A DNA stretch of 55,716 nucleotides. It comes from an uncultured virus (IMG/VR IMGVR_UViG_3300046786_000447). Taxonomy: Duplodnaviria; Heunggongvirae; Uroviricota; Caudoviricetes. The stretch lies in IMG/VR virus record IMGVR_UViG_3300046786_000447. One strand, 5' to 3'. A program made the position numbers and the translations under genes. Shown here one piece after another: positions 1-55,716 of this stretch (position 1 is its first letter; each line of letters opens with the position of its first letter). Below the pieces are notes generated by a model, which did no database searches, was not told where the DNA came from, and saw only the letters and a program-made list of their open reading frames with translations.

Positions 1-1549
1 TTGCACGTAGGTAGAACTTTCCTCCAGGCCCCCAGTGAACTCCAGGAGTTGCACCAGAAAGAATTGATACAGAGCCAGATGGCTTAACAGTTGTTACACG
101 AATTGATTCACGAACACATAGCCATTCTGAGTACTGCTTGTCGTAGAAACGAATCTTATTGTACCCTTCGTCCATCCACTCACGAACAGTTGGCAAGCCA
201 TGGTCATCAGCGAACGAAGCGATGCCAGTTAGAGAAGTACCAATACGGCGGTTTCTCTGCATAATGCCGTTTGTCTGCTGCCAGTGTGTTGGAAGAAGAG
301 TAACAGTTTTGCCATACAAGTATGCAAACTTTAGAGTGCGTAGGAAGTCTTCCTTTGACTCGTGGCGGTTTAGGTGTACCTCAACTAGGGTACATAGCTC
401 GTAGGACTCCAGAGGCTGTTCTGCACATGGATTAAAGCCCATTACACGATAGTCCTTGCCATCTGCTGGATCAGCCAAACGACCATAGTTACGTGCAACA
501 TCAAGCCAAATAAATCCTGGCTCTCCATTGTCTGCAATGCGGTCTACATACTTTGAGTAGTCCATACCAACAGTTGCTGAGATGGAATTGTTTGACATCC
601 AAGCCCATCCTGGATTCTCTGGGTCATATGAGTTACGCTCTGGGAATGCCTCTGCATTCTTTAGGTTTAGGAAGTCCTCATCTCCATCAACACCAAGTGC
701 AAGGGTAGCAGAACGTCTTACGTTACCTGCAACAACACATGTACCAATAAGGTTAATGATATCAACAATAGCTCGTGAGTCTAGTGTCTCTCCAGCTCTT
801 GACCCAACTGCCTTGCGAACTCTTTCATGTAGGTCCATAAGTGGCTTAGGTCCTGAAGCAGTTCCTCCAAAGCCCTTGATAGGTGCACCCTCTGGTCTAA
901 TCAATGAGTAGTCAAACTGCTGAATATTCTGGTTTGGACGCAAGAATGAATTGATCAAAAGTCTTACTGACTCTACCCAACCCTCACGAGTGTCTGGGAT
1001 TTCGTAAGTCACTGTAGGCTCTGTAGGGGCATAGATTGGGAAATTCTTATCCTGTCCTAGTGTATCAAAGCCAACGCCAATACCAAGCATTAGGGCATCC
1101 ATTACCCAAGCAAACAGTGCTCCTGGATCATTCTTGTCCAAGTCCTTTGTAGATACAACTGCACAGTTCTGAAGGGCAGCTGAGTTACGCTTCTCCATAG
1201 TTAGAGGTGTTCCAAAAGACCATAGGCCACGTCCTGGTGGTGTCCACTTAAGGTTAAACATTCTATCGAATGCTTCTTGTGCAGACTTCTGTGCCTTGTA
1301 GTCATTCCATGGTAGACGGTTTTCCTTAGCGTGATTCTTCTGAACTGAGTACATACCCTCAATTACACGGCGACATACTTCGTGCCAACGCTCTTTGGTT
1401 CCGTCTTCCTTTACTCTTGAATATGTTCTAATAAAGGTAATCTCTCCAAGTGAGTTTGAACCTACGTCCTTAAATCCGAATGGTGATTCTGCTAAAGAAT
1501 ATTTATCAATAAACTCATCTGTGAGTTTGAATGAAAAGAAATCTGACAT
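1..1549 (-). CDS. nrdJ: Class II (adenosylcobalamin-dependent) ribonucleotide reductase, 3' end runs off the window
   Basis: Read manually (absent from ORF track): MSDFFSFKLTDEF...ITFIRTYSR...WTPPGRGLW...ALQNC...LMLGIGVGFD...GFNPCAEQPLESYELCTLVE; NPCxE active-site motif; AGGAG RBS upstream. Confidence 0.92.
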   Translation of the reverse strand, partial: MSDFFSFKLTDEFIDKYSLAESPFGFKDVGSNSLGEITFIRTYSRVKEDGTKERWHEVCRRVIEGMYSVQKNHAKENRLPWNDYKAQKSAQEAFDRMFNLKWTPPGRGLWSFGTPLTMEKRNSAALQNCAVVSTKDLDKNDPGALFAWVMDALMLGIGVGFDTLGQDKNFPIYAPTEPTVTYEIPDTREGWVESVRLLINSFLRPNQNIQQFDYSLIRPEGAPIKGFGGTASGPKPLMDLHERVRKAVGSRAGETLDSRAIVDIINLIGTCVVAGNVRRSATLALGVDGDEDFLNLKNAEAFPERNSYDPENPGWAWMSNNSISATVGMDYSKYVDRIADNGEPGFIWLDVARNYGRLADPADGKDYRVMGFNPCAEQPLESYELCTLVEVHLNRHESKEDFLRTLKFAYLYGKTVTLLPTHWQQTNGIMQRNRRIGTSLTGIASFADDHGLPTVREWMDEGYNKIRFYDKQYSEWLCVRESIRVTTVKPSGSVSILSGATPGVHWGPGGKFYLRA

Positions 1550-1580
1550 TTTGTACGCTCCTAAAATAATGTAGAAGTTA

Positions 1581-1610
1581 ATTATAGCATAGTGTTTTTG
1601 TTTTTGTAAA
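1581..1610 (-). promoter_or_regulatory. SigA/sigma70-type promoter for nrdJ
   Basis: Minus strand TTTACA-N18-TATAAT with TGn extension (TGCTATAAT) in the intergenic region. Confidence 0.7.
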
Positions 1611-1660
1611 ACTCTCCTTCAAGTAATGCTTTAGAGTTTTTAAAATAACAAAACGGTAAC

Positions 1661-1687
1661 AAAAAAGGGACCAGTTTCCTGGTCCCC
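1661..1687 (-). terminator. Rho-independent terminator after the 332-aa gene
   Basis: Minus strand GGGACCAG-GAAA-CTGGTCCC followed by TTTTTT. Confidence 0.85.
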
Positions 1688-1704
1688 TTAGTGTTAAGTA
1701 TTAA

Positions 1705-2703
1705 TTACTTAAGTGTTGCAACCTTAGCCTTTGGAAACTTCTTATTCCAATTTGCAGCAAGTGCATTGTATTTTGCCTTTGCAGACGCAGTGTTCTTAGC
1801 CTCAGCAATAGCCTTTGCCTTCTCAAGCTCAAGCTCTGCCTTTACCTTTGCAAGTTCTGCCTTAGTTGCATCGTGTGCAACCTTTTCTGCAGCAAGTTCT
1901 GCAGTCTTAGCAGTTACTTCTGATGCAAGGTCACGAACTGTAACGTCTAGAATCTTCTGTCCTGCTGGAGCATTAAGTCCAGTAACAGCAGATGCTACAG
2001 TTGCAGTTGCAAGCAAGCGTACAGTTCCTGAAGCAGGAAGAGTAATGTCCTTAGTCTTTGAACCAAGAGTTGCTGTTGCAGTGTCTGTAGTTAGAGCGAA
2101 TGTCTCGTTTGTAGTGCTTGTAGTAACCTGAAGGTTAATGGTTGCACCACCCTTAGCATTACCGAATACATCCACACCACGAACGGTTGCAGTGTATACA
2201 GTACCAGCAGCACCAGTTGCAGATCCAGCAAGTTCAATTGCGTTCAATGCACCAGCAGTACCCTGGAAGTAATATGTAGTTGTGTTTCCACCAACAGTTA
2301 CTGCAACAGAACCAACTGCTGTAGTTGTAGTGAATACAAAAAGGTCAGCAGATGTACCAGTACCAGTTGAAACTGATACAGATGATGAACCTGCAGAAGC
2401 AGTTACTGGAGCACCTGCAGCAGCAAGTGCAGTAACGATCTTACCGTTAGTTGCGACAGCAGAAACAGTAGTTCCAGTGTCAAGGCCTGTTAGGGCAATC
2501 TTTAGTGCGTCTGTAGCGTCTACAGAGTTATCTGCAGGAACTGGTAGAGCGACTGGTGCTGAAATAGCAGTACCGCCAGTAGCAGCAGAACCGCCAACTG
2601 TTAGAGCAGTAGATACTGCAGCACTTGCAGGTGTTGCGATTACTGATGTTGCAAGGGCAGTAGCTGCAACCACTGCGAATGCGATCTTCTTAATTGAAGT
2701 CAT
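1705..2703 (-). CDS. Secreted Ala/Thr-rich surface protein (Ig-like/S-layer-like) with C-terminal coiled coil
   Basis: Sec signal MTSIKKIAFAVVAATALATSVIATPASA; beta-rich A/T/V/G body; basic helical tail AKAKYNALAANWNKKFPKAKV; AAGGAG RBS. Confidence 0.7.
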   Translation of the reverse strand: MTSIKKIAFAVVAATALATSVIATPASAAVSTALTVGGSAATGGTAISAPVALPVPADNSVDATDALKIALTGLDTGTTVSAVATNGKIVTALAAAGAPVTASAGSSSVSVSTGTGTSADLFVFTTTTAVGSVAVTVGGNTTTYYFQGTAGALNAIELAGSATGAAGTVYTATVRGVDVFGNAKGGATINLQVTTSTTNETFALTTDTATATLGSKTKDITLPASGTVRLLATATVASAVTGLNAPAGQKILDVTVRDLASEVTAKTAELAAEKVAHDATKAELAKVKAELELEKAKAIAEAKNTASAKAKYNALAANWNKKFPKAKVATLK

Positions 2704-2725
2704 ATATATATTCTCCTTATATCGT

Positions 2726-4504
2726 TTATATTAGTTTTAATCTATCCAAGTAGTCTTTAACTTCTTTTGGCATAGGTTTATATTGTAGCACAGGTTCCTT
2801 AGCCTTGTCAAGCTCAGTCTTGGGCCTATCTCTGAATGTATGAATCTCTACTTCAAGGTTTAGATCCCTTGGAGTGTGACTTATAGCACCAAAAATGGAA
2901 CCACACACAGCGTCAGCCAAGTCTTTTGAGAGTTTTCGTGGGTGGTCTACATTCTTACCATTCTTAGTAATCTTTAGCTCTGTGAGTTCTTCGAACAAAA
3001 GTTCGATTGCTGGCATAGCCAATCTATCCTCATAGATGAGCATAGCCATGTCCTCATAGTGCTTTTTACCTACAGAGACAGTTTCTGTTCTCATGCCCAC
3101 CTCTGTAAGTTCCTTCTGAATATCAAAAGACTGCCATCTGTCAAACGACACCATTCCGATATTAAAGCCTAGTCTTCTTAGGTTCTGAATCCATTGCTTA
3201 ACTTCTGATAAGTCTACAGGACCTTCAATCTTTGGCTCCCACCAAGCAACTGCATCTACAACAACAATTGGAGATACTTGCTGGTAATCTTTAATCACCT
3301 GAACATTTACCCATTTATCTACGTGGGCAATTGCAACAGCACACTTGTCATGTCTCTGTGCAAGGTCAGCATGAACATAATAAATCTTGTCTGGGTCTGG
3401 CTGGAAGGCTGGCTCAAATCTTCTAAATTGATCAAGAGGATTTCTGATGCTCATTGAGCTTCTTACCTTATCACGCTGTCTAAAGAATGCATCTGTCATG
3501 TATGTAGGTACACATGCAAAACGCTGCATTGCATCTCCCATGTCAGTAAAGAATGAAGTTTTAAAATCATCAATCTTACGTGTTGGATTTACTACCCATG
3601 TAGGTCTCTTTAGTGCAAACACTCCTGGATATTTATATGATACAACCTCATCCTCATCCCACTCAATTTCTAGTGAGTTGCCTTCGGCATCTGCAGGAAG
3701 ATCTTCATTCATAATAAACTTATGTGTCTTGTGGATAACATTCTTATCTGCAATAACATCATCATATCTCTGGGAGATAAAGTCCCCAGGAAAACGAGGA
3801 AAAGATAGCAGTGCTACCTTGCCAAGGTCAGGGAAGCGAGAATCTACAGAAGCTCGGAAAGCTTTGTAGATATTATCTGCAGTCTTGCCCTGTTCGTTAC
3901 CAGTTCCAACTTCTGTAGCAAAACCAGAGATCTCATCAAGCACTGCAAGGATAAGGTTAAGACCCTCATGTGACTCTCGTTCGGAGTGACCTGAGTAAAC
4001 TGTGATGGAGTGATCAAATTCGATAGACTCTGCCTTTGCATTAAACTTTCCTGCAAACCATGGCGACTTTTCAATCTTTGTTTTAAATCCTTTAAAGAAG
4101 ACGTTCTTTGCTTGCTGTGCGTTAATAGCAACGTTAATGATATCAATGGCATCACCACTTGGTTTTCCAAAATACCTTGCAGGATCCTTAAGACATAAAA
4201 GTTTATATACAATGTACGCACACGCAACCGTTGAAGTAAAGTCCTTACCAGATCCTTTACCAAGCTGAAGAATGACCTCATTCTTTGTATACTTTTTATA
4301 ATAGCGTCTTCCTTCTTCTTCTCCCAGAAGATCAATCACATCTTCTAGTTTATAAATTTGTGACATCGCTTCTACGATATCATATTGTATCTGAGATAGT
4401 GGTGGCTGATTGAGATAGTCCTCACCCTCTACAAACTCACGGGCATTGACTGGTCTTTCAGCAAAATTGTCAGACTTGAGTGCATCTAAAAAATCATCAA
4501 ACAT
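2726..4504 (-). CDS. terL: Terminase large subunit
   Basis: Walker A LGKGSGKD, Walker B AVLDE, nuclease motifs HADLA, FDRWQS and DHP...KDLADA. Confidence 0.9.
   Translation of the reverse strand: MFDDFLDALKSDNFAERPVNAREFVEGEDYLNQPPLSQIQYDIVEAMSQIYKLEDVIDLLGEEEGRRYYKKYTKNEVILQLGKGSGKDFTSTVACAYIVYKLLCLKDPARYFGKPSGDAIDIINVAINAQQAKNVFFKGFKTKIEKSPWFAGKFNAKAESIEFDHSITVYSGHSERESHEGLNLILAVLDEISGFATEVGTGNEQGKTADNIYKAFRASVDSRFPDLGKVALLSFPRFPGDFISQRYDDVIADKNVIHKTHKFIMNEDLPADAEGNSLEIEWDEDEVVSYKYPGVFALKRPTWVVNPTRKIDDFKTSFFTDMGDAMQRFACVPTYMTDAFFRQRDKVRSSMSIRNPLDQFRRFEPAFQPDPDKIYYVHADLAQRHDKCAVAIAHVDKWVNVQVIKDYQQVSPIVVVDAVAWWEPKIEGPVDLSEVKQWIQNLRRLGFNIGMVSFDRWQSFDIQKELTEVGMRTETVSVGKKHYEDMAMLIYEDRLAMPAIELLFEELTELKITKNGKNVDHPRKLSKDLADAVCGSIFGAISHTPRDLNLEVEIHTFRDRPKTELDKAKEPVLQYKPMPKEVKDYLDRLKLI
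2782..2811 (-). promoter_or_regulatory. Near-consensus SigA promoter inside the terminase 3' end, pointing at the secreted-protein gene
   Basis: Minus strand TTGACA-N18-TACAAT with TGn extension (TGCTACAAT). Confidence 0.7.
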
Positions 4505-5027
4505 TATTATTCACAATCACAATTGTTTCTTGATTCTTGCTTAGTCTAGAAAGTCTACGCATAATCTCATCACGAATCTCAGGGTACTCTGATGCAATAT
4601 CCTTTAGGATTTGGATGAGTGCTTCTTGTCTTTCTTCAATCTCAATCATTTCTTCTGCAAGTTCTTTGTTCTCTAGGAGTCCTGCCTTCTGTAGCATCTC
4701 AATACGAGTCTTCTCTAGGTCCATGACAAGCTTAATACCCTGGGTCTTTGCAGCAAGATTGGCAGTTGTTGTTGCCTCATCAATTACCTCATAGGCCTTT
4801 GATATAAGCTTGCTATAGTGTGTGTCTGCACCAACCAATGCTTCCTTAGCACGTGCACGGATTGCAGCGTTATCTGTTGCCATCTGTCGCCACTCGCTAA
4901 TATAGCTGACAACAGTTTGTCTTGGAATTGCCAGTTCCTTAGAAATTTGTGTTGGATCGCTGCCAGAAAGGTACTTCTCTACAACCTTATTAACATTATC
5001 TAAATGCTCTACTAGTTTATCTTCCAT
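4497..5027 (-). CDS. HTH protein, probable terminase small subunit
   Basis: N-terminal HTH (PTQISKELAIPRQTVVSYI), helical body, overlaps the terL start. Confidence 0.55.
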   Translation of the reverse strand: MEDKLVEHLDNVNKVVEKYLSGSDPTQISKELAIPRQTVVSYISEWRQMATDNAAIRARAKEALVGADTHYSKLISKAYEVIDEATTTANLAAKTQGIKLVMDLEKTRIEMLQKAGLLENKELAEEMIEIEERQEALIQILKDIASEYPEIRDEIMRRLSRLSKNQETIVIVNNNV

Positions 5028-5757
5028 ATTTAAAAGCCGTTCTCATTCTTTCTTCATTCTTCAGGACGAGATCTGGATTTGCTTTTTGCTCTTCTGTTAG
5101 TGCAAAACGTGCTCTAGTTGGCATATCCAAGTTATCTTCATTCTCTATATAATAGAATACAGCAATACTCTCTCTATTTTCCCCATTTGGTGCAGCAATC
5201 ATTTCAGGTAGTCCATGCCAGAAATCTCCATCAGTTTGGAAGATTACTGCCCTATTAAATACTGGACTTATGGACACAATCTTTTCCCCTGGCTCTCCAT
5301 CTTTGTCATCCCAGAAATCTAAACTACCTCCCCAAGATTCTTCCCAATTCTTGTTTAGGTATACTATTAGATTTAGTTTTCTAACTAATCCCAGCTTGGG
5401 ATGTAGCTTTGCATCTTGGTGTAGGTTCAGTCTTCCATTACTTGCATGTAGATGCATACCACCTGCATGTAGGCCATAATCTGCAACTAGTTTGCGAATA
5501 CCAGTTAGGTCCTCAAGGGTACTTACAAAATCATTAGATACTAGCTCAAAGAATGTTCTATAGAAGGCACCAGGATACCAGTCCCAGTGAGTAGACAAAA
5601 GCTTTTCCTCAAACTCAGAATTGTTGCGAGTCAGCCATCTCTCATCTTCATATGTGTAAAATTGATCAGAAAGTTCTTCTGCCAATGCAGGGTCAAAGAA
5701 GTTATCAATTACCCAAATGTTTGTTGGGTAGTTAATGTGTTCAATCTTTAGGGACAC
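5017..5757 (-). CDS. 2OG-Fe(II) oxygenase (prolyl-hydroxylase-like)
   Basis: LNLHQD (HxD)...RKLNLIVYLN...WGGSL...FNRAVIF...WHG...RESIAVFYY. Confidence 0.88.
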   Translation of the reverse strand: MSLKIEHINYPTNIWVIDNFFDPALAEELSDQFYTYEDERWLTRNNSEFEEKLLSTHWDWYPGAFYRTFFELVSNDFVSTLEDLTGIRKLVADYGLHAGGMHLHASNGRLNLHQDAKLHPKLGLVRKLNLIVYLNKNWEESWGGSLDFWDDKDGEPGEKIVSISPVFNRAVIFQTDGDFWHGLPEMIAAPNGENRESIAVFYYIENEDNLDMPTRARFALTEEQKANPDLVLKNEERMRTAFKYGR

Positions 5758-6034
5758 TTCTGCGACCTCTTTTACCTTTCTGCGGAATACGCTTGACTCT
5801 ATCTACCTGGAAAGATCTGTAGCTATGGCTTTGGCCACGATATAGCTCAAAGCAATCTACCCAGACGGATCCAGTTTCAATGTTTGTGACTACAGAATCA
5901 AATTTAAATTTGAGACCGTATTCTCCACTTATCTTAATTATATCACCACGGACGATTTCAAAGCCATCCACGTGGACTGTGTCTGATCTAACAAACTTAG
6001 TCTCTACAAGCTTTACAGAGATTTTCTTTGCCAT
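5741..6034 (-). CDS. Hypothetical protein (small beta-rich, SH3-like appearance)
   Basis: 97-aa ORF overlapping both neighbours. Confidence 0.65.
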   Translation of the reverse strand: MAKKISVKLVETKFVRSDTVHVDGFEIVRGDIIKISGEYGLKFKFDSVVTNIETGSVWVDCFELYRGQSHSYRSFQVDRVKRIPQKGKRGRRSVPKD

Positions 6035-6270
6035 TAAGCATCGCCCTTAAGCCTCTTGATTTCATCCTGAATGTAAAAGATTGCCTTCTCAAGGTCTTGA
6101 ATAGTCTTGGTCTCATCCTTAAGCCCTGCTCTCCACAAGTACTTAAACGCATTTCCAATATTAAAGTTTCTATGTCTAGTGATCTGAATACACTCTACGC
6201 CACTAGGGTCGGATGTGTAGTGCGGTGGATGATTAACCTGGTCTACAGTAATTTTAAGATCATTAGTCAT
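6034..6270 (-). CDS. DUF3310 / T7 gp1.7-like nucleotide kinase family protein
   Basis: DQVNHPPHY...VECI...GNAFKYLWRAGLK...DLEKAIFYI; start reassigned to MTNDLK at 6270. Confidence 0.82.
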   Translation of the reverse strand: MTNDLKITVDQVNHPPHYTSDPSGVECIQITRHRNFNIGNAFKYLWRAGLKDETKTIQDLEKAIFYIQDEIKRLKGDA

Positions 6271-6775
6271 TTGGGAACCTATTCTCTTCGTTAGCAGTAA
6301 ATACAAGTCCAATGGTATCTCCTGGAGATAGCATAACCTGGTCAGCACCAGTCTCTGCCCACTTCCAACCAGTAGCAAAGTCAAGTGGGACATTTACATT
6401 CTTATATGGCTTTACAAATACAGCCCAGTAGCCAAAGGCTGGTGGCATGTCAGCACATGTCTCTACATACGTTTCATGACCTTCAATATTAATTGGTAGG
6501 TCTGCAGCAGGCTTGCCATCTACACGGCAAATGACAGCATTTCCATACTTAGCGGTTCCTTCAATATCAATGCCTGCGTAGTTGAATACATCGATTGCAG
6601 ACATCTCTCTGTTGGCTGAAACACATTTGGTTGCCTTGGCATCATTATCCAAAACACCATAATCAATATAAACATGCACACAGCTATCTGGTGCAATCGC
6701 TGGTGCAGCAACCCACAGCCCACCAGCAACAAGTGCTGCAACTACAGCAATCTTAGCAATAATACTTTTCTTCAT
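6263..6775 (-). CDS. Secreted protein with DUF4430/SCO2322-like (transcobalamin C-terminal-like) domain
   Basis: Signal peptide; VICRVDGKP...CADMPPAFGYWAVFVK...WKWAETGADQVMLSPGDTIGLVF. Confidence 0.6.
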   Translation of the reverse strand: MKKSIIAKIAVVAALVAGGLWVAAPAIAPDSCVHVYIDYGVLDNDAKATKCVSANREMSAIDVFNYAGIDIEGTAKYGNAVICRVDGKPAADLPINIEGHETYVETCADMPPAFGYWAVFVKPYKNVNVPLDFATGWKWAETGADQVMLSPGDTIGLVFTANEENRFPND

Positions 6776-6924
6776 CTTCTTGATTTCCTTAATCCAAACT
6801 TAGCCAAATAAACATAGATAGTCTCTACGCTGACACCACACTCTCTTGCAATGTCTTCTGGAGACTTTCTATCTATGTGGAATCGTTTCCTCAACCACAT
6901 CTCATTAGTATACAGCTTTGCCAT
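6772..6924 (-). CDS. Small HTH DNA-binding protein (50 aa, not in ORF track)
   Basis: Manual translation MAKLYTNEMWLRKRFHIDRKSPEDIARECGVSVETIYVYLAKFGLRKSRR; TAATG and ATGA couplings with neighbours. Confidence 0.8.
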   Translation of the reverse strand: MAKLYTNEMWLRKRFHIDRKSPEDIARECGVSVETIYVYLAKFGLRKSRR

Positions 6925-6935
6925 TATTTTGTCAA
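6907..6935 (-). promoter_or_regulatory. Near-consensus SigA promoter overlapping the HTH gene start
   Basis: Minus strand TTGACA-N17-TATACT. Confidence 0.6.
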
Positions 6936-7502
6936 CTTCTCCCAGTTGTTTATAGCATAATGCCCAATGCCAATAGCATCAGCAACGTCATTATCAGTAA
7001 CCAACCTATCATATTGAATGTTAATATAATTAATAGTTTTTTCTTTTCTGAGATTTCTCTCATAGGTTTTAAACCAAGAATCACTCTTATCTGGGAACTT
7101 TTTCTTAAGCTCAAACTTTTCTTCTTTACTTAGTTTCTTATTTCCAATATAGTTTTGCCATGTTATAGGTGCTACTGATTTAATCTCGTTTGCACCAGAT
7201 ATTCCAGCTGCCCCCAAAATAGCACCCTGAACCAATGCCAGATCAGCAGCAGTTTTTGGACTATTAATAAATACTGTGTGCTCAATGACAATAGCATCTG
7301 GAGCACCATACTCCTGAACAAAAGCTTTTGTCTTTTTACATGCATCAATTACTTTTTTGTAGGTGGTTGCACCAACAAAGTTAATCTTCCCAAAAGCAAC
7401 CAAAGCCTTGCCCTCAAATACACTGAAGGCAAAGCTGTTGGTACTAGCATCAATCGCCCAGATCTTCTGTGGCTGGTTTGTCATCAAGGATAAATTTACC
7501 AT
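6924..7502 (-). CDS. ruvC: RuvC-like Holliday junction resolvase
   Basis: IWAIDAS (D1), IVIE (E), DNDVADAIGIG (DxxD). Confidence 0.82.
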   Translation of the reverse strand: MVNLSLMTNQPQKIWAIDASTNSFAFSVFEGKALVAFGKINFVGATTYKKVIDACKKTKAFVQEYGAPDAIVIEHTVFINSPKTAADLALVQGAILGAAGISGANEIKSVAPITWQNYIGNKKLSKEEKFELKKKFPDKSDSWFKTYERNLRKEKTINYINIQYDRLVTDNDVADAIGIGHYAINNWEKLTK

Positions 7503-7773
7503 TTGCCATCCCCTTTATCTGTCTCAATATCTTGCTAACTTCTTTTGGAACAATTATGCAGCTCTCACAAGTGGGATCATCATTATAGATTGACAAAGGA
7601 GTATCACAAATTTTGCAATTGCGAATCTTTGTCTTTCTTCTCTCACGCCGTGTTTGCTCGTAGCGTAGAGCGATCTTTTCTTTAGTTGCGAGTTCTCTAC
7701 AACCTACAGAACAATAGATCTGGTAGGATGTTGCTGGTGTGAATTGTGCATCACAGTACTGACAGTGTTTCAT
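7450..7773 (-). CDS. Cys-rich zinc-finger protein
   Basis: Start reassigned to MKHCQYC; CxxC, YCSxxC, CKIC, CESC. Confidence 0.7.
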   Translation of the reverse strand: MKHCQYCDAQFTPATSYQIYCSVGCRELATKEKIALRYEQTRRERRKTKIRNCKICDTPLSIYNDDPTCESCIIVPKEVSKILRQIKGMANGKFILDDKPATEDLGD

Positions 7774-8584
7774 CGATTGGCTCCAGAGATTTAATTTTGA
7801 TTTCTCCCTTGCCAGCCTCTGCACATGCTGCCTGAATAGGACATGTCTTACAGATTTTTGAATTTGAACGGTAGTTCTTTTCTGGTAGGGTTCTATCAAC
7901 CCATGCCTTACGAACTACTCTCATCCAATCAAAAGCTTGATTTACCCACGATACCAAGTAACTTCCTGGTGTTACCTCTACAGGCAAAATCAGCAAGTCG
8001 TGGTTGTTCTTATTCTCATATATAAGAACACCCTTAGTCTTTCCTAGAATCTTCATATAGATTAGTAGCTGAACTAGGTGACCCTTTTTAGGCTTACCTG
8101 CTGCTTTTCTATATTCAAATCCTTCACTAGGCATGGTCTTAATTTCACCAACGATTTCCTCGCCTGCCCAGTTTAGCATTGCATCACCATATCCAAAAAT
8201 AGGTGGGTCCTGATTTGTAATCTTAAACTCAGTAGTTCTGTTGCCATCATCGTCAACAAAAGCCTTAGCAAGATTAGAATTAAGCATTGCAGTTTGGATT
8301 CTGTCGTGAGACAAAGTTCCAGCTGTCATGTTTGCCACACCATAAGCATCAGCATTGTCTTCAAATGTTTGACCATCAAATGCTAGATACCAATATCTTG
8401 GGCACTCACCATGCGAGAATGCAATCGTAGATGGTGCAAAAGTTTTCTTTTTCTGAAACTTTGCAACACGTGTAACTGTATATCCTTCATGGATTTTTGC
8501 AATGAATTCGTCAGAGTTAATAAAAGTACTAGCTTTTGCTTCGATCTTTTTTAACATTACCTGACTTAGTAAATTTTTAGCCAT
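7751..8584 (-). CDS. Cas4-like PD-(D/E)XK exonuclease
   Basis: PSTI...ECPRYWY, GDA...GEIKT, QLLIYM, CKTCPIQAAC (Fe-S cysteines). Confidence 0.85.
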   Translation of the reverse strand: MAKNLLSQVMLKKIEAKASTFINSDEFIAKIHEGYTVTRVAKFQKKKTFAPSTIAFSHGECPRYWYLAFDGQTFEDNADAYGVANMTAGTLSHDRIQTAMLNSNLAKAFVDDDGNRTTEFKITNQDPPIFGYGDAMLNWAGEEIVGEIKTMPSEGFEYRKAAGKPKKGHLVQLLIYMKILGKTKGVLIYENKNNHDLLILPVEVTPGSYLVSWVNQAFDWMRVVRKAWVDRTLPEKNYRSNSKICKTCPIQAACAEAGKGEIKIKSLEPIDETLSVL

Positions 8585-8591
8585 AATACCA

Positions 8592-8894
8592 CTAGCGAGT
8601 TATGTACTTAAGTGCAGCAACCAAGTTATTGATTGACTCTGCAGCTGTGAAGTACAAGTTTTTCTTCGCTCTATCTCCCTTATCTACGTTTGCCATCCAG
8701 GTTGCTTTAAAAGACATCTTTGCAGCAATTGCCTGTAGGCGTACTATTTCGATTGTAGCCACATTCAATGGAATATCTGGCTTGACGATTAGCTTTGCAA
8801 TAAATGTCAAAGCTGTTGTTAATTCTTCATCCTGCATGTAGTCTGCAATTTCTGCAAGACCATTAATCATGTCTAGTGTTGTTTCATTATTCAT
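8592..8894 (-). CDS. Hypothetical helical protein
   Basis: Probable start MNNETT overlapping the upstream gene end. Confidence 0.65.
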   Translation of the reverse strand: MNNETTLDMINGLAEIADYMQDEELTTALTFIAKLIVKPDIPLNVATIEIVRLQAIAAKMSFKATWMANVDKGDRAKKNLYFTAAESINNLVAALKYITR

Positions 8895-9720
8895 CTGCAA
8901 AGCCTGCAATCTGGCTTTGATCTAGACCAATATCAAATCCTCTAGAATTGTAGATGTCCCACCCCTTTTGAAACAATGGGTGGTTAGCAAGTTCAATTTG
9001 GTATGCTTCTCTACCTTCGTAATTCATCAAAGGATCTAGAGGGTTGTCCTCTCCTGTCCAACGATAATTGGTAACTGGGCAATAGTCAAAGCTTACAATC
9101 TCAACAAATTCTCCTGGCTTCCACTTACGCTTATCTCTCCAGTGAACCTGATTAACTGCACTAAAGATAATTGCATCTCCAAGCTTTAGGTCATAAGGCT
9201 TATCCTCTACCCAAAGAGTCCAGTCATCTACGTTACCGCCAATCATATAGTTGAATGTAACAAGGTTTTCATCTGCATCAAGATGTGGTGGAAGCGATGG
9301 AGCCTTTACCCCATTGCCATAGATTGGATTATAGTCAATGTAGTTGTAGTGTGTAAGTCTGATTGGATCCTTATGCAAAGGCTTACAATATGAGTCCATG
9401 ATATTTTCAATTACTGGTGGACAGTCAAACTCAATTAGCAATCTTGACATGTGCGTAATCTTCTTTGGGTGATATCTAGTAGAACCGTAATACTCTTCCT
9501 GGCTACCAGGAGTTGGCGTATAGTTGGCATCGCCATCCATAAGCTTTCTGTTCTTTTCAATTACATCACGAAGGATCTGTACCTCTTCATCGCTGAAAGG
9601 CTTTTCAATGTACACTGGTAGCTCCTGTGTATATCTATCAAATCCAGTTAGATACTTATGCATCGGTGCTGGGCTGAAAGGCTTTCCAGTGTGTGGGTGT
9701 CTTTTTACTTCATTATCCAT
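8887..9720 (-). CDS. 2OG-Fe(II) oxygenase-like protein
   Basis: LPPHLD (HxD)...GDAIIFSAVNQVHWR; start reassigned to MDNEVK with AAGGAG upstream. Confidence 0.72.
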   Translation of the reverse strand: MDNEVKRHPHTGKPFSPAPMHKYLTGFDRYTQELPVYIEKPFSDEEVQILRDVIEKNRKLMDGDANYTPTPGSQEEYYGSTRYHPKKITHMSRLLIEFDCPPVIENIMDSYCKPLHKDPIRLTHYNYIDYNPIYGNGVKAPSLPPHLDADENLVTFNYMIGGNVDDWTLWVEDKPYDLKLGDAIIFSAVNQVHWRDKRKWKPGEFVEIVSFDYCPVTNYRWTGEDNPLDPLMNYEGREAYQIELANHPLFQKGWDIYNSRGFDIGLDQSQIAGFADE

Positions 9721-9764
9721 TTTTTTATTTTTCTCCTTGTATATATTATAGTACAAAAATCGTT

Positions 9765-10331
9765 TTATTGCTTGGAGTGCCATACCTTTAGTAGGTCTGC
9801 TTCTCTTTCCAGCATAGCTTTTCTATGATCATCTGAGATCTTCTCCGCCCCTACCTTTGAAAAATGACAAAAAATCATCTCAACAAAATCTGAGTCTTTA
9901 AAGGTTTTGTCTACTCTCCAGTGTATTTGGTGAGTTCCGCTAAAGATTAATCCTTGATTATCTTTTAAAACATACTCATTACCCTCTACAACAATAGGCC
10001 AGTCAATCGTAGACTTTACCTGTATGTCTAGGGTGAATCTCTGCTCTTGGAAAGGGTTATCAAAATGTGGATATAGCTGTGGCTTTACCCCCACAGAATT
10101 ATCGTATCTTGCAAAGGATAGCTCTCTCAACTCTAGCTTGTCTTCTGGAAACTGATCTGCCATAACTTTATTAATCTTATCTACAACCTGATCTGGCAGC
10201 CATGAGAAGTAGGCTATGTGTCCATAATTTGGATGCCTAAACTTTTTATCTTCTGGTGTATTCTCTAGGTGTTCATAAATTTTTTGTAGATCCGTATCTG
10301 AAAGACCTATTTCAATTATTCTGTTAATCAT
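9765..10331 (-). CDS. 2OG-Fe(II) oxygenase-like protein
   Basis: LYPHFD...WPIVVEG...LIFSGTHQIHWR...VEMIFCHF. Confidence 0.75.
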   Translation of the reverse strand: MINRIIEIGLSDTDLQKIYEHLENTPEDKKFRHPNYGHIAYFSWLPDQVVDKINKVMADQFPEDKLELRELSFARYDNSVGVKPQLYPHFDNPFQEQRFTLDIQVKSTIDWPIVVEGNEYVLKDNQGLIFSGTHQIHWRVDKTFKDSDFVEMIFCHFSKVGAEKISDDHRKAMLEREADLLKVWHSKQ

Positions 10332-10887
10332 TTATAGTGCCTGGCCTCAAGAAGTCTAGGAAGATCATTGACACAACCTCTCCATCCTTAAAGTCCTTGT
10401 GAGGTCTTCCATGATCTGTACTACCTGCATGTAGAGCAATTGCATCGCCATCTTCAAGTTTATAGTCAACTCCATCTGCGGATAGTTCCCAAGTTGTATT
10501 AGAATTAATCTGTAGATCTATAAGCAAGAATATGTCAAACCTATCTTGGTGAACCCCAAGAGTTGGCTTACCGTATTGTGAGGAATACTCTGTATATGTT
10601 GCAGACTGAAATGTTACTCCAGGCTCAATGTCTTCTGCAATGGCTGTAAGTTTATTCAAAATTGATTCTGGAAAGAAGTCTGGACTAAGATTGAAATATA
10701 TCTTGCCCATATTGGCATTTATGATTTTGCCAAATCTGACACCTTGCGGAACATTGATATCATTATTTGTCTCATCAAAAACTGGATCCTTTGGCATAGC
10801 TGACATAAGTTCCTGCAACTTAGTCCAAACCTGATCAACTTCATCTTTAGACAGTAGAGACTTTATATATGCTGGTAGTTTAGTCAT
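10324..10887 (-). CDS. 2OG-Fe(II) oxygenase-like protein
   Basis: LGVHQD...WEL...GDAIALHAGSTDHGR...VSMIFLDF. Confidence 0.72.
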   Translation of the reverse strand: MTKLPAYIKSLLSKDEVDQVWTKLQELMSAMPKDPVFDETNNDINVPQGVRFGKIINANMGKIYFNLSPDFFPESILNKLTAIAEDIEPGVTFQSATYTEYSSQYGKPTLGVHQDRFDIFLLIDLQINSNTTWELSADGVDYKLEDGDAIALHAGSTDHGRPHKDFKDGEVVSMIFLDFLRPGTIND

Positions 10888-11173
10888 TTTCGGATTCCTC
10901 CATGATTTGTTCTAGCATTGACAGCTCAATAACAGCAAGACGTGTTCTAGTGCCTTGGTCCCCCAGTACAATAAAAATAGCTGGATCGTTGCCGTTGCGA
11001 ACAGCGTCAGTGCTTGCTTTTGCCCAGACATCCTTATTGATTGTAAAAGATTTACTGACTTCTTTGAAGTCAACTGTAAAGTTCTTCCAGGTTGCATCGC
11101 CTTTGTGGGTATTTCTACCAGAGTTTTTGTGCTGTTTGGCACCAATACGCTTGCTTTCATTCTTCTCGCTCAT
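10880..11173 (-). CDS. PD-(D/E)XK Holliday junction resolvase-like nuclease
   Basis: SGRNTHKGDA...VDFKE; start reassigned to MSEKNE at 11173. Confidence 0.65.
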   Translation of the reverse strand: MSEKNESKRIGAKQHKNSGRNTHKGDATWKNFTVDFKEVSKSFTINKDVWAKASTDAVRNGNDPAIFIVLGDQGTRTRLAVIELSMLEQIMEESEND

Positions 11174-11336
11174 AGTCCTTTTTCGTTCGCTTCTTATATA
11201 ATACCACATTTGTAAGATGCTTCTTACTGCACATCCAACTTACTTCGTGATTGTCTGGATAAAGCCTTAAACTCTTAACGAGTTCTTTGCAGGTGTGACA
11301 AATAAATTCACCTGGATAAACAGAATATCTAGCCAT
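11157..11336 (-). CDS. Small zinc-ribbon protein (59 aa, not in ORF track)
   Basis: Manual translation MARYSVYPGEFICHTCKELVKSLRLYPDNHEVSWMCSKKHLTNVVLYKKRTKKDYEREE; CxxC...CxxxH; fills the gap after recA. Confidence 0.7.
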   Translation of the reverse strand: MARYSVYPGEFICHTCKELVKSLRLYPDNHEVSWMCSKKHLTNVVLYKKRTKKDYEREE

Positions 11337-12342
11337 TAAGCTTTGCCTTAATAGAATCCTGTAGGTCTAGGTCTTCCTTTACTCTGGCTACAAATGCATC
11401 TCTACCCTGGATCTTGGTGCCATCCTCTAGCTGATACCATGCACCAGTTCTAGAAATAATACCTAGAGACTCTGCTGTGTCAACAAGATCGCCAATACTG
11501 TCAACACCAACATCATCGCCTCTAAAATAGAAGTCATACTCGCCACCCTGGAAAGCAGGAGAAGTCTTAGAGAACTGTAGGTCCCAGCGAACTTTTCTAC
11601 CAATCTTTTCTTCAATGAGTTTATCTCCAACATTAATTTTTCCCTTCAATGCTTGATTGTCTGACTCTGACGAGAACAGCTTAATTACAGTTGATGAATA
11701 AAACTTTACTGACTGACCACCAGTTGGTTGCTGGCTAGTATACATAGCACTAATATTATTGCGAGACTGGCTAATAAGAATAAGCAACGTTGGCTTTACC
11801 TTATTATTAGCATAGTTAAGCATCTTAACTGCATTACTAAAGTCTCTTGCTTCTGCACCAATCTGTTTAGTATTCTCAAGCTGCTTTAGTTCATCAGAAT
11901 CTTTTTCAAAATAGATTGCTGGTAGTAGAGATGTGATTGAGTCAACTACAATCAAGTCTACTCCTGCTTGCATTAGGTTTGTTCCAATGTCAACCATCTC
12001 ATTGATAGTACGTGCCTGAGACACAATAAGCTTTGAGGTATCTACCCCAAGTCGTTCAGCCCAAGTTCTGTCATAGGACATCTCAGCATCAATCCAAGCA
12101 CAGACCTTGCCTTCCTTCTGTGCCAATGCAATTGTCTGCAGGCATACTGATGACTTGGCAGACGACTTTGATCCCCAGATCAATACCTGACGACCATATG
12201 GCAGTCCACCATTAAGTGCACGATTTAGACCAAAACTTGGTGTTGCAGCATACTCAGTATCTGGCACTGCATCTCCAATCATAAGGCCTTTGCGTAGCTT
12301 AGGATTAAGTTGTGCTAATACATCTTCTACAGTTACAGTCAT
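11329..12342 (-). CDS. recA: RecA/UvsX-like recombinase
   Basis: LNGGLPYGR, WGSKSSAKS, WIDAE, LIVVDSI, TGGQSVKFYSS, GAWY. Confidence 0.92.
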   Translation of the reverse strand: MTVTVEDVLAQLNPKLRKGLMIGDAVPDTEYAATPSFGLNRALNGGLPYGRQVLIWGSKSSAKSSVCLQTIALAQKEGKVCAWIDAEMSYDRTWAERLGVDTSKLIVSQARTINEMVDIGTNLMQAGVDLIVVDSITSLLPAIYFEKDSDELKQLENTKQIGAEARDFSNAVKMLNYANNKVKPTLLILISQSRNNISAMYTSQQPTGGQSVKFYSSTVIKLFSSESDNQALKGKINVGDKLIEEKIGRKVRWDLQFSKTSPAFQGGEYDFYFRGDDVGVDSIGDLVDTAESLGIISRTGAWYQLEDGTKIQGRDAFVARVKEDLDLQDSIKAKLNG

Positions 12343-12572
12343 TATAGTGAAGCCTCAGCCAATCCATTAAGCTTGTCAATCTTGAATCCAGACCAAACAT
12401 CTGTATCAGTCTCAACAATGGGTGCTGCCTTGAATCCCATCTCAACAAAACGCTTTAGCTCTTCTGGGTGTTCGGCAAATGGCTTAACATTATATTCAAG
12501 CCCTACCTTATCAAGGAACTTCTTGGTCTGCTCACACTGTGTGCAATTTTCGTTTGTATATACATTAATCAT
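12342..12572 (-). CDS. nrdH: NrdH-like glutaredoxin
   Basis: VYTNENCTQC...GFKAAPIV...WSGF. Confidence 0.9.
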   Translation of the reverse strand: MINVYTNENCTQCEQTKKFLDKVGLEYNVKPFAEHPEELKRFVEMGFKAAPIVETDTDVWSGFKIDKLNGLAEASL

Positions 12573-12892
12573 TAGAATCTAACTCCGTGCCTTTCTGGTC
12601 TAGTCTTATTAAAGTTTGTTTTCTTTTCCATAGCATAATCTAGGGAAGTTCTAGTATACCCGTTTTCTACAAGACCTGCATAAAGGTCTAGTGTTCTAAT
12701 AAGGATATCTGCCATCTCATCAGCGATCTGATCTTCTCCCTTATCCTTACGGATAGCTTCCATTACTTCTACAGCTTCTGACACAATCATCATTAGTTGC
12801 TTTGTAACAAAAATGTCATCTACATCTTCAGGCCAAAAGCCCTTTTCTACGGCAGTCTTGTGTAGCTCTTCTGCCCAATCATCAAATTGCAT
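12572..12892 (-). CDS. MazG-like nucleotide pyrophosphohydrolase
   Basis: SEAVEVMEA...DEMADILIRTLDL...NKTRPERHG. Confidence 0.82.
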   Translation of the reverse strand: MQFDDWAEELHKTAVEKGFWPEDVDDIFVTKQLMMIVSEAVEVMEAIRKDKGEDQIADEMADILIRTLDLYAGLVENGYTRTSLDYAMEKKTNFNKTRPERHGVRF

Positions 12893-15800
12893 GTACGTCC
12901 TCCATAATCACTGTACCGTCTTTAGTTTTGCCCAAGTCAAACTTGTATACAGAACCTTCTTGAATCTTCATGTATGCCTTAGCAAATGCTGTGGGGAATA
13001 CTGTTACAGGATGTAACTCTCTTCCTGCATCTGCCAAAGTCAGTGTTGCCATCTTCTTTCCAGCTTTTGTAATGCGTGGTTTAAAAGACACAACAAATAG
13101 TTCTTCATCTTTATATGGCAATTGCTTGTAGTTGAGATACTTTACAAGTGCCGAATCAACCTTACCAATCTCATCAATCTGGATGGCCTCAGTAATGCGA
13201 TTATCGCTAGCCAAAATAAGATATGTCTTTCCAGTTTCGATTGTAGACTGTTCATCATCAAATATACCTACGCTTCCTGTCTTGTCTAGAATTTCTACAC
13301 GACTCCAGCCCTTACCTCTCTTTAGCCCCTTGGCCATACCCATTAGAATGAAAGAGCCCTTTTCTTCGAACTCTTCCACATCATTAATAAATGCGTGGTA
13401 ATGCTGTGGAACCGTAATATTAAACTCTGGAAGGTTTAGATACTCGTATAGGTTTGCTTTAATCTCTTCGTCATTCCTAGGATTATCTGAGAATGTAGCT
13501 GCACCAATCGTTCGTAATGACTGAAGAGCACGAGAGTTAACTCCGTTTCCCTTAGTAAAAGTAAACTCCTCAAGTTCAGCATACGAATTGAAAGGTCTTG
13601 CTGAAATGTACTTTTCAGCGATCTTGTCAGAAATATACTTAATACCTGATAGCCCAAAGCGAATACCTTTGCCCTCAATTTTAAAGTCAATATCTGAATC
13701 GTTAACGTGAGGTAACTTAATGCTAATCCCCATTCTTTTTGCCTCAATAAGATATTCAGTTCTAGCATCTTTATCCTTTTCGTTTTTAAGTAGTGAGTAC
13801 ATAAACTCAAGTGGATAGTGATACTTAAGCCATGCAGTCCAGTATGATAACGTTGAATATGCTACTGCGTGTGACTTATTGAATGAGTATCCTGCGTGAG
13901 CCTCAAAGTCTGTCCATAGTTCTTCAGCAACGTTTGGTGATAGGAATCGTGATGCACCCTTAACGAACTGATCCTTAAACTGATCAAACTCTTTAGCATC
14001 CTTCTTCTTACCAATAATCTTACGCACCTTGTCTGCCTCAGCCATAGTCATACCGCCAAGTTCTGTACAGGCCTGCATAACCTGTTCCTGATACAAGATA
14101 CATCCATATGTTTCTGCAGTAAATGATTTCATTACTTGGTGCTTGTAGTCGATGTTCTGGCGACCCTGCTTACGTGCAATGTAGTCCTTACCAATAGTAT
14201 TGGCAGCACCTGGACGAACCAGAGCATTAGATGCAGACAGCTCTGCAAGATTCTTTACACCCATCTTAACTAGCAAGTTGGTATATGGCGTAGCTTCACA
14301 CTGGAACACACCCTTGGTGTATCCATCAGAAAGCATACGATAAACATTTGCATCATTCATATCAATAGACAGCAAATCAATCTTATTATCATGACGTTCT
14401 TCAATAATATCCAATGTATCACGCAGTACTGAAAGTGTCTTTAGACCAAGTGCGTCAATCTTAATTAGACCAATACGCTCTGCTTCTTCCATGTCTACCG
14501 CAACAACAGGGATACGCTCTTTGTTTCCTGGAGATGTGCGAGTCTCTAGTGGAGCAAACTTAAAGATTGGCTGCTTAGATGTAACAACACCAGCAGCGTG
14601 AATACCAGTACCACGAATGCGACCACGAAGAAGTTCTCCATATGTTTCAATCTCTGGATACTTTTCACGGAACCAAGCTGACTGCTTTGATGAACAATAA
14701 TCGTCCCAGTCATCTACTACCTTAAGCACCTTATTTACATCTGGGAGAGGTACGTTCAATGTACGTGCAATATCACGAACCATACCCTTTCCACGGAACT
14801 GCAAGAATGTTGCAATAGATGCTACGTGCTTATACTGACGAACCAGATAATCCTTTACCTCTTCACGGCGTGAGTCCTGAATATCTGTATCGATATCTGG
14901 GAAGTCATTTCGTTCTGGGTTAATAAAACGGAAGAACAATAGCCCATGCTCAATAGGATCAATATCTGTAATACCCAAAGAGTAGCAAAGAAGAGATCCT
15001 GCAGCAGAACCACGACCAGGCCCTACCATGATGCCTTCCTTCTTAGCCCATGCAATCATGGAGCGTACAACAAGAAAGTATGGGCCAAAGTTCTTTGCTT
15101 CGATTACTTCAAGCTCTTCTTCTAGTCTTGCAAGATATTCTTCAGTTTCAATACCTCGCTCCTTAAGACCTGCAATTGCAAGTTCACGAAGTTCTTTATT
15201 AGGATTCTGATACTGTACAGGTAGCAAGTCTTGGTGATCTTTAATCTTATAGTCTTCTACCTTGTCAACAATCTCACGAGTTGCTTCATACATATCTTCA
15301 CGATCAATGCCCTGTGCCTTCATGGCATTGTGCATCTCTTCATCTGATAGCAGGTGAATCTCAAACTTATTAAATGACATCTGACGTTCAGCACCGTACA
15401 GGTAGTCAAGACGGTCCATTAGGTTGTCATACTTCTTAGAACCATCATAGGTTGCACCCTTCTCAACCTTATTAGAGTAAGAGTTAAGAATCAGCTTTAG
15501 TTCTTGAATCTCTTTCTGTGATGGGTCAGAGTGGTGGCAGTCTGGAGTTACAACTGGCTTTACGCCAAACTCATCTGCTAGGTCTAGTAGAGCCTTGTTA
15601 ATCTCTGGTGGGTTATGTGGCATTACTTCAATGTAGTAGTCGTCTCCAAAGATTGACTTACACTTTTGGATATGCTCTTTTGCATATGCAAACTCATTTG
15701 CTTCAATAGCCTTTGCTAGAACTCCAGAAAGACATCCAGATGTAATGATTAGTCCATCCTTATATTCTTCAAGTACATCCCAGTCAATACGTGGCTTCTT

Positions 15801-16157
15801 ATAGAATCCTTCAGTCCAAGCAATCTCATTTAGCTTATTAAGGTTCTGCAACCCCTTAGAGTTCTTGGCAATAATAATTAGGTGATTATAGTTAAGGTCA
15901 AGTGGGTCATTTTTGGCCTTCTTGTCTTCATGATGAAAACGATCCTTAGTGATGTACCCTTCGATACCTAGGATTGGCTTGATACCTGCCTCTTTGGCAG
16001 CACGATACATTTCACGGTGACCAGATAGAGATCCATGGTCTGTGATTGCAATTGCTGGCATTCCCAGCGATACGGCACGATCCACATATTCCTGTGGTGT
16101 GGCAATTCCGTCAAATAGCGAGTAGTGTGTGTGGACGTGTAGACCAGCGTAACTCAT
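12882..16157 (-). CDS. dnaE: DNA polymerase III alpha subunit
   Basis: PHP domain LHVHTHYSLFDG/ITDHG; GPGRGSAAGSL, PDIDTD, HAAG, KIDALGL, YSFNKSHA; no intein visible. Confidence 0.96.
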   Translation of the reverse strand: MSYAGLHVHTHYSLFDGIATPQEYVDRAVSLGMPAIAITDHGSLSGHREMYRAAKEAGIKPILGIEGYITKDRFHHEDKKAKNDPLDLNYNHLIIIAKNSKGLQNLNKLNEIAWTEGFYKKPRIDWDVLEEYKDGLIITSGCLSGVLAKAIEANEFAYAKEHIQKCKSIFGDDYYIEVMPHNPPEINKALLDLADEFGVKPVVTPDCHHSDPSQKEIQELKLILNSYSNKVEKGATYDGSKKYDNLMDRLDYLYGAERQMSFNKFEIHLLSDEEMHNAMKAQGIDREDMYEATREIVDKVEDYKIKDHQDLLPVQYQNPNKELRELAIAGLKERGIETEEYLARLEEELEVIEAKNFGPYFLVVRSMIAWAKKEGIMVGPGRGSAAGSLLCYSLGITDIDPIEHGLLFFRFINPERNDFPDIDTDIQDSRREEVKDYLVRQYKHVASIATFLQFRGKGMVRDIARTLNVPLPDVNKVLKVVDDWDDYCSSKQSAWFREKYPEIETYGELLRGRIRGTGIHAAGVVTSKQPIFKFAPLETRTSPGNKERIPVVAVDMEEAERIGLIKIDALGLKTLSVLRDTLDIIEERHDNKIDLLSIDMNDANVYRMLSDGYTKGVFQCEATPYTNLLVKMGVKNLAELSASNALVRPGAANTIGKDYIARKQGRQNIDYKHQVMKSFTAETYGCILYQEQVMQACTELGGMTMAEADKVRKIIGKKKDAKEFDQFKDQFVKGASRFLSPNVAEELWTDFEAHAGYSFNKSHAVAYSTLSYWTAWLKYHYPLEFMYSLLKNEKDKDARTEYLIEAKRMGISIKLPHVNDSDIDFKIEGKGIRFGLSGIKYISDKIAEKYISARPFNSYAELEEFTFTKGNGVNSRALQSLRTIGAATFSDNPRNDEEIKANLYEYLNLPEFNITVPQHYHAFINDVEEFEEKGSFILMGMAKGLKRGKGWSRVEILDKTGSVGIFDDEQSTIETGKTYLILASDNRITEAIQIDEIGKVDSALVKYLNYKQLPYKDEELFVVSFKPRITKAGKKMATLTLADAGRELHPVTVFPTAFAKAYMKIQEGSVYKFDLGKTKDGTVIMEDVHAI

Positions 16158-16207
16158 TGATTTCCTTTACTGTTATATAAAAATTATGTTAAAAAGATAA
16201 GATGAAA

Positions 16208-16231
16208 TGGGGGCAACCGAAGTTACCCCCA
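16208..16231 (-). terminator. Stem-loop/terminator after SSB
   Basis: Minus strand GGGGGTAAC-TTCG-GTTGCCCCC (cUUCGg tetraloop) followed by ATTT. Confidence 0.7.
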
Positions 16232-16242
16232 AATCAAACTAA

Positions 16243-16896
16243 TTACCAATCAATATTGGTTGATGTGACAGACGGAGTGTCGAAGCCAAAGTAGAAGGCT
16301 TCCTGCTCTGGATAAGGAACTTCACGAACTACCTTCTCAAGGTTGTGGAATTCGAAGTCTCCCCAAGCAAATGGCTCTGAGTCTGGACCAGTAGGAATAA
16401 GAGTGTAGTTGGTTTCAGTTCCCTGACCATTACGCTTTAGCTTCCATACTAGGTTTGAAATGCTACCAGTCTCAAGTGCGTACTCACGAATTGTGTTGAA
16501 TGCAGACTGCTTTGTTACACCCTGTGACCAGACAGCAATGTATGGTGCCTCAAGGCCATCGTCAACTAGTACGTTGCAGTAGAAGCGAAGCTTTGAACGC
16601 CATCCTGCCTTTGGCTCCTTACGAGCCATTTCACATGCAAAGCAACGACCTTCAGTTTCCATGGTACAAGCAGCCATACGCTTGTAATCCTTTGGATTAG
16701 TGTGCTGTGCAATAACAACAGACAAGCCACGCTCATCTGCATAGTGTGCTGAATCCTGATCTAGTTCCTCAACGAAACGAATCTTTGCAGCCTGACCGTC
16801 AGCTAGCTTTACCCAACGGACCTTGGTTCCTGTGCTTTCATACTTTGGCTTATCAAGAATTGCATTGATATCTTTTAGCCCTTTGATTACTCCCAT
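16243..16896 (-). CDS. Single-stranded DNA-binding protein (gp32-like, Zn-binding)
   Basis: H...C...CFAC, WKLKRNGQGTETNYTLIP, acidic/aromatic end NIDW; sits in the replication module. Confidence 0.72.
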   Translation of the reverse strand: MGVIKGLKDINAILDKPKYESTGTKVRWVKLADGQAAKIRFVEELDQDSAHYADERGLSVVIAQHTNPKDYKRMAACTMETEGRCFACEMARKEPKAGWRSKLRFYCNVLVDDGLEAPYIAVWSQGVTKQSAFNTIREYALETGSISNLVWKLKRNGQGTETNYTLIPTGPDSEPFAWGDFEFHNLEKVVREVPYPEQEAFYFGFDTPSVTSTNIDW

Positions 16897-16923
16897 TTTT
16901 TCTCCTTGTTTGTGTTTGTTATC

Positions 16924-17841
16924 TTATTGTAGCATGGCCATTATTGATTTGTCAAATGACATATCTAGCCTTTTTATATCTTCGTCCTGCATGTCTCCAA
17001 TGTCTTTGTAGCTAGAGTCTAACTTAACAGTTGTAACCATTGGACCAAGACTCTTAATAATCTTGTCTCTCATGTTACTTCCTGCCTCGTCATTATCTGC
17101 TATAACAAAAACAGAGTTAAAGTACTTACGAAGAAGCTCTATTTGTTTTGTAGAGACCATAGCCCCTAGTGTTGCAACTGCTGGAATTCCAACCTGGTCT
17201 AATCTGATAGCGTCAAATGATGACTCTACAACATAAACTCTACTTGATGTCTTTACTCTATGAAGGTTGAAAAGAACTTTGGACTTTGGTAGTCCTGGAG
17301 TATTCTTAAAATCTTTTCCTTCGATAGATCTTCCAACAAATCCAACTTCCATACCGTCTGGTGCTGAAACTGGAATAGTTACCATATCTTGTTTTTCTGA
17401 AAATCCTAGCTGAAACTTCTTGACAGATGCCTCTGTAATCAATCTTCCAGAATAATATCTCATTGCTCTTGGAGACTCCAGAGCTTGTTGATTAAGTCTT
17501 TTTATTATCAACTGATCATACTGAACATAATCTGGGATAGTCACAAGCTTTTTCTCAATGTCCCCAAGGATAGAAGATACACCCTCCTTTGACTTGATAT
17601 ATCTTGCTGCCTCAAAGTAGCTACGTCCTGTAGTGTGCATAACAACTTCTATCAAATCAGCAACGTGATGGCATGAAAAACAAAAGAACTTTCCAGTACT
17701 CTTGTCTATTTCTCCAGCAGGCGTTCTATTGTTGGCATGAAAAGGACAGAAGATAATGTAGTCAGAATCAACTTCTTTTTCGATTGTGATGCCAGCACCA
17801 ATTAGAATTTTTTTGATTTGATCAGAAGTATATACAGACAT
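16924..17841 (-). CDS. dnaG: DNA primase (CHC2 zinc finger + TOPRIM)
   Basis: CPFH...CFSC; VVESSFDA, ADNDEAG, KDIGD. Confidence 0.9.
   Translation of the reverse strand: MSVYTSDQIKKILIGAGITIEKEVDSDYIIFCPFHANNRTPAGEIDKSTGKFFCFSCHHVADLIEVVMHTTGRSYFEAARYIKSKEGVSSILGDIEKKLVTIPDYVQYDQLIIKRLNQQALESPRAMRYYSGRLITEASVKKFQLGFSEKQDMVTIPVSAPDGMEVGFVGRSIEGKDFKNTPGLPKSKVLFNLHRVKTSSRVYVVESSFDAIRLDQVGIPAVATLGAMVSTKQIELLRKYFNSVFVIADNDEAGSNMRDKIIKSLGPMVTTVKLDSSYKDIGDMQDEDIKRLDMSFDKSIMAMLQ
16926..16955 (-). promoter_or_regulatory. Near-consensus SigA promoter for SSB, inside the primase 3' end
   Basis: Minus strand TTGACA-N18-TACAAT with TGn extension. Confidence 0.72.
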
Positions 17842-19061
17842 TACTTATCCTCAAAATCCTTGTACTTATAGTATCCCTTATCGAAGTCTGCCTGAACTAG
17901 GAACTCTCCCATAAAACCATTACGGTTCTTTCTGAATACGCACTCAATAATATCAGAGTTTGTTCCACGACCAAGGGCAAGTACCCAGTCAGCATCGTAA
18001 GCAATCTGACGAGACCAAGCAGTTTGTCCAAGTGTAGGAACAGTATCTAGCTTAGTTACATCATCAGGTGTAGCAGATGAGATGGCAATAATAGGTACTT
18101 CTTCACTAATAGCCATAAGCTTTAGTTCACGAGAAAGGTTCTTCATACGTACCGTCTCGTTATCTGATTTTTGGTTTGGAGACATAAGCTGCAAGTAGTC
18201 AACTACCACGAAGTCTGGTTTGTATTGATCAATCTTTCCACGCAAAACAGATGGTGTTACTTCTCCACCTGAATCGTTTGAAATAATGTGAAACTCTGGC
18301 TTGCCCTGCAAAGCTTTCTGGTGCCACATCTTGAGGTCTTCAATCTCAATCTGACCCGATGAAAGTTTTCTGTGTGACCAAAGGCCATCTCCCATAATTG
18401 CAAATACACGGTTACGAACTTCTGTTTCAGACATTTCAAGAGATACGATCATTGGAGACTTGCCAGACTTCCATGCCTGTACTGCAAAGTATAGTGATAG
18501 CCATGACTTACCAATACCTGGGTATGCAAGCATTACACCAAGCTGTCCTGGCATAATTCCAGCAGGAAGGTAGTTGTCAAATCCTGGCAATCCAGTCTTA
18601 ATTCCAGACAATCCAAGTTCTGCCTGCTTCTTTACATTTTCATAATAAGCAACTGCTGATTCAAGATCTGTTGCATCGATATCACGAATGGCTGCTGTGT
18701 TCTTACGTAACTCTGAAGTCTTAGAAATTAGTGCCTCTAGTGCCTCCAGACCTTTGTCAGCCTGAACATCTGCAGCTGCATTGCGAATAATATCCTTTAG
18801 GCTATCATTCATATACTCTGCTTGGAGTTCTTCTAGGTGATGCTTGGTTGCCCCAACATTTTCCTCTGGAGAGAAATCACGAAACTTTTCAACTACTAGT
18901 CCAGCTGGAGGAGTGGAGCCATTATTCTCAAAGTATAGACGAATAAAGTTCCAAATATCCTTGTGTGTCTTTAGGATATTTTCTACATTTGCCTGCAGAA
19001 GAACATGCATCTGCTTATCTTTTAGTACGGCAGAGATTAGTCTTGATTCTGTATTATTCAC
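17841..19061 (-). CDS. dnaB: DnaB-like replicative helicase
   Basis: AYPGIGKS, SLEMS, VVVDYLQLM, DAD, KNRNG. Confidence 0.93.
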   Translation of the reverse strand: MNNTESRLISAVLKDKQMHVLLQANVENILKTHKDIWNFIRLYFENNGSTPPAGLVVEKFRDFSPEENVGATKHHLEELQAEYMNDSLKDIIRNAAADVQADKGLEALEALISKTSELRKNTAAIRDIDATDLESAVAYYENVKKQAELGLSGIKTGLPGFDNYLPAGIMPGQLGVMLAYPGIGKSWLSLYFAVQAWKSGKSPMIVSLEMSETEVRNRVFAIMGDGLWSHRKLSSGQIEIEDLKMWHQKALQGKPEFHIISNDSGGEVTPSVLRGKIDQYKPDFVVVDYLQLMSPNQKSDNETVRMKNLSRELKLMAISEEVPIIAISSATPDDVTKLDTVPTLGQTAWSRQIAYDADWVLALGRGTNSDIIECVFRKNRNGFMGEFLVQADFDKGYYKYKDFEDK

Positions 19062-19362
19062 TTAGCCACTTCCTCGCCAATTCTCTTCGTTGTTTTCTTT
19101 CGTCTAAATCATATGTTAGTTGTTTTTGTTTTTCAATTATAGCATCAGCGTAGTTAGCAAAATATTTCCAACTTGGGTTCTGTGCAACATCGAAATAATA
19201 TTGTAGCAGATCATAGCAGTAGGACATGCCATAGGATTCAATGAGTGCGTCAGCTGCCCACTGCTCTACGTTTAAATTTAAAAGTGGCTTTTCCTCATAC
19301 TTAGCAGTATGTAGTTTGCTGTAGCGACTGAGCAAAGCCATTCGGTCTTTGCGTTCAGCCAT
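19054..19362 (-). CDS. Hypothetical protein (possible helicase-associated factor)
   Basis: ORF coupled to dnaB; function suggested by position only. Confidence 0.6.
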   Translation of the reverse strand: MAERKDRMALLSRYSKLHTAKYEEKPLLNLNVEQWAADALIESYGMSYCYDLLQYYFDVAQNPSWKYFANYADAIIEKQKQLTYDLDERKQRRELARKWLSE

Positions 19363-19565
19363 TATTCTACTTCAGACTTAGCTTCTGTGACTTTTTCAGC
19401 AAGCTTTGTTTCTACAAAAGCATACACACGATCAAAAGCTTCGTTGATGTTTTCGCTCTCACGCTTGTTATCGATGACATTCAAGTCAATTCGCAGCGAC
19501 TGAAAGTTGCCTAGGTTTAGAGTGTAACCAAGAGTTACACCAATCTTTGTGTTTTCGTTTTCCAT
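19362..19565 (-). CDS. Hypothetical protein
   Basis: LGYTLNLGNFQSLRID; AAGGAA RBS; coupled to the next gene. Confidence 0.65.
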   Translation of the reverse strand: MENENTKIGVTLGYTLNLGNFQSLRIDLNVIDNKRESENINEAFDRVYAFVETKLAEKVTEAKSEVE

Positions 19566-19579
19566 ACCCGTTTTCCTTA

Positions 19580-20131
19580 CTATATGGATTCAGACCAAAC
19601 TGGAATGAATCGTCCATCTTCTGTTTTTGTATATGTAAGTATACCATCTCCCATACGCCTTGTCAACTCTTGGCGTGTTGGTGTAATGTTATTCGTTACA
19701 AGCTTATCTTTTCTTGGTTGCCCAATATGATATGAAGCCAGTATATCACGAAGCTCAAGAACTTGCGATTCTGAGTAGTATGACCTTACTTGCCATCCAG
19801 TCTCTCCGCCCTTCTGTGACCCCGTAGCAGGCGGAACGATGCCCTTCCTGACCAACGATGGCATATACTTTTTATGACGATTAACTAGACTAGCAGTCTC
19901 GCCAACCGTGAAGGCTCTTTCTCTATTTTTCTTAAAATCATTAATTAAACAACTTTCGATTCTATCTTTTGTAATATTATAGACAGACATAATGCCATTA
20001 GATCTGTTAAGGTGGTGAATTCTAACAAGGTCTCCGTTCAAGAACCAAACCTTTTTGTTACCAGGAATTACTGGGGCATTGTTGTATTCTTCACGAGTGA
20101 GAGCCCCATAACGTTTTTTGGGCTTACTCAT
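19580..20131 (-). CDS. MerR-like HTH DNA-binding protein
   Basis: FTVGETASLVNRH...GIVPP...RSYYSESQV; at the structural/replication junction. Confidence 0.65.
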   Translation of the reverse strand: MSKPKKRYGALTREEYNNAPVIPGNKKVWFLNGDLVRIHHLNRSNGIMSVYNITKDRIESCLINDFKKNRERAFTVGETASLVNRHKKYMPSLVRKGIVPPATGSQKGGETGWQVRSYYSESQVLELRDILASYHIGQPRKDKLVTNNITPTRQELTRRMGDGILTYTKTEDGRFIPVWSESI

Positions 20132-20574
20132 TATAGTGATGGGATTCCGACTGCTATGATGTTTAGACCAACAGAAAGGTTTGATCCTGTTCCAGAAAAT
20201 CTAACACCAAATGTTGCCTTGTCCTGACCAACTGATTTGATCATAACAGAAACAGCACCACCTGAGTCAGCATTTGCAATTGCTATAGGTGTTGCGGTAA
20301 TTACTGGGGGATACTGAAAATTTGTCTGAAATGGATACTCTACAGAAACTTCTCCATTTACAACGTTTGCATTTGTAACTTCTTTATATCCGCCAACAAT
20401 TCTAGACTCTGAAGTTTTTACGCTTTGCTTGCCAGATGTAGCAGTATCAATAGTCATAACTGCATTTGAGGTAGTAGCGATGCTAGTGGCAAGGCTATTG
20501 CATACCTCAACTAGTTGTCTAATGTAGTCAACGTCTAGTGGCTGTCCTCTGTCTGGTGGTGATATTCTTCCCAT
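20131..20574 (-). CDS. Putative minor tail protein (H-type-lectin-like C-terminus)
   Basis: YPFQTNFQYPPVITAT...LNIIAVG; AAGGAG RBS. Confidence 0.5.
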   Translation of the reverse strand: MGRISPPDRGQPLDVDYIRQLVEVCNSLATSIATTSNAVMTIDTATSGKQSVKTSESRIVGGYKEVTNANVVNGEVSVEYPFQTNFQYPPVITATPIAIANADSGGAVSVMIKSVGQDKATFGVRFSGTGSNLSVGLNIIAVGIPSL

Positions 20575-20593
20575 AGTATTCTCCTTAAAACTA

Positions 20594-20602
20594 ATTATAT
20601 CA
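20594..20602 (-). promoter_or_regulatory. Extended -10 promoter
   Basis: TGATATAAT on the minus strand in the 30-bp intergenic gap. Confidence 0.55.
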
Positions 20603-20604
20603 GA

Positions 20605-21024
20605 TTAAGAGACCGTTATCTCTGATACCCTGATTCTTTCTGTAGGTGCTACCTTACTGGTACAGGCAAGCTGAACCCATACCTTAGATGCCGTTTTACC
20701 AGCTGCAGGCACAAAGTTATACGATATACCAGATGTACGGCTTAAATACACATAGTCTGTTTCTCCAGAATATTTTACATATAGATCATAATTGGTAAAA
20801 TTATTAATGTTGCTCCAGTTAACCTGAATACGACCATTTGAAAGAACTGCCTTAGCATCTGTATCCTGCCTTACTTGCAAATTCTTGACTGGATAAACCA
20901 TTGAGTAGTCTGAGTATTTTGTCTTATCAAAGATAACTCTATATCTTACCAGAATCTCATTTAGTGGGTTTACCTCCACAATTTTTGATCTATCAATAAC
21001 AGCCTTCTTAACAATCTCTGTCAT
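20605..21024 (-). CDS. Hypothetical tail-region protein (Ig-like beta sandwich)
   Basis: IQVNWS...YDLYVKY; ATGA-coupled to the upstream gene. Confidence 0.55.
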   Translation of the reverse strand: MTEIVKKAVIDRSKIVEVNPLNEILVRYRVIFDKTKYSDYSMVYPVKNLQVRQDTDAKAVLSNGRIQVNWSNINNFTNYDLYVKYSGETDYVYLSRTSGISYNFVPAAGKTASKVWVQLACTSKVAPTERIRVSEITVS

Positions 21025-22451
21025 AGTACATCCAAGCCAAATCTAAACTCTACAAGAGATGAAACGTTTTCAAGCTTTACAATTGGCAATCCATCAGATG
21101 TTGTAATAGATGAATATCCTGTCAATCCATATAGTGGGTTTATTGTAGAAACATTTTCTAGTCTTAAAGCATCCAGGGCAATATAGAAATCTGATGTTGG
21201 AGAGCCGTTAGATGCTATTGCAGATGCATATACCTTGATTAGCCTTACCTGATTCCAGGAAAAATTTTGAGATGCTATAAGTTCGCTAATCTTCTTTTTA
21301 ATAACAAAGTATCTGTTATTGTCAAAATCGTAGATTGGATCTGAGTTAATGTCAGAAATATTAACCTCAAATCTAGCATATTCTGCATCTGAAGCATCTG
21401 ATGATGCAAAGTCAACCATTAGTCTTATAGATGATGGCTTTGGTACCTGTCCATCTACTGCATTACCATCACGATTTACCACAGAAAATGCAAGTCGGAT
21501 CTCATCTGATGGTGAGTTTTTATCAAAACCTGCAACAGAGGTTGTATTGATATGAATGTGATCACCGCTGGTGTATGAAAGATGCCCGTTTGAAACAGAT
21601 AGATTTGTCATATCTCCACGAAGCATAACAATGTTATTTAGGAATCTACAGTTTTCAGATCTCTTTCTTCTGTTTGCATTGCTAAAGATTGTATTATCAG
21701 CATTTGTGTAAAATGCCTTAAGAGATTTTACAGTTGGTTGATTGGTTACGTCATCTATGACTGTATATGATCCAGTGATAACATCAGCCTCATTTTGTGC
21801 AAGTGCAGTATATACAGATGGAAGTGATGACACTGATGTTCCATGTAGCTGCCACTTTTCTGACTGTACAAATGTTAGAATATTTTTGCTGTCATTGTTT
21901 TGTGCATCTGGATTAGCCTGTGCTGAATAAATTCCAACCTCAGAAATCTCATATCTTTCTTCAGATGGTAGCTCCGCAGTGAATACAATCTTGGTTGCAT
22001 TTAACGTTAAGTATCCTCCAGAAGAATATGTTGGAGATCCGTCAATGTCTGCCTGGATAGTTATATTTGTTGGTGTAGCAAATTTTACAATTGCATTTGA
22101 AAAGTTGAATACTGATGGTGAAATACCAGATATATCTACTACTGTTCCAGATACAAAATCTCCATTAGAATTATCTATAGTATAGCTAATGAATCCATTT
22201 CCATACCCCACGTCTGTGACTTGCACCACAGCTACTGGCTCAGTAACGTAGCCTCTTGATAGAATTGGCACACGAAACATTTCAAAGTCTAATGCTTGTT
22301 TAGATTTCATTGTGCTGACTTCGATTGGGTCTAAAGAGTCTCCAACCTTTCTTGGCTTAGCTCCACAGCCAATAGCCAAATAGGCAGCATAAGATTGTGC
22401 CTGACCAACCAGGTATTTAGTTAAGATAGACTGACCTTTATTTGTAATCAT
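21021..22451 (-). CDS. Minor tail protein
   Basis: MITNKG...YLAIGCG...LDFEMFR...AELP...ISEVGIY pattern of tail-tip proteins. Confidence 0.7.
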   Translation of the reverse strand: MITNKGQSILTKYLVGQAQSYAAYLAIGCGAKPRKVGDSLDPIEVSTMKSKQALDFEMFRVPILSRGYVTEPVAVVQVTDVGYGNGFISYTIDNSNGDFVSGTVVDISGISPSVFNFSNAIVKFATPTNITIQADIDGSPTYSSGGYLTLNATKIVFTAELPSEERYEISEVGIYSAQANPDAQNNDSKNILTFVQSEKWQLHGTSVSSLPSVYTALAQNEADVITGSYTVIDDVTNQPTVKSLKAFYTNADNTIFSNANRRKRSENCRFLNNIVMLRGDMTNLSVSNGHLSYTSGDHIHINTTSVAGFDKNSPSDEIRLAFSVVNRDGNAVDGQVPKPSSIRLMVDFASSDASDAEYARFEVNISDINSDPIYDFDNNRYFVIKKKISELIASQNFSWNQVRLIKVYASAIASNGSPTSDFYIALDALRLENVSTINPLYGLTGYSSITTSDGLPIVKLENVSSLVEFRFGLDVL

Positions 22452-22460
22452 AGTATTCCC

Positions 22461-23447
22461 TTAGTATATTGTATCATCTGTTGCAGATATGACATGGATA
22501 TCTACTTCCTCGTTTAGAACTGCATTGGCCACTTCAACAACAATTGATCCAGAAGAGTTCATATAAACTGGACTATTTCTTCCATTTGGGTCTGATGTTG
22601 ATGATGGAACATAGTTTTCTAATCTAATTGGATATCTTTTAAAGATTTGTTCTGATGTATTTTGAAGTGCCACAAGATTTGCTCCGCCATACAATGTAGA
22701 TATCTTGCCAAGATTTGATATGTCTGAGTATTCAATATTTGCACCATCTACCATGTCATGTCTTGCTACATTAATTATTTCTACTCCAGTTAGATTTTCA
22801 AATAGAATTTTTTCAAGGTAGGCCTGGGTATATTGCTCAGTTCCTACAACAAGTAGCTCTGGGCCTGCAGGCTTGACTACAGCAATAGAGCCATCATTTT
22901 GTGGAACAGTGTAGGCAACATATGGAGTTGGAAAAAGATCTGTTTGACCAGTTGACTCAATAAGATCGGTTAGAGTCTTTTGTTCAGTTACTTCAACCTC
23001 TTCTTCGATTTTTGTCTCAACTTTTGGAGGCGTAGTAGTATTTGTGGTAGTCTTTGGGGTAGTCTTTGTGGTAGTCTTTGGCTTAGGTTTTACTGGTGGT
23101 GGTACTGGAACAGGCTTTGTGTTTGATTTTATTAATGACTTTCCAGTATTTGGATCAATCATTGGGCCCTGGAATTTTCCAGTGCTAACAGTTTTTAAAG
23201 GAACGTATCCAGATGCTAGTGGTCCACCAACAACCTTAGTGTTTGTCAGCAAGTTTGTAGACTGGGTTTTAGGGAAAGTTGGAAGCAATGGCTTTATAAC
23301 TGGATTGGGCACTACTGGCTTTATGGTTGGAAATAGTGCTTTTACAGGTGCAGCAGTAGGTGCCAACCCTGTCTTAAAGGGAATTAAAGTTGTCTTTGCA
23401 GCTACTGGACCAATAAATCCTTTATCGCCTGGCTTTGGGGCTGCCAT
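22461..23447 (-). CDS. Tail-region protein with Pro/Lys/Thr-rich low-complexity N-terminus
   Basis: PVPVPPPVKPKPKTTTKTTPKTTTNTTTPP; globular C-terminus LFENLTGVEIINVARHDMVDG. Confidence 0.65.
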   Translation of the reverse strand: MAAPKPGDKGFIGPVAAKTTLIPFKTGLAPTAAPVKALFPTIKPVVPNPVIKPLLPTFPKTQSTNLLTNTKVVGGPLASGYVPLKTVSTGKFQGPMIDPNTGKSLIKSNTKPVPVPPPVKPKPKTTTKTTPKTTTNTTTPPKVETKIEEEVEVTEQKTLTDLIESTGQTDLFPTPYVAYTVPQNDGSIAVVKPAGPELLVVGTEQYTQAYLEKILFENLTGVEIINVARHDMVDGANIEYSDISNLGKISTLYGGANLVALQNTSEQIFKRYPIRLENYVPSSTSDPNGRNSPVYMNSSGSIVVEVANAVLNEEVDIHVISATDDTIY

Positions 23448-26400
23448 TATTCTGTCACCTCACTTATATAAACAGTTGTACTTGGTCCATCACTTGACAC
23501 TTCATACTCAATGTGATAGACTACAAATCTTGAATTTCTGTCAATTATCTGATCAGCTCCAGAATCATCAGTCCAGAATACCTGAACGATATCTCCCAGC
23601 TGAAGAACTGATCCACCGAAGATTGACATACCAGCATTCTTTCTCTTCTTGCTTATCTTTTTAAGCATCCAAGACATCAGAGATGATGCTTCGTCAGTTG
23701 TTTGAATGTATGGAGAACTAATCTGGAAAGTCTGCTTTCCATACATAGTTCTGCTTTCCTTTAGCTGAGTCCAAATATTTTTTGCAATCTCTGGAGTATT
23801 AAAAATATTTTTTGGCAGATTGTCAATATTAGACAGATCAGAATTTTTTGACAACACATCATCTACTGTCAACGTTCTTTCAGAGTTTTGAGTAAATGAC
23901 ACACCATTAATCTTAAGGTAGTTTGAGCTTTGCTCTCCTATGTCTAGGATAGTGTCTGTAGCATTAAAGATCATAAACTCAGCACCGTATGCTGATGGCC
24001 TATATCCAGAAATCGTATAGCCACGAAGACCAGTTATCACTGGTGCTGGCCTAGATAGTAGAGCTGGGTATGCCTTGTCAAATCTTACATTAAAGTAAGC
24101 TGCCTCACGCATGATAGTTCCGAACTCTTCATAGTATAGGTTATATAGTGGGTCTTGAGATGTTGATATGCCTGAAAGGTAGGTCTGCTGAATTGCACCA
24201 GACATTGAGTATTTTCTCAATACCTCGCTAGTCTGTAGGCTAGTGTCATCTGCAAATATTGCATTCATTGGTGTCTCTAGGTTTGCCATTGAGTTTAGTG
24301 CATGGTTTTGTGTCAATGCGTAAAGGTTTTCAAACATTAGTCTAGAAGTACCACGAATAAACGGACCAAAATTTGTGTAGACTGGCAGTGGATCGCTATC
24401 GTCTACAATTGCAAGTGTTGAGCCATTAATGCTTAGATAAAATTTTCTAATTCCAGCAACATCTTTGTACTCAACTGCAAGGTCGTATGTTGTTGGATTA
24501 TCCTGAGCATACATTCTCTCTTGCCCAATAAAGTTGCCAGTATCAATTAGGATTGGATATGCTCCTTCCCAAAGCTTAATTGGATTAGATGTAGCCTCAG
24601 TCCCACCCTTAACCTTATAGAATACAATGTTATTGATTGGTGTAGACTCTCCAGCAATATCTAGATTTTCTTTTGTAAGTGCCATTACCTCAAAATAGTA
24701 TCCAGCATTTGTATCAGGGTTATTAAGAACTACAAGCCCACCAGAAGAAGCACCAACTGATGCATCTGAAAAATATGACATAGACCCATTAGGTGTCTGA
24801 ATCGTGTCAGTCTTTGTACTCTTTTTGCCAATAAGTCTGAGCCTTGTGCCAAAGTGAACAAACTTAGTGTCTAGCTGTTTTGGAACATACGCCAAATATT
24901 CTGATGGCTTATCCTCTACTGCAAATGCAGGACCTTCTAGAACCAATGCTGAAGCTTGGACAGAACCCTTTTGTGCCTTAGTAGCAGTGTTTGTCTGCTT
25001 ATCAGTTAGATATGTAGCACTCATAAAGTTTCTTACAATCCCTGACTTTGTTGAGGAAGCAACCTTACTAGAGGCTAGCCCAGAAGTACCCAAAGTTATT
25101 CCCTTAGACTTAGTTGTTGCATCTGCAACCTTAGAATCTAGCATATCTCCAAAAGACATTTTGCATCCCTTAAAAGATGCTGACTGCCATTCATTGGATA
25201 GACCAGATGAATGTTTTGGTGGAACTACTGATCCGTCAGCTTTTCTAATACCTGTTCCGAATTGCATTCTTCCATGCTTTGCTACTGCACCATTCTTAAA
25301 CCTTGTGACACCATTTACTGTTTCATAATATGGTTCGCAGAAAATTCTTACCTTTCCAGTAGGATACATAGATCCGCCAAATGGTATTCTCGAAAAGTAG
25401 TCTCCATATTCCTGTGCATTCTGAACCCAAACTGGGCCATCTACAGTGTTGTATTCAATAGCATCGTACTTTATGATTTCTCCATTTGCATACCAATAGC
25501 CATTATATCTAGAGAAACCGCTTAGCACTGGTGTGCCAAGGTCCATAACATTATTAATAATTTTATTATTTTCTACTGTGGGGATAGCATCTGTAAGATC
25601 AGAGTTTAGAGGAACTGCAAGAAGAGTGTAGCTAGATGCATTTGAGTAGTTATCATTTTCTGCCTTTACGTTCTGACCACCAGAAGGTGCCCATAGTTCG
25701 ACAGCCTTATATACCCATGTTCTATCTTCGTCAATTTGGTTTTGTTGCTTAATAGACCCCGTAGTTTTTTGAATATAATAATTCTTGTAGCTAATAGATC
25801 CATCATTAAATATTTTGCTTTCGCTTGTTGACAGGTCTTCGATATTTGCAGAAACAAGACCAGTCTGCTCACCACTAACTATAAAGTCTGTACCTCTATC
25901 TGCTTTAGTAGGCATCATATAGTTTTTACTCATGATAATAAAGTTATTTTCTTCATCGAAGAACATTGAGCTTTGAGATGCAACCGCAAGATCTTGAAGT
26001 ATTTGTGCTACAGACTTATCCTTGTTTACAAAGAAGTATGGGATTATAAGATCTTTATCCTCTGCAGTTCTATAGAATTTATAGTTTGAAAATCCTACGG
26101 AATCAAGCAGTGTAGAGATTGCAACGCTCAAAGATACATCCTGCATCAATAGATCTGGACATTCTTGATTTTCAAAAACAGAAAAATAATCTCTGAGCTC
26201 AAATGAGATTGATCTATTTACTGCACCCCATTGAGGGACATTGTGTGAGTATAGGTGCTTAATTGGTATCAAATACCTTGTGCCATCTGGATGGTTTATT
26301 TGCTCATATGCCATAAACTTAATAGACTGTGAAAGATACTTACCTATAACGCTATCTTTTGTGTTTGGGTTAAACGAGTTATCAAAGTCAAACAGGGTTG

Positions 26401-27709
26401 CTTTTCCAGTAGATGCCAGAAGCTGGCTTACTGGCATACCAGATACACCAAGATCAGATGCAGCCTTTGTTACCTGGAACGACTCTGTGTATTCTGTCAT
26501 ATCAACAAACATTCTTGGTGACATCTCAATTAGATCAAAAGAGCTTTCATTCTTGTTCATTGTGGATACAACTATGCGAATGCCCTGAATCTCTTTATAC
26601 TGTCTATACTGAACTCTATTAAGTGCAAAATCTTTATATGAGTAAGGAGACTTATTCTTTGTAATTGTGTTTCTGTAATCTATGACATCACCATCAAGCA
26701 GCTGCCAGCCATATGAAGGCGTAAAAGACTTAAATCCAGTAGATGTATATATATAGAATATTCCAATATCATTGCTGTCTACCTTGACCAAATACGCATC
26801 ACCAATCTTTGGATTAATTGGCAACATAGTAGTAGAGATTATCTCTGACTTAAAATTAAAGATAGCCTTATATGCTGATGGAACGTTGAGACCATAATAG
26901 ATCTCAACATAGCCGTCTGGTCCTATGATTGGTGTACCGTCAGCTCTTGCTGATGTTGGCGTAAAGTCAGTAGCTGTTTTCCATTGACCTGCTTCCAAGT
27001 ATTGAATCTTCCACGTTAATGGAGTTCTGCTATTTGAATAGCCGTAGAATGGATCATCAAGTTGTGATGTTGCTGTATAAAATGGACCAAGGTTGTCTGT
27101 TCCCACGTGTGTCTGCATCTTCACAACAATTCTGTTTGTTGGAATTGGTGACTTGTAAACAACAAAAGGTGCAGCATCTTCAATATAGAACGTGTTTCCA
27201 CCTCTAAATGAAAGTCCACGATCTACTCCAGACTCAGTTCTAAATGATGTCCAGTACTTGAACTTATCATTCTTGTCTGCCATATAGTATCTTGGACGGG
27301 CATACATTTTCTTATTTGTGTGATGTAGGTAACGTCCTGTAATGTATGTAGCCTTGTTAATTCCAGAGCGTGGTCTAAACTTTCCAAAACAATCTTCTAG
27401 AGAATACAGCAGATTTGTCTTAATCTTTTTAGACACAATGCTAATTGGATTATTACTATTGTCAAATCCACCATCAATTGTAATATCAGCATCTGTAGCA
27501 TCAGTGTAATAGCCACCAATATCTTGTGGATCATAGGTAACTGGAACTAGGTGATACTTATCAGTTGGAACAGAAGGTCTGTGTCGATAGTTTCCTATCT
27601 TTTCAATATTTGAAAAGCTGTTAAGATTCCATTCCGCAAAAAGCTTAGACCTAACATCTAGAGATGAAGATGTTTGGATGTGATTTAGTAGTTTGCTATC
27701 TCCAAACAT
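23447..27709 (-). CDS. Large minor tail protein (tail tip/hub)
   Basis: 1420 aa, second gene after the tape measure; LQLGDIV near the C-terminus. Confidence 0.75.
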   Translation of the reverse strand: MFGDSKLLNHIQTSSSLDVRSKLFAEWNLNSFSNIEKIGNYRHRPSVPTDKYHLVPVTYDPQDIGGYYTDATDADITIDGGFDNSNNPISIVSKKIKTNLLYSLEDCFGKFRPRSGINKATYITGRYLHHTNKKMYARPRYYMADKNDKFKYWTSFRTESGVDRGLSFRGGNTFYIEDAAPFVVYKSPIPTNRIVVKMQTHVGTDNLGPFYTATSQLDDPFYGYSNSRTPLTWKIQYLEAGQWKTATDFTPTSARADGTPIIGPDGYVEIYYGLNVPSAYKAIFNFKSEIISTTMLPINPKIGDAYLVKVDSNDIGIFYIYTSTGFKSFTPSYGWQLLDGDVIDYRNTITKNKSPYSYKDFALNRVQYRQYKEIQGIRIVVSTMNKNESSFDLIEMSPRMFVDMTEYTESFQVTKAASDLGVSGMPVSQLLASTGKATLFDFDNSFNPNTKDSVIGKYLSQSIKFMAYEQINHPDGTRYLIPIKHLYSHNVPQWGAVNRSISFELRDYFSVFENQECPDLLMQDVSLSVAISTLLDSVGFSNYKFYRTAEDKDLIIPYFFVNKDKSVAQILQDLAVASQSSMFFDEENNFIIMSKNYMMPTKADRGTDFIVSGEQTGLVSANIEDLSTSESKIFNDGSISYKNYYIQKTTGSIKQQNQIDEDRTWVYKAVELWAPSGGQNVKAENDNYSNASSYTLLAVPLNSDLTDAIPTVENNKIINNVMDLGTPVLSGFSRYNGYWYANGEIIKYDAIEYNTVDGPVWVQNAQEYGDYFSRIPFGGSMYPTGKVRIFCEPYYETVNGVTRFKNGAVAKHGRMQFGTGIRKADGSVVPPKHSSGLSNEWQSASFKGCKMSFGDMLDSKVADATTKSKGITLGTSGLASSKVASSTKSGIVRNFMSATYLTDKQTNTATKAQKGSVQASALVLEGPAFAVEDKPSEYLAYVPKQLDTKFVHFGTRLRLIGKKSTKTDTIQTPNGSMSYFSDASVGASSGGLVVLNNPDTNAGYYFEVMALTKENLDIAGESTPINNIVFYKVKGGTEATSNPIKLWEGAYPILIDTGNFIGQERMYAQDNPTTYDLAVEYKDVAGIRKFYLSINGSTLAIVDDSDPLPVYTNFGPFIRGTSRLMFENLYALTQNHALNSMANLETPMNAIFADDTSLQTSEVLRKYSMSGAIQQTYLSGISTSQDPLYNLYYEEFGTIMREAAYFNVRFDKAYPALLSRPAPVITGLRGYTISGYRPSAYGAEFMIFNATDTILDIGEQSSNYLKINGVSFTQNSERTLTVDDVLSKNSDLSNIDNLPKNIFNTPEIAKNIWTQLKESRTMYGKQTFQISSPYIQTTDEASSLMSWMLKKISKKRKNAGMSIFGGSVLQLGDIVQVFWTDDSGADQIIDRNSRFVVYHIEYEVSSDGPSTTVYISEVTE

Positions 27710-27710
27710 A

Positions 27711-28343
27711 TTATTCCTCTTCTAGCGATACTTGTATATTCCAAAGATCGTGACCTGAATTACCACGCTTAGAAACTGTGTAGTCAAATGAGGAGATGAA
27801 CATCTTTACTGCATATGCATACTGTCCAAGTCTTCTATACCTAAACTCATCTTCTGGTGCAAACTCGGTGTATTTATCATATGATAGGTATACCCAGAAT
27901 GATCCCGTATGGTTTTCATACCAATCTAATAGCTCAACTCCGCCTGCCCCACCATCTACGGTATACTGGTCTGAATTTGGCAAAGATGTATTTCCTGTTG
28001 TATAATCAAAGTTTGGATTTGAGGCAAAACTGCGTGAAGGAAGCAAGTCCCAAGATGTATTTATCTGTAGCTTATCAGCAACGTGGTAGGCTCTCATCTG
28101 ACCATTAACCATACGCTTTCTTGTTTCAATACGGTTATTCTTAAAATCTAATGGCTGACGGTTGTGGTCAGAAAGAATAATAAAATCATTTGACAATGAG
28201 GCGTTTGCTGGTGTGGTTGATCCCACTTCAAACCCCATTGGAACATATTCATTGCTAAGAATCTGAGGAGCGTTATTAGACCACAACATTGCTTGTGGAC
28301 GTGCATACTTTTGTCTGCCTGCTTTATATGCCTGTGATGCCAT
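27711..28343 (-). CDS. Distal tail (Dit-like) protein
   Basis: Immediately after the tape measure; RMVNGQMRAYHVADK...WNIQVSLEE. Confidence 0.65.
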   Translation of the reverse strand: MASQAYKAGRQKYARPQAMLWSNNAPQILSNEYVPMGFEVGSTTPANASLSNDFIILSDHNRQPLDFKNNRIETRKRMVNGQMRAYHVADKLQINTSWDLLPSRSFASNPNFDYTTGNTSLPNSDQYTVDGGAGGVELLDWYENHTGSFWVYLSYDKYTEFAPEDEFRYRRLGQYAYAVKMFISSFDYTVSKRGNSGHDLWNIQVSLEEE

Positions 28344-31300
28344 TATCTTCTAACACCTCTCATGGTTGGGCTGTTTTCTCCCATATTTCTTAGCTTAGCC
28401 ATAACTGTTTGAGCAATCTCATTTGCGTTTGAATCAGTTCTAGCATTAACTGTTAGAGTATAATTATACACTGAATTGGAGTTTGATGACTGAACAACTG
28501 ATGCCCCTCTTGAAATATCTGCAGTAGGAATTGGGTCCATGCCAGAAAGCATTGGAATTGATGGTTCGCTATAGGTTCCAGCGTTGATGGCCTTGAGCAT
28601 TCCACGACCATACTTTCCAACAGAATTTCTATTTACAACAAACTCTCCTGGTGTAAGCATTGCTGGGACATTATCATAGTTTCCAACTCCATCAACTGAT
28701 CCACCTGAGTTATATCCATTTGCAGCAATAACCTTATTTGCAGCCTCTGTCATTCTTATTGCAGTTGTTGTCATTCCTGGTATATTGTAATATGAGCTTG
28801 CCTTAATTAAGTCTTCTTTTGCCTGAGCAACATTAGCAGCAGCCTTAGCAATTTGATCAGAAGTTTTTCCAGCATTAGGATTTGAAGTGGTAGCAGACTG
28901 AACTCCTGCTAAAGGTGCTCCTGCACCAGCATACTTAGTGGTGATTGTATAAAGAGTCTCGTATGTCTTTGGAACTGAATTCCAGTAATCAAGAATCTTT
29001 TTAACTGAATCCTTTGCAATAGAGATTGACTGCTGATACTTTCCAGAACTCATATACGCAAGATCAATATTGTTCTTAATCTCAGTCCATTGCTTCTTTG
29101 TCAAACCACCAGCTGTTACAAGTTCAAGCTGTCTGTCTCTTTCAATAGTAGCAAGTCTTACTCTTTCTTGTGCTGGAACCAACTGCTGCTGCTGAATTTT
29201 AAAGATTTCGTCATTAAGCTTCTTGACCTGTGTTTCAATTTCTACCCTAGAATATCCCTTGTCACTTCTTACACCGCCAAGAGCATCTTTTCTTGATTGT
29301 TCAAGAGCTGTCTGCTGATCCTGCATTGCAAACCCAGCAGCCTGAGATCTCATGTCAAGTGCTGCTCTGGCAGCCTGTGCCATATCTCCAGAAGCAAGTG
29401 CTTGAGCCAAACCAAGCTGACCCTTTTGCTGATTAGAGATACGCTCATTCATTTGAGCAATAGTGTTTAGTGCTTCCTTACGCTTATCGTAAGACTCATT
29501 GATTACCTTCTCTTGGTCTTCTATTCCCTTGAGCTGTGCGTTCCACTGTCCAACTTGATAGTTAATTCCTGAAATCTGATTTTCTGCAGACTTGATTATG
29601 TCATTATCGTTCTTTGTAACATTCTCAAACTGAATTTGAATCTTTTGTTCCTTAGCACTAATCTCTGCCATTGCATTATTAAATCCAGTATTAAACATGT
29701 CTGTAAGACCTTCTACTGTCAATGACTTAATTGCAATTTCTACATTAGCTGCTTCTGCAACTTGCTTAAGCTTTTCATTAAATTCTGTTTGATTAAATTC
29801 TGGGTGAAGAATCATTGTCTGAAGATCCTTATTATTAAGGATTTCAGTCATTTGTTCTTGTGTAAAGTTCTTTGCCTGTGCACCAAGCTTTAGAAGAAGA
29901 GCCTTCTTGTCATTAAATTCCTGTACAGAACTTGCAAGATTTGTTCTTGTATTAAACTCAAGCATAGCATCTGCAGCCTTCTTAGCAGCATTAGCCATTT
30001 GCTGAAGCTTTTCAGGGCTTAGCTTTGAGTTAGCAATTGCAGATGCAGTTGCTTGGTCTGCAACCATTGCATATGCTGTAGCAGTATCTACACCAGCATT
30101 TTTAAGTTTTGCAAGAGCTGATGTTTGGTATCCTGTCATTTTGGCAGATGCCTGTTGCTGATCCATAAACTTACCAAGCTGAATAGATCTCATTGCTTCA
30201 CCAATAGTAACTAGATCATCCTTGAATGACTTAATGTTTCCATTCTTGTCAAAGTTAAATAGAGACTTCTTTCTTTTTTCAAATTCAGCAGGGTCCATGC
30301 CAGCAATTAGCTGAATAACATCTTCTCCAGCACCAAGCTTACGCATGTCATTCTGAAGACCACTGTATAGTGTCATCTCTCTCTTTGCGTTACCCTTACC
30401 GTCCTTGCCTGAGAATAGACCTCTAAGAATCTTCATGTTTGCATCCCAGCCAACCTTTGGAACAATCTGATTCTTTTGAACGTCACGAAGATCTTTTGTT
30501 AGTCCATCAATAGCAGATGCCTGTGGACCACCACTGCCTCCACCACCAGGACCTGGTGCCTTATACTCAACATTTCCAGCAGCCTTTGTTACTGTGTATG
30601 CCTCGTAATTGAGGTATCCAGATAGCTGCTCTGCATCTGTCTTAGCTGCATATGGAGTACCTTCTGGTGTCTTTAGCCATGCTTGCACCAAAGGATCCTT
30701 ATTTGAAACAACCTTCTGAGAAATAACAGCAAGTTCTTGCATGTAAATCTGCTGTTCTTTGTCTGTTAGCTTTGAGAAGTAGTCCCAGTTTTCTCTAAGT
30801 GCCTTCATAGCGACTGAGTCTGCACCAAGAATCTTTGTAGCAATGGTTAGGTCAAACTTACCTTTTTGCTTTGTAATTCCATCAATGATTTCTGTTAGCT
30901 TCTTTTGTACAGCTGGGTTCTTTTCAATGTAGTTTGCCACTACCTTTAGTTCTGGTGAACGTGCAGTACCCTGACCAACTGCTGACCACATAGTCAGAAT
31001 CTTTTGTGCATCTGCTGATGTCTTTGCAGCTTCTACCTTGGCAACAATTGATTTCTGGATAGTCTTATTGCCGTCAAATAGATCGACAACCTGTTGTGTT
31101 TGAGAGCCAGTTGTTCCACCAAACTTAGTAATGATTGTCATCATCTTGTCAATTGACTTTTGGTCATCTCCAAATGTTTCCATAATGGAAATCATTCTCA
31201 TTGGATCAATATTGCCAGATGCCATTTCCATCTTAAGGACATACTTCTGTTCTTTTGTCATTCCTGAGTCATTGACATTTTGAAGTGCTAGAGGAACTAA

Positions 31301-34300
31301 GTCTTCTTGTACTGTACCCTTGTACTTTTTAGTGATAGCCTTTTCTGCACCAGACATTAATGCATCTTGAACTTCTCCGCTAGACCCCTTAAAGTTTGTG
31401 GCTATAGCCTGTACAGTTTCTGCTTGCTGATCAAGTAGTCCCTGTCTGTCTGTCAGATATTGGTTTGTAAGCTTTTCTGCCTCTGCCTGCTTTCCAGCAG
31501 CCATAAGATTTGCATACTTCTTTTCATACTCTTGGTCAAGAGAGTCAAGCATTTGCTGTTCTACTTCAAGCTCTTGCTTTTGCATTGCAATAGCTGCTGC
31601 AGAAGAAGCACCAATTCTCTTTTGTCTATCTCTTTGCTGGAAGATTCCACCTGCAATAGCACCAACAATAGCACCACCAATAGCACCAACAGCAGTACCA
31701 ATAATTGGGACCGCAGATCCAACGATAGCTCCTGCTGCTGCACCAGCTGCAGCTCCACCACCGATACCAAGAGCTGTATTTCCAACATCTCCCATTGTCC
31801 AGCCACTTGCCTTCTTTAGACCCTTCATGGCAACATCTGACTTAGATCTCTGGTCCTCAATTAGCTTTGTACGGATAGACATTCCATCCTTAAGAACATT
31901 TTCTCCATTTGGACCAAGAAGAGTAACTAGCTGAGCATTAGCCTTAATAGAGAAAGAAGAGTCTCCAAGTTGCTCTCCAATTGCAGCAACATAGCTTCTA
32001 GCTTGTTGTGCTGACATTGCTCCAGTCATAACAGCTGAAGCAGCTTGTGCAACTATAGAAGAGCTTGCTGAGGCTGCACCATTTTGCTTAATGTTTTGCT
32101 TAACAGAAGAAAGCATTCCCTTGCCCTCTTCGCTACCAACAAAAGCCTGCCCCCAGGTTGTCTTTCCAGTTTGAATCTGGAATGGGTTAATACCAGCTTC
32201 TCTACGCTTACGCATAATCTCTGTTGCTGAAACAGTTCCTGCAAACTTGCTAAATCCTTCAATCGCTGAGGTTGATGCACCCACCTTTTCGCTAAAATCT
32301 AATACTGAATTTTGAGCATCATCAAATGCCTTCTTTTGTGCATATGTAGCAGCTACCAAAGCACCCACTGCAACCACTGCAGCACCAACTGGAGAAGTAA
32401 GCATAGGAAGGATAGATGTAACAGCACCTGCAATAGGTAGTGCCTTTTGTGCTGTCTCTCCAACTGGACCAGGAATTGCTGATGCTACTGCAAGTGCAGA
32501 TGTAACACCCATACCAATTCCAGTAGCTTTTCCAACTAATGCCTTTGTTCTATTTTGTGGAGCATCTGGACCAAAGCTCTCATCAGAGAAGGCCATTCTT
32601 GCATTGAGTCTACGACCCATCTTTGAATTATTAAACTTAGAGCCAAGTCTTGACTGATCAAATCTATCCATCAGTGTTGGATTTAGATTTGGTCCACGTC
32701 CTCCACCTGCTGAAGCAACACCCTCTGCTGCAGCATCTCCAACTTTCTTACCAGCTGCTCTTGCAGCTGCTTGCTCTGCTTCTACACCCTGATTAGTTCT
32801 TCTTGCTTGTTCACGTCCAGCCTGAGTTGATTCCTCAGCACCTGACTTTGCACCCTTAATAAATCCATCTGCACCATTCTTACCAGCCTTCTCAGCTTTC
32901 TTAGATGGTGACTTAGCCTCTAGACCCTTATTTGCTCCATCAGCAAATCCATCTGAAGCAGACTCAACAAACTTGATCCCTAGACGCTTTGCTGATGCCT
33001 TAAGCATTGCTAGACGCTTTGCAGAATCCTTCTCCTGAAGAAGTTCCTTAAATGCCTGTGGGTCTTGGTCTCTAACCTGTCTTGCAGTTTCATAGGTACC
33101 GCTAGCAAATTGTCTCTTTGCAATCTTTGCCAAATAAGGCTTGTCTGGGTTTTCAGAGTACTGAACGCCAGCATCATAATTAGCGTCTCTGGTTGTTTGT
33201 CTCTTGTACCACTCACGCATGCGTGATAGTGAAAGTCTGTTGTTTGAACCTGAAGTTGTCTTCTGTACAGAAGCAATACCAGAAATTTCTGACATCTCAC
33301 CATAGGCAGTTGCCAATTCTTGGTTTCTAGATGCTACCTTGCTATATGCATTCTGCATAATTCTGTCAAGGTCATCGCCAGAAATCTTTACATCCTTAGC
33401 TGCCTTTCCAGTCTTAGTAATGAAATCCTGAATACCTGCATCTACTTCATCCGCTAGGTCTACCATTGTAGACTTAATTTTCTCTGGATCTACTCCAGCT
33501 CTTGCCATATAGTTTGCAGCCATACCATGTGCCTGGCCTCTTTGGCCTGCATACTCTTCCTGAACCATATCGGCAGGTGCTGCTCCACCCTTTGCTCCTG
33601 ACTGACCAAGCATTGTATTTAGAGCCATTGACTGACCAACTACTCTGTTGTCATAAACCTGGAACTCATGCGTAAGCATGTCTTCGTACTTAACTACGTT
33701 TCCAGAAATTTCTGAAAGAAGCTTTGCCTGTGATGCTAGTCTTTGCTTGATTGCAGCAAGGTCTGCATCATTCTTTGCCATGTCCAAAAGCTGTTGTCCA
33801 GTTGCTGACTGATAGCCAGAGAAGTGTCCTTGGCTATACCCAAATCCTGTTGCAACAGACTTTGAACCATTTGCAAATCCTGGAACATTAATTCTTCTTC
33901 CAGTAAGAAGTGCAGCAACAACTCCAGGGTTTTTGTTTACTGTATCTACAGAAAGCACAACCTCACCATTTGATAGGTTGGCTGGGATTGCATCATCCTT
34001 TGGACCACCAGGACCAGTTACAACGACACCACCACTTGCAAAATTCTTTGGCTTAGTTGGTCTTGTATTTGGAACTGGACCACCAGAGAATCCACGCTGT
34101 GCTGTAATTGCTCTTTGATATGCAGCTGTAAGCATGTCAACAGCATTGGCTTCGGAAGTAAAAGTTTGCTTTAGTGCTGCGTGAGCCTGCTCAAGAGAAG
34201 AGGCTGCAGAAGCTGCTTCCATCTGTGCTTGTGTCATAAACTGTGTTTGTGAGCCAAGATCCTGAGATGCACCACCTGCACCATTGAATACTCTCTTAAC

Positions 34301-36034
34301 TGCTGTAAATAGCTTAATAATGTTAGCTACGCCGTTAGCAAGAAGACCAAATGTCATAAGTGCTACTGGTCCAATACCTGCAAGAATTGCAGTTAGGGTT
34401 ACAACAAACTTCTTAGCACCATCACTAAGGCCGTTAAACTTTTCTAGAATTCCACCAATGAATTGTACAACTGGTGTAATTGCCTTTAGGAATTGCTCAC
34501 CAATAGGTACCAATGTGTTCTTTAGATCTTCAATTGCTTTCTTGAACTTGTAAAGTGGAGAGTTCTCCATTGTCTTCATTTCTCGTTCAGAAAGAATTGC
34601 AAGTTCTTCTGCTGTTGCGTTTGACAACTCAAGGACCTTATTTGCTTGAGAACCTTCTGCAATAACGTTCTGGAACAATGTAGACATACGTGCAAACTGG
34701 AACTTACCAAATAGCTTTTCAATAGCCTGTGCACGGTTTAGTGGATCTAGCTTATCAAGTGCTTCTGCAAAGCCAATAACAGTACCCTTTAGATCACCCT
34801 TGTTAGCTTCTACTAGTCCCTTGATATTAATACCAAAACTACCAAGGAATTCTGATGCTGCCTTTGTTGGGTTAATCATAGATGCAAGACCAGACTTAAG
34901 TGCGTTAGCACCTTCTGCTGCATTTACACCACCCTCACGCATAGCTGTGAGGAAGAATGTTAGATCTTCTACGCTACCACCAAGTTGCTGAATAACTGGT
35001 GCAGCTTTAGGAATTGCAGTTGTAAGGTCATCGATAGATGTAACAGTTTGGTTTTCAACTGCGTTAAGGAAGTTTGTCTTCTTTGCTAGATCTTCTGCTG
35101 CAATACCAAAAGCGTTAGTAAGTGAGATAGTTGTTTCCAAAGCCTGTTGCTGATCAATACCGCCAAGGACTGCAAGCTTTGTTGCTGATGCAACCTGCTC
35201 CATAAGCTCTGCACCTTGCTTACCAGTTGCAGCTGCATCTGCAGCGAGCTTAATTGTATCTGCTACTGCAATGCCATACTTTGTATAGTCAGAAGCAAGC
35301 TTTCGAATATCCTCAGACATCGCCATTGCATCTGAAGAAGAGGTTTGAAGATCTCCATAGACTCTCTTAAATCTAATCATCTGAGTTTCAACATCAGAGA
35401 ATGCCTTGGCTGCTTGAGACCCAAACATCATAAGTGGAATTGTAAAACCAACCATGAGCTGACGACCAGCCCACTGTGTATTCTTACCAAAGTTTAGAAG
35501 GTTTGTAGAACCTTGCTGAAGAAGCTGATTAAGAATCTGTGTTCTTTGAGCAGCCATCTGTGTCTTGGTGCCAAGATCTTCCATGTCAAGTGCAAGCGGT
35601 CTAACCTTAATTGCTTGAATTGCACCATTGGCATCTTTACCAAGTTTGATGTATTGTGTCTGTAAATCTTTTACACGTTCACGTGTGACTGTGCTAATTG
35701 TTTCAAACTCTTGGGCAAACATCTTGCCAAATGTTTTTGTAGCAGCACCAGTATATCTAAAGTACTCACGAAGAGTAAACTGATTCTTTTCTAGGGCAGT
35801 TGTAAATGCCTCTGTAGTTGAAGCAACACTAGTAAATTGAGCTGAGAACTTACCAGTTGCATTAATCTGATTTACAAGATTATTAGCAAGATTATTTGAT
35901 GCTGCTTGTGCAGCAGCACCACCCTTTGCCATTGATGTATGAAAGGCTGAGATCTCTCTTTGCAGAGCCCTTAAATTGGCTAGAGCTTGAGACGCATCAA
36001 TATTAATATTAATATTGGATTCGACATCAGCCAT
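28343..36034 (-). CDS. Tape measure protein (2563 aa)
   Basis: TP901-type core (GANALKSGLASMINPT), GGxVxGPG...D.IPA.LS.GE.V motifs, hydrophobic segments, coiled coils; follows the chaperones. Confidence 0.93.
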   Translation of the reverse strand: MADVESNININIDASQALANLRALQREISAFHTSMAKGGAAAQAASNNLANNLVNQINATGKFSAQFTSVASTTEAFTTALEKNQFTLREYFRYTGAATKTFGKMFAQEFETISTVTRERVKDLQTQYIKLGKDANGAIQAIKVRPLALDMEDLGTKTQMAAQRTQILNQLLQQGSTNLLNFGKNTQWAGRQLMVGFTIPLMMFGSQAAKAFSDVETQMIRFKRVYGDLQTSSSDAMAMSEDIRKLASDYTKYGIAVADTIKLAADAAATGKQGAELMEQVASATKLAVLGGIDQQQALETTISLTNAFGIAAEDLAKKTNFLNAVENQTVTSIDDLTTAIPKAAPVIQQLGGSVEDLTFFLTAMREGGVNAAEGANALKSGLASMINPTKAASEFLGSFGINIKGLVEANKGDLKGTVIGFAEALDKLDPLNRAQAIEKLFGKFQFARMSTLFQNVIAEGSQANKVLELSNATAEELAILSEREMKTMENSPLYKFKKAIEDLKNTLVPIGEQFLKAITPVVQFIGGILEKFNGLSDGAKKFVVTLTAILAGIGPVALMTFGLLANGVANIIKLFTAVKRVFNGAGGASQDLGSQTQFMTQAQMEAASAASSLEQAHAALKQTFTSEANAVDMLTAAYQRAITAQRGFSGGPVPNTRPTKPKNFASGGVVVTGPGGPKDDAIPANLSNGEVVLSVDTVNKNPGVVAALLTGRRINVPGFANGSKSVATGFGYSQGHFSGYQSATGQQLLDMAKNDADLAAIKQRLASQAKLLSEISGNVVKYEDMLTHEFQVYDNRVVGQSMALNTMLGQSGAKGGAAPADMVQEEYAGQRGQAHGMAANYMARAGVDPEKIKSTMVDLADEVDAGIQDFITKTGKAAKDVKISGDDLDRIMQNAYSKVASRNQELATAYGEMSEISGIASVQKTTSGSNNRLSLSRMREWYKRQTTRDANYDAGVQYSENPDKPYLAKIAKRQFASGTYETARQVRDQDPQAFKELLQEKDSAKRLAMLKASAKRLGIKFVESASDGFADGANKGLEAKSPSKKAEKAGKNGADGFIKGAKSGAEESTQAGREQARRTNQGVEAEQAAARAAGKKVGDAAAEGVASAGGGRGPNLNPTLMDRFDQSRLGSKFNNSKMGRRLNARMAFSDESFGPDAPQNRTKALVGKATGIGMGVTSALAVASAIPGPVGETAQKALPIAGAVTSILPMLTSPVGAAVVAVGALVAATYAQKKAFDDAQNSVLDFSEKVGASTSAIEGFSKFAGTVSATEIMRKRREAGINPFQIQTGKTTWGQAFVGSEEGKGMLSSVKQNIKQNGAASASSSIVAQAASAVMTGAMSAQQARSYVAAIGEQLGDSSFSIKANAQLVTLLGPNGENVLKDGMSIRTKLIEDQRSKSDVAMKGLKKASGWTMGDVGNTALGIGGGAAAGAAAGAIVGSAVPIIGTAVGAIGGAIVGAIAGGIFQQRDRQKRIGASSAAAIAMQKQELEVEQQMLDSLDQEYEKKYANLMAAGKQAEAEKLTNQYLTDRQGLLDQQAETVQAIATNFKGSSGEVQDALMSGAEKAITKKYKGTVQEDLVPLALQNVNDSGMTKEQKYVLKMEMASGNIDPMRMISIMETFGDDQKSIDKMMTIITKFGGTTGSQTQQVVDLFDGNKTIQKSIVAKVEAAKTSADAQKILTMWSAVGQGTARSPELKVVANYIEKNPAVQKKLTEIIDGITKQKGKFDLTIATKILGADSVAMKALRENWDYFSKLTDKEQQIYMQELAVISQKVVSNKDPLVQAWLKTPEGTPYAAKTDAEQLSGYLNYEAYTVTKAAGNVEYKAPGPGGGGSGGPQASAIDGLTKDLRDVQKNQIVPKVGWDANMKILRGLFSGKDGKGNAKREMTLYSGLQNDMRKLGAGEDVIQLIAGMDPAEFEKRKKSLFNFDKNGNIKSFKDDLVTIGEAMRSIQLGKFMDQQQASAKMTGYQTSALAKLKNAGVDTATAYAMVADQATASAIANSKLSPEKLQQMANAAKKAADAMLEFNTRTNLASSVQEFNDKKALLLKLGAQAKNFTQEQMTEILNNKDLQTMILHPEFNQTEFNEKLKQVAEAANVEIAIKSLTVEGLTDMFNTGFNNAMAEISAKEQKIQIQFENVTKNDNDIIKSAENQISGINYQVGQWNAQLKGIEDQEKVINESYDKRKEALNTIAQMNERISNQQKGQLGLAQALASGDMAQAARAALDMRSQAAGFAMQDQQTALEQSRKDALGGVRSDKGYSRVEIETQVKKLNDEIFKIQQQQLVPAQERVRLATIERDRQLELVTAGGLTKKQWTEIKNNIDLAYMSSGKYQQSISIAKDSVKKILDYWNSVPKTYETLYTITTKYAGAGAPLAGVQSATTSNPNAGKTSDQIAKAAANVAQAKEDLIKASSYYNIPGMTTTAIRMTEAANKVIAANGYNSGGSVDGVGNYDNVPAMLTPGEFVVNRNSVGKYGRGMLKAINAGTYSEPSIPMLSGMDPIPTADISRGASVVQSSNSNSVYNYTLTVNARTDSNANEIAQTVMAKLRNMGENSPTMRGVRR

Positions 36035-36061
36035 TCATTTACACCTCTTTGTAACTATAGG

Positions 36062-36382
36062 TTAGCCAGCGATATTGCCGAATTGGGCTTCGCTTAGCTT
36101 GATACCAGAAGCCTCTTCAACAATCTTGTAGACTGTTGGAAGATCAAGATTCTCTTCTAGGTATTCAACATCTGTAATCTCTGGCTTGTACTGCTGAAGT
36201 GCGATTGTCACACATTCCATCAATAGATCCATTGATTTTGCATTGTCTTCTGCTACTGCTGCAATTCCTTCAAACTTCTTCATGAATGGACGAAGAAGGG
36301 AAATCTTTAGCGGTCTTAGTTCAATCTTTGTTCCGTCAATTAGTGTTACCGTCTTCTTTTCGTTTACGGTGGTTGCCATCAT
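36062..36382 (-). CDS. Tail assembly chaperone, short form
   Basis: Lies between major tail and tape measure genes; homologous to the N-terminus of 36426..37109; AAGGAG RBS. Confidence 0.75.
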   Translation of the reverse strand: MMATTVNEKKTVTLIDGTKIELRPLKISLLRPFMKKFEGIAAVAEDNAKSMDLLMECVTIALQQYKPEITDVEYLEENLDLPTVYKIVEEASGIKLSEAQFGNIAG

Positions 36383-36405
36383 TATCTCCTTAATGTATGT
36401 GTTTA

Positions 36406-36414
36406 ATTATATCA
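36406..36414 (-). promoter_or_regulatory. Extended -10 promoter for the short chaperone/tape measure
   Basis: TGATATAAT on the minus strand in the intergenic gap. Confidence 0.6.
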
Positions 36415-36425
36415 TAAAACAGGTA

Positions 36426-37109
36426 TTAACTACCGACTTTTTCATAGTCTAGTCCCATACCAATACCAAACCCAGCTTTATTAGCGTTTACACCTTGATA
36501 TGCGAGAATATCATTTGGATCACCAGTTCCTCCAAATACCCTAGCCTTCATTGCTTCCCAAGGATCATCTTCTTTCTGACCAGTCTGTTCGTCAAGATCG
36601 ATACCCTTAAGTGCAGCAGTAAACTTTTTATCGCTGTAGTCTTTTTCTCTTTTTGACTCTAGAAGAGCATTTAGCTCAAACATAGATATGCATCTTTCCA
36701 ACTCTTCAAAGTCTTTCCAGATGCCAAGCAGAAACACCTCTGCTTCTAGCTTTGCTAGATCAAGTGTTTCCCAAGTCATATTCTCTCCAGATGTTGCCTG
36801 TTCCTGTAAGTTTTCTTCTTCTAGGTCCATCTTAATACCTGCTGAATAATCTAAAATAATCTTAAGATTGTGCATATCAAAATTATCTTCTATCTTCTCA
36901 TCAGTATCAAACTCTGGATAGAACTGCTTCATGGCTACCCTTGCACACCCAACCAAAAACCCAGTTGCTTCATTGTCATCCTGGGCAGTCTTTACTAGCT
37001 GGAATTCTTCCATGAATTCCCTAAGATATTTAATCTTGAGTGGCTGAACCTCTATGAGTATTCCATCGATAGTCTCAACAGTGGTTTTTTCTTGTATGCG
37101 TGTAGCCAT
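36426..37109 (-). CDS. Tail assembly chaperone, long form
   Basis: N-terminal half paralogous to the short form; C-terminal LAKLEAEVFLLGIWKDFEELE extension. Confidence 0.72.
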   Translation of the reverse strand: MATRIQEKTTVETIDGILIEVQPLKIKYLREFMEEFQLVKTAQDDNEATGFLVGCARVAMKQFYPEFDTDEKIEDNFDMHNLKIILDYSAGIKMDLEEENLQEQATSGENMTWETLDLAKLEAEVFLLGIWKDFEELERCISMFELNALLESKREKDYSDKKFTAALKGIDLDEQTGQKEDDPWEAMKARVFGGTGDPNDILAYQGVNANKAGFGIGMGLDYEKVGS

Positions 37110-37115
37110 CTTACC

Positions 37116-37124
37116 ATTATAGCA
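37116..37124 (-). promoter_or_regulatory. Extended -10 promoter, probably giving a leaderless transcript
   Basis: TGCTATAAT-GGTAAG-ATG: start codon 6 nt after the -10, no SD. Confidence 0.62.
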
Positions 37125-37164
37125 AAAAAAAGAAAAGCTGCCCCAAGATAATCTTAGGACAGCC
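37124..37164 (-). terminator. Rho-independent terminator after the major tail gene
   Basis: Minus strand GGCTGTCCTAAGAT-T-ATCTTGGGGCAGCT then TTTCTTTTTTTT. Confidence 0.8.
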
Positions 37165-37182
37165 TCTCTATATATCTAGTTA

Positions 37183-37794
37183 TTAGATTGTGCGGTCAAC
37201 GATCTTACCATAAGATGCGTTGTCGTTTGGAAGCAGACGGAAAGAAACGTCAAACTGAGTTGCTGCGTCACGCTTTGCTGCGACAGACACGCTGTCGATA
37301 GACAATGCACGATAAGCTGCATAAATTCTTTCTTCATTTGCTGCACAGTCACCTGTGCCTGGACCTACTGCAACAAGACCACGTTCAACTGGGCATTCGC
37401 CAAGTTCACCTGCGGAAAGGTTGAGAGTCTGGAGGCCTGTTGCTGTTGTGAGATTCGAATCTTTGCTGGCGAGTGCAAAAAGTAGATTCTCCAGAGTAGC
37501 CTCGGCAAAAGTAGTCTTTAGGTTAACCTTCATGCCCTGCTTGAAAAGCTTAGCTGCGTCAAGAACCTGGTCAACTGTAACCTCACCGAAGTCAGGTTGG
37601 AATTGTAGTTCAAGACCGTTTGAAGTATAACCTACGTTACGGAAGTCTGCATCGTCTGCAAGTGTATCCTTGTAAGAATCACCTTCAGCGTATGCTGGCA
37701 AATCAGCCTCGGTAAGAGCTGTGTTCGCTTCATATGTGAAGAGAGCAGCAGCACCAACGATGATGTTTGCACTAGTACCACGTGTATATGCCAT
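37183..37794 (-). CDS. Major tail (tube) protein
   Basis: MAYTRG..NIIVGAA...VGYTSNGLEL...VDQ...FAEATLENL; GAGGTG RBS supports the start at 37794. Confidence 0.85.
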   Translation of the reverse strand: MAYTRGTSANIIVGAAALFTYEANTALTEADLPAYAEGDSYKDTLADDADFRNVGYTSNGLELQFQPDFGEVTVDQVLDAAKLFKQGMKVNLKTTFAEATLENLLFALASKDSNLTTATGLQTLNLSAGELGECPVERGLVAVGPGTGDCAANEERIYAAYRALSIDSVSVAAKRDAATQFDVSFRLLPNDNASYGKIVDRTI

Positions 37795-37876
37795 ATATTT
37801 CACCTCTTTTTATCTATAGAATAAAGGGCGTGTTTCCTCAAGTTCAAGTATACCGCCATTTATGTTAATTTTGCTT

Positions 37877-38425
37877 TTAAGCGTTGGTCAGATCAGGCAT
37901 TCTGTGGTAGTCAAAGTCAATAATAAACTTGTTAGCACCAATTGTCCTGGCTGTACCAAAGTCTACGATATCCCTAGTTTCCTGGAGCTGGTAGACCTTA
38001 AATCTGTGGAAGTAGAATAGTGGTGGGACTCCAGCGATATCCTTGCCCCTCATCCACTTGTTAATCTCTTCTGCTGTCTCATCCTCACGGTCCATGAGTC
38101 TAGTGATGAGCTCTTGAATTCTCAAAATGTGATCTGTAGCACCATTTGCAGTTGCATAGATATAGTAAACTAACTCTTCACACTTAATGTGTGGAAATGG
38201 AGATCTTCTCATTCTGCCCATTCTGTCGTAAACACAAATGACTCCATTTTGAGCAGATTGTACTGACTGAGTCAAATCATCAATTGTTGTTGGACTTGTT
38301 GGCATAAAAGCTGGCATTTCAAGACCTAGGTCTGTACCTATCTTTTCATGTAGGTATTTGTTAATCCATAATACTGGAGTAGTTATTACTCCTGTAGATT
38401 CTTCTGTTGGATGCTTTATTGTCAT
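37877..38425 (-). CDS. Putative tail terminator/neck protein
   Basis: Position just before the major tail gene; start MTIKHP with ATGA overlap. Confidence 0.55.
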   Translation of the reverse strand: MTIKHPTEESTGVITTPVLWINKYLHEKIGTDLGLEMPAFMPTSPTTIDDLTQSVQSAQNGVICVYDRMGRMRRSPFPHIKCEELVYYIYATANGATDHILRIQELITRLMDREDETAEEINKWMRGKDIAGVPPLFYFHRFKVYQLQETRDIVDFGTARTIGANKFIIDFDYHRMPDLTNA

Positions 38426-39093
38426 AGTGATGTTCCTGCCTTTGATAGCCATTCGTAGCCTTGTCGTACTCCTGCTGATCTACCGCCAACCTTTGCAGAA
38501 GAAAGTCCAGACTTAAAGTGTGTTGGTTCTGAAAGATACTTGTCTAGCCCTGTTGCATGCAAAAATGACTGAGAAAAATAGCTTTCCATGAATGATCTAA
38601 TTGTAGACTCATATCCACCTTGTGCTTGTGGTCCACCAGGGTCCTTAACAGTAACTGGCTTTTGTGTGAATACAGTCTCGCCATTATCATTAAATACTAA
38701 AACTTTTCTCTTTGGCTTAATCGTAACAGGAATTCCATCCTCCATTATTTTTGCCTTATTATAAAAAATATATCCAGATTCTCCAGCCACTGATGACTGT
38801 CTGAAAGATGAGTTTATGGACAGGCCATTTCCCGAAGTGCGGTAATTGATGTCGAACAATCTACCAGACTCTGTACCATTCATACCGAATTCATATACAT
38901 GCTTTAGCTTCTGTGGTTCTAGTCTTGCCATTACATCTACATATTCCCCTATTTTTTCTTGAATAAGTGAGCCAAGATTATTTAGGAAAACTGGAGTAGC
39001 TTTTTTAGCACCATCGATAAAACCAAGAGAGTACTCAATAATACTATTCATATCATTAACAAATTTGGAGTCATCAAATTTTACAGTTATCAT
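38422..39093 (-). CDS. Neck-region protein (HK97 gp10-like position)
   Basis: HVYE..G...RLF...KAKIMEDGIPVTIKP; coupled to neighbours. Confidence 0.55.
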   Translation of the reverse strand: MITVKFDDSKFVNDMNSIIEYSLGFIDGAKKATPVFLNNLGSLIQEKIGEYVDVMARLEPQKLKHVYEFGMNGTESGRLFDINYRTSGNGLSINSSFRQSSVAGESGYIFYNKAKIMEDGIPVTIKPKRKVLVFNDNGETVFTQKPVTVKDPGGPQAQGGYESTIRSFMESYFSQSFLHATGLDKYLSEPTHFKSGLSSAKVGGRSAGVRQGYEWLSKAGTSL

Positions 39094-39542
39094 TAGATGT
39101 CAACGCCTTGGTTTTCTGATCTTCTGATGACTAGTTTATAATATTCAACTGAACCGAAGGGACCAACCACTGGCTCCTGTGATGCAATTTCAAAAATTGT
39201 TGCCTTGCCTTGGCGAGCACCAGAAGTTTCCATGTATATCTGGTTACCATGTGCATCCTTGATATTTGTAAGAACGATATTGGTATACGCTTCTCCAACG
39301 TCTTGTTTAGAAATCCTAATGTCAGATCTGGTTCTACCAACTAGAATCATATCCTTGGTAATGTTAACGTTTGGAACAATTTCTTCTTTAGACTTTTGAG
39401 TTGGTGCTGCAAAGCTACATGCTACTGTCTTATTGTGCATCCATGTCTTTTTGACGTTTCCATATACACCCTGCTCTACTGTAGGGTAATAAACATCAGC
39501 ACATAAAGGAAAAACAAAATCTGTAGATTCGCAATAAACCAT
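39093..39542 (-). CDS. Putative head-tail stopper
   Basis: Position after the adaptor; beta-rich 149 aa. Confidence 0.55.
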   Translation of the reverse strand: MVYCESTDFVFPLCADVYYPTVEQGVYGNVKKTWMHNKTVACSFAAPTQKSKEEIVPNVNITKDMILVGRTRSDIRISKQDVGEAYTNIVLTNIKDAHGNQIYMETSGARQGKATIFEIASQEPVVGPFGSVEYYKLVIRRSENQGVDI

Positions 39543-40450
39543 TAGAGAACTCCAATTTTCTTGATAGTTTTAACATACTTATTAAGTATCTTATCAACTA
39601 CAGAATTTCCAGTTCCCTCCATCAGTCCTTTATTGAATTGAATTGTAAACTGATCAGTCTGATAGCTATCGACATATCTCTTATAATAATCTAGCTTATT
39701 GCACTTAATATCCTCAACAAGCATTTTAGTTGCTGCCTCTACATCTGCTGGAATTGTTCTATACCCTTCGTCAAGGACGAATAGGTAGTCTGCACCCTTT
39801 TTGAATGTTCCATAATTACGTGCATCCCAGACTAGATCTCCAGCAGCATAAGGCATGTTAATCTGTGTTGATGAAATTAGATTGGCCTGACCAGTCCACT
39901 CTTTTACAATTGCAGAGTTATCTAGCGTAACTCTAAAATTAAAGGCATTTGTTGTAGGGGTTTCAATATCATATACAAGAACGTTATTCTCATACACCTT
40001 TAGCACACGGTTAGCATCTCTCCAAACAGGAAGGTAGTCTAGACCATTTCCCTGGACTTGATAAATAGATTTGTGGTTATAAAAGCCATCTTCTGTAAAA
40101 TCATCAATGAGCGAACGAGCAATTAGCTCATACATCTTGTACTCTTCAACCTCTGAGGGGAGAGTTCCCATCTTTTTAGGATCTACATAGGGCCTAACAA
40201 TGTCTAGGTTTTCTTCATAAATAATATGTTCATGTTCAGCATCATAAAAACGAAGCAAGAACTTTCTATCGAACTGTACCTTGCTTATTGGCAAAACATA
40301 TGTTACTACACCATCTGAATCAGATGTGATTGTTGTCTCTTCTATTGAGTGGTCCACCAAATCCTCAACATAGAGAATGTATGCGTAATTAGCATCTGGC
40401 AAATTCCATGTTGTTGTTAGTGGATATGGTGGAACCCTCAATATTTCCAT
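39542..40450 (-). CDS. Head-to-tail adaptor
   Basis: ARSLID...GYRTIPADVEAAT...TGNSVVDKILNKY. Confidence 0.68.
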   Translation of the reverse strand: MEILRVPPYPLTTTWNLPDANYAYILYVEDLVDHSIEETTITSDSDGVVTYVLPISKVQFDRKFLLRFYDAEHEHIIYEENLDIVRPYVDPKKMGTLPSEVEEYKMYELIARSLIDDFTEDGFYNHKSIYQVQGNGLDYLPVWRDANRVLKVYENNVLVYDIETPTTNAFNFRVTLDNSAIVKEWTGQANLISSTQINMPYAAGDLVWDARNYGTFKKGADYLFVLDEGYRTIPADVEAATKMLVEDIKCNKLDYYKRYVDSYQTDQFTIQFNKGLMEGTGNSVVDKILNKYVKTIKKIGVL

Positions 40451-40908
40451 TATAGACCGTAACCCTTAGCTACTTCTTTTGCGTCTGCAATGCGTACGTG
40501 CTCCTTTGTAAGCCACTTATCAGCAGCTTCCTTAGACACGATGTTATAGCCCTTAGAAAGCTTTCCTACGCCCTCCCAGTGCATGTTGCGACCTGAGTAT
40601 AGGGCGACAACGTCCTTCTTTGCCTCTGGGGCAGCAGGCTTAGCAGCTGGCTTTGGAGTGTTAGCCTTCTTGTCTGCTCCAATTACACCATTAGCTACAG
40701 ATCCTAGAACCTGTACTTCTTCCTTTGGTGAACCCTTTGGACCAGTAATTACTGAGTCGTCTGGCTTTGGTGCTTCTTCAATCTTGGCTTCTGAAAGAAT
40801 CTCCGCTACAATCTCTTCTGCCTTTTCAGCAGTTTCTGGAGCAATGATTGGCTCATTCTCTACGATTGTTGCTGGGACTACATCTTCATTTTTAATATCT
40901 TCAGACAT
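40450..40908 (-). CDS. Hypothetical protein after the capsid gene (acidic/Pro-rich N-terminus)
   Basis: AAGGAGG RBS; C-terminal VALYSGRNMHWEGVGKLSKGYNIV. Confidence 0.65.
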   Translation of the reverse strand: MSEDIKNEDVVPATIVENEPIIAPETAEKAEEIVAEILSEAKIEEAPKPDDSVITGPKGSPKEEVQVLGSVANGVIGADKKANTPKPAAKPAAPEAKKDVVALYSGRNMHWEGVGKLSKGYNIVSKEAADKWLTKEHVRIADAKEVAKGYGL

Positions 40909-40956
40909 AATGCCTCCTTAAATTGTCTAGTTATATTATACATTAATATATGGATA

Positions 40957-40986
40957 AGGGGCAGGAGCTTGGATGCCCCTGCCCCC
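40957..40986 (-). terminator. Stem-loop terminator after the major capsid gene
   Basis: Minus strand GGGGCAGGGGC-ATCCAA-GCTCCTGCCCC-TTAT. Confidence 0.7.
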
Positions 40987-41006
40987 TAAAAGGTACCAAC
41001 TACAGA

Positions 41007-42140
41007 TTATGAATCTGAAGCAGCGTCTGCGAACGCAATAGCGTCCTGCTCTTCCCACTGGATACCAAAGCGTACGAATACTGTATATTCTACAGTGTCC
41101 TTCTTTGGCTTGTATTCACGGTTTACAGTGATGTCTCTCTGGAAACCCCAAACACGGTTGGTTGGGAATGTAAGGTCAACGTAACCTTCTGGGTAGTAAG
41201 GAACTTCCTGTACGTCAATTCCTAGAACACGAGTTGTACGTGCTCCACCGAATGTCTGACCATTACCATCAAGGTATGCCTGACGGTTTGCAGGTGTACC
41301 AGCAGGTGTACCAGCAAATGCTTCAGCGATTGCGTCAGCAAGAGTACCATTGTGCTTTACGATACCAGCAAATGCGTCTGTACCAGCGTAGAACTTAAGG
41401 TTATTCTTAAGTGCACGGTACTTACGAGGCATAGCAAGGATGAGCTTCTGCATAACTTCTGGAGTCCATGCATTGTCAGCAACTGTTACGATTGCTTCGT
41501 GTGCATCTCCGCCAGTCTTAACCTTCTTAACAAAACCAGTCATGATGTTCAAGAAAGCATCATTTCCTGTTCCTGTACCATTAATGGCAAGGTCTTCGAT
41601 GTCATTAGCAAAAGCATTTGTCATAAGACGTACTAGGTGATCCTCAAGAGCACCACCCTCAATACCATCTTCCATAGCTTCAGCAGATACTTCCCAGTCA
41701 AGACGAATCTTCTTGGTTGTAAGCTCTACCTTAGAGAATGTAGCACCAGTGTTTGTGTAGTCACCGTTTGCCTGTGCAGCAGCACGGATAACACGCTCAC
41801 CAACGTTAACCTTCTCAAGTTCCATGGTGTTGGCTCTCATTGTTACCTTGCGACCATCCTGTGCAAGAACGGTAGCGTCCCAAACATAATCAATAAATCT
41901 ACGAGCCTGTTCTGGGCGAAGAATACCACTACCTGCATCACCTGAAGGGTTGACGGCATTTGGTCCTGTTGTTACACCATAGTTTGCTGTTGGAATATTT
42001 CCTACGGCACCACCTGTTGAGTAGTTACCTGGAATGTTCGCACCAGCGTCTGATCCTGATGCGAATGCACCCTCACCGTTGTATAGGCCTGAGTCTGCAC
42101 CGTCTGCATCTGGATTATTTTTCTTAATTTCTTCCGACAT
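41007..42140 (-). CDS. Major capsid protein (HK97 fold)
   Basis: GILRPEQARRFID...LTTKKIRLDWEVS..EDGIEG...FANDIEDLAINGT; AGGAGGTG RBS. Confidence 0.93.
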   Translation of the reverse strand: MSEEIKKNNPDADGADSGLYNGEGAFASGSDAGANIPGNYSTGGAVGNIPTANYGVTTGPNAVNPSGDAGSGILRPEQARRFIDYVWDATVLAQDGRKVTMRANTMELEKVNVGERVIRAAAQANGDYTNTGATFSKVELTTKKIRLDWEVSAEAMEDGIEGGALEDHLVRLMTNAFANDIEDLAINGTGTGNDAFLNIMTGFVKKVKTGGDAHEAIVTVADNAWTPEVMQKLILAMPRKYRALKNNLKFYAGTDAFAGIVKHNGTLADAIAEAFAGTPAGTPANRQAYLDGNGQTFGGARTTRVLGIDVQEVPYYPEGYVDLTFPTNRVWGFQRDITVNREYKPKKDTVEYTVFVRFGIQWEEQDAIAFADAASDS

Positions 42141-42163
42141 ATTGTCACCTCCTAAGTGATGTA

Positions 42164-43459
42164 TTACTTAAATAGATCGGCTGTTTTGAGGAAACGTCCG
42201 CCCCATATGGATTTTTCAACCTGTGTCTCAGGCTGTTCCTGAACGATCTCGCCTAGATCGCCAGACTTTCGGAAAGCTGTGTCTGCTTCTACAGCGTCTA
42301 CTCTCTTTCCAAACTCATTAAATGTTCCCTTCGCATCGGCAACTTCTGCCTTAACTGTTTCTAGGGACTTTGTCAATGATTCAATTTCTGATTTCATTGA
42401 CTTTACTGTTGATACAATGTCGCTAAAGGCTGATGTTACAGTATCCTTAATGTCATTAATTGACTTTGAAAGATCCTCAGCATCATCTGATTTCTTAGCC
42501 TTATCCTCTTCTGCTTCAGCTCCTGGCATTTCGCCAGCATCTTCTGCAGGAGTCTCCTCATCTGCGTGTGGCTTCATAGCCTTTTCTGCATTTTCGTCAT
42601 CTGGAGTTGACTCAGCTTTTGCCTCTGGAGCGACCTCAACAGTATCTACAACTGCATCAGTCTTTTCAACTGTTGCTTCGGCTGTTGTTTCTTCTGTCAT
42701 AGGACTTACCTCCTTTGTCATCTTAGAAAGATTAATGCCTTTAGCACTATCAACTAAGAACTTTACTACTGTTAGTTTTTCGTTATCATCTTTTTCAACG
42801 AAACCTATATTTTTCATTGGCTCACCACTTACTGGACTTACCAATGATTCTTGATCTGATATCTTTACAATACCATTGTCAGCATCATAGAATACATTCT
42901 CAATAGAGACTTCTGCTGCTGGTCCTGACACTACATCCTTACCGTCCACCTTCTGGACAGAAAGAATATTAGCAAATTGGTTAGCTGGGTTATCTACCAA
43001 CGAAAGTTCGACTAGGTCGTAATCCTTAATAATTCTAATAGGGCTATCCATCTTTGCATCGTATGCATCATCCCACTCGTTCATACGACCACCGATTGAA
43101 AAACCTGAGAGAGTTCCATCAAGAACCTTCTCCCATGTATCCTGAGCACCCTTTGATACATATGCAGAAACATAAATTCCGCTATACATCTTCTGTGTCT
43201 CTGGATCAAAATATTTATCTTCTCTGAATGCGACCATCTTGCCTACTGCTAGAGGTTCATGCATTTCACGGATGTTACCACGGAACTTTGAGAAAGCCTT
43301 CATAGAGGCTTCTGGAGTTACAATGTCGCACTGCTTGTCAATGTTATCAAGAGTGGCAAAGCCAGACACAATACGCTTTTCTTGGTCCACTTTTGAGAGT
43401 GGCATAGAAATTCTGATGTCAGAACCTTCTGAGGTCCAATAAGCCTTTGAGATAGTCAT
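42164..43459 (-). CDS. Prohead (capsid maturation) protease with scaffold-like C-terminus
   Basis: REMH...GFSIGG...ELSLVDNPAN; acidic linker and coiled coil. Confidence 0.9.
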   Translation of the reverse strand: MTISKAYWTSEGSDIRISMPLSKVDQEKRIVSGFATLDNIDKQCDIVTPEASMKAFSKFRGNIREMHEPLAVGKMVAFREDKYFDPETQKMYSGIYVSAYVSKGAQDTWEKVLDGTLSGFSIGGRMNEWDDAYDAKMDSPIRIIKDYDLVELSLVDNPANQFANILSVQKVDGKDVVSGPAAEVSIENVFYDADNGIVKISDQESLVSPVSGEPMKNIGFVEKDDNEKLTVVKFLVDSAKGINLSKMTKEVSPMTEETTAEATVEKTDAVVDTVEVAPEAKAESTPDDENAEKAMKPHADEETPAEDAGEMPGAEAEEDKAKKSDDAEDLSKSINDIKDTVTSAFSDIVSTVKSMKSEIESLTKSLETVKAEVADAKGTFNEFGKRVDAVEADTAFRKSGDLGEIVQEQPETQVEKSIWGGRFLKTADLFK

Positions 43460-43518
43460 GGTAATTATATTATAGAGCCCTTTTTGTACTTTTTACTCTT
43501 TTTGTGAGCTTTCCCACA

Positions 43519-43527
43519 ATTATAGCA
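43519..43527 (-). promoter_or_regulatory. Extended -10 promoter for protease/capsid genes
   Basis: TGTGCTATAAT on the minus strand in the intergenic gap. Confidence 0.6.
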
Positions 43528-43533
43528 CAATTT

Positions 43534-45174
43534 TTATTGAGAAGCTCTACCCTCTCCCTTTGGATTTCTTCCAGAAACTGTTGCAGTGCTATCAGATGCA
43601 TTGTTTGTTCTTTCTGAATCTCTTGCTCTGTTAGCTGTTTCATTTGCAACGTCCTGTGGCTTCATCTGCATTGGCTTGTTACCTTCGCCATCTGGACGTG
43701 CTGGCTTACCAAGAATCTCACGTGCTTCGTCAGGAGTAATAATCTGATTCTTAACATAACGCTCAAGAATCTGTGACTGTGCAATTTCATCTGTAAGTGT
43801 AAGTTCCTTAAACTTGAACTCTACAATATCTGTCTTTTCGTGAATAATCTTGTTGATGATCTTTTGAATAACATCTTGTCTAGGACGTGCAACCTGTTCC
43901 TTGAAAGTACGATCTTGAGCGAGTGCTGCTGCAATTGAAGCAGAATCTCCTCCACCAATCTTTGATAGTGGAACCTGATGAGCAACAAGAATATCATCAC
44001 GATTCCTGATTCTATACTCATTAAAGGATGCCTCTTGTGCTCCAGTTTCAACAGCTTCCATCTTGAACTCTACCTTATTGGTATCAGTATCTCCAGGAAG
44101 TGGAATGTATAGGGTTCTGTGATGCTGCCCCTTAAGGCTTGTCTGTAGGAATCTAAACATCTTGTCCTCAGCATCTTCTGAAAGTCTTGCACCCTTTAGA
44201 GTAACGACATAACGAGGAACACCCTTATTTCCAAAGTAGTCAATGTTATATTGAGACGCTAGCTGGTCTCCATGAAGCGATCCAATTGCTGACATAATAT
44301 CTGGAACACCGTAAAAAGTATTTAGTGGAGAATATGACTTAAAGTGAATAATCTCATTTGGTCTTGGATCACCAGTAATTGGGTTTGCATTCTTTGCACC
44401 AAAGTTACGGAAATAAACTACACGCTGTCCAATAATCTGAACATATCCATCATGCAGCCTTCTAACTCTCATCGTGGTTGCTGGAATATGACCAATATAA
44501 CCAATGTCACCCTTGACAGTTCTACCAACCTCAAGGTATCCATTTCCAGTTGCTTCATAATCAGTCATAACCTTCATCATTACGTTTGTAAATGACTCAT
44601 CGGAGTTTAGGCTTTCTAGCCAGTCACGCAACTCCACCTTAATTCTTTCAATTCTCTTTTTTGCTTTTTCTGTAGCACTTTCACTTGAAGATGCCTCAAG
44701 GGACATCATAGTTTTCTTTGATACCTCAAAATCATAACCAAGACCAACAATATTCTCTACCTTGGCATCAATGGCAGCATGGTTAGCAAATGAGGTGTCG
44801 TAGTAATTGGCAAGTTCGTATAGGTTCCATGGTGGGGTGATTACATCGAAGATTCCATATCCATTTCTGAATACTGTTCCTGGATTAATTTCCTTTGAAC
44901 GTGCACCGTCACGACCAGTATTAACAGCAAGTGCTGAATCTTGATATGATGGATTTAGTGTGTCAACTCCAGTATTCACAACTCTGTTCTGGAGCAGTGG
45001 ATCAATGGCCTTAGCCATTCTCTCAGCTCTACGCTTAAAGTTCTTCTCAATACCACCAATATTCTTAAGTTCATCCCAAGATTTAGCAAATGGGTCTTGA
45101 TCCTTAAACTTATCGACAACTACTTCTTTGTCTGAAATACTTGCAGGTATATATATTGGTGTATCGTCTGACAT
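43534..45174 (-). CDS. Portal protein
   Basis: TGNGYLEV, EIIHFK...FYGVP, YFGNKGVP, ILVAHQVP, ITPDEARE. Confidence 0.92.
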   Translation of the reverse strand: MSDDTPIYIPASISDKEVVVDKFKDQDPFAKSWDELKNIGGIEKNFKRRAERMAKAIDPLLQNRVVNTGVDTLNPSYQDSALAVNTGRDGARSKEINPGTVFRNGYGIFDVITPPWNLYELANYYDTSFANHAAIDAKVENIVGLGYDFEVSKKTMMSLEASSSESATEKAKKRIERIKVELRDWLESLNSDESFTNVMMKVMTDYEATGNGYLEVGRTVKGDIGYIGHIPATTMRVRRLHDGYVQIIGQRVVYFRNFGAKNANPITGDPRPNEIIHFKSYSPLNTFYGVPDIMSAIGSLHGDQLASQYNIDYFGNKGVPRYVVTLKGARLSEDAEDKMFRFLQTSLKGQHHRTLYIPLPGDTDTNKVEFKMEAVETGAQEASFNEYRIRNRDDILVAHQVPLSKIGGGDSASIAAALAQDRTFKEQVARPRQDVIQKIINKIIHEKTDIVEFKFKELTLTDEIAQSQILERYVKNQIITPDEAREILGKPARPDGEGNKPMQMKPQDVANETANRARDSERTNNASDSTATVSGRNPKGEGRASQ

Positions 45175-45578
45175 TATTCTTCATCCCCGTATTTTGCAAT
45201 AGTATCTTTAGCAGCCTGTACAGCACCCAAGTCATTAAGGTTTGGAATAAGACCTTGCTTCATTCTCTCTACCTGCTCTGAATACTCTTCGTCTGAAATC
45301 TTCTGTACACCTGGCTCAAATACTGGTTCGCCCTCTGGCTGTCCATAGTGAGCTGCTGCCTGTCTAAGCTTAGCGATCTGACTAAGGTCGCCCTTCATTG
45401 ATTGGATAGTTAGATAGTTACCCTCTCCATCAGAAAACATTCTTCCTGTAGGCAATTTCCAGAAGTAAACGCCCCAGTCATACTGCTTTGGCACTACCTG
45501 TACTTTTGTCTCGCCAATTTGACCTGGCATTCTTGGTTTTCCGTCTTTACCAATTAATGGCATATTTAAGTCTTTCAT
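45174..45578 (-). CDS. Hypothetical protein upstream of portal (probably leaderless)
   Basis: TGGTATACT lies 7 nt before the ATG of MKDLN (45578); an alternative ATG is at 45584. Confidence 0.65.
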   Translation of the reverse strand: MKDLNMPLIGKDGKPRMPGQIGETKVQVVPKQYDWGVYFWKLPTGRMFSDGEGNYLTIQSMKGDLSQIAKLRQAAAHYGQPEGEPVFEPGVQKISDEEYSEQVERMKQGLIPNLNDLGAVQAAKDTIAKYGDEE

Positions 45579-45596
45579 AACCATTAGTATACCATA

Positions 45597-48500
45597 TTAT
45601 ACTGGAGTAACGACTGAAGTTACCGCAGAAGCAGTATTCATAAGTCTATATTGATAGTACCTGGTACGGATCTTTTGGCCATCGTCAACAATAATTCTAT
45701 TAGTTCCAGTATATAGCTGATAGATATCTTCTGGATTAATTCCATAGAAAGACCTACTTGACATGATGAGAACTTCATTCCAGATATATGGTGTCCAGAA
45801 TAGCCAGTCTACATCTCCAATTACTGGAGACTCAACCCTAGCCCAACTTCTCTCTGTTGTCACCTGGACCTGCTGTAGCCTGTTAGCTGCGTACATGGAT
45901 AGGTTGTCAAATGAGATTGGCCCAGTTATCTTGATGGAACCTTCGTGGCCACTGACATTAATATAGCTAGCAAAAACAATACCAATGCATGACCACTGCT
46001 TAACTGTTAGAACTGGCTTATTTACTAGCTTACCATTCATGAAGTATGATATACCGTTTTCTACCTGACCAGTGCTCTTGTTAATAGCAAAGATCTTTCC
46101 TCTAGTACCTTCTGGATGTATTGCTTGAACATAAAAAACTATCTCTTCATTGTTTGACTGTATAGAAAATATTTCTTGTGGAGAGTATGGGAAAAAGTCA
46201 TAATCATAAAGTAAGAATGAGTTAATCGCAGCTACCTTATAGTTTGAGGATTTTTCCTTGTTTATTGGAACATAGATACCCCTCTGGACTCTTGGATCAA
46301 AGTCACCAATTACAGATATACCGTTTGACTTATTTAGATATAAGTGAGGAGTTGATTGCTTTGTGATTGTGATTGGATTCTTACCCTTATAGTTATAGTA
46401 AAATCCGTCCTTTTCAAATGGGTAAACTCCTGTTCCAAACTTAGTACCAATTTCCTTTGCTGCTGTTTTGTCAAAGGTCTGAGAAGCAAATGAAAGATTA
46501 TTTATGTAGATTGGATTATGCTCAGTTCCATTTACCTTAAACTGAACCTCAAAGCATAGAGCGACCTTATCTACATCAACATTTGGTGGCATAAACACAA
46601 CTGTATTATTTACTACCTCATATTTTGTATTTATCCATTCTTCCCCTGGTGATACAACCCTACTCTTTGGTGCTGATATTTTTTCTGTATAGTATGTTGG
46701 ACTAGAAGCAACAGCAGAGTCTATAGTTTTAAAGTAAATAAATGTTTTTACCAATGATCTATCAGTGTTGTATCTATAATAAAATTCTGTATTAATTCTT
46801 AGCGACTCATAGTCAACATATCCAGTGTATAGATGATTATCTAGATCGCTATATTTTTTCTGAGTTGGCAAGGCAAACTTATTCTTAAGTGCTGCATATG
46901 TCCATTCATCGACATCTCCAGTAGTCTCTACCTTTTCAAAAATATCTGGTGCTGGGTATGACACATTTATCTGTATAGAGTCCACTCCATTTTGAACTAT
47001 TCCTGCTTGATCTTTGTATGGCTTAGAGAAATAAGATAGTGGAATATAGTCTGACCATGACCCAGTAGAAGCGATGTCAAGTGTACAAATATCATTATCT
47101 TTAAATGTTTTTAGGGTATATGCAGAAATATATGGTGCTAGAATAACTTGTGCATAGCCGTTTGGAGATCCACCATCATATAGATAATCTAGGAAACTTT
47201 GAGTGTATAGGTTTGTTCCAGCATCTGCAATTTGAGTAACAACATCCAGGGCTGTACCTCCACTAATAATAGCTTCTGCAACTTGGTTATTATATTCCCA
47301 CACAAAACCGATATCACTAAATGCGTCTCTTACCTCATATAGGTTGTCTTCATTTAAGAATGAAATAGAGAATATCTTTCCAGTAAAGGTTTGTTTGCCA
47401 TAAGATCCTCCAACATGTACTGATATGTTTGATGAATTTGAAATAAAAGTTCTAAGTGCACCACCAAAATATGATGCAACCTTGTCAAAATCTAGTCCTA
47501 TATTGAGTATTTCTCCCTGAACTATTGGTGATTCAAACAATGTAGTTTGTGTACCAGAAGAATTAAAGATGTACGAAACATTATTGTCCAAAATTTTCGC
47601 CTCTAGATATGATGTGCTTAGGTTATCTCTTAGAATAAATACTGTCTGTCCATTATTACTAGATGATGCTTTTGCAGAAACATAAAAACCTTTTGTTGTT
47701 TTTGAGCCAACGTTTATCTTGTCAAATGATAGGTAGGATCCCGAAGGATTAATCGAATTGTCTGGTTTAAATGAAAAGAATAGTCCAGATAGGTCGTTTT
47801 GATGACTTGCTAAAGCTGTCATTAGCTGTGTCTCTGTTACCTGCCCAAGAACCATGGTTGGCTTGGCATACTGTGGCAAATGAATCTTATCTGCATCAAC
47901 TACAAGGTTTTGAGACCTACCCTTATTCCAAGAAGCCTTTGTTGGATAAGAAAAGTTTTGAGAATACTGAGCAAATTCATAATCAAATGACACTGTTTTT
48001 CCACTATATGCTGTATTGAGAGCATCTGGAACTATTACGCCTTGGCCATATACAAATCTTTTTTTTGCAACTTCTGTTGAAACAGAATATGGAAATATAG
48101 ATACACAGTCGATTTCAAGTGGCTCTATGCTTTCAGAACCATAAATGCCTAGCCAGTCTGCACTCTTACCGTCTATAACTCTTTGTGAAAAGTTGGTATT
48201 CTTTTTATCTACTTCTATATCTATAACCTTAGACCCATTAATTAATAGTTGTGCAGAATCCTGCTGTAGGACAATATGAATTAGCATTGGCCTACCCCAC
48301 TCTAATACCGAGTGAGTCCCTATTTTATTGCCAACTTGCAATTTTATAAATGGTCCTTCGACATAAACTCCATCATTAGAGCCTATTGGTCCAAAAATTC
48401 TAAATGGATCCTGAAGAGTGTTATTAATTTTTGCCCAAAACTCTACGCTAAGGTTTGTATACTTTGCATAATCCATCATAAAGCCGTTTGATGGGAAAAT

Positions 48501-49310
48501 GATAGATGGCAAGCCAGAATCTGCTTGTTCAATAAATGAAGCTGATTGTGCTCCATATACCAACGGAAGTCCATTGCTTCTTGAGTTAATCTTATTGTTT
48601 CCGTCTACAACAATAAATGCATCTTGATCAGATTCACCTGCACCATAAATTCTAATGCCTTTTTTGCCTTCAGGGAATCCATATATTTTTGATGGTAGAT
48701 ACGATATGTCTGTGCCAAGAGATGTTGCACTGCACTCTTCGGACCATTGACCAAATGATAGTCCATTTGTATAAAATGTTAGTGGAGAGTCTTTATCGTA
48801 CTTAACCTTAATTACCATTTTTATATCATATGTAAAGTCATGTGGTATATCAAAGGTTTCTGCAATATTAATCCATGATCCAGAAACAAAAACTGGAAAC
48901 TCTTTTACAATGTCTGTTGTTCCTGCAAAAGGATCTTGATATCTAACACCTATAGAAACTGAAGATACAACATTTTGAGAAAATAACAAAAATGATGATA
49001 CAGAATATGTTGCTAGATATTTATCCAATGCTGAAAAACTTGTTAGTACTGGGCTTTCAATAACAACTAGTCCATCTGATGAGTCTGCTACAAATCTTGT
49101 CGTAGACGATTCAGAGAATGGTTCAGTTCCAAGCTGTTCTTCCAGTTTAGAAGATGTTGCACCAGTTATTGACCACCCTAAAGAAGTAGTAGCTGCTCTT
49201 CTATTTTCTTGAATAAAGTTGTAGTAGTCTGCCTTCTCGTCTATAGGCCAAATAACCAGGGGGCTTTCCTGTAAAATGCGTGAAGCGTATAGATTAAGAG
49301 GTTGCGACAT
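45597..49310 (-). CDS. Large virion protein with LamG/concanavalin-like domain
   Basis: SPLVIWPIDE, LSVEFWAKI...LLING...IDCVSIFPY; AGGAGA RBS. Confidence 0.68.
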   Translation of the reverse strand: MSQPLNLYASRILQESPLVIWPIDEKADYYNFIQENRRAATTSLGWSITGATSSKLEEQLGTEPFSESSTTRFVADSSDGLVVIESPVLTSFSALDKYLATYSVSSFLLFSQNVVSSVSIGVRYQDPFAGTTDIVKEFPVFVSGSWINIAETFDIPHDFTYDIKMVIKVKYDKDSPLTFYTNGLSFGQWSEECSATSLGTDISYLPSKIYGFPEGKKGIRIYGAGESDQDAFIVVDGNNKINSRSNGLPLVYGAQSASFIEQADSGLPSIIFPSNGFMMDYAKYTNLSVEFWAKINNTLQDPFRIFGPIGSNDGVYVEGPFIKLQVGNKIGTHSVLEWGRPMLIHIVLQQDSAQLLINGSKVIDIEVDKKNTNFSQRVIDGKSADWLGIYGSESIEPLEIDCVSIFPYSVSTEVAKKRFVYGQGVIVPDALNTAYSGKTVSFDYEFAQYSQNFSYPTKASWNKGRSQNLVVDADKIHLPQYAKPTMVLGQVTETQLMTALASHQNDLSGLFFSFKPDNSINPSGSYLSFDKINVGSKTTKGFYVSAKASSSNNGQTVFILRDNLSTSYLEAKILDNNVSYIFNSSGTQTTLFESPIVQGEILNIGLDFDKVASYFGGALRTFISNSSNISVHVGGSYGKQTFTGKIFSISFLNEDNLYEVRDAFSDIGFVWEYNNQVAEAIISGGTALDVVTQIADAGTNLYTQSFLDYLYDGGSPNGYAQVILAPYISAYTLKTFKDNDICTLDIASTGSWSDYIPLSYFSKPYKDQAGIVQNGVDSIQINVSYPAPDIFEKVETTGDVDEWTYAALKNKFALPTQKKYSDLDNHLYTGYVDYESLRINTEFYYRYNTDRSLVKTFIYFKTIDSAVASSPTYYTEKISAPKSRVVSPGEEWINTKYEVVNNTVVFMPPNVDVDKVALCFEVQFKVNGTEHNPIYINNLSFASQTFDKTAAKEIGTKFGTGVYPFEKDGFYYNYKGKNPITITKQSTPHLYLNKSNGISVIGDFDPRVQRGIYVPINKEKSSNYKVAAINSFLLYDYDFFPYSPQEIFSIQSNNEEIVFYVQAIHPEGTRGKIFAINKSTGQVENGISYFMNGKLVNKPVLTVKQWSCIGIVFASYINVSGHEGSIKITGPISFDNLSMYAANRLQQVQVTTERSWARVESPVIGDVDWLFWTPYIWNEVLIMSSRSFYGINPEDIYQLYTGTNRIIVDDGQKIRTRYYQYRLMNTASAVTSVVTPV

Positions 49311-49334
49311 ATAAGTTTCTCCTAGTATATTTTA

Positions 49335-49862
49335 TCATACTATGCGAGTAAACCAACGTGGAGTTGTATATCTTATTCCTTCTGAAATAGGTCTAACACC
49401 ATGGATATAGTCTGGATTGTCTGGGAACATCAAAAGATCTCCAGGCTCTGGCTTATGGCTAATATCATATTCTGGGAAGTATATGTCTCCACCATTGTAA
49501 TCACTATTAATATAAATAAGGGTAGCAATATCATTTGGCTTACTTGCGTCATAATGTTCGTGCATACCCCAGCCTGATTCAAATCTAGCTATGTGAGACA
49601 TATGTGGCTCAAAATCTTTAAACTGTCCGCCATATGTTTCTACAACTAGATCATATACCTTTTTGCCCCATTCAGTGACTAAATTAGATACATGAAGAGT
49701 TTCTTGATTTTGATCTTTAAAAACATTTACCGTAAACTCTTTTTCGTTGTTTCCAAATTCAGTAAACTTATCATCATTTTTAATAGAGTAGTCAAGTATT
49801 ACATCTACTACATCCTTTGGCATAAAGCCTTTAATATAGTGAATCTTTGATGCATCTTTCAT
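49335..49862 (-). CDS. Prolyl-4-hydroxylase-like 2OG-Fe(II) oxygenase
   Basis: HEHYD...ATLIYINSDYNGGDIYFP...PGDLLMFP...HGVRPISEGIRYT; start reassigned to MKDASK. Confidence 0.9.
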   Translation of the reverse strand: MKDASKIHYIKGFMPKDVVDVILDYSIKNDDKFTEFGNNEKEFTVNVFKDQNQETLHVSNLVTEWGKKVYDLVVETYGGQFKDFEPHMSHIARFESGWGMHEHYDASKPNDIATLIYINSDYNGGDIYFPEYDISHKPEPGDLLMFPDNPDYIHGVRPISEGIRYTTPRWFTRIV

Positions 49863-50011
49863 GAGAATGTCGCTCCTTGGTGTTTTGGCACATTTGTTGC
49901 ACCACAATTATTGCAGGTAAGTTTTACTATTCCAGTTACTGGACAAGCTTCTCCCCTGACTACATCATGCGACCTTAGTTTACAAATGATCGCCTTTAAC
50001 CACTTCTTCAT
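49859..50011 (-). CDS. Small Cys/His protein (50 aa, not in ORF track)
   Basis: Manual translation MKKWLKAIICKLRSHDVVRGEACPVTGIVKLTCNNCGATNVPKHQGATFS; ATGA overlaps at both ends. Confidence 0.72.
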   Translation of the reverse strand: MKKWLKAIICKLRSHDVVRGEACPVTGIVKLTCNNCGATNVPKHQGATFS

Positions 50012-50667
50012 GCTAGCTTTACCCAATGGCTTCCAACAAACTTTTCTCCATTTACATCCTTTGGAGATATATCATACGCAATAGTAAGTCTCTTACCGTT
50101 CCATCCCCAATTTTCAATAGCGTGTGGATGTCCAGTTTCAGATACAATAAGTCTGTTATTTTTATTAATATTTTCAAATAGATTATTTTGGTCTCTACCA
50201 ATGTGATATAGAGTTGTTGATGGTTCAGCATTGACACAGAAATATCCATGAAATACTGGTGCACCAATACCCTTCATATGGTCATGGAACCACTCTGGGT
50301 GGTTTCTTGGGGACTCGCCACCATAGACACTATTCTCAAATGTATTAAACCATCCATTTATATAGTAGTCTTCAGACTCAAAGTCAATTCCGTAGTACTC
50401 ACAAGCCTCTTTAGTTGTTTCTAAAAGGGCACCATACAATTCCTTTAATGCTGGGTGATCCCATGTAAAAATATTATAGTAATCACCCAACATTGTAGTA
50501 AGAGCATCTCCACGATCTTTCTTAGCTTTAAAAATATCTTCAGGTGCACCAATTCCATTTGAATAGATAAAATCAGTCTTTTGCCATAGATATTCCGAAA
50601 GACTGTCTAAGTCAATAGACAGTGTTCTTTCAAAGAATTTATGTGGAGGTTTGCTCATACTAATCAT
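50008..50667 (-). CDS. Putative 2OG-Fe(II) oxygenase (HxH type, TIGR02466-like), paralog 2
   Basis: INGWFN...WFHDH...FHGYFCV...GHPHA...RLTIAYDI; start MISMSK by ATGA overlap. Confidence 0.75.
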   Translation of the reverse strand: MISMSKPPHKFFERTLSIDLDSLSEYLWQKTDFIYSNGIGAPEDIFKAKKDRGDALTTMLGDYYNIFTWDHPALKELYGALLETTKEACEYYGIDFESEDYYINGWFNTFENSVYGGESPRNHPEWFHDHMKGIGAPVFHGYFCVNAEPSTTLYHIGRDQNNLFENINKNNRLIVSETGHPHAIENWGWNGKRLTIAYDISPKDVNGEKFVGSHWVKLA

Positions 50668-51347
50668 GCCAAAGGAATCCAATGCTGCTCATGCTCGTAT
50701 CCTGCATTCTGTAGTGATGCAAGAGGAGTCACATCGTATGCAACTGTGATTCTTGGACCATCCCAGTCCCAACCACCCATTGCATGTGGATGACCCATTT
50801 CTGAAAGAATTGCACGATTATTCTTGTTTACGTTGATCTTATACTCATCATAAACTTGATAATGTGTTTCTGAAGGTTCTGCAATAACTGCGTAATAACC
50901 ATGGAAGTCTGGTGCTCCACGTCCTCCATGCTCATGCCACCCAAGCTTACCGCCCTTAGCATGATTAATGTTGAACCATCCCTGAATCATGAACTGTTCT
51001 TTTTCAAAGTCAAGGCCATAGTATTCACATGCTTCTCTTGTCATGTCTCCTACTGCCTTGTATAGATTATAGATTCCAGGAATGTGGAACTGAAAGACAT
51101 TGTATTGTCTCCACTTCATTGTAGAGATACTTCCAGAGTCCTTCCATGCCTCCATAGGACCAACTGGTGTAACACCATTGATCTTTGCTTGCTCAATTAG
51201 AGCATATCTATCTTGTAATTCTTTTGCCAAAACATCAAGGTCGTTGTCCAAAAATCGCTCAAAGAACTTGTGTGGTTGTGGTGATTGGCTGATGCTCTTC
51301 ATTGGTGCTTGACCAGGTCTAGATTGCATATCCATCTCATACTCCAT
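50664..51347 (-). CDS. Putative 2OG-Fe(II) oxygenase (HxH type, TIGR02466-like), paralog 1
   Basis: IQGWFN...GWHEH...FHGYYAV...GHPHA...RITVAYDV; true start may be 51335 (GGAG upstream). Confidence 0.75.
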   Translation of the reverse strand: MEYEMDMQSRPGQAPMKSISQSPQPHKFFERFLDNDLDVLAKELQDRYALIEQAKINGVTPVGPMEAWKDSGSISTMKWRQYNVFQFHIPGIYNLYKAVGDMTREACEYYGLDFEKEQFMIQGWFNINHAKGGKLGWHEHGGRGAPDFHGYYAVIAEPSETHYQVYDEYKINVNKNNRAILSEMGHPHAMGGWDWDGPRITVAYDVTPLASLQNAGYEHEQHWIPLA

Positions 51348-51364
51348 TCTACTAGGTTAATCCT

Positions 51365-51373
51365 AGTATACCA
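51365..51373 (-). promoter_or_regulatory. Extended -10 promoter for the oxygenase operon
   Basis: TGGTATACT two bases after the FN3 gene stop; overlaps inverted repeat ACTAGG-N5-CCTAGT (51351-51367). Confidence 0.55.
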
Positions 51374-51375
51374 GA

Positions 51376-51618
51376 TTATCTGAAGCTGAATACTTTGAAT
51401 GGAGCAAAGCTAAATACTGAGAAGAATCCAAATACCCCGAAGAAGCCAAATACGCCAAAGAAGCCAAAAACAGCAAATGGGGTAAAGTTAAAGACACCAA
51501 AAAAGTTAAACACAGCAAACGGCGTAAAGTTAAACACACCAAAGAAGTTAAACACAGAGAATGGTGTGAAGTTAAACACACCAAAGAAGTTAAACACTGA
51601 GAATGGGACAAACGAGAA
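51376..51618 (-). repeat. Coding tandem repeat of FxFxPFxV and FxFF(G/S)V units
   Basis: Last 80 codons; 14-aa unit FNFFGVFNFTPF(S/A)V x3 plus FGFF(G/S)V x3; synonymous codons vary between copies. Confidence 0.95.
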
Positions 51619-52215
51619 CGTAGTGATTGAGTTTGAAGCTGCACCTGCAGATGTACCATTGTCATTTACAGCTGTAATTGTATATGTTTGTGCTGTACCC
51701 TGCTCTTGAGTAACGTTAATTGAGGTAGAGGCTGTTGATCCAGACTTTCCGTCATCAGAAGACCAGTTATATCCAGTAATTGCCTTGCCACCATTTGATG
51801 CTGGGGCAGTCCAGGAAACTGTGTCATAATCTGCACCAGAAGGTGAAGATGCTGATGGAGATACAGGTGCTGATGGAACTGTAGTTACAGTAACTGAAGA
51901 TGATGCAGAGGATGCTACAGAGTTACCAGCAGCATTTGATGCAACGACTGTTGCTGTAACTGATGCTCCTGTAGCAATTCCTCCGACAACAATTGGAGAT
52001 GAAGATCCTGAACCAGTCTGTCCACTTGACAGCGTAACTGTGTAAGATGTAGCAGCTGGAGAATCAGCTGGTAGCCCAAATGTAACTGAAACTGCACCAT
52101 TATCGTATGCTCTATTAGTTCCAACATCAGATGCTGTTACGTTTATTGGTGCTTTTGGCTCCAAGAAGTCATTCGATGATTGCGAATGTCTACCTGCCTT
52201 CTTACCTGCTGCCAT
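51376..52215 (-). CDS. Two-FN3-domain protein with C-terminal Phe-rich repeat tail
   Basis: PKAPINVTAS...SYTVT...VASNAAGNS and PSAP...VSWTAPASNGGKAITGY...ITAVNDNGTS; GGGAGA RBS. Confidence 0.85.
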   Translation of the reverse strand: MAAGKKAGRHSQSSNDFLEPKAPINVTASDVGTNRAYDNGAVSVTFGLPADSPAATSYTVTLSSGQTGSGSSSPIVVGGIATGASVTATVVASNAAGNSVASSASSSVTVTTVPSAPVSPSASSPSGADYDTVSWTAPASNGGKAITGYNWSSDDGKSGSTASTSINVTQEQGTAQTYTITAVNDNGTSAGAASNSITTFSFVPFSVFNFFGVFNFTPFSVFNFFGVFNFTPFAVFNFFGVFNFTPFAVFGFFGVFGFFGVFGFFSVFSFAPFKVFSFR

Positions 52216-52245
52216 TTATATCTCCCGATTTTCTATGTTTTAAAA

Positions 52246-53904
52246 TTAAGCTATTAGGTCTCCGTAGACAACCCAAGTGTTTGCTGCTCTCTTCATAAGA
52301 GTTGCAGAAGACCACTGAGTTCTCAACTTTAGACCTGGTGTTGCGTTTACAGTAACTCCACCTGCACCTTCAATTGTTACCTGTCCACTAGAAGTCTGTA
52401 GGATATCAAGTGTGGTTCCAATTGGATAGTTGACTGTTGAGTCTGTTGGGATAGTTAGAGTTGTAGCAGAAGAGCTTCCAACTTCAATAAGAGTATCTCT
52501 TTCATTAAGGTTTGACAATGTGTATGACGCTGTCTTCTGAGAGATTGTAGTTATAGATGGAACACCCTGCTTTGTCTGGATTCCGTCTGAGAACTCTACC
52601 CCACCAAGCTTAAGTGTATCGAAATTAGCTGTAGCGAAGTCAACCTCAGAGTCAGTAGGCTCTGCACCATTAGAGATAAGCTTCCACTTACCATCAGATG
52701 CGTCACGAACAAGACCAGTGTGAGGGTGGTTTCCACCATTATTTCCAGATGTTCCATAAGCACCATAGATACCAATGTCAAGAACGTCAGCAGAATACTG
52801 GTTCTTAGCTAGGTAGATAAGAGAGTCTGTTACTGCAAGATTCTGAGAATTAACAGTTGTAGTTGTTCCAGTAACGTTTAGGTTACCTGTGATCTCAACA
52901 TCAGCAGCAGTTAGTGTTCCAGTAAATGTTGGGCTAGCTTTTGGAGCATAGATTGTAGCAGCTGAAGTAGCTGCAGCAGTCTGAGCATCTGAAGCCTTTC
53001 CATCTGCATATGTCTTTGTAGCAAGTGCTGAGGTATCAGCAATTCCATGAACATTTGTAGTATCATCTGAGTGTGTAGAAACAGCTGAATCTGCATATGT
53101 CTTAGTTGCTAGAGCTGAAGTGTCTGCAATACCGTGGACATTTGTAGAGTCTGATGCGTGTGTAGAAATCTGTGTATCTGTGTATGCATTTGCATTATCT
53201 TCAGCATTTCCTACAGCAGTTGAGATTTCACCAGTGATTGTTGTGTGAAGGTCAGAGTCTGCTTGTGTTGCAAAATTTTGTGCAGCTGTCTGAGCATTTG
53301 ATATATCCACTCCAAGATCTGAACGAATTCCTTCGTCAGCAGCAGTGACTGCATCTGTAGCAAAAGTTTGTGCCTCTGTTTTAGCTGTAGCAATTGCCTC
53401 GTTTCTCAAAACTACCTCAGCGTCTACTAGTTCACCAGCTGAAGTGGCTGACTCTGTAGTCGCTGCAGTAATTGCTTCTGTTTTAGCTGTAGCAATTGCC
53501 GAATCTCTAGCTGCCATTTCAGCTTCAATTGCATCTGCAATGGATGTCTGAACAATGCCACCAACATCTGTAATGCTGTCTGCAAGCTCTTTAAGTGTAT
53601 TAAGTGTACCTGGAGCTGAATCAATGACGTTTGTTAGTTGTGATAGTGGAATAGATGCACTACCATCAAGCGTAGCAACACCATTTGCAGCACCCTTCTC
53701 AGTTAAGAGGATATAATCATCTAGGCTTCCACCTAGGTCTTCAAGGTTCTTGAAGTATGAGATGTCATCCCACGCTGTGGTTCCATCACCAATCTTGAAC
53801 TGACCTGTATCGGTCTCAAATCCAATTTCACCTGCAGAGAGAATGGGGTTTGCAGCAGTCCATTGTGCTGCAGTACCTCTGCGTTGCTGCATTCTTGTTG
53901 CCAT
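52246..53904 (-). CDS. Tail fibre-like protein with Mtd_N/hyaluronidase-type N-terminal domain
   Basis: QRRGTAAQWTAANPILSAGEIGFETDTGQFKIGDGTTAW; APGTLNTLKELA; C-terminal LRTQWSSATLMKRAANTWVVYGDL. Confidence 0.8.
   Translation of the reverse strand: MATRMQQRRGTAAQWTAANPILSAGEIGFETDTGQFKIGDGTTAWDDISYFKNLEDLGGSLDDYILLTEKGAANGVATLDGSASIPLSQLTNVIDSAPGTLNTLKELADSITDVGGIVQTSIADAIEAEMAARDSAIATAKTEAITAATTESATSAGELVDAEVVLRNEAIATAKTEAQTFATDAVTAADEGIRSDLGVDISNAQTAAQNFATQADSDLHTTITGEISTAVGNAEDNANAYTDTQISTHASDSTNVHGIADTSALATKTYADSAVSTHSDDTTNVHGIADTSALATKTYADGKASDAQTAAATSAATIYAPKASPTFTGTLTAADVEITGNLNVTGTTTTVNSQNLAVTDSLIYLAKNQYSADVLDIGIYGAYGTSGNNGGNHPHTGLVRDASDGKWKLISNGAEPTDSEVDFATANFDTLKLGGVEFSDGIQTKQGVPSITTISQKTASYTLSNLNERDTLIEVGSSSATTLTIPTDSTVNYPIGTTLDILQTSSGQVTIEGAGGVTVNATPGLKLRTQWSSATLMKRAANTWVVYGDLIA
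53000..53166 (-). repeat. Tandem 87-bp (29-aa) duplication in the fibre shaft
   Basis: STHASDSTNVHGIADTSALATKTYADSAV / STHSDDTTNVHGIADTSALATKTYADG. Confidence 0.9.
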
Positions 53905-53960
53905 TGTTATAGTCTCCTCTTTCAGGACAGCTAGTCCTGTTTTCTATTATATCCTATGTT

Positions 53961-54422
53961 TTAGTTAAAAGTATCAGTTACTGATCCACCATCAAAGATG
54001 AGAGTGAACTCAGTAGATGATGGATCTCCACCATCGATACCACTAGACATAGGTGATTGTGGTATAGATCCGCCTTCACGGAAGGTAGTTGTAATAAGTC
54101 CAGTACCACCAATAGAAGTATCGTGAATGTGCTGGGCCAAAGTTAATGTGTCATCAATAGTTGCAATAGTTGTCCAACCAGTATCTTCGTGATAAATATT
54201 TACTCGTTTAGTTACTGTGTCATACCAGAATGCACCATTTGATGGTGATGAGGGAGCAGTAGAGGCAACAGCAGCTCCACCAGAGTTAGCATCAACGTAT
54301 GCCTTAGTAGCTACGTGAGTTGAATCTGTTGGGTCGCTAGCAACGATAGGGCCACCAAAGACTCCACCCTCTGCTACTTGAATTCCATGTTTTACCTTGA
54401 AATCCTTGTTTACTGTTGCCAT
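53961..54422 (-). CDS. Small tail-fibre-associated protein
   Basis: MATVNKDFKVKHGI, HVATKAYVD, GAFWYDT, repeated (D/E)GG motifs; AGGAG RBS. Confidence 0.65.
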   Translation of the reverse strand: MATVNKDFKVKHGIQVAEGGVFGGPIVASDPTDSTHVATKAYVDANSGGAAVASTAPSSPSNGAFWYDTVTKRVNIYHEDTGWTTIATIDDTLTLAQHIHDTSIGGTGLITTTFREGGSIPQSPMSSGIDGGDPSSTEFTLIFDGGSVTDTFN

Positions 54423-54439
54423 CTACTTACTCCTTTTAA

Positions 54440-55716
54440 TTACTTAATGATTGTTCCAAATACAGTTACAATAGAGTTGTTGTTGGCTGTAGTGACACGA
54501 AGTCTTACGTTACCGCCATTAACATCTGCTGTAATTGTTGATGCAGAACCGTTAGTTCCTACAACAGCATATTCTGTAATTGCAATGTTGTCTGCAGAGT
54601 CAAGAGTAATGATTACCTTTGATAGCTCTGTGTGTGAGCCATAAGCAACCTTAACTGTGTATTCTGCTGAACGGTATACAGCTGAGTCAAACTCGTGTGC
54701 TGTTACCTGGCTAGCTGTAGCAACTGTAGCCTGAGTAGCGACATTAGTAACAATGTTATTAAGGTCAATCTCAGTGAAGTTAGGAACTACCGCCTCAAGT
54801 GCTGATACTGCACGAGCATCTGTGAAGTATAGGTTGCTTGAACCTTCTGCAAGATCATCAGTATCAGAATCTGCAATACCATTTTCAGCAACAAAGTCAA
54901 ACTTCTGTGTACCAGTGTTGTAAGACACTGAAATGTTTGTCTGAGTTCCACCATTGATTGTTGCTGCAATAGCATCAATTGCACGAGCATCTGTGAAGTA
55001 TAGTCCTCCACCAGGTGTTCCTTCTGGAATATCTACAGTTGTAAGAGCACCAATTTCTGAGTCTGCGTAAGACTTAGCATTGTTCTCTGCTGTAGTTGCG
55101 TATCCTTGAGCATTTTGGTCAGCTTGTGCAAGTGCATCATTGTATGTGTCTGTTCCTACTGCATCTACATACTGCTTTGTTGCTGCTGCAAGAGCCTGTG
55201 TTGGATCTGCTGCAAGAACAAGCTCGCCAGTCATTGTGTCGCCAGACTTCTGAACCTTTTCTCCAATAGATGTTGTAAGGTTTGTGATTGTGTCTGGTGA
55301 ATCACCAAGTGCTGCAGCCAATTCATTGAGTGTATCAAGAAGTGCTGGTGCTGAATCAACAAGATTAGATACTGCAACATCAATTTCTGAACTTGTCTTG
55401 TATGCTGACCATGTATTGGTTGTAGTAGTTGAAGCATCATCAATTAGGCTATCTGCATATGACTTAGCATTGTTTTCTGCAGTTGTTGCAGCTCCATATG
55501 CATCATATGTTGTAGATAGGTTAAGATTTGTGATTGCATTGTCTGTGTATGTTGCTGCATTCTGTTCTGCTTGTGCTGCAGAGCCTGCTGCGTCATAGTT
55601 TACTGCAAGTCCATCAGCATACGCTTGAGTTGCTACTGCTTGACCCCAAATCTTTGTGGTGCCATCTGCGTTTAGATTGATATCTCCACTGCCAGTAGAA
55701 ATAGTTACATTCTGAT
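54440..55716 (-). CDS. Tail fibre-like protein, 5' end outside the window
   Basis: Frame is open from 55714 to the stop at 54440; APALLDTLNELAAAL, AATKQYVD, NLYFTDARA repeats. Confidence 0.75.
   Translation of the reverse strand, partial: QNVTISTGSGDINLNADGTTKIWGQAVATQAYADGLAVNYDAAGSAAQAEQNAATYTDNAITNLNLSTTYDAYGAATTAENNAKSYADSLIDDASTTTTNTWSAYKTSSEIDVAVSNLVDSAPALLDTLNELAAALGDSPDTITNLTTSIGEKVQKSGDTMTGELVLAADPTQALAAATKQYVDAVGTDTYNDALAQADQNAQGYATTAENNAKSYADSEIGALTTVDIPEGTPGGGLYFTDARAIDAIAATINGGTQTNISVSYNTGTQKFDFVAENGIADSDTDDLAEGSSNLYFTDARAVSALEAVVPNFTEIDLNNIVTNVATQATVATASQVTAHEFDSAVYRSAEYTVKVAYGSHTELSKVIITLDSADNIAITEYAVVGTNGSASTITADVNGGNVRLRVTTANNNSIVTVFGTIIK
54809..55003. repeat. 24-bp exact direct repeat (LYFTDARA) in the fibre gene
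   Basis: tgcacgagcatctgtgaagtatag at 54809-54832 and 54980-55003. Confidence 0.85.

Follow-up and report, generated by a model that had tools for sequence, protein, structure and literature searches.

The window, i.e., the whole stretch of 55,716 nucleotides that was analyzed, is the second half of a phage genome record of 117,716 bases (118 kb), which carries portal, protease, capsid, tape measure, DnaE, and RecA genes. The genes at the locus are arranged in the order Mtd_N fiber gene, tail gene, three oxygenase genes, and head block (Table 1). The tail gene is an ORF of 279 amino acids (52215-51376) with a ribosome-binding-like site, GGGAG, located 6 bases 5' of its ATG. A promoter and terminator scan returned 13 promoter-like sites, as compared with 13.7 in shuffles, and nothing usable. 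Contigs of RNA run X6, a library that may contain DNA, cover most of the tail gene and both PF13759-type oxygenase (OX5) genes. Elsewhere in the window, a 592-aa ORF (2726-4504) shows weak matches to terminase-large-subunit PHROGs over short stretches, and the tape measure protein (28343-36034) is 2563 aa long. Short tandem repeats were seen in the minor tail, tape measure, capsid, and Mtd_N fiber genes (23035-23081, 31654-31700, 41290-41316, and 53002-53168).

Matching records come from freshwater metagenomes, and no match was found among 50,697 GenBank phages, i.e., among cultured phages. The four matches in bacterial genomes are all located in metagenome-assembled bins and are read as phage contigs. 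The genome contains a WhiB gene, which we take to be a marker of an actinobacterial host, and the phage is therefore likely to infect Actinobacteria.

Table 1 Features of the tail locus and of other regions of the genome; positions refer to the window unless preceded by a record (G) or locus (L) handle
Feature	Position	Strand	Description
Mtd_N fiber-type protein, upstream neighbor	52246..53904	minus	PF18454, E 5e-16; minor tail and tail spike PHROGs; context, outside the module
Conserved basic N-terminal peptide	52156..52215	minus	Putative virion-docking segment
Two fibronectin type III (FN3) domains	51619..52155	minus	Residues ~21-112 and ~113-199; pLDDT mostly >90, all-beta
Phe-rich repeat tail and stop codon	51376..51618	minus	Residues 200-279; F-x-(F/V) triplets broken by x-P dipeptides
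PF13759-type Fe(II)/2-oxoglutarate oxygenase A (OX5)	50664..51347	minus	H138-E-H140...H186, R199
PF13759-type oxygenase B, paralogue of A	50008..50682	minus	H133-D-H135...H185 and Arg; 43% identical to A; overlaps the stop of A
55-aa ORF	49859..50026	minus	Has four Cys and one His and may be a zinc micro-protein; fills the interval from oxygenase B to the PF13640 gene
PF13640 prolyl-4-hydroxylase-like oxygenase	49335..49907	minus	H118-Y-D120...H169, R179; phrog_61
PASTA-domain protein with 85-residue tail	G000:C1:1893-2396 (L082:1498-2001)	minus (L082)	Outside the window; 34 Phe per 80 residues
Second gene cluster	G000:C1:47185-54685 (L338)		~60 kb from the tail gene; carbamoyltransferase, two PF13640-like, GT19, two DUF6065-like, c17, unknown, and tetrapyrrole-methylase-like genes
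Sugar-modification genes	G000:C1:32000-44600 (L339)		PF11397 and GT61 glycosyltransferases, nucleotidyltransferase-HAD fusion, NAD-dependent epimerase, C-methyltransferase; WhiB also located here
Collagen-repeat protein	G000:C1:4587-5471 (L340)		Among the fiber genes

The protein encoded by the tail gene has no Pfam match at E 0.01 and none in PHROG or NCBIfam, and PF00041 passes on most of its homologues. In its predicted structure two FN3 domains are modeled with confidence, in agreement with the initial annotation, in which the repeat was taken to belong to a protein with FN3 domains. A Foldseek search reaches E 5e-26 to an FN3 phage protein, with its highest-ranking matches to FN3 proteins from uncultured phages and to Microbacterium phage minor tail proteins. 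In the N-terminal peptide, K5, G8, S11, N15, D16, F17, L18, and P20 are kept at ≥90% among 63 orthologues.

The last 80 residues of the protein are encoded by 51618-51379 on the minus strand and are followed by the stop codon (51378-51376). Their composition is 35 F, 12 V, 8 G, 6 N, 6 S, 5 P, 3 A, 3 T, 1 K, and 1 R; the tail is thus without Leu, Ile, and Met. A recount of the translated ORF agrees with the 35 Phe and the lack of acidic residues that had been recorded initially. The grammar F-x-F-(x-P)-F-x-V describes 11 units covering 76 of the 80 residues, a cover that was reached in none of 20,000 shuffles of the tail residues. Three Phe and a final Val per full unit, as first described, hold for all 11 units. 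The strict alternation of 8- and 6-residue units that had been claimed applies to the first eight units and is lost thereafter (8,6,8,6,8,6,8,6,6,6,8,4).

Tail-bearing proteins in this and related phages

Among 8,000 candidates, 680 proteins match the family, and an FN3 profile score >150 bits defines 263 unique orthologues; ~910 viral stretches are estimated to match the family patterns. A catalogue of C-terminal repeats in homologues had been suggested as a check, and the aromatic repeat directly follows the second FN3 domain in all 263 orthologues. These tails have a median length of 59 residues (range 10-147) and a median Phe content of 39%, and their wording varies by phage: FGFTP, FGFSP with FGV, GAF, YSFTP, PPFF, PHFP, PSFCP, or Tyr-Asn. 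The family-wide lack of Leu, Ile, Asp, and Glu in the tails is partly circular because the tail-finding score penalizes these residues, and the make-up of the window tail alone is used here. The three-residue rhythm common to Gly-rich and Pro-rich tails might fit a polyproline II helix.

In 110 of the 263 orthologues, a Hint domain begins 0-9 residues after the repeat, and the others stop at or near the repeat. Bacterial intein-like (BIL) domains offer the closest comparison: the Hint profile matches the BIL structure 2lwy (E 1e-4) and gp41-1 inteins, with Pfam scores below cut-off, and a PDB sequence search with a single Hint sequence gave a best match of only E 0.016. As in BIL domains, position 1 is Cys or Ser (110/110) and many of the domains end in His-Asn. 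Unlike BIL domains, many others end in His-Asp, Tyr-Asp, or Phe-Asp (the last residue is Asn in 55 and Asp in 41 of the 110), and about half lack the block-B His (His 57, Glu 35, Gln 18). The window protein itself has no Hint domain, and its stop codon follows the repeat. By analogy with the BIL chemistry described in the accessible part of PMC7765530, the repeat would end the mature chain in either case, via the stop codon or via Hint self-cleavage. The FN3 tree shows 13 gains or losses of the Hint domain, whose presence does not track enzyme type.

Several related loci depart from this layout. A small Cys-rich, knot-like end takes the place of a stop or Hint in some tails (P0044, P0089, P0091, P0097, L008, L052, and L058). 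In the FN3 gene of L007 and L010, the FN3 pair is separated from a long Gly-Ala-Phe repeat with Hint by an inserted Pro-Val stalk and small Cys motif. In L214, L278, and L304, the slot is occupied by another N-terminal domain with a Tyr/His/Gly/Phe repeat and Hint, followed by DUF6065-like and OX5 genes. At L146:7923-8765 onward, a single OX5 gene comes after a tandem pair of FN3 genes, each of which has a Tyr-Asn-Phe tail.

Only one other protein in the genome carries such a tail. This second carrier is a PASTA-domain protein, and its tail is identical to that of the FN3 protein in grammar and in the last four residues. Per 80 residues, the tail protein reaches 35 Phe and the second carrier 34, and all other ORFs have at most 13 (91 genome ORFs of ≥150 aa). 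The two tails have at most 17 bases of DNA in common, and a recent copy between them is therefore unlikely. Relatives of the PASTA carrier, for which a single-sequence search found one locus, have an N-terminal G-x-W...K-G-M motif in common. In related phages, second carriers are located 4-10 kb upstream and resemble the tail of their own genome. The 4-mer cosine between tails is 0.75 within genomes vs 0.19 between genomes (31 unique pairs, which include near relatives; 0 of 20,000 permutations), and the own-genome tail ranks first in only 15 of the 31 pairs.

Oxygenase genes and their association with tail type

The three genes behind the tail gene are predicted to encode Fe(II)/2-oxoglutarate dioxygenases with intact metal ligands. 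The third matches PF13640 with E 3e-8 (34.9 bits against a cut-off of 27). The two OX5 genes have no Pfam, PHROG, or NCBIfam match, and their PF13759 label comes from ESM Atlas neighbors only, where OX5 falls with PF13759 clusters at 0.96. The model of oxygenase A (pLDDT 80) is a double-stranded beta-helix matching 2rg4, 3bvc, and PHD2 at E 4e-6 to 1e-5, and oxygenase B is assigned to this fold by its 43% identity to A. PDB searches with the OX5 profile and with the DUF6065-like profile found nothing, and the 55-aa Cys/His ORF has no Pfam or PHROG match.

In the second cluster, GT19 is a weakly PF11397-like glycosyltransferase and c17 is a gene of no assigned family; the OX5 and c17 profiles are unrelated. 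The DUF6065-like genes have a conserved Cys. In FGFTP phages, the gene set of this cluster lies directly behind the tail gene, and some relatives' cassettes add Asp/Asn hydroxylase and sulfotransferase genes. The PF11397 match in the source genome reaches E 4e-16. In the tail-less record G007 (L330:1775-5250), PF11397, PF13640, and DUF6065 genes come after the gene of an FN3 protein that has a short Pro run and whose end is rich in Cys, which hints that such enzymes also serve non-Phe tails.

The association between tails and enzymes was estimated from 110 unique tail loci, of which 2 cut loci were dropped, leaving 108 for comparison. For proline-rich tails, the adjacent genes include DUF6065 and no fewer than two PF13640 genes at 44/44 loci, and OX5 at none. 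Among the 64 low-proline tails, OX5 or a degenerate form of it is present in 54, and two PF13640 genes occur within the first five genes in 1. When loci were found by their flanking genes, oxygenase-type genes (PF13640, OX5, Asp/Asn hydroxylase, or DUF6065-like) were counted in the slot in 25 of 25 loci with a tail vs 2 of 23 without. A wider set that includes tail-selected loci, placed on a tree of the three upstream genes, gives 79/79 with a tail vs 0/24 without. On this tree, 5/5 independent pairs agree (P = 0.0625), and proline type vs cassette also yields five pairs. The tail-less loci L203 and L311, with DUF6065-like genes in the slot, are outside this set because both are without a marker gene. 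Where the slot has no tail gene, the fiber gene usually abuts a ribonucleotide reductase gene.

Adjacent genes can travel as one block; therefore, whole records were searched, using the 18 that are ≥90% complete. OX5, c17, and GT19 are all held by 11/11 records with low-proline tails; in 9 of these 11, a distance of 49-62 kb separates c17 and GT19 from the tail gene, and OX5 occurs only far away in 4. None of the three genes is present in the complete proline-rich (4) or tail-less (2) records, and G031 is cut at the slot. The number of PF13640 matches per complete record is 8-10 in proline-rich, 1-6 in low-proline, and 0-1 in tail-less records. On trees of head and replication genes built for the complete records, the tail types are interleaved, with 4-5 changes and 2-4 supported pairs (P = 0.125-0.5). 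The FN3 tree has one supported independent pair. The BIG tree has two, one of them false (the 20-residue tail of L030 falls below the cut-off), and on it the tail-less loci come close to forming a single clade. Tail type tracks enzyme type with no exception among complete records, an association that is not significant after phylogeny is taken into account. Independent switches are too few on all of the trees, the best value being the P = 0.0625 of the wider set of loci. The initial annotation had mentioned neither this match nor the oxygenase genes, the second carrier, and the Hint domain of relatives.

OX5 also accompanies unlike tails, namely Gly-Ala-Phe, Tyr-Asn, and Tyr-Ser-Phe-Thr-Pro. 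A prolyl hydroxylase together with PF11397 presumably corresponds to the Skp1-type hydroxyproline glycosylation pathway. This candidate is not supported: PF11397 does not accompany proline-rich tails, being absent from 4/4 complete proline-rich records, and occurs in tail-less G001 and G007. Since DUF6065-like and PF11397 genes are present in tail-less G001 and PF11397 is missing with proline-rich tails, the glycosylation step is weak.

Proposed function and its precedents

On balance, and on the evidence of sequence, we lean toward reading the tail as a displayed, flexible virion segment and a substrate for hydroxylation by the Fe(II)/2-oxoglutarate oxygenases that the phage itself encodes. 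Attachment to the particle may be the task of the basic N-terminal peptide, and the tail would be held outward by the FN3 domains. The tail would become the mature C-terminus, by the stop codon here and by Hint self-cleavage in the 110 orthologues with that domain. The two PF13759-type enzymes may then act on the F-x-(F/V) triplets, at the Phe beta-carbon or at the small x residue, the PF13640 enzyme may act on the x-P prolines, and the cluster ~60 kb away may add further groups. The finished, variable segment might serve adhesion or host-surface recognition, a role suggested by the tail-less relatives, whose FN3 proteins end in glycine-rich domains. Beyond gene content, we infer each of these steps, and the virion location is deduced from gene position and fold.

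A more ambitious version is tentative at best, and we would sooner doubt it than accept it. Here the genome would hold an allele-matched tailoring code, in which one aromatic repeat "dialect" is placed on several unrelated virion appendages together with a matching oxygenase/transferase set partly ~60 kb away. The PF13759-type enzyme would read the low-proline dialect by oxidizing protein Phe, and the resulting aromatic polymer, hydroxylated or cross-linked, would provide a variable surface for adhesion or receptor binding.

Tail-less relatives provide a close structural parallel. The FN3 proteins with a glycine-rich (PF21722) domain in related phages, which we take to be of the fiber/adhesin type, are like the tail protein in having a matching gene block, an FN3 stalk, and a variable C-terminal module. 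They differ in that the module is a Gly-rich folded domain with no Phe repeat, and both complete records are without OX5, c17, and GT19.

That a dioxygenase modifies a co-encoded protein has been predicted before (Iyer et al. 2010, PMC2938197). The accessible part of that paper describes a tandem dioxygenase array in Synechococcus phage Syn9 with a conserved-Cys dUTPase-fold gene, and proposes that bacterial beta-hydroxylases and sulfotransferases modify co-encoded collagen-like or tail-collar proteins. The present locus resembles the Syn9 array in its tandem phage Fe/2OG dioxygenases and conserved-Cys companion gene, and we infer that the DUF6065-like genes correspond to the dUTPase-fold gene of that array. 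Similarly, like the bacterial operons of PMC2938197, relatives here add Asp/Asn hydroxylase and sulfotransferase genes. Unlike the present locus, the phage arrays in that part of PMC2938197 are treated as secondary-metabolite pathways, with no substrate gene named, and its proposed protein substrates are Gly-rich or tail-collar proteins, whereas the tail here is Phe-rich. The second carrier, the Hint cap, and the match of tail type with enzyme type occur here and are not described in the same part of PMC2938197. A search of the open literature found no account of Phe-rich tails on phage FN3 proteins, of second carriers, or of the type match. The present analysis adds the enzyme match with unlinked genes in complete genomes.

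The chlorovirus PBCV-1 prolyl 4-hydroxylase, reportedly the subject of work by Eriksson in 1999, is the other viral precedent. According to the accessible part of PMC7019647, this enzyme works on Pro-containing peptides and no hydroxyproline was found in purified virions; thus, a virus can encode such an enzyme alongside Pro-rich genes and still show no hydroxyproline in its particles. The PF13640 gene here belongs to the same broad superfamily. The two cases differ in that PBCV-1 is a eukaryotic virus, with no role for the enzyme given as known in that part of PMC7019647, whereas the present one is a bacteriophage in which the candidate substrate is the adjacent gene. Furthermore, set against the PBCV-1 enzyme as described there, the candidate substrate here has only 5 Pro in 80 residues and the two nearest enzymes are PF13759-type.

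The locus thus names a candidate substrate for orphan oxygenases, as well as two natural alternatives with mutually exclusive enzyme sets. To our knowledge, aquatic phages hold many Fe/2OG oxygenase genes without known substrate, which are usually filed as auxiliary metabolic genes. Because a candidate substrate, alternative tails, and small soluble enzymes are at hand, the proposal is testable by peptides and mass spectrometry, including a cross-specificity control. If the proposal is true, virions would be modified in a way of a new kind, the chemistry on peptidyl phenylalanine may itself be new, and the tails would contribute to the diversity of host range among phages that infect freshwater Actinobacteria.

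Alternative explanations

The tail could instead be an unmodified self-assembling or sticky aromatic segment (a beta-solenoid, cross-beta zipper, or condensate) through which FN3 and PASTA proteins are gathered in one appendage, in which case their shared grammar would reflect co-assembly and the oxygenases would act elsewhere. We consider this unlikely, although it is the most serious of the competitors. The rigid triplet grammar, with 44% Phe and only 6% Pro in the window tail, and the second carrier with its identical grammar are in its favor, and in relatives the Hint domain, as a cleavable cap, might prevent a sticky segment from coming out of solution. A Pro content of 29-46% is incompatible with cross-beta or solenoid folds, and this is the content of 45 of 110 orthologous tails. 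The grammar also varies by phage, so that the tails do not form a Pro-poor, fixed-register repeat family. With sister tails of up to 46% proline, a family-wide beta-solenoid or amyloid, the function put forward in the initial annotation, is unlikely, whereas self-assembly of the window's own tail may occur. Furthermore, tail length varies from 10 to 147 residues, and the tail has pLDDT 39-64 and no secondary structure in an AlphaFold2 model made with 63 orthologues, which as a monomer model is weak evidence; homotrimer prediction of the full protein scored 0.00 both times and weighs neither way. Self-assembly also leaves the match of tail type and enzyme type, including genes 49-62 kb away, unexplained.

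A recognition tag or scaffold would account equally well for this co-variation. The tail would bind the oxygenases or a partner, and the chemistry would take place on other virion proteins, a small molecule, or a glycan. The collagen-repeat protein is a possible alternative substrate of the prolyl hydroxylase, the genome has many sugar-nucleotide and glycosyltransferase genes, and phage dioxygenase arrays are read as secondary-metabolite pathways in the accessible part of Iyer et al. (2010, PMC2938197). This reading is nonetheless improbable, given that PF13640 numbers rise with tail proline content, as expected if the prolines are the substrate, and that 10-30 repeats would seem to exceed the need of a tag.

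Two further explanations are considered very unlikely. In a RiPP-like precursor, the repeats would be tandem core peptides that are oxidized, cut out, and released as small Phe-rich peptides. A precursor gene followed by tailoring enzymes is indeed the layout found here, and relatives have the self-processing Hint domain, but the units are contiguous with no spacer or cleavage motif between them, and no protease is among the annotated families of the 27 cassette proteins scanned. Moreover, the carriers are FN3 and PASTA proteins within virion fiber genes, and Hint cleavage would leave the tail attached to the FN3 part.

There is similarly little to recommend the tail as a hydrophobic anchor that holds the FN3 and PASTA domains in the infected-cell membrane or an envelope, off the virion, with a role in exclusion or assembly. 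The mean hydropathy is 1.33 and the best 19-residue window reaches 2.13, high enough for a transmembrane segment, with one basic residue at the end; Arg is also the C-terminal residue in 41 of 153 Hint-less orthologues. However, a helix would need an unbroken stretch of ~19 helix-forming residues, and the longest run free of Pro and Gly in the tail is 8, i.e., Pro or Gly occurs at least every 9 residues, which upholds the initial view that this is not a plain transmembrane helix. There is no apparent signal peptide, Leu and Ile are absent from the window tail, and the gene lies among fiber genes.

An assembly artefact or functionless neutral slippage has a negligible probability, given that contigs from two other studies (runs X4 and X5, not flagged as the source) cross the tail without a single difference or gap, which rules out the artefact, and that such a tail is present in 263/263 orthologues. 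The DNA does keep traces of duplication. Units 2 and 4 are identical at the DNA level, a 42-bp array is detected (3.6 copies, 86%), and repeat-to-repeat codon identity is 150/235 (64%) vs the ~49% that codon use in the genome would predict. The codon pairs compared between units of equal length comprise 63 synonymous differences, 35 non-synonymous ones, and 72 identities. The initial annotation had taken differing synonymous codons as a sign of upkeep at the protein level and of no recent slippage; the excess of silent differences bears out the first part, and the identical units, the array, and the codon identity speak against the second. Taken together, the excess of codon identity and that of silent over replacement differences indicate that the tail was made by duplication and has been maintained by selection on the protein.

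A 740-base contig, 4-9x deeper than the phage in runs X4 and X5, matches 51412-51460 and 52258-52306 with 636 other letters between them, and is a co-occurring relative with a shorter allele of the gene slot.
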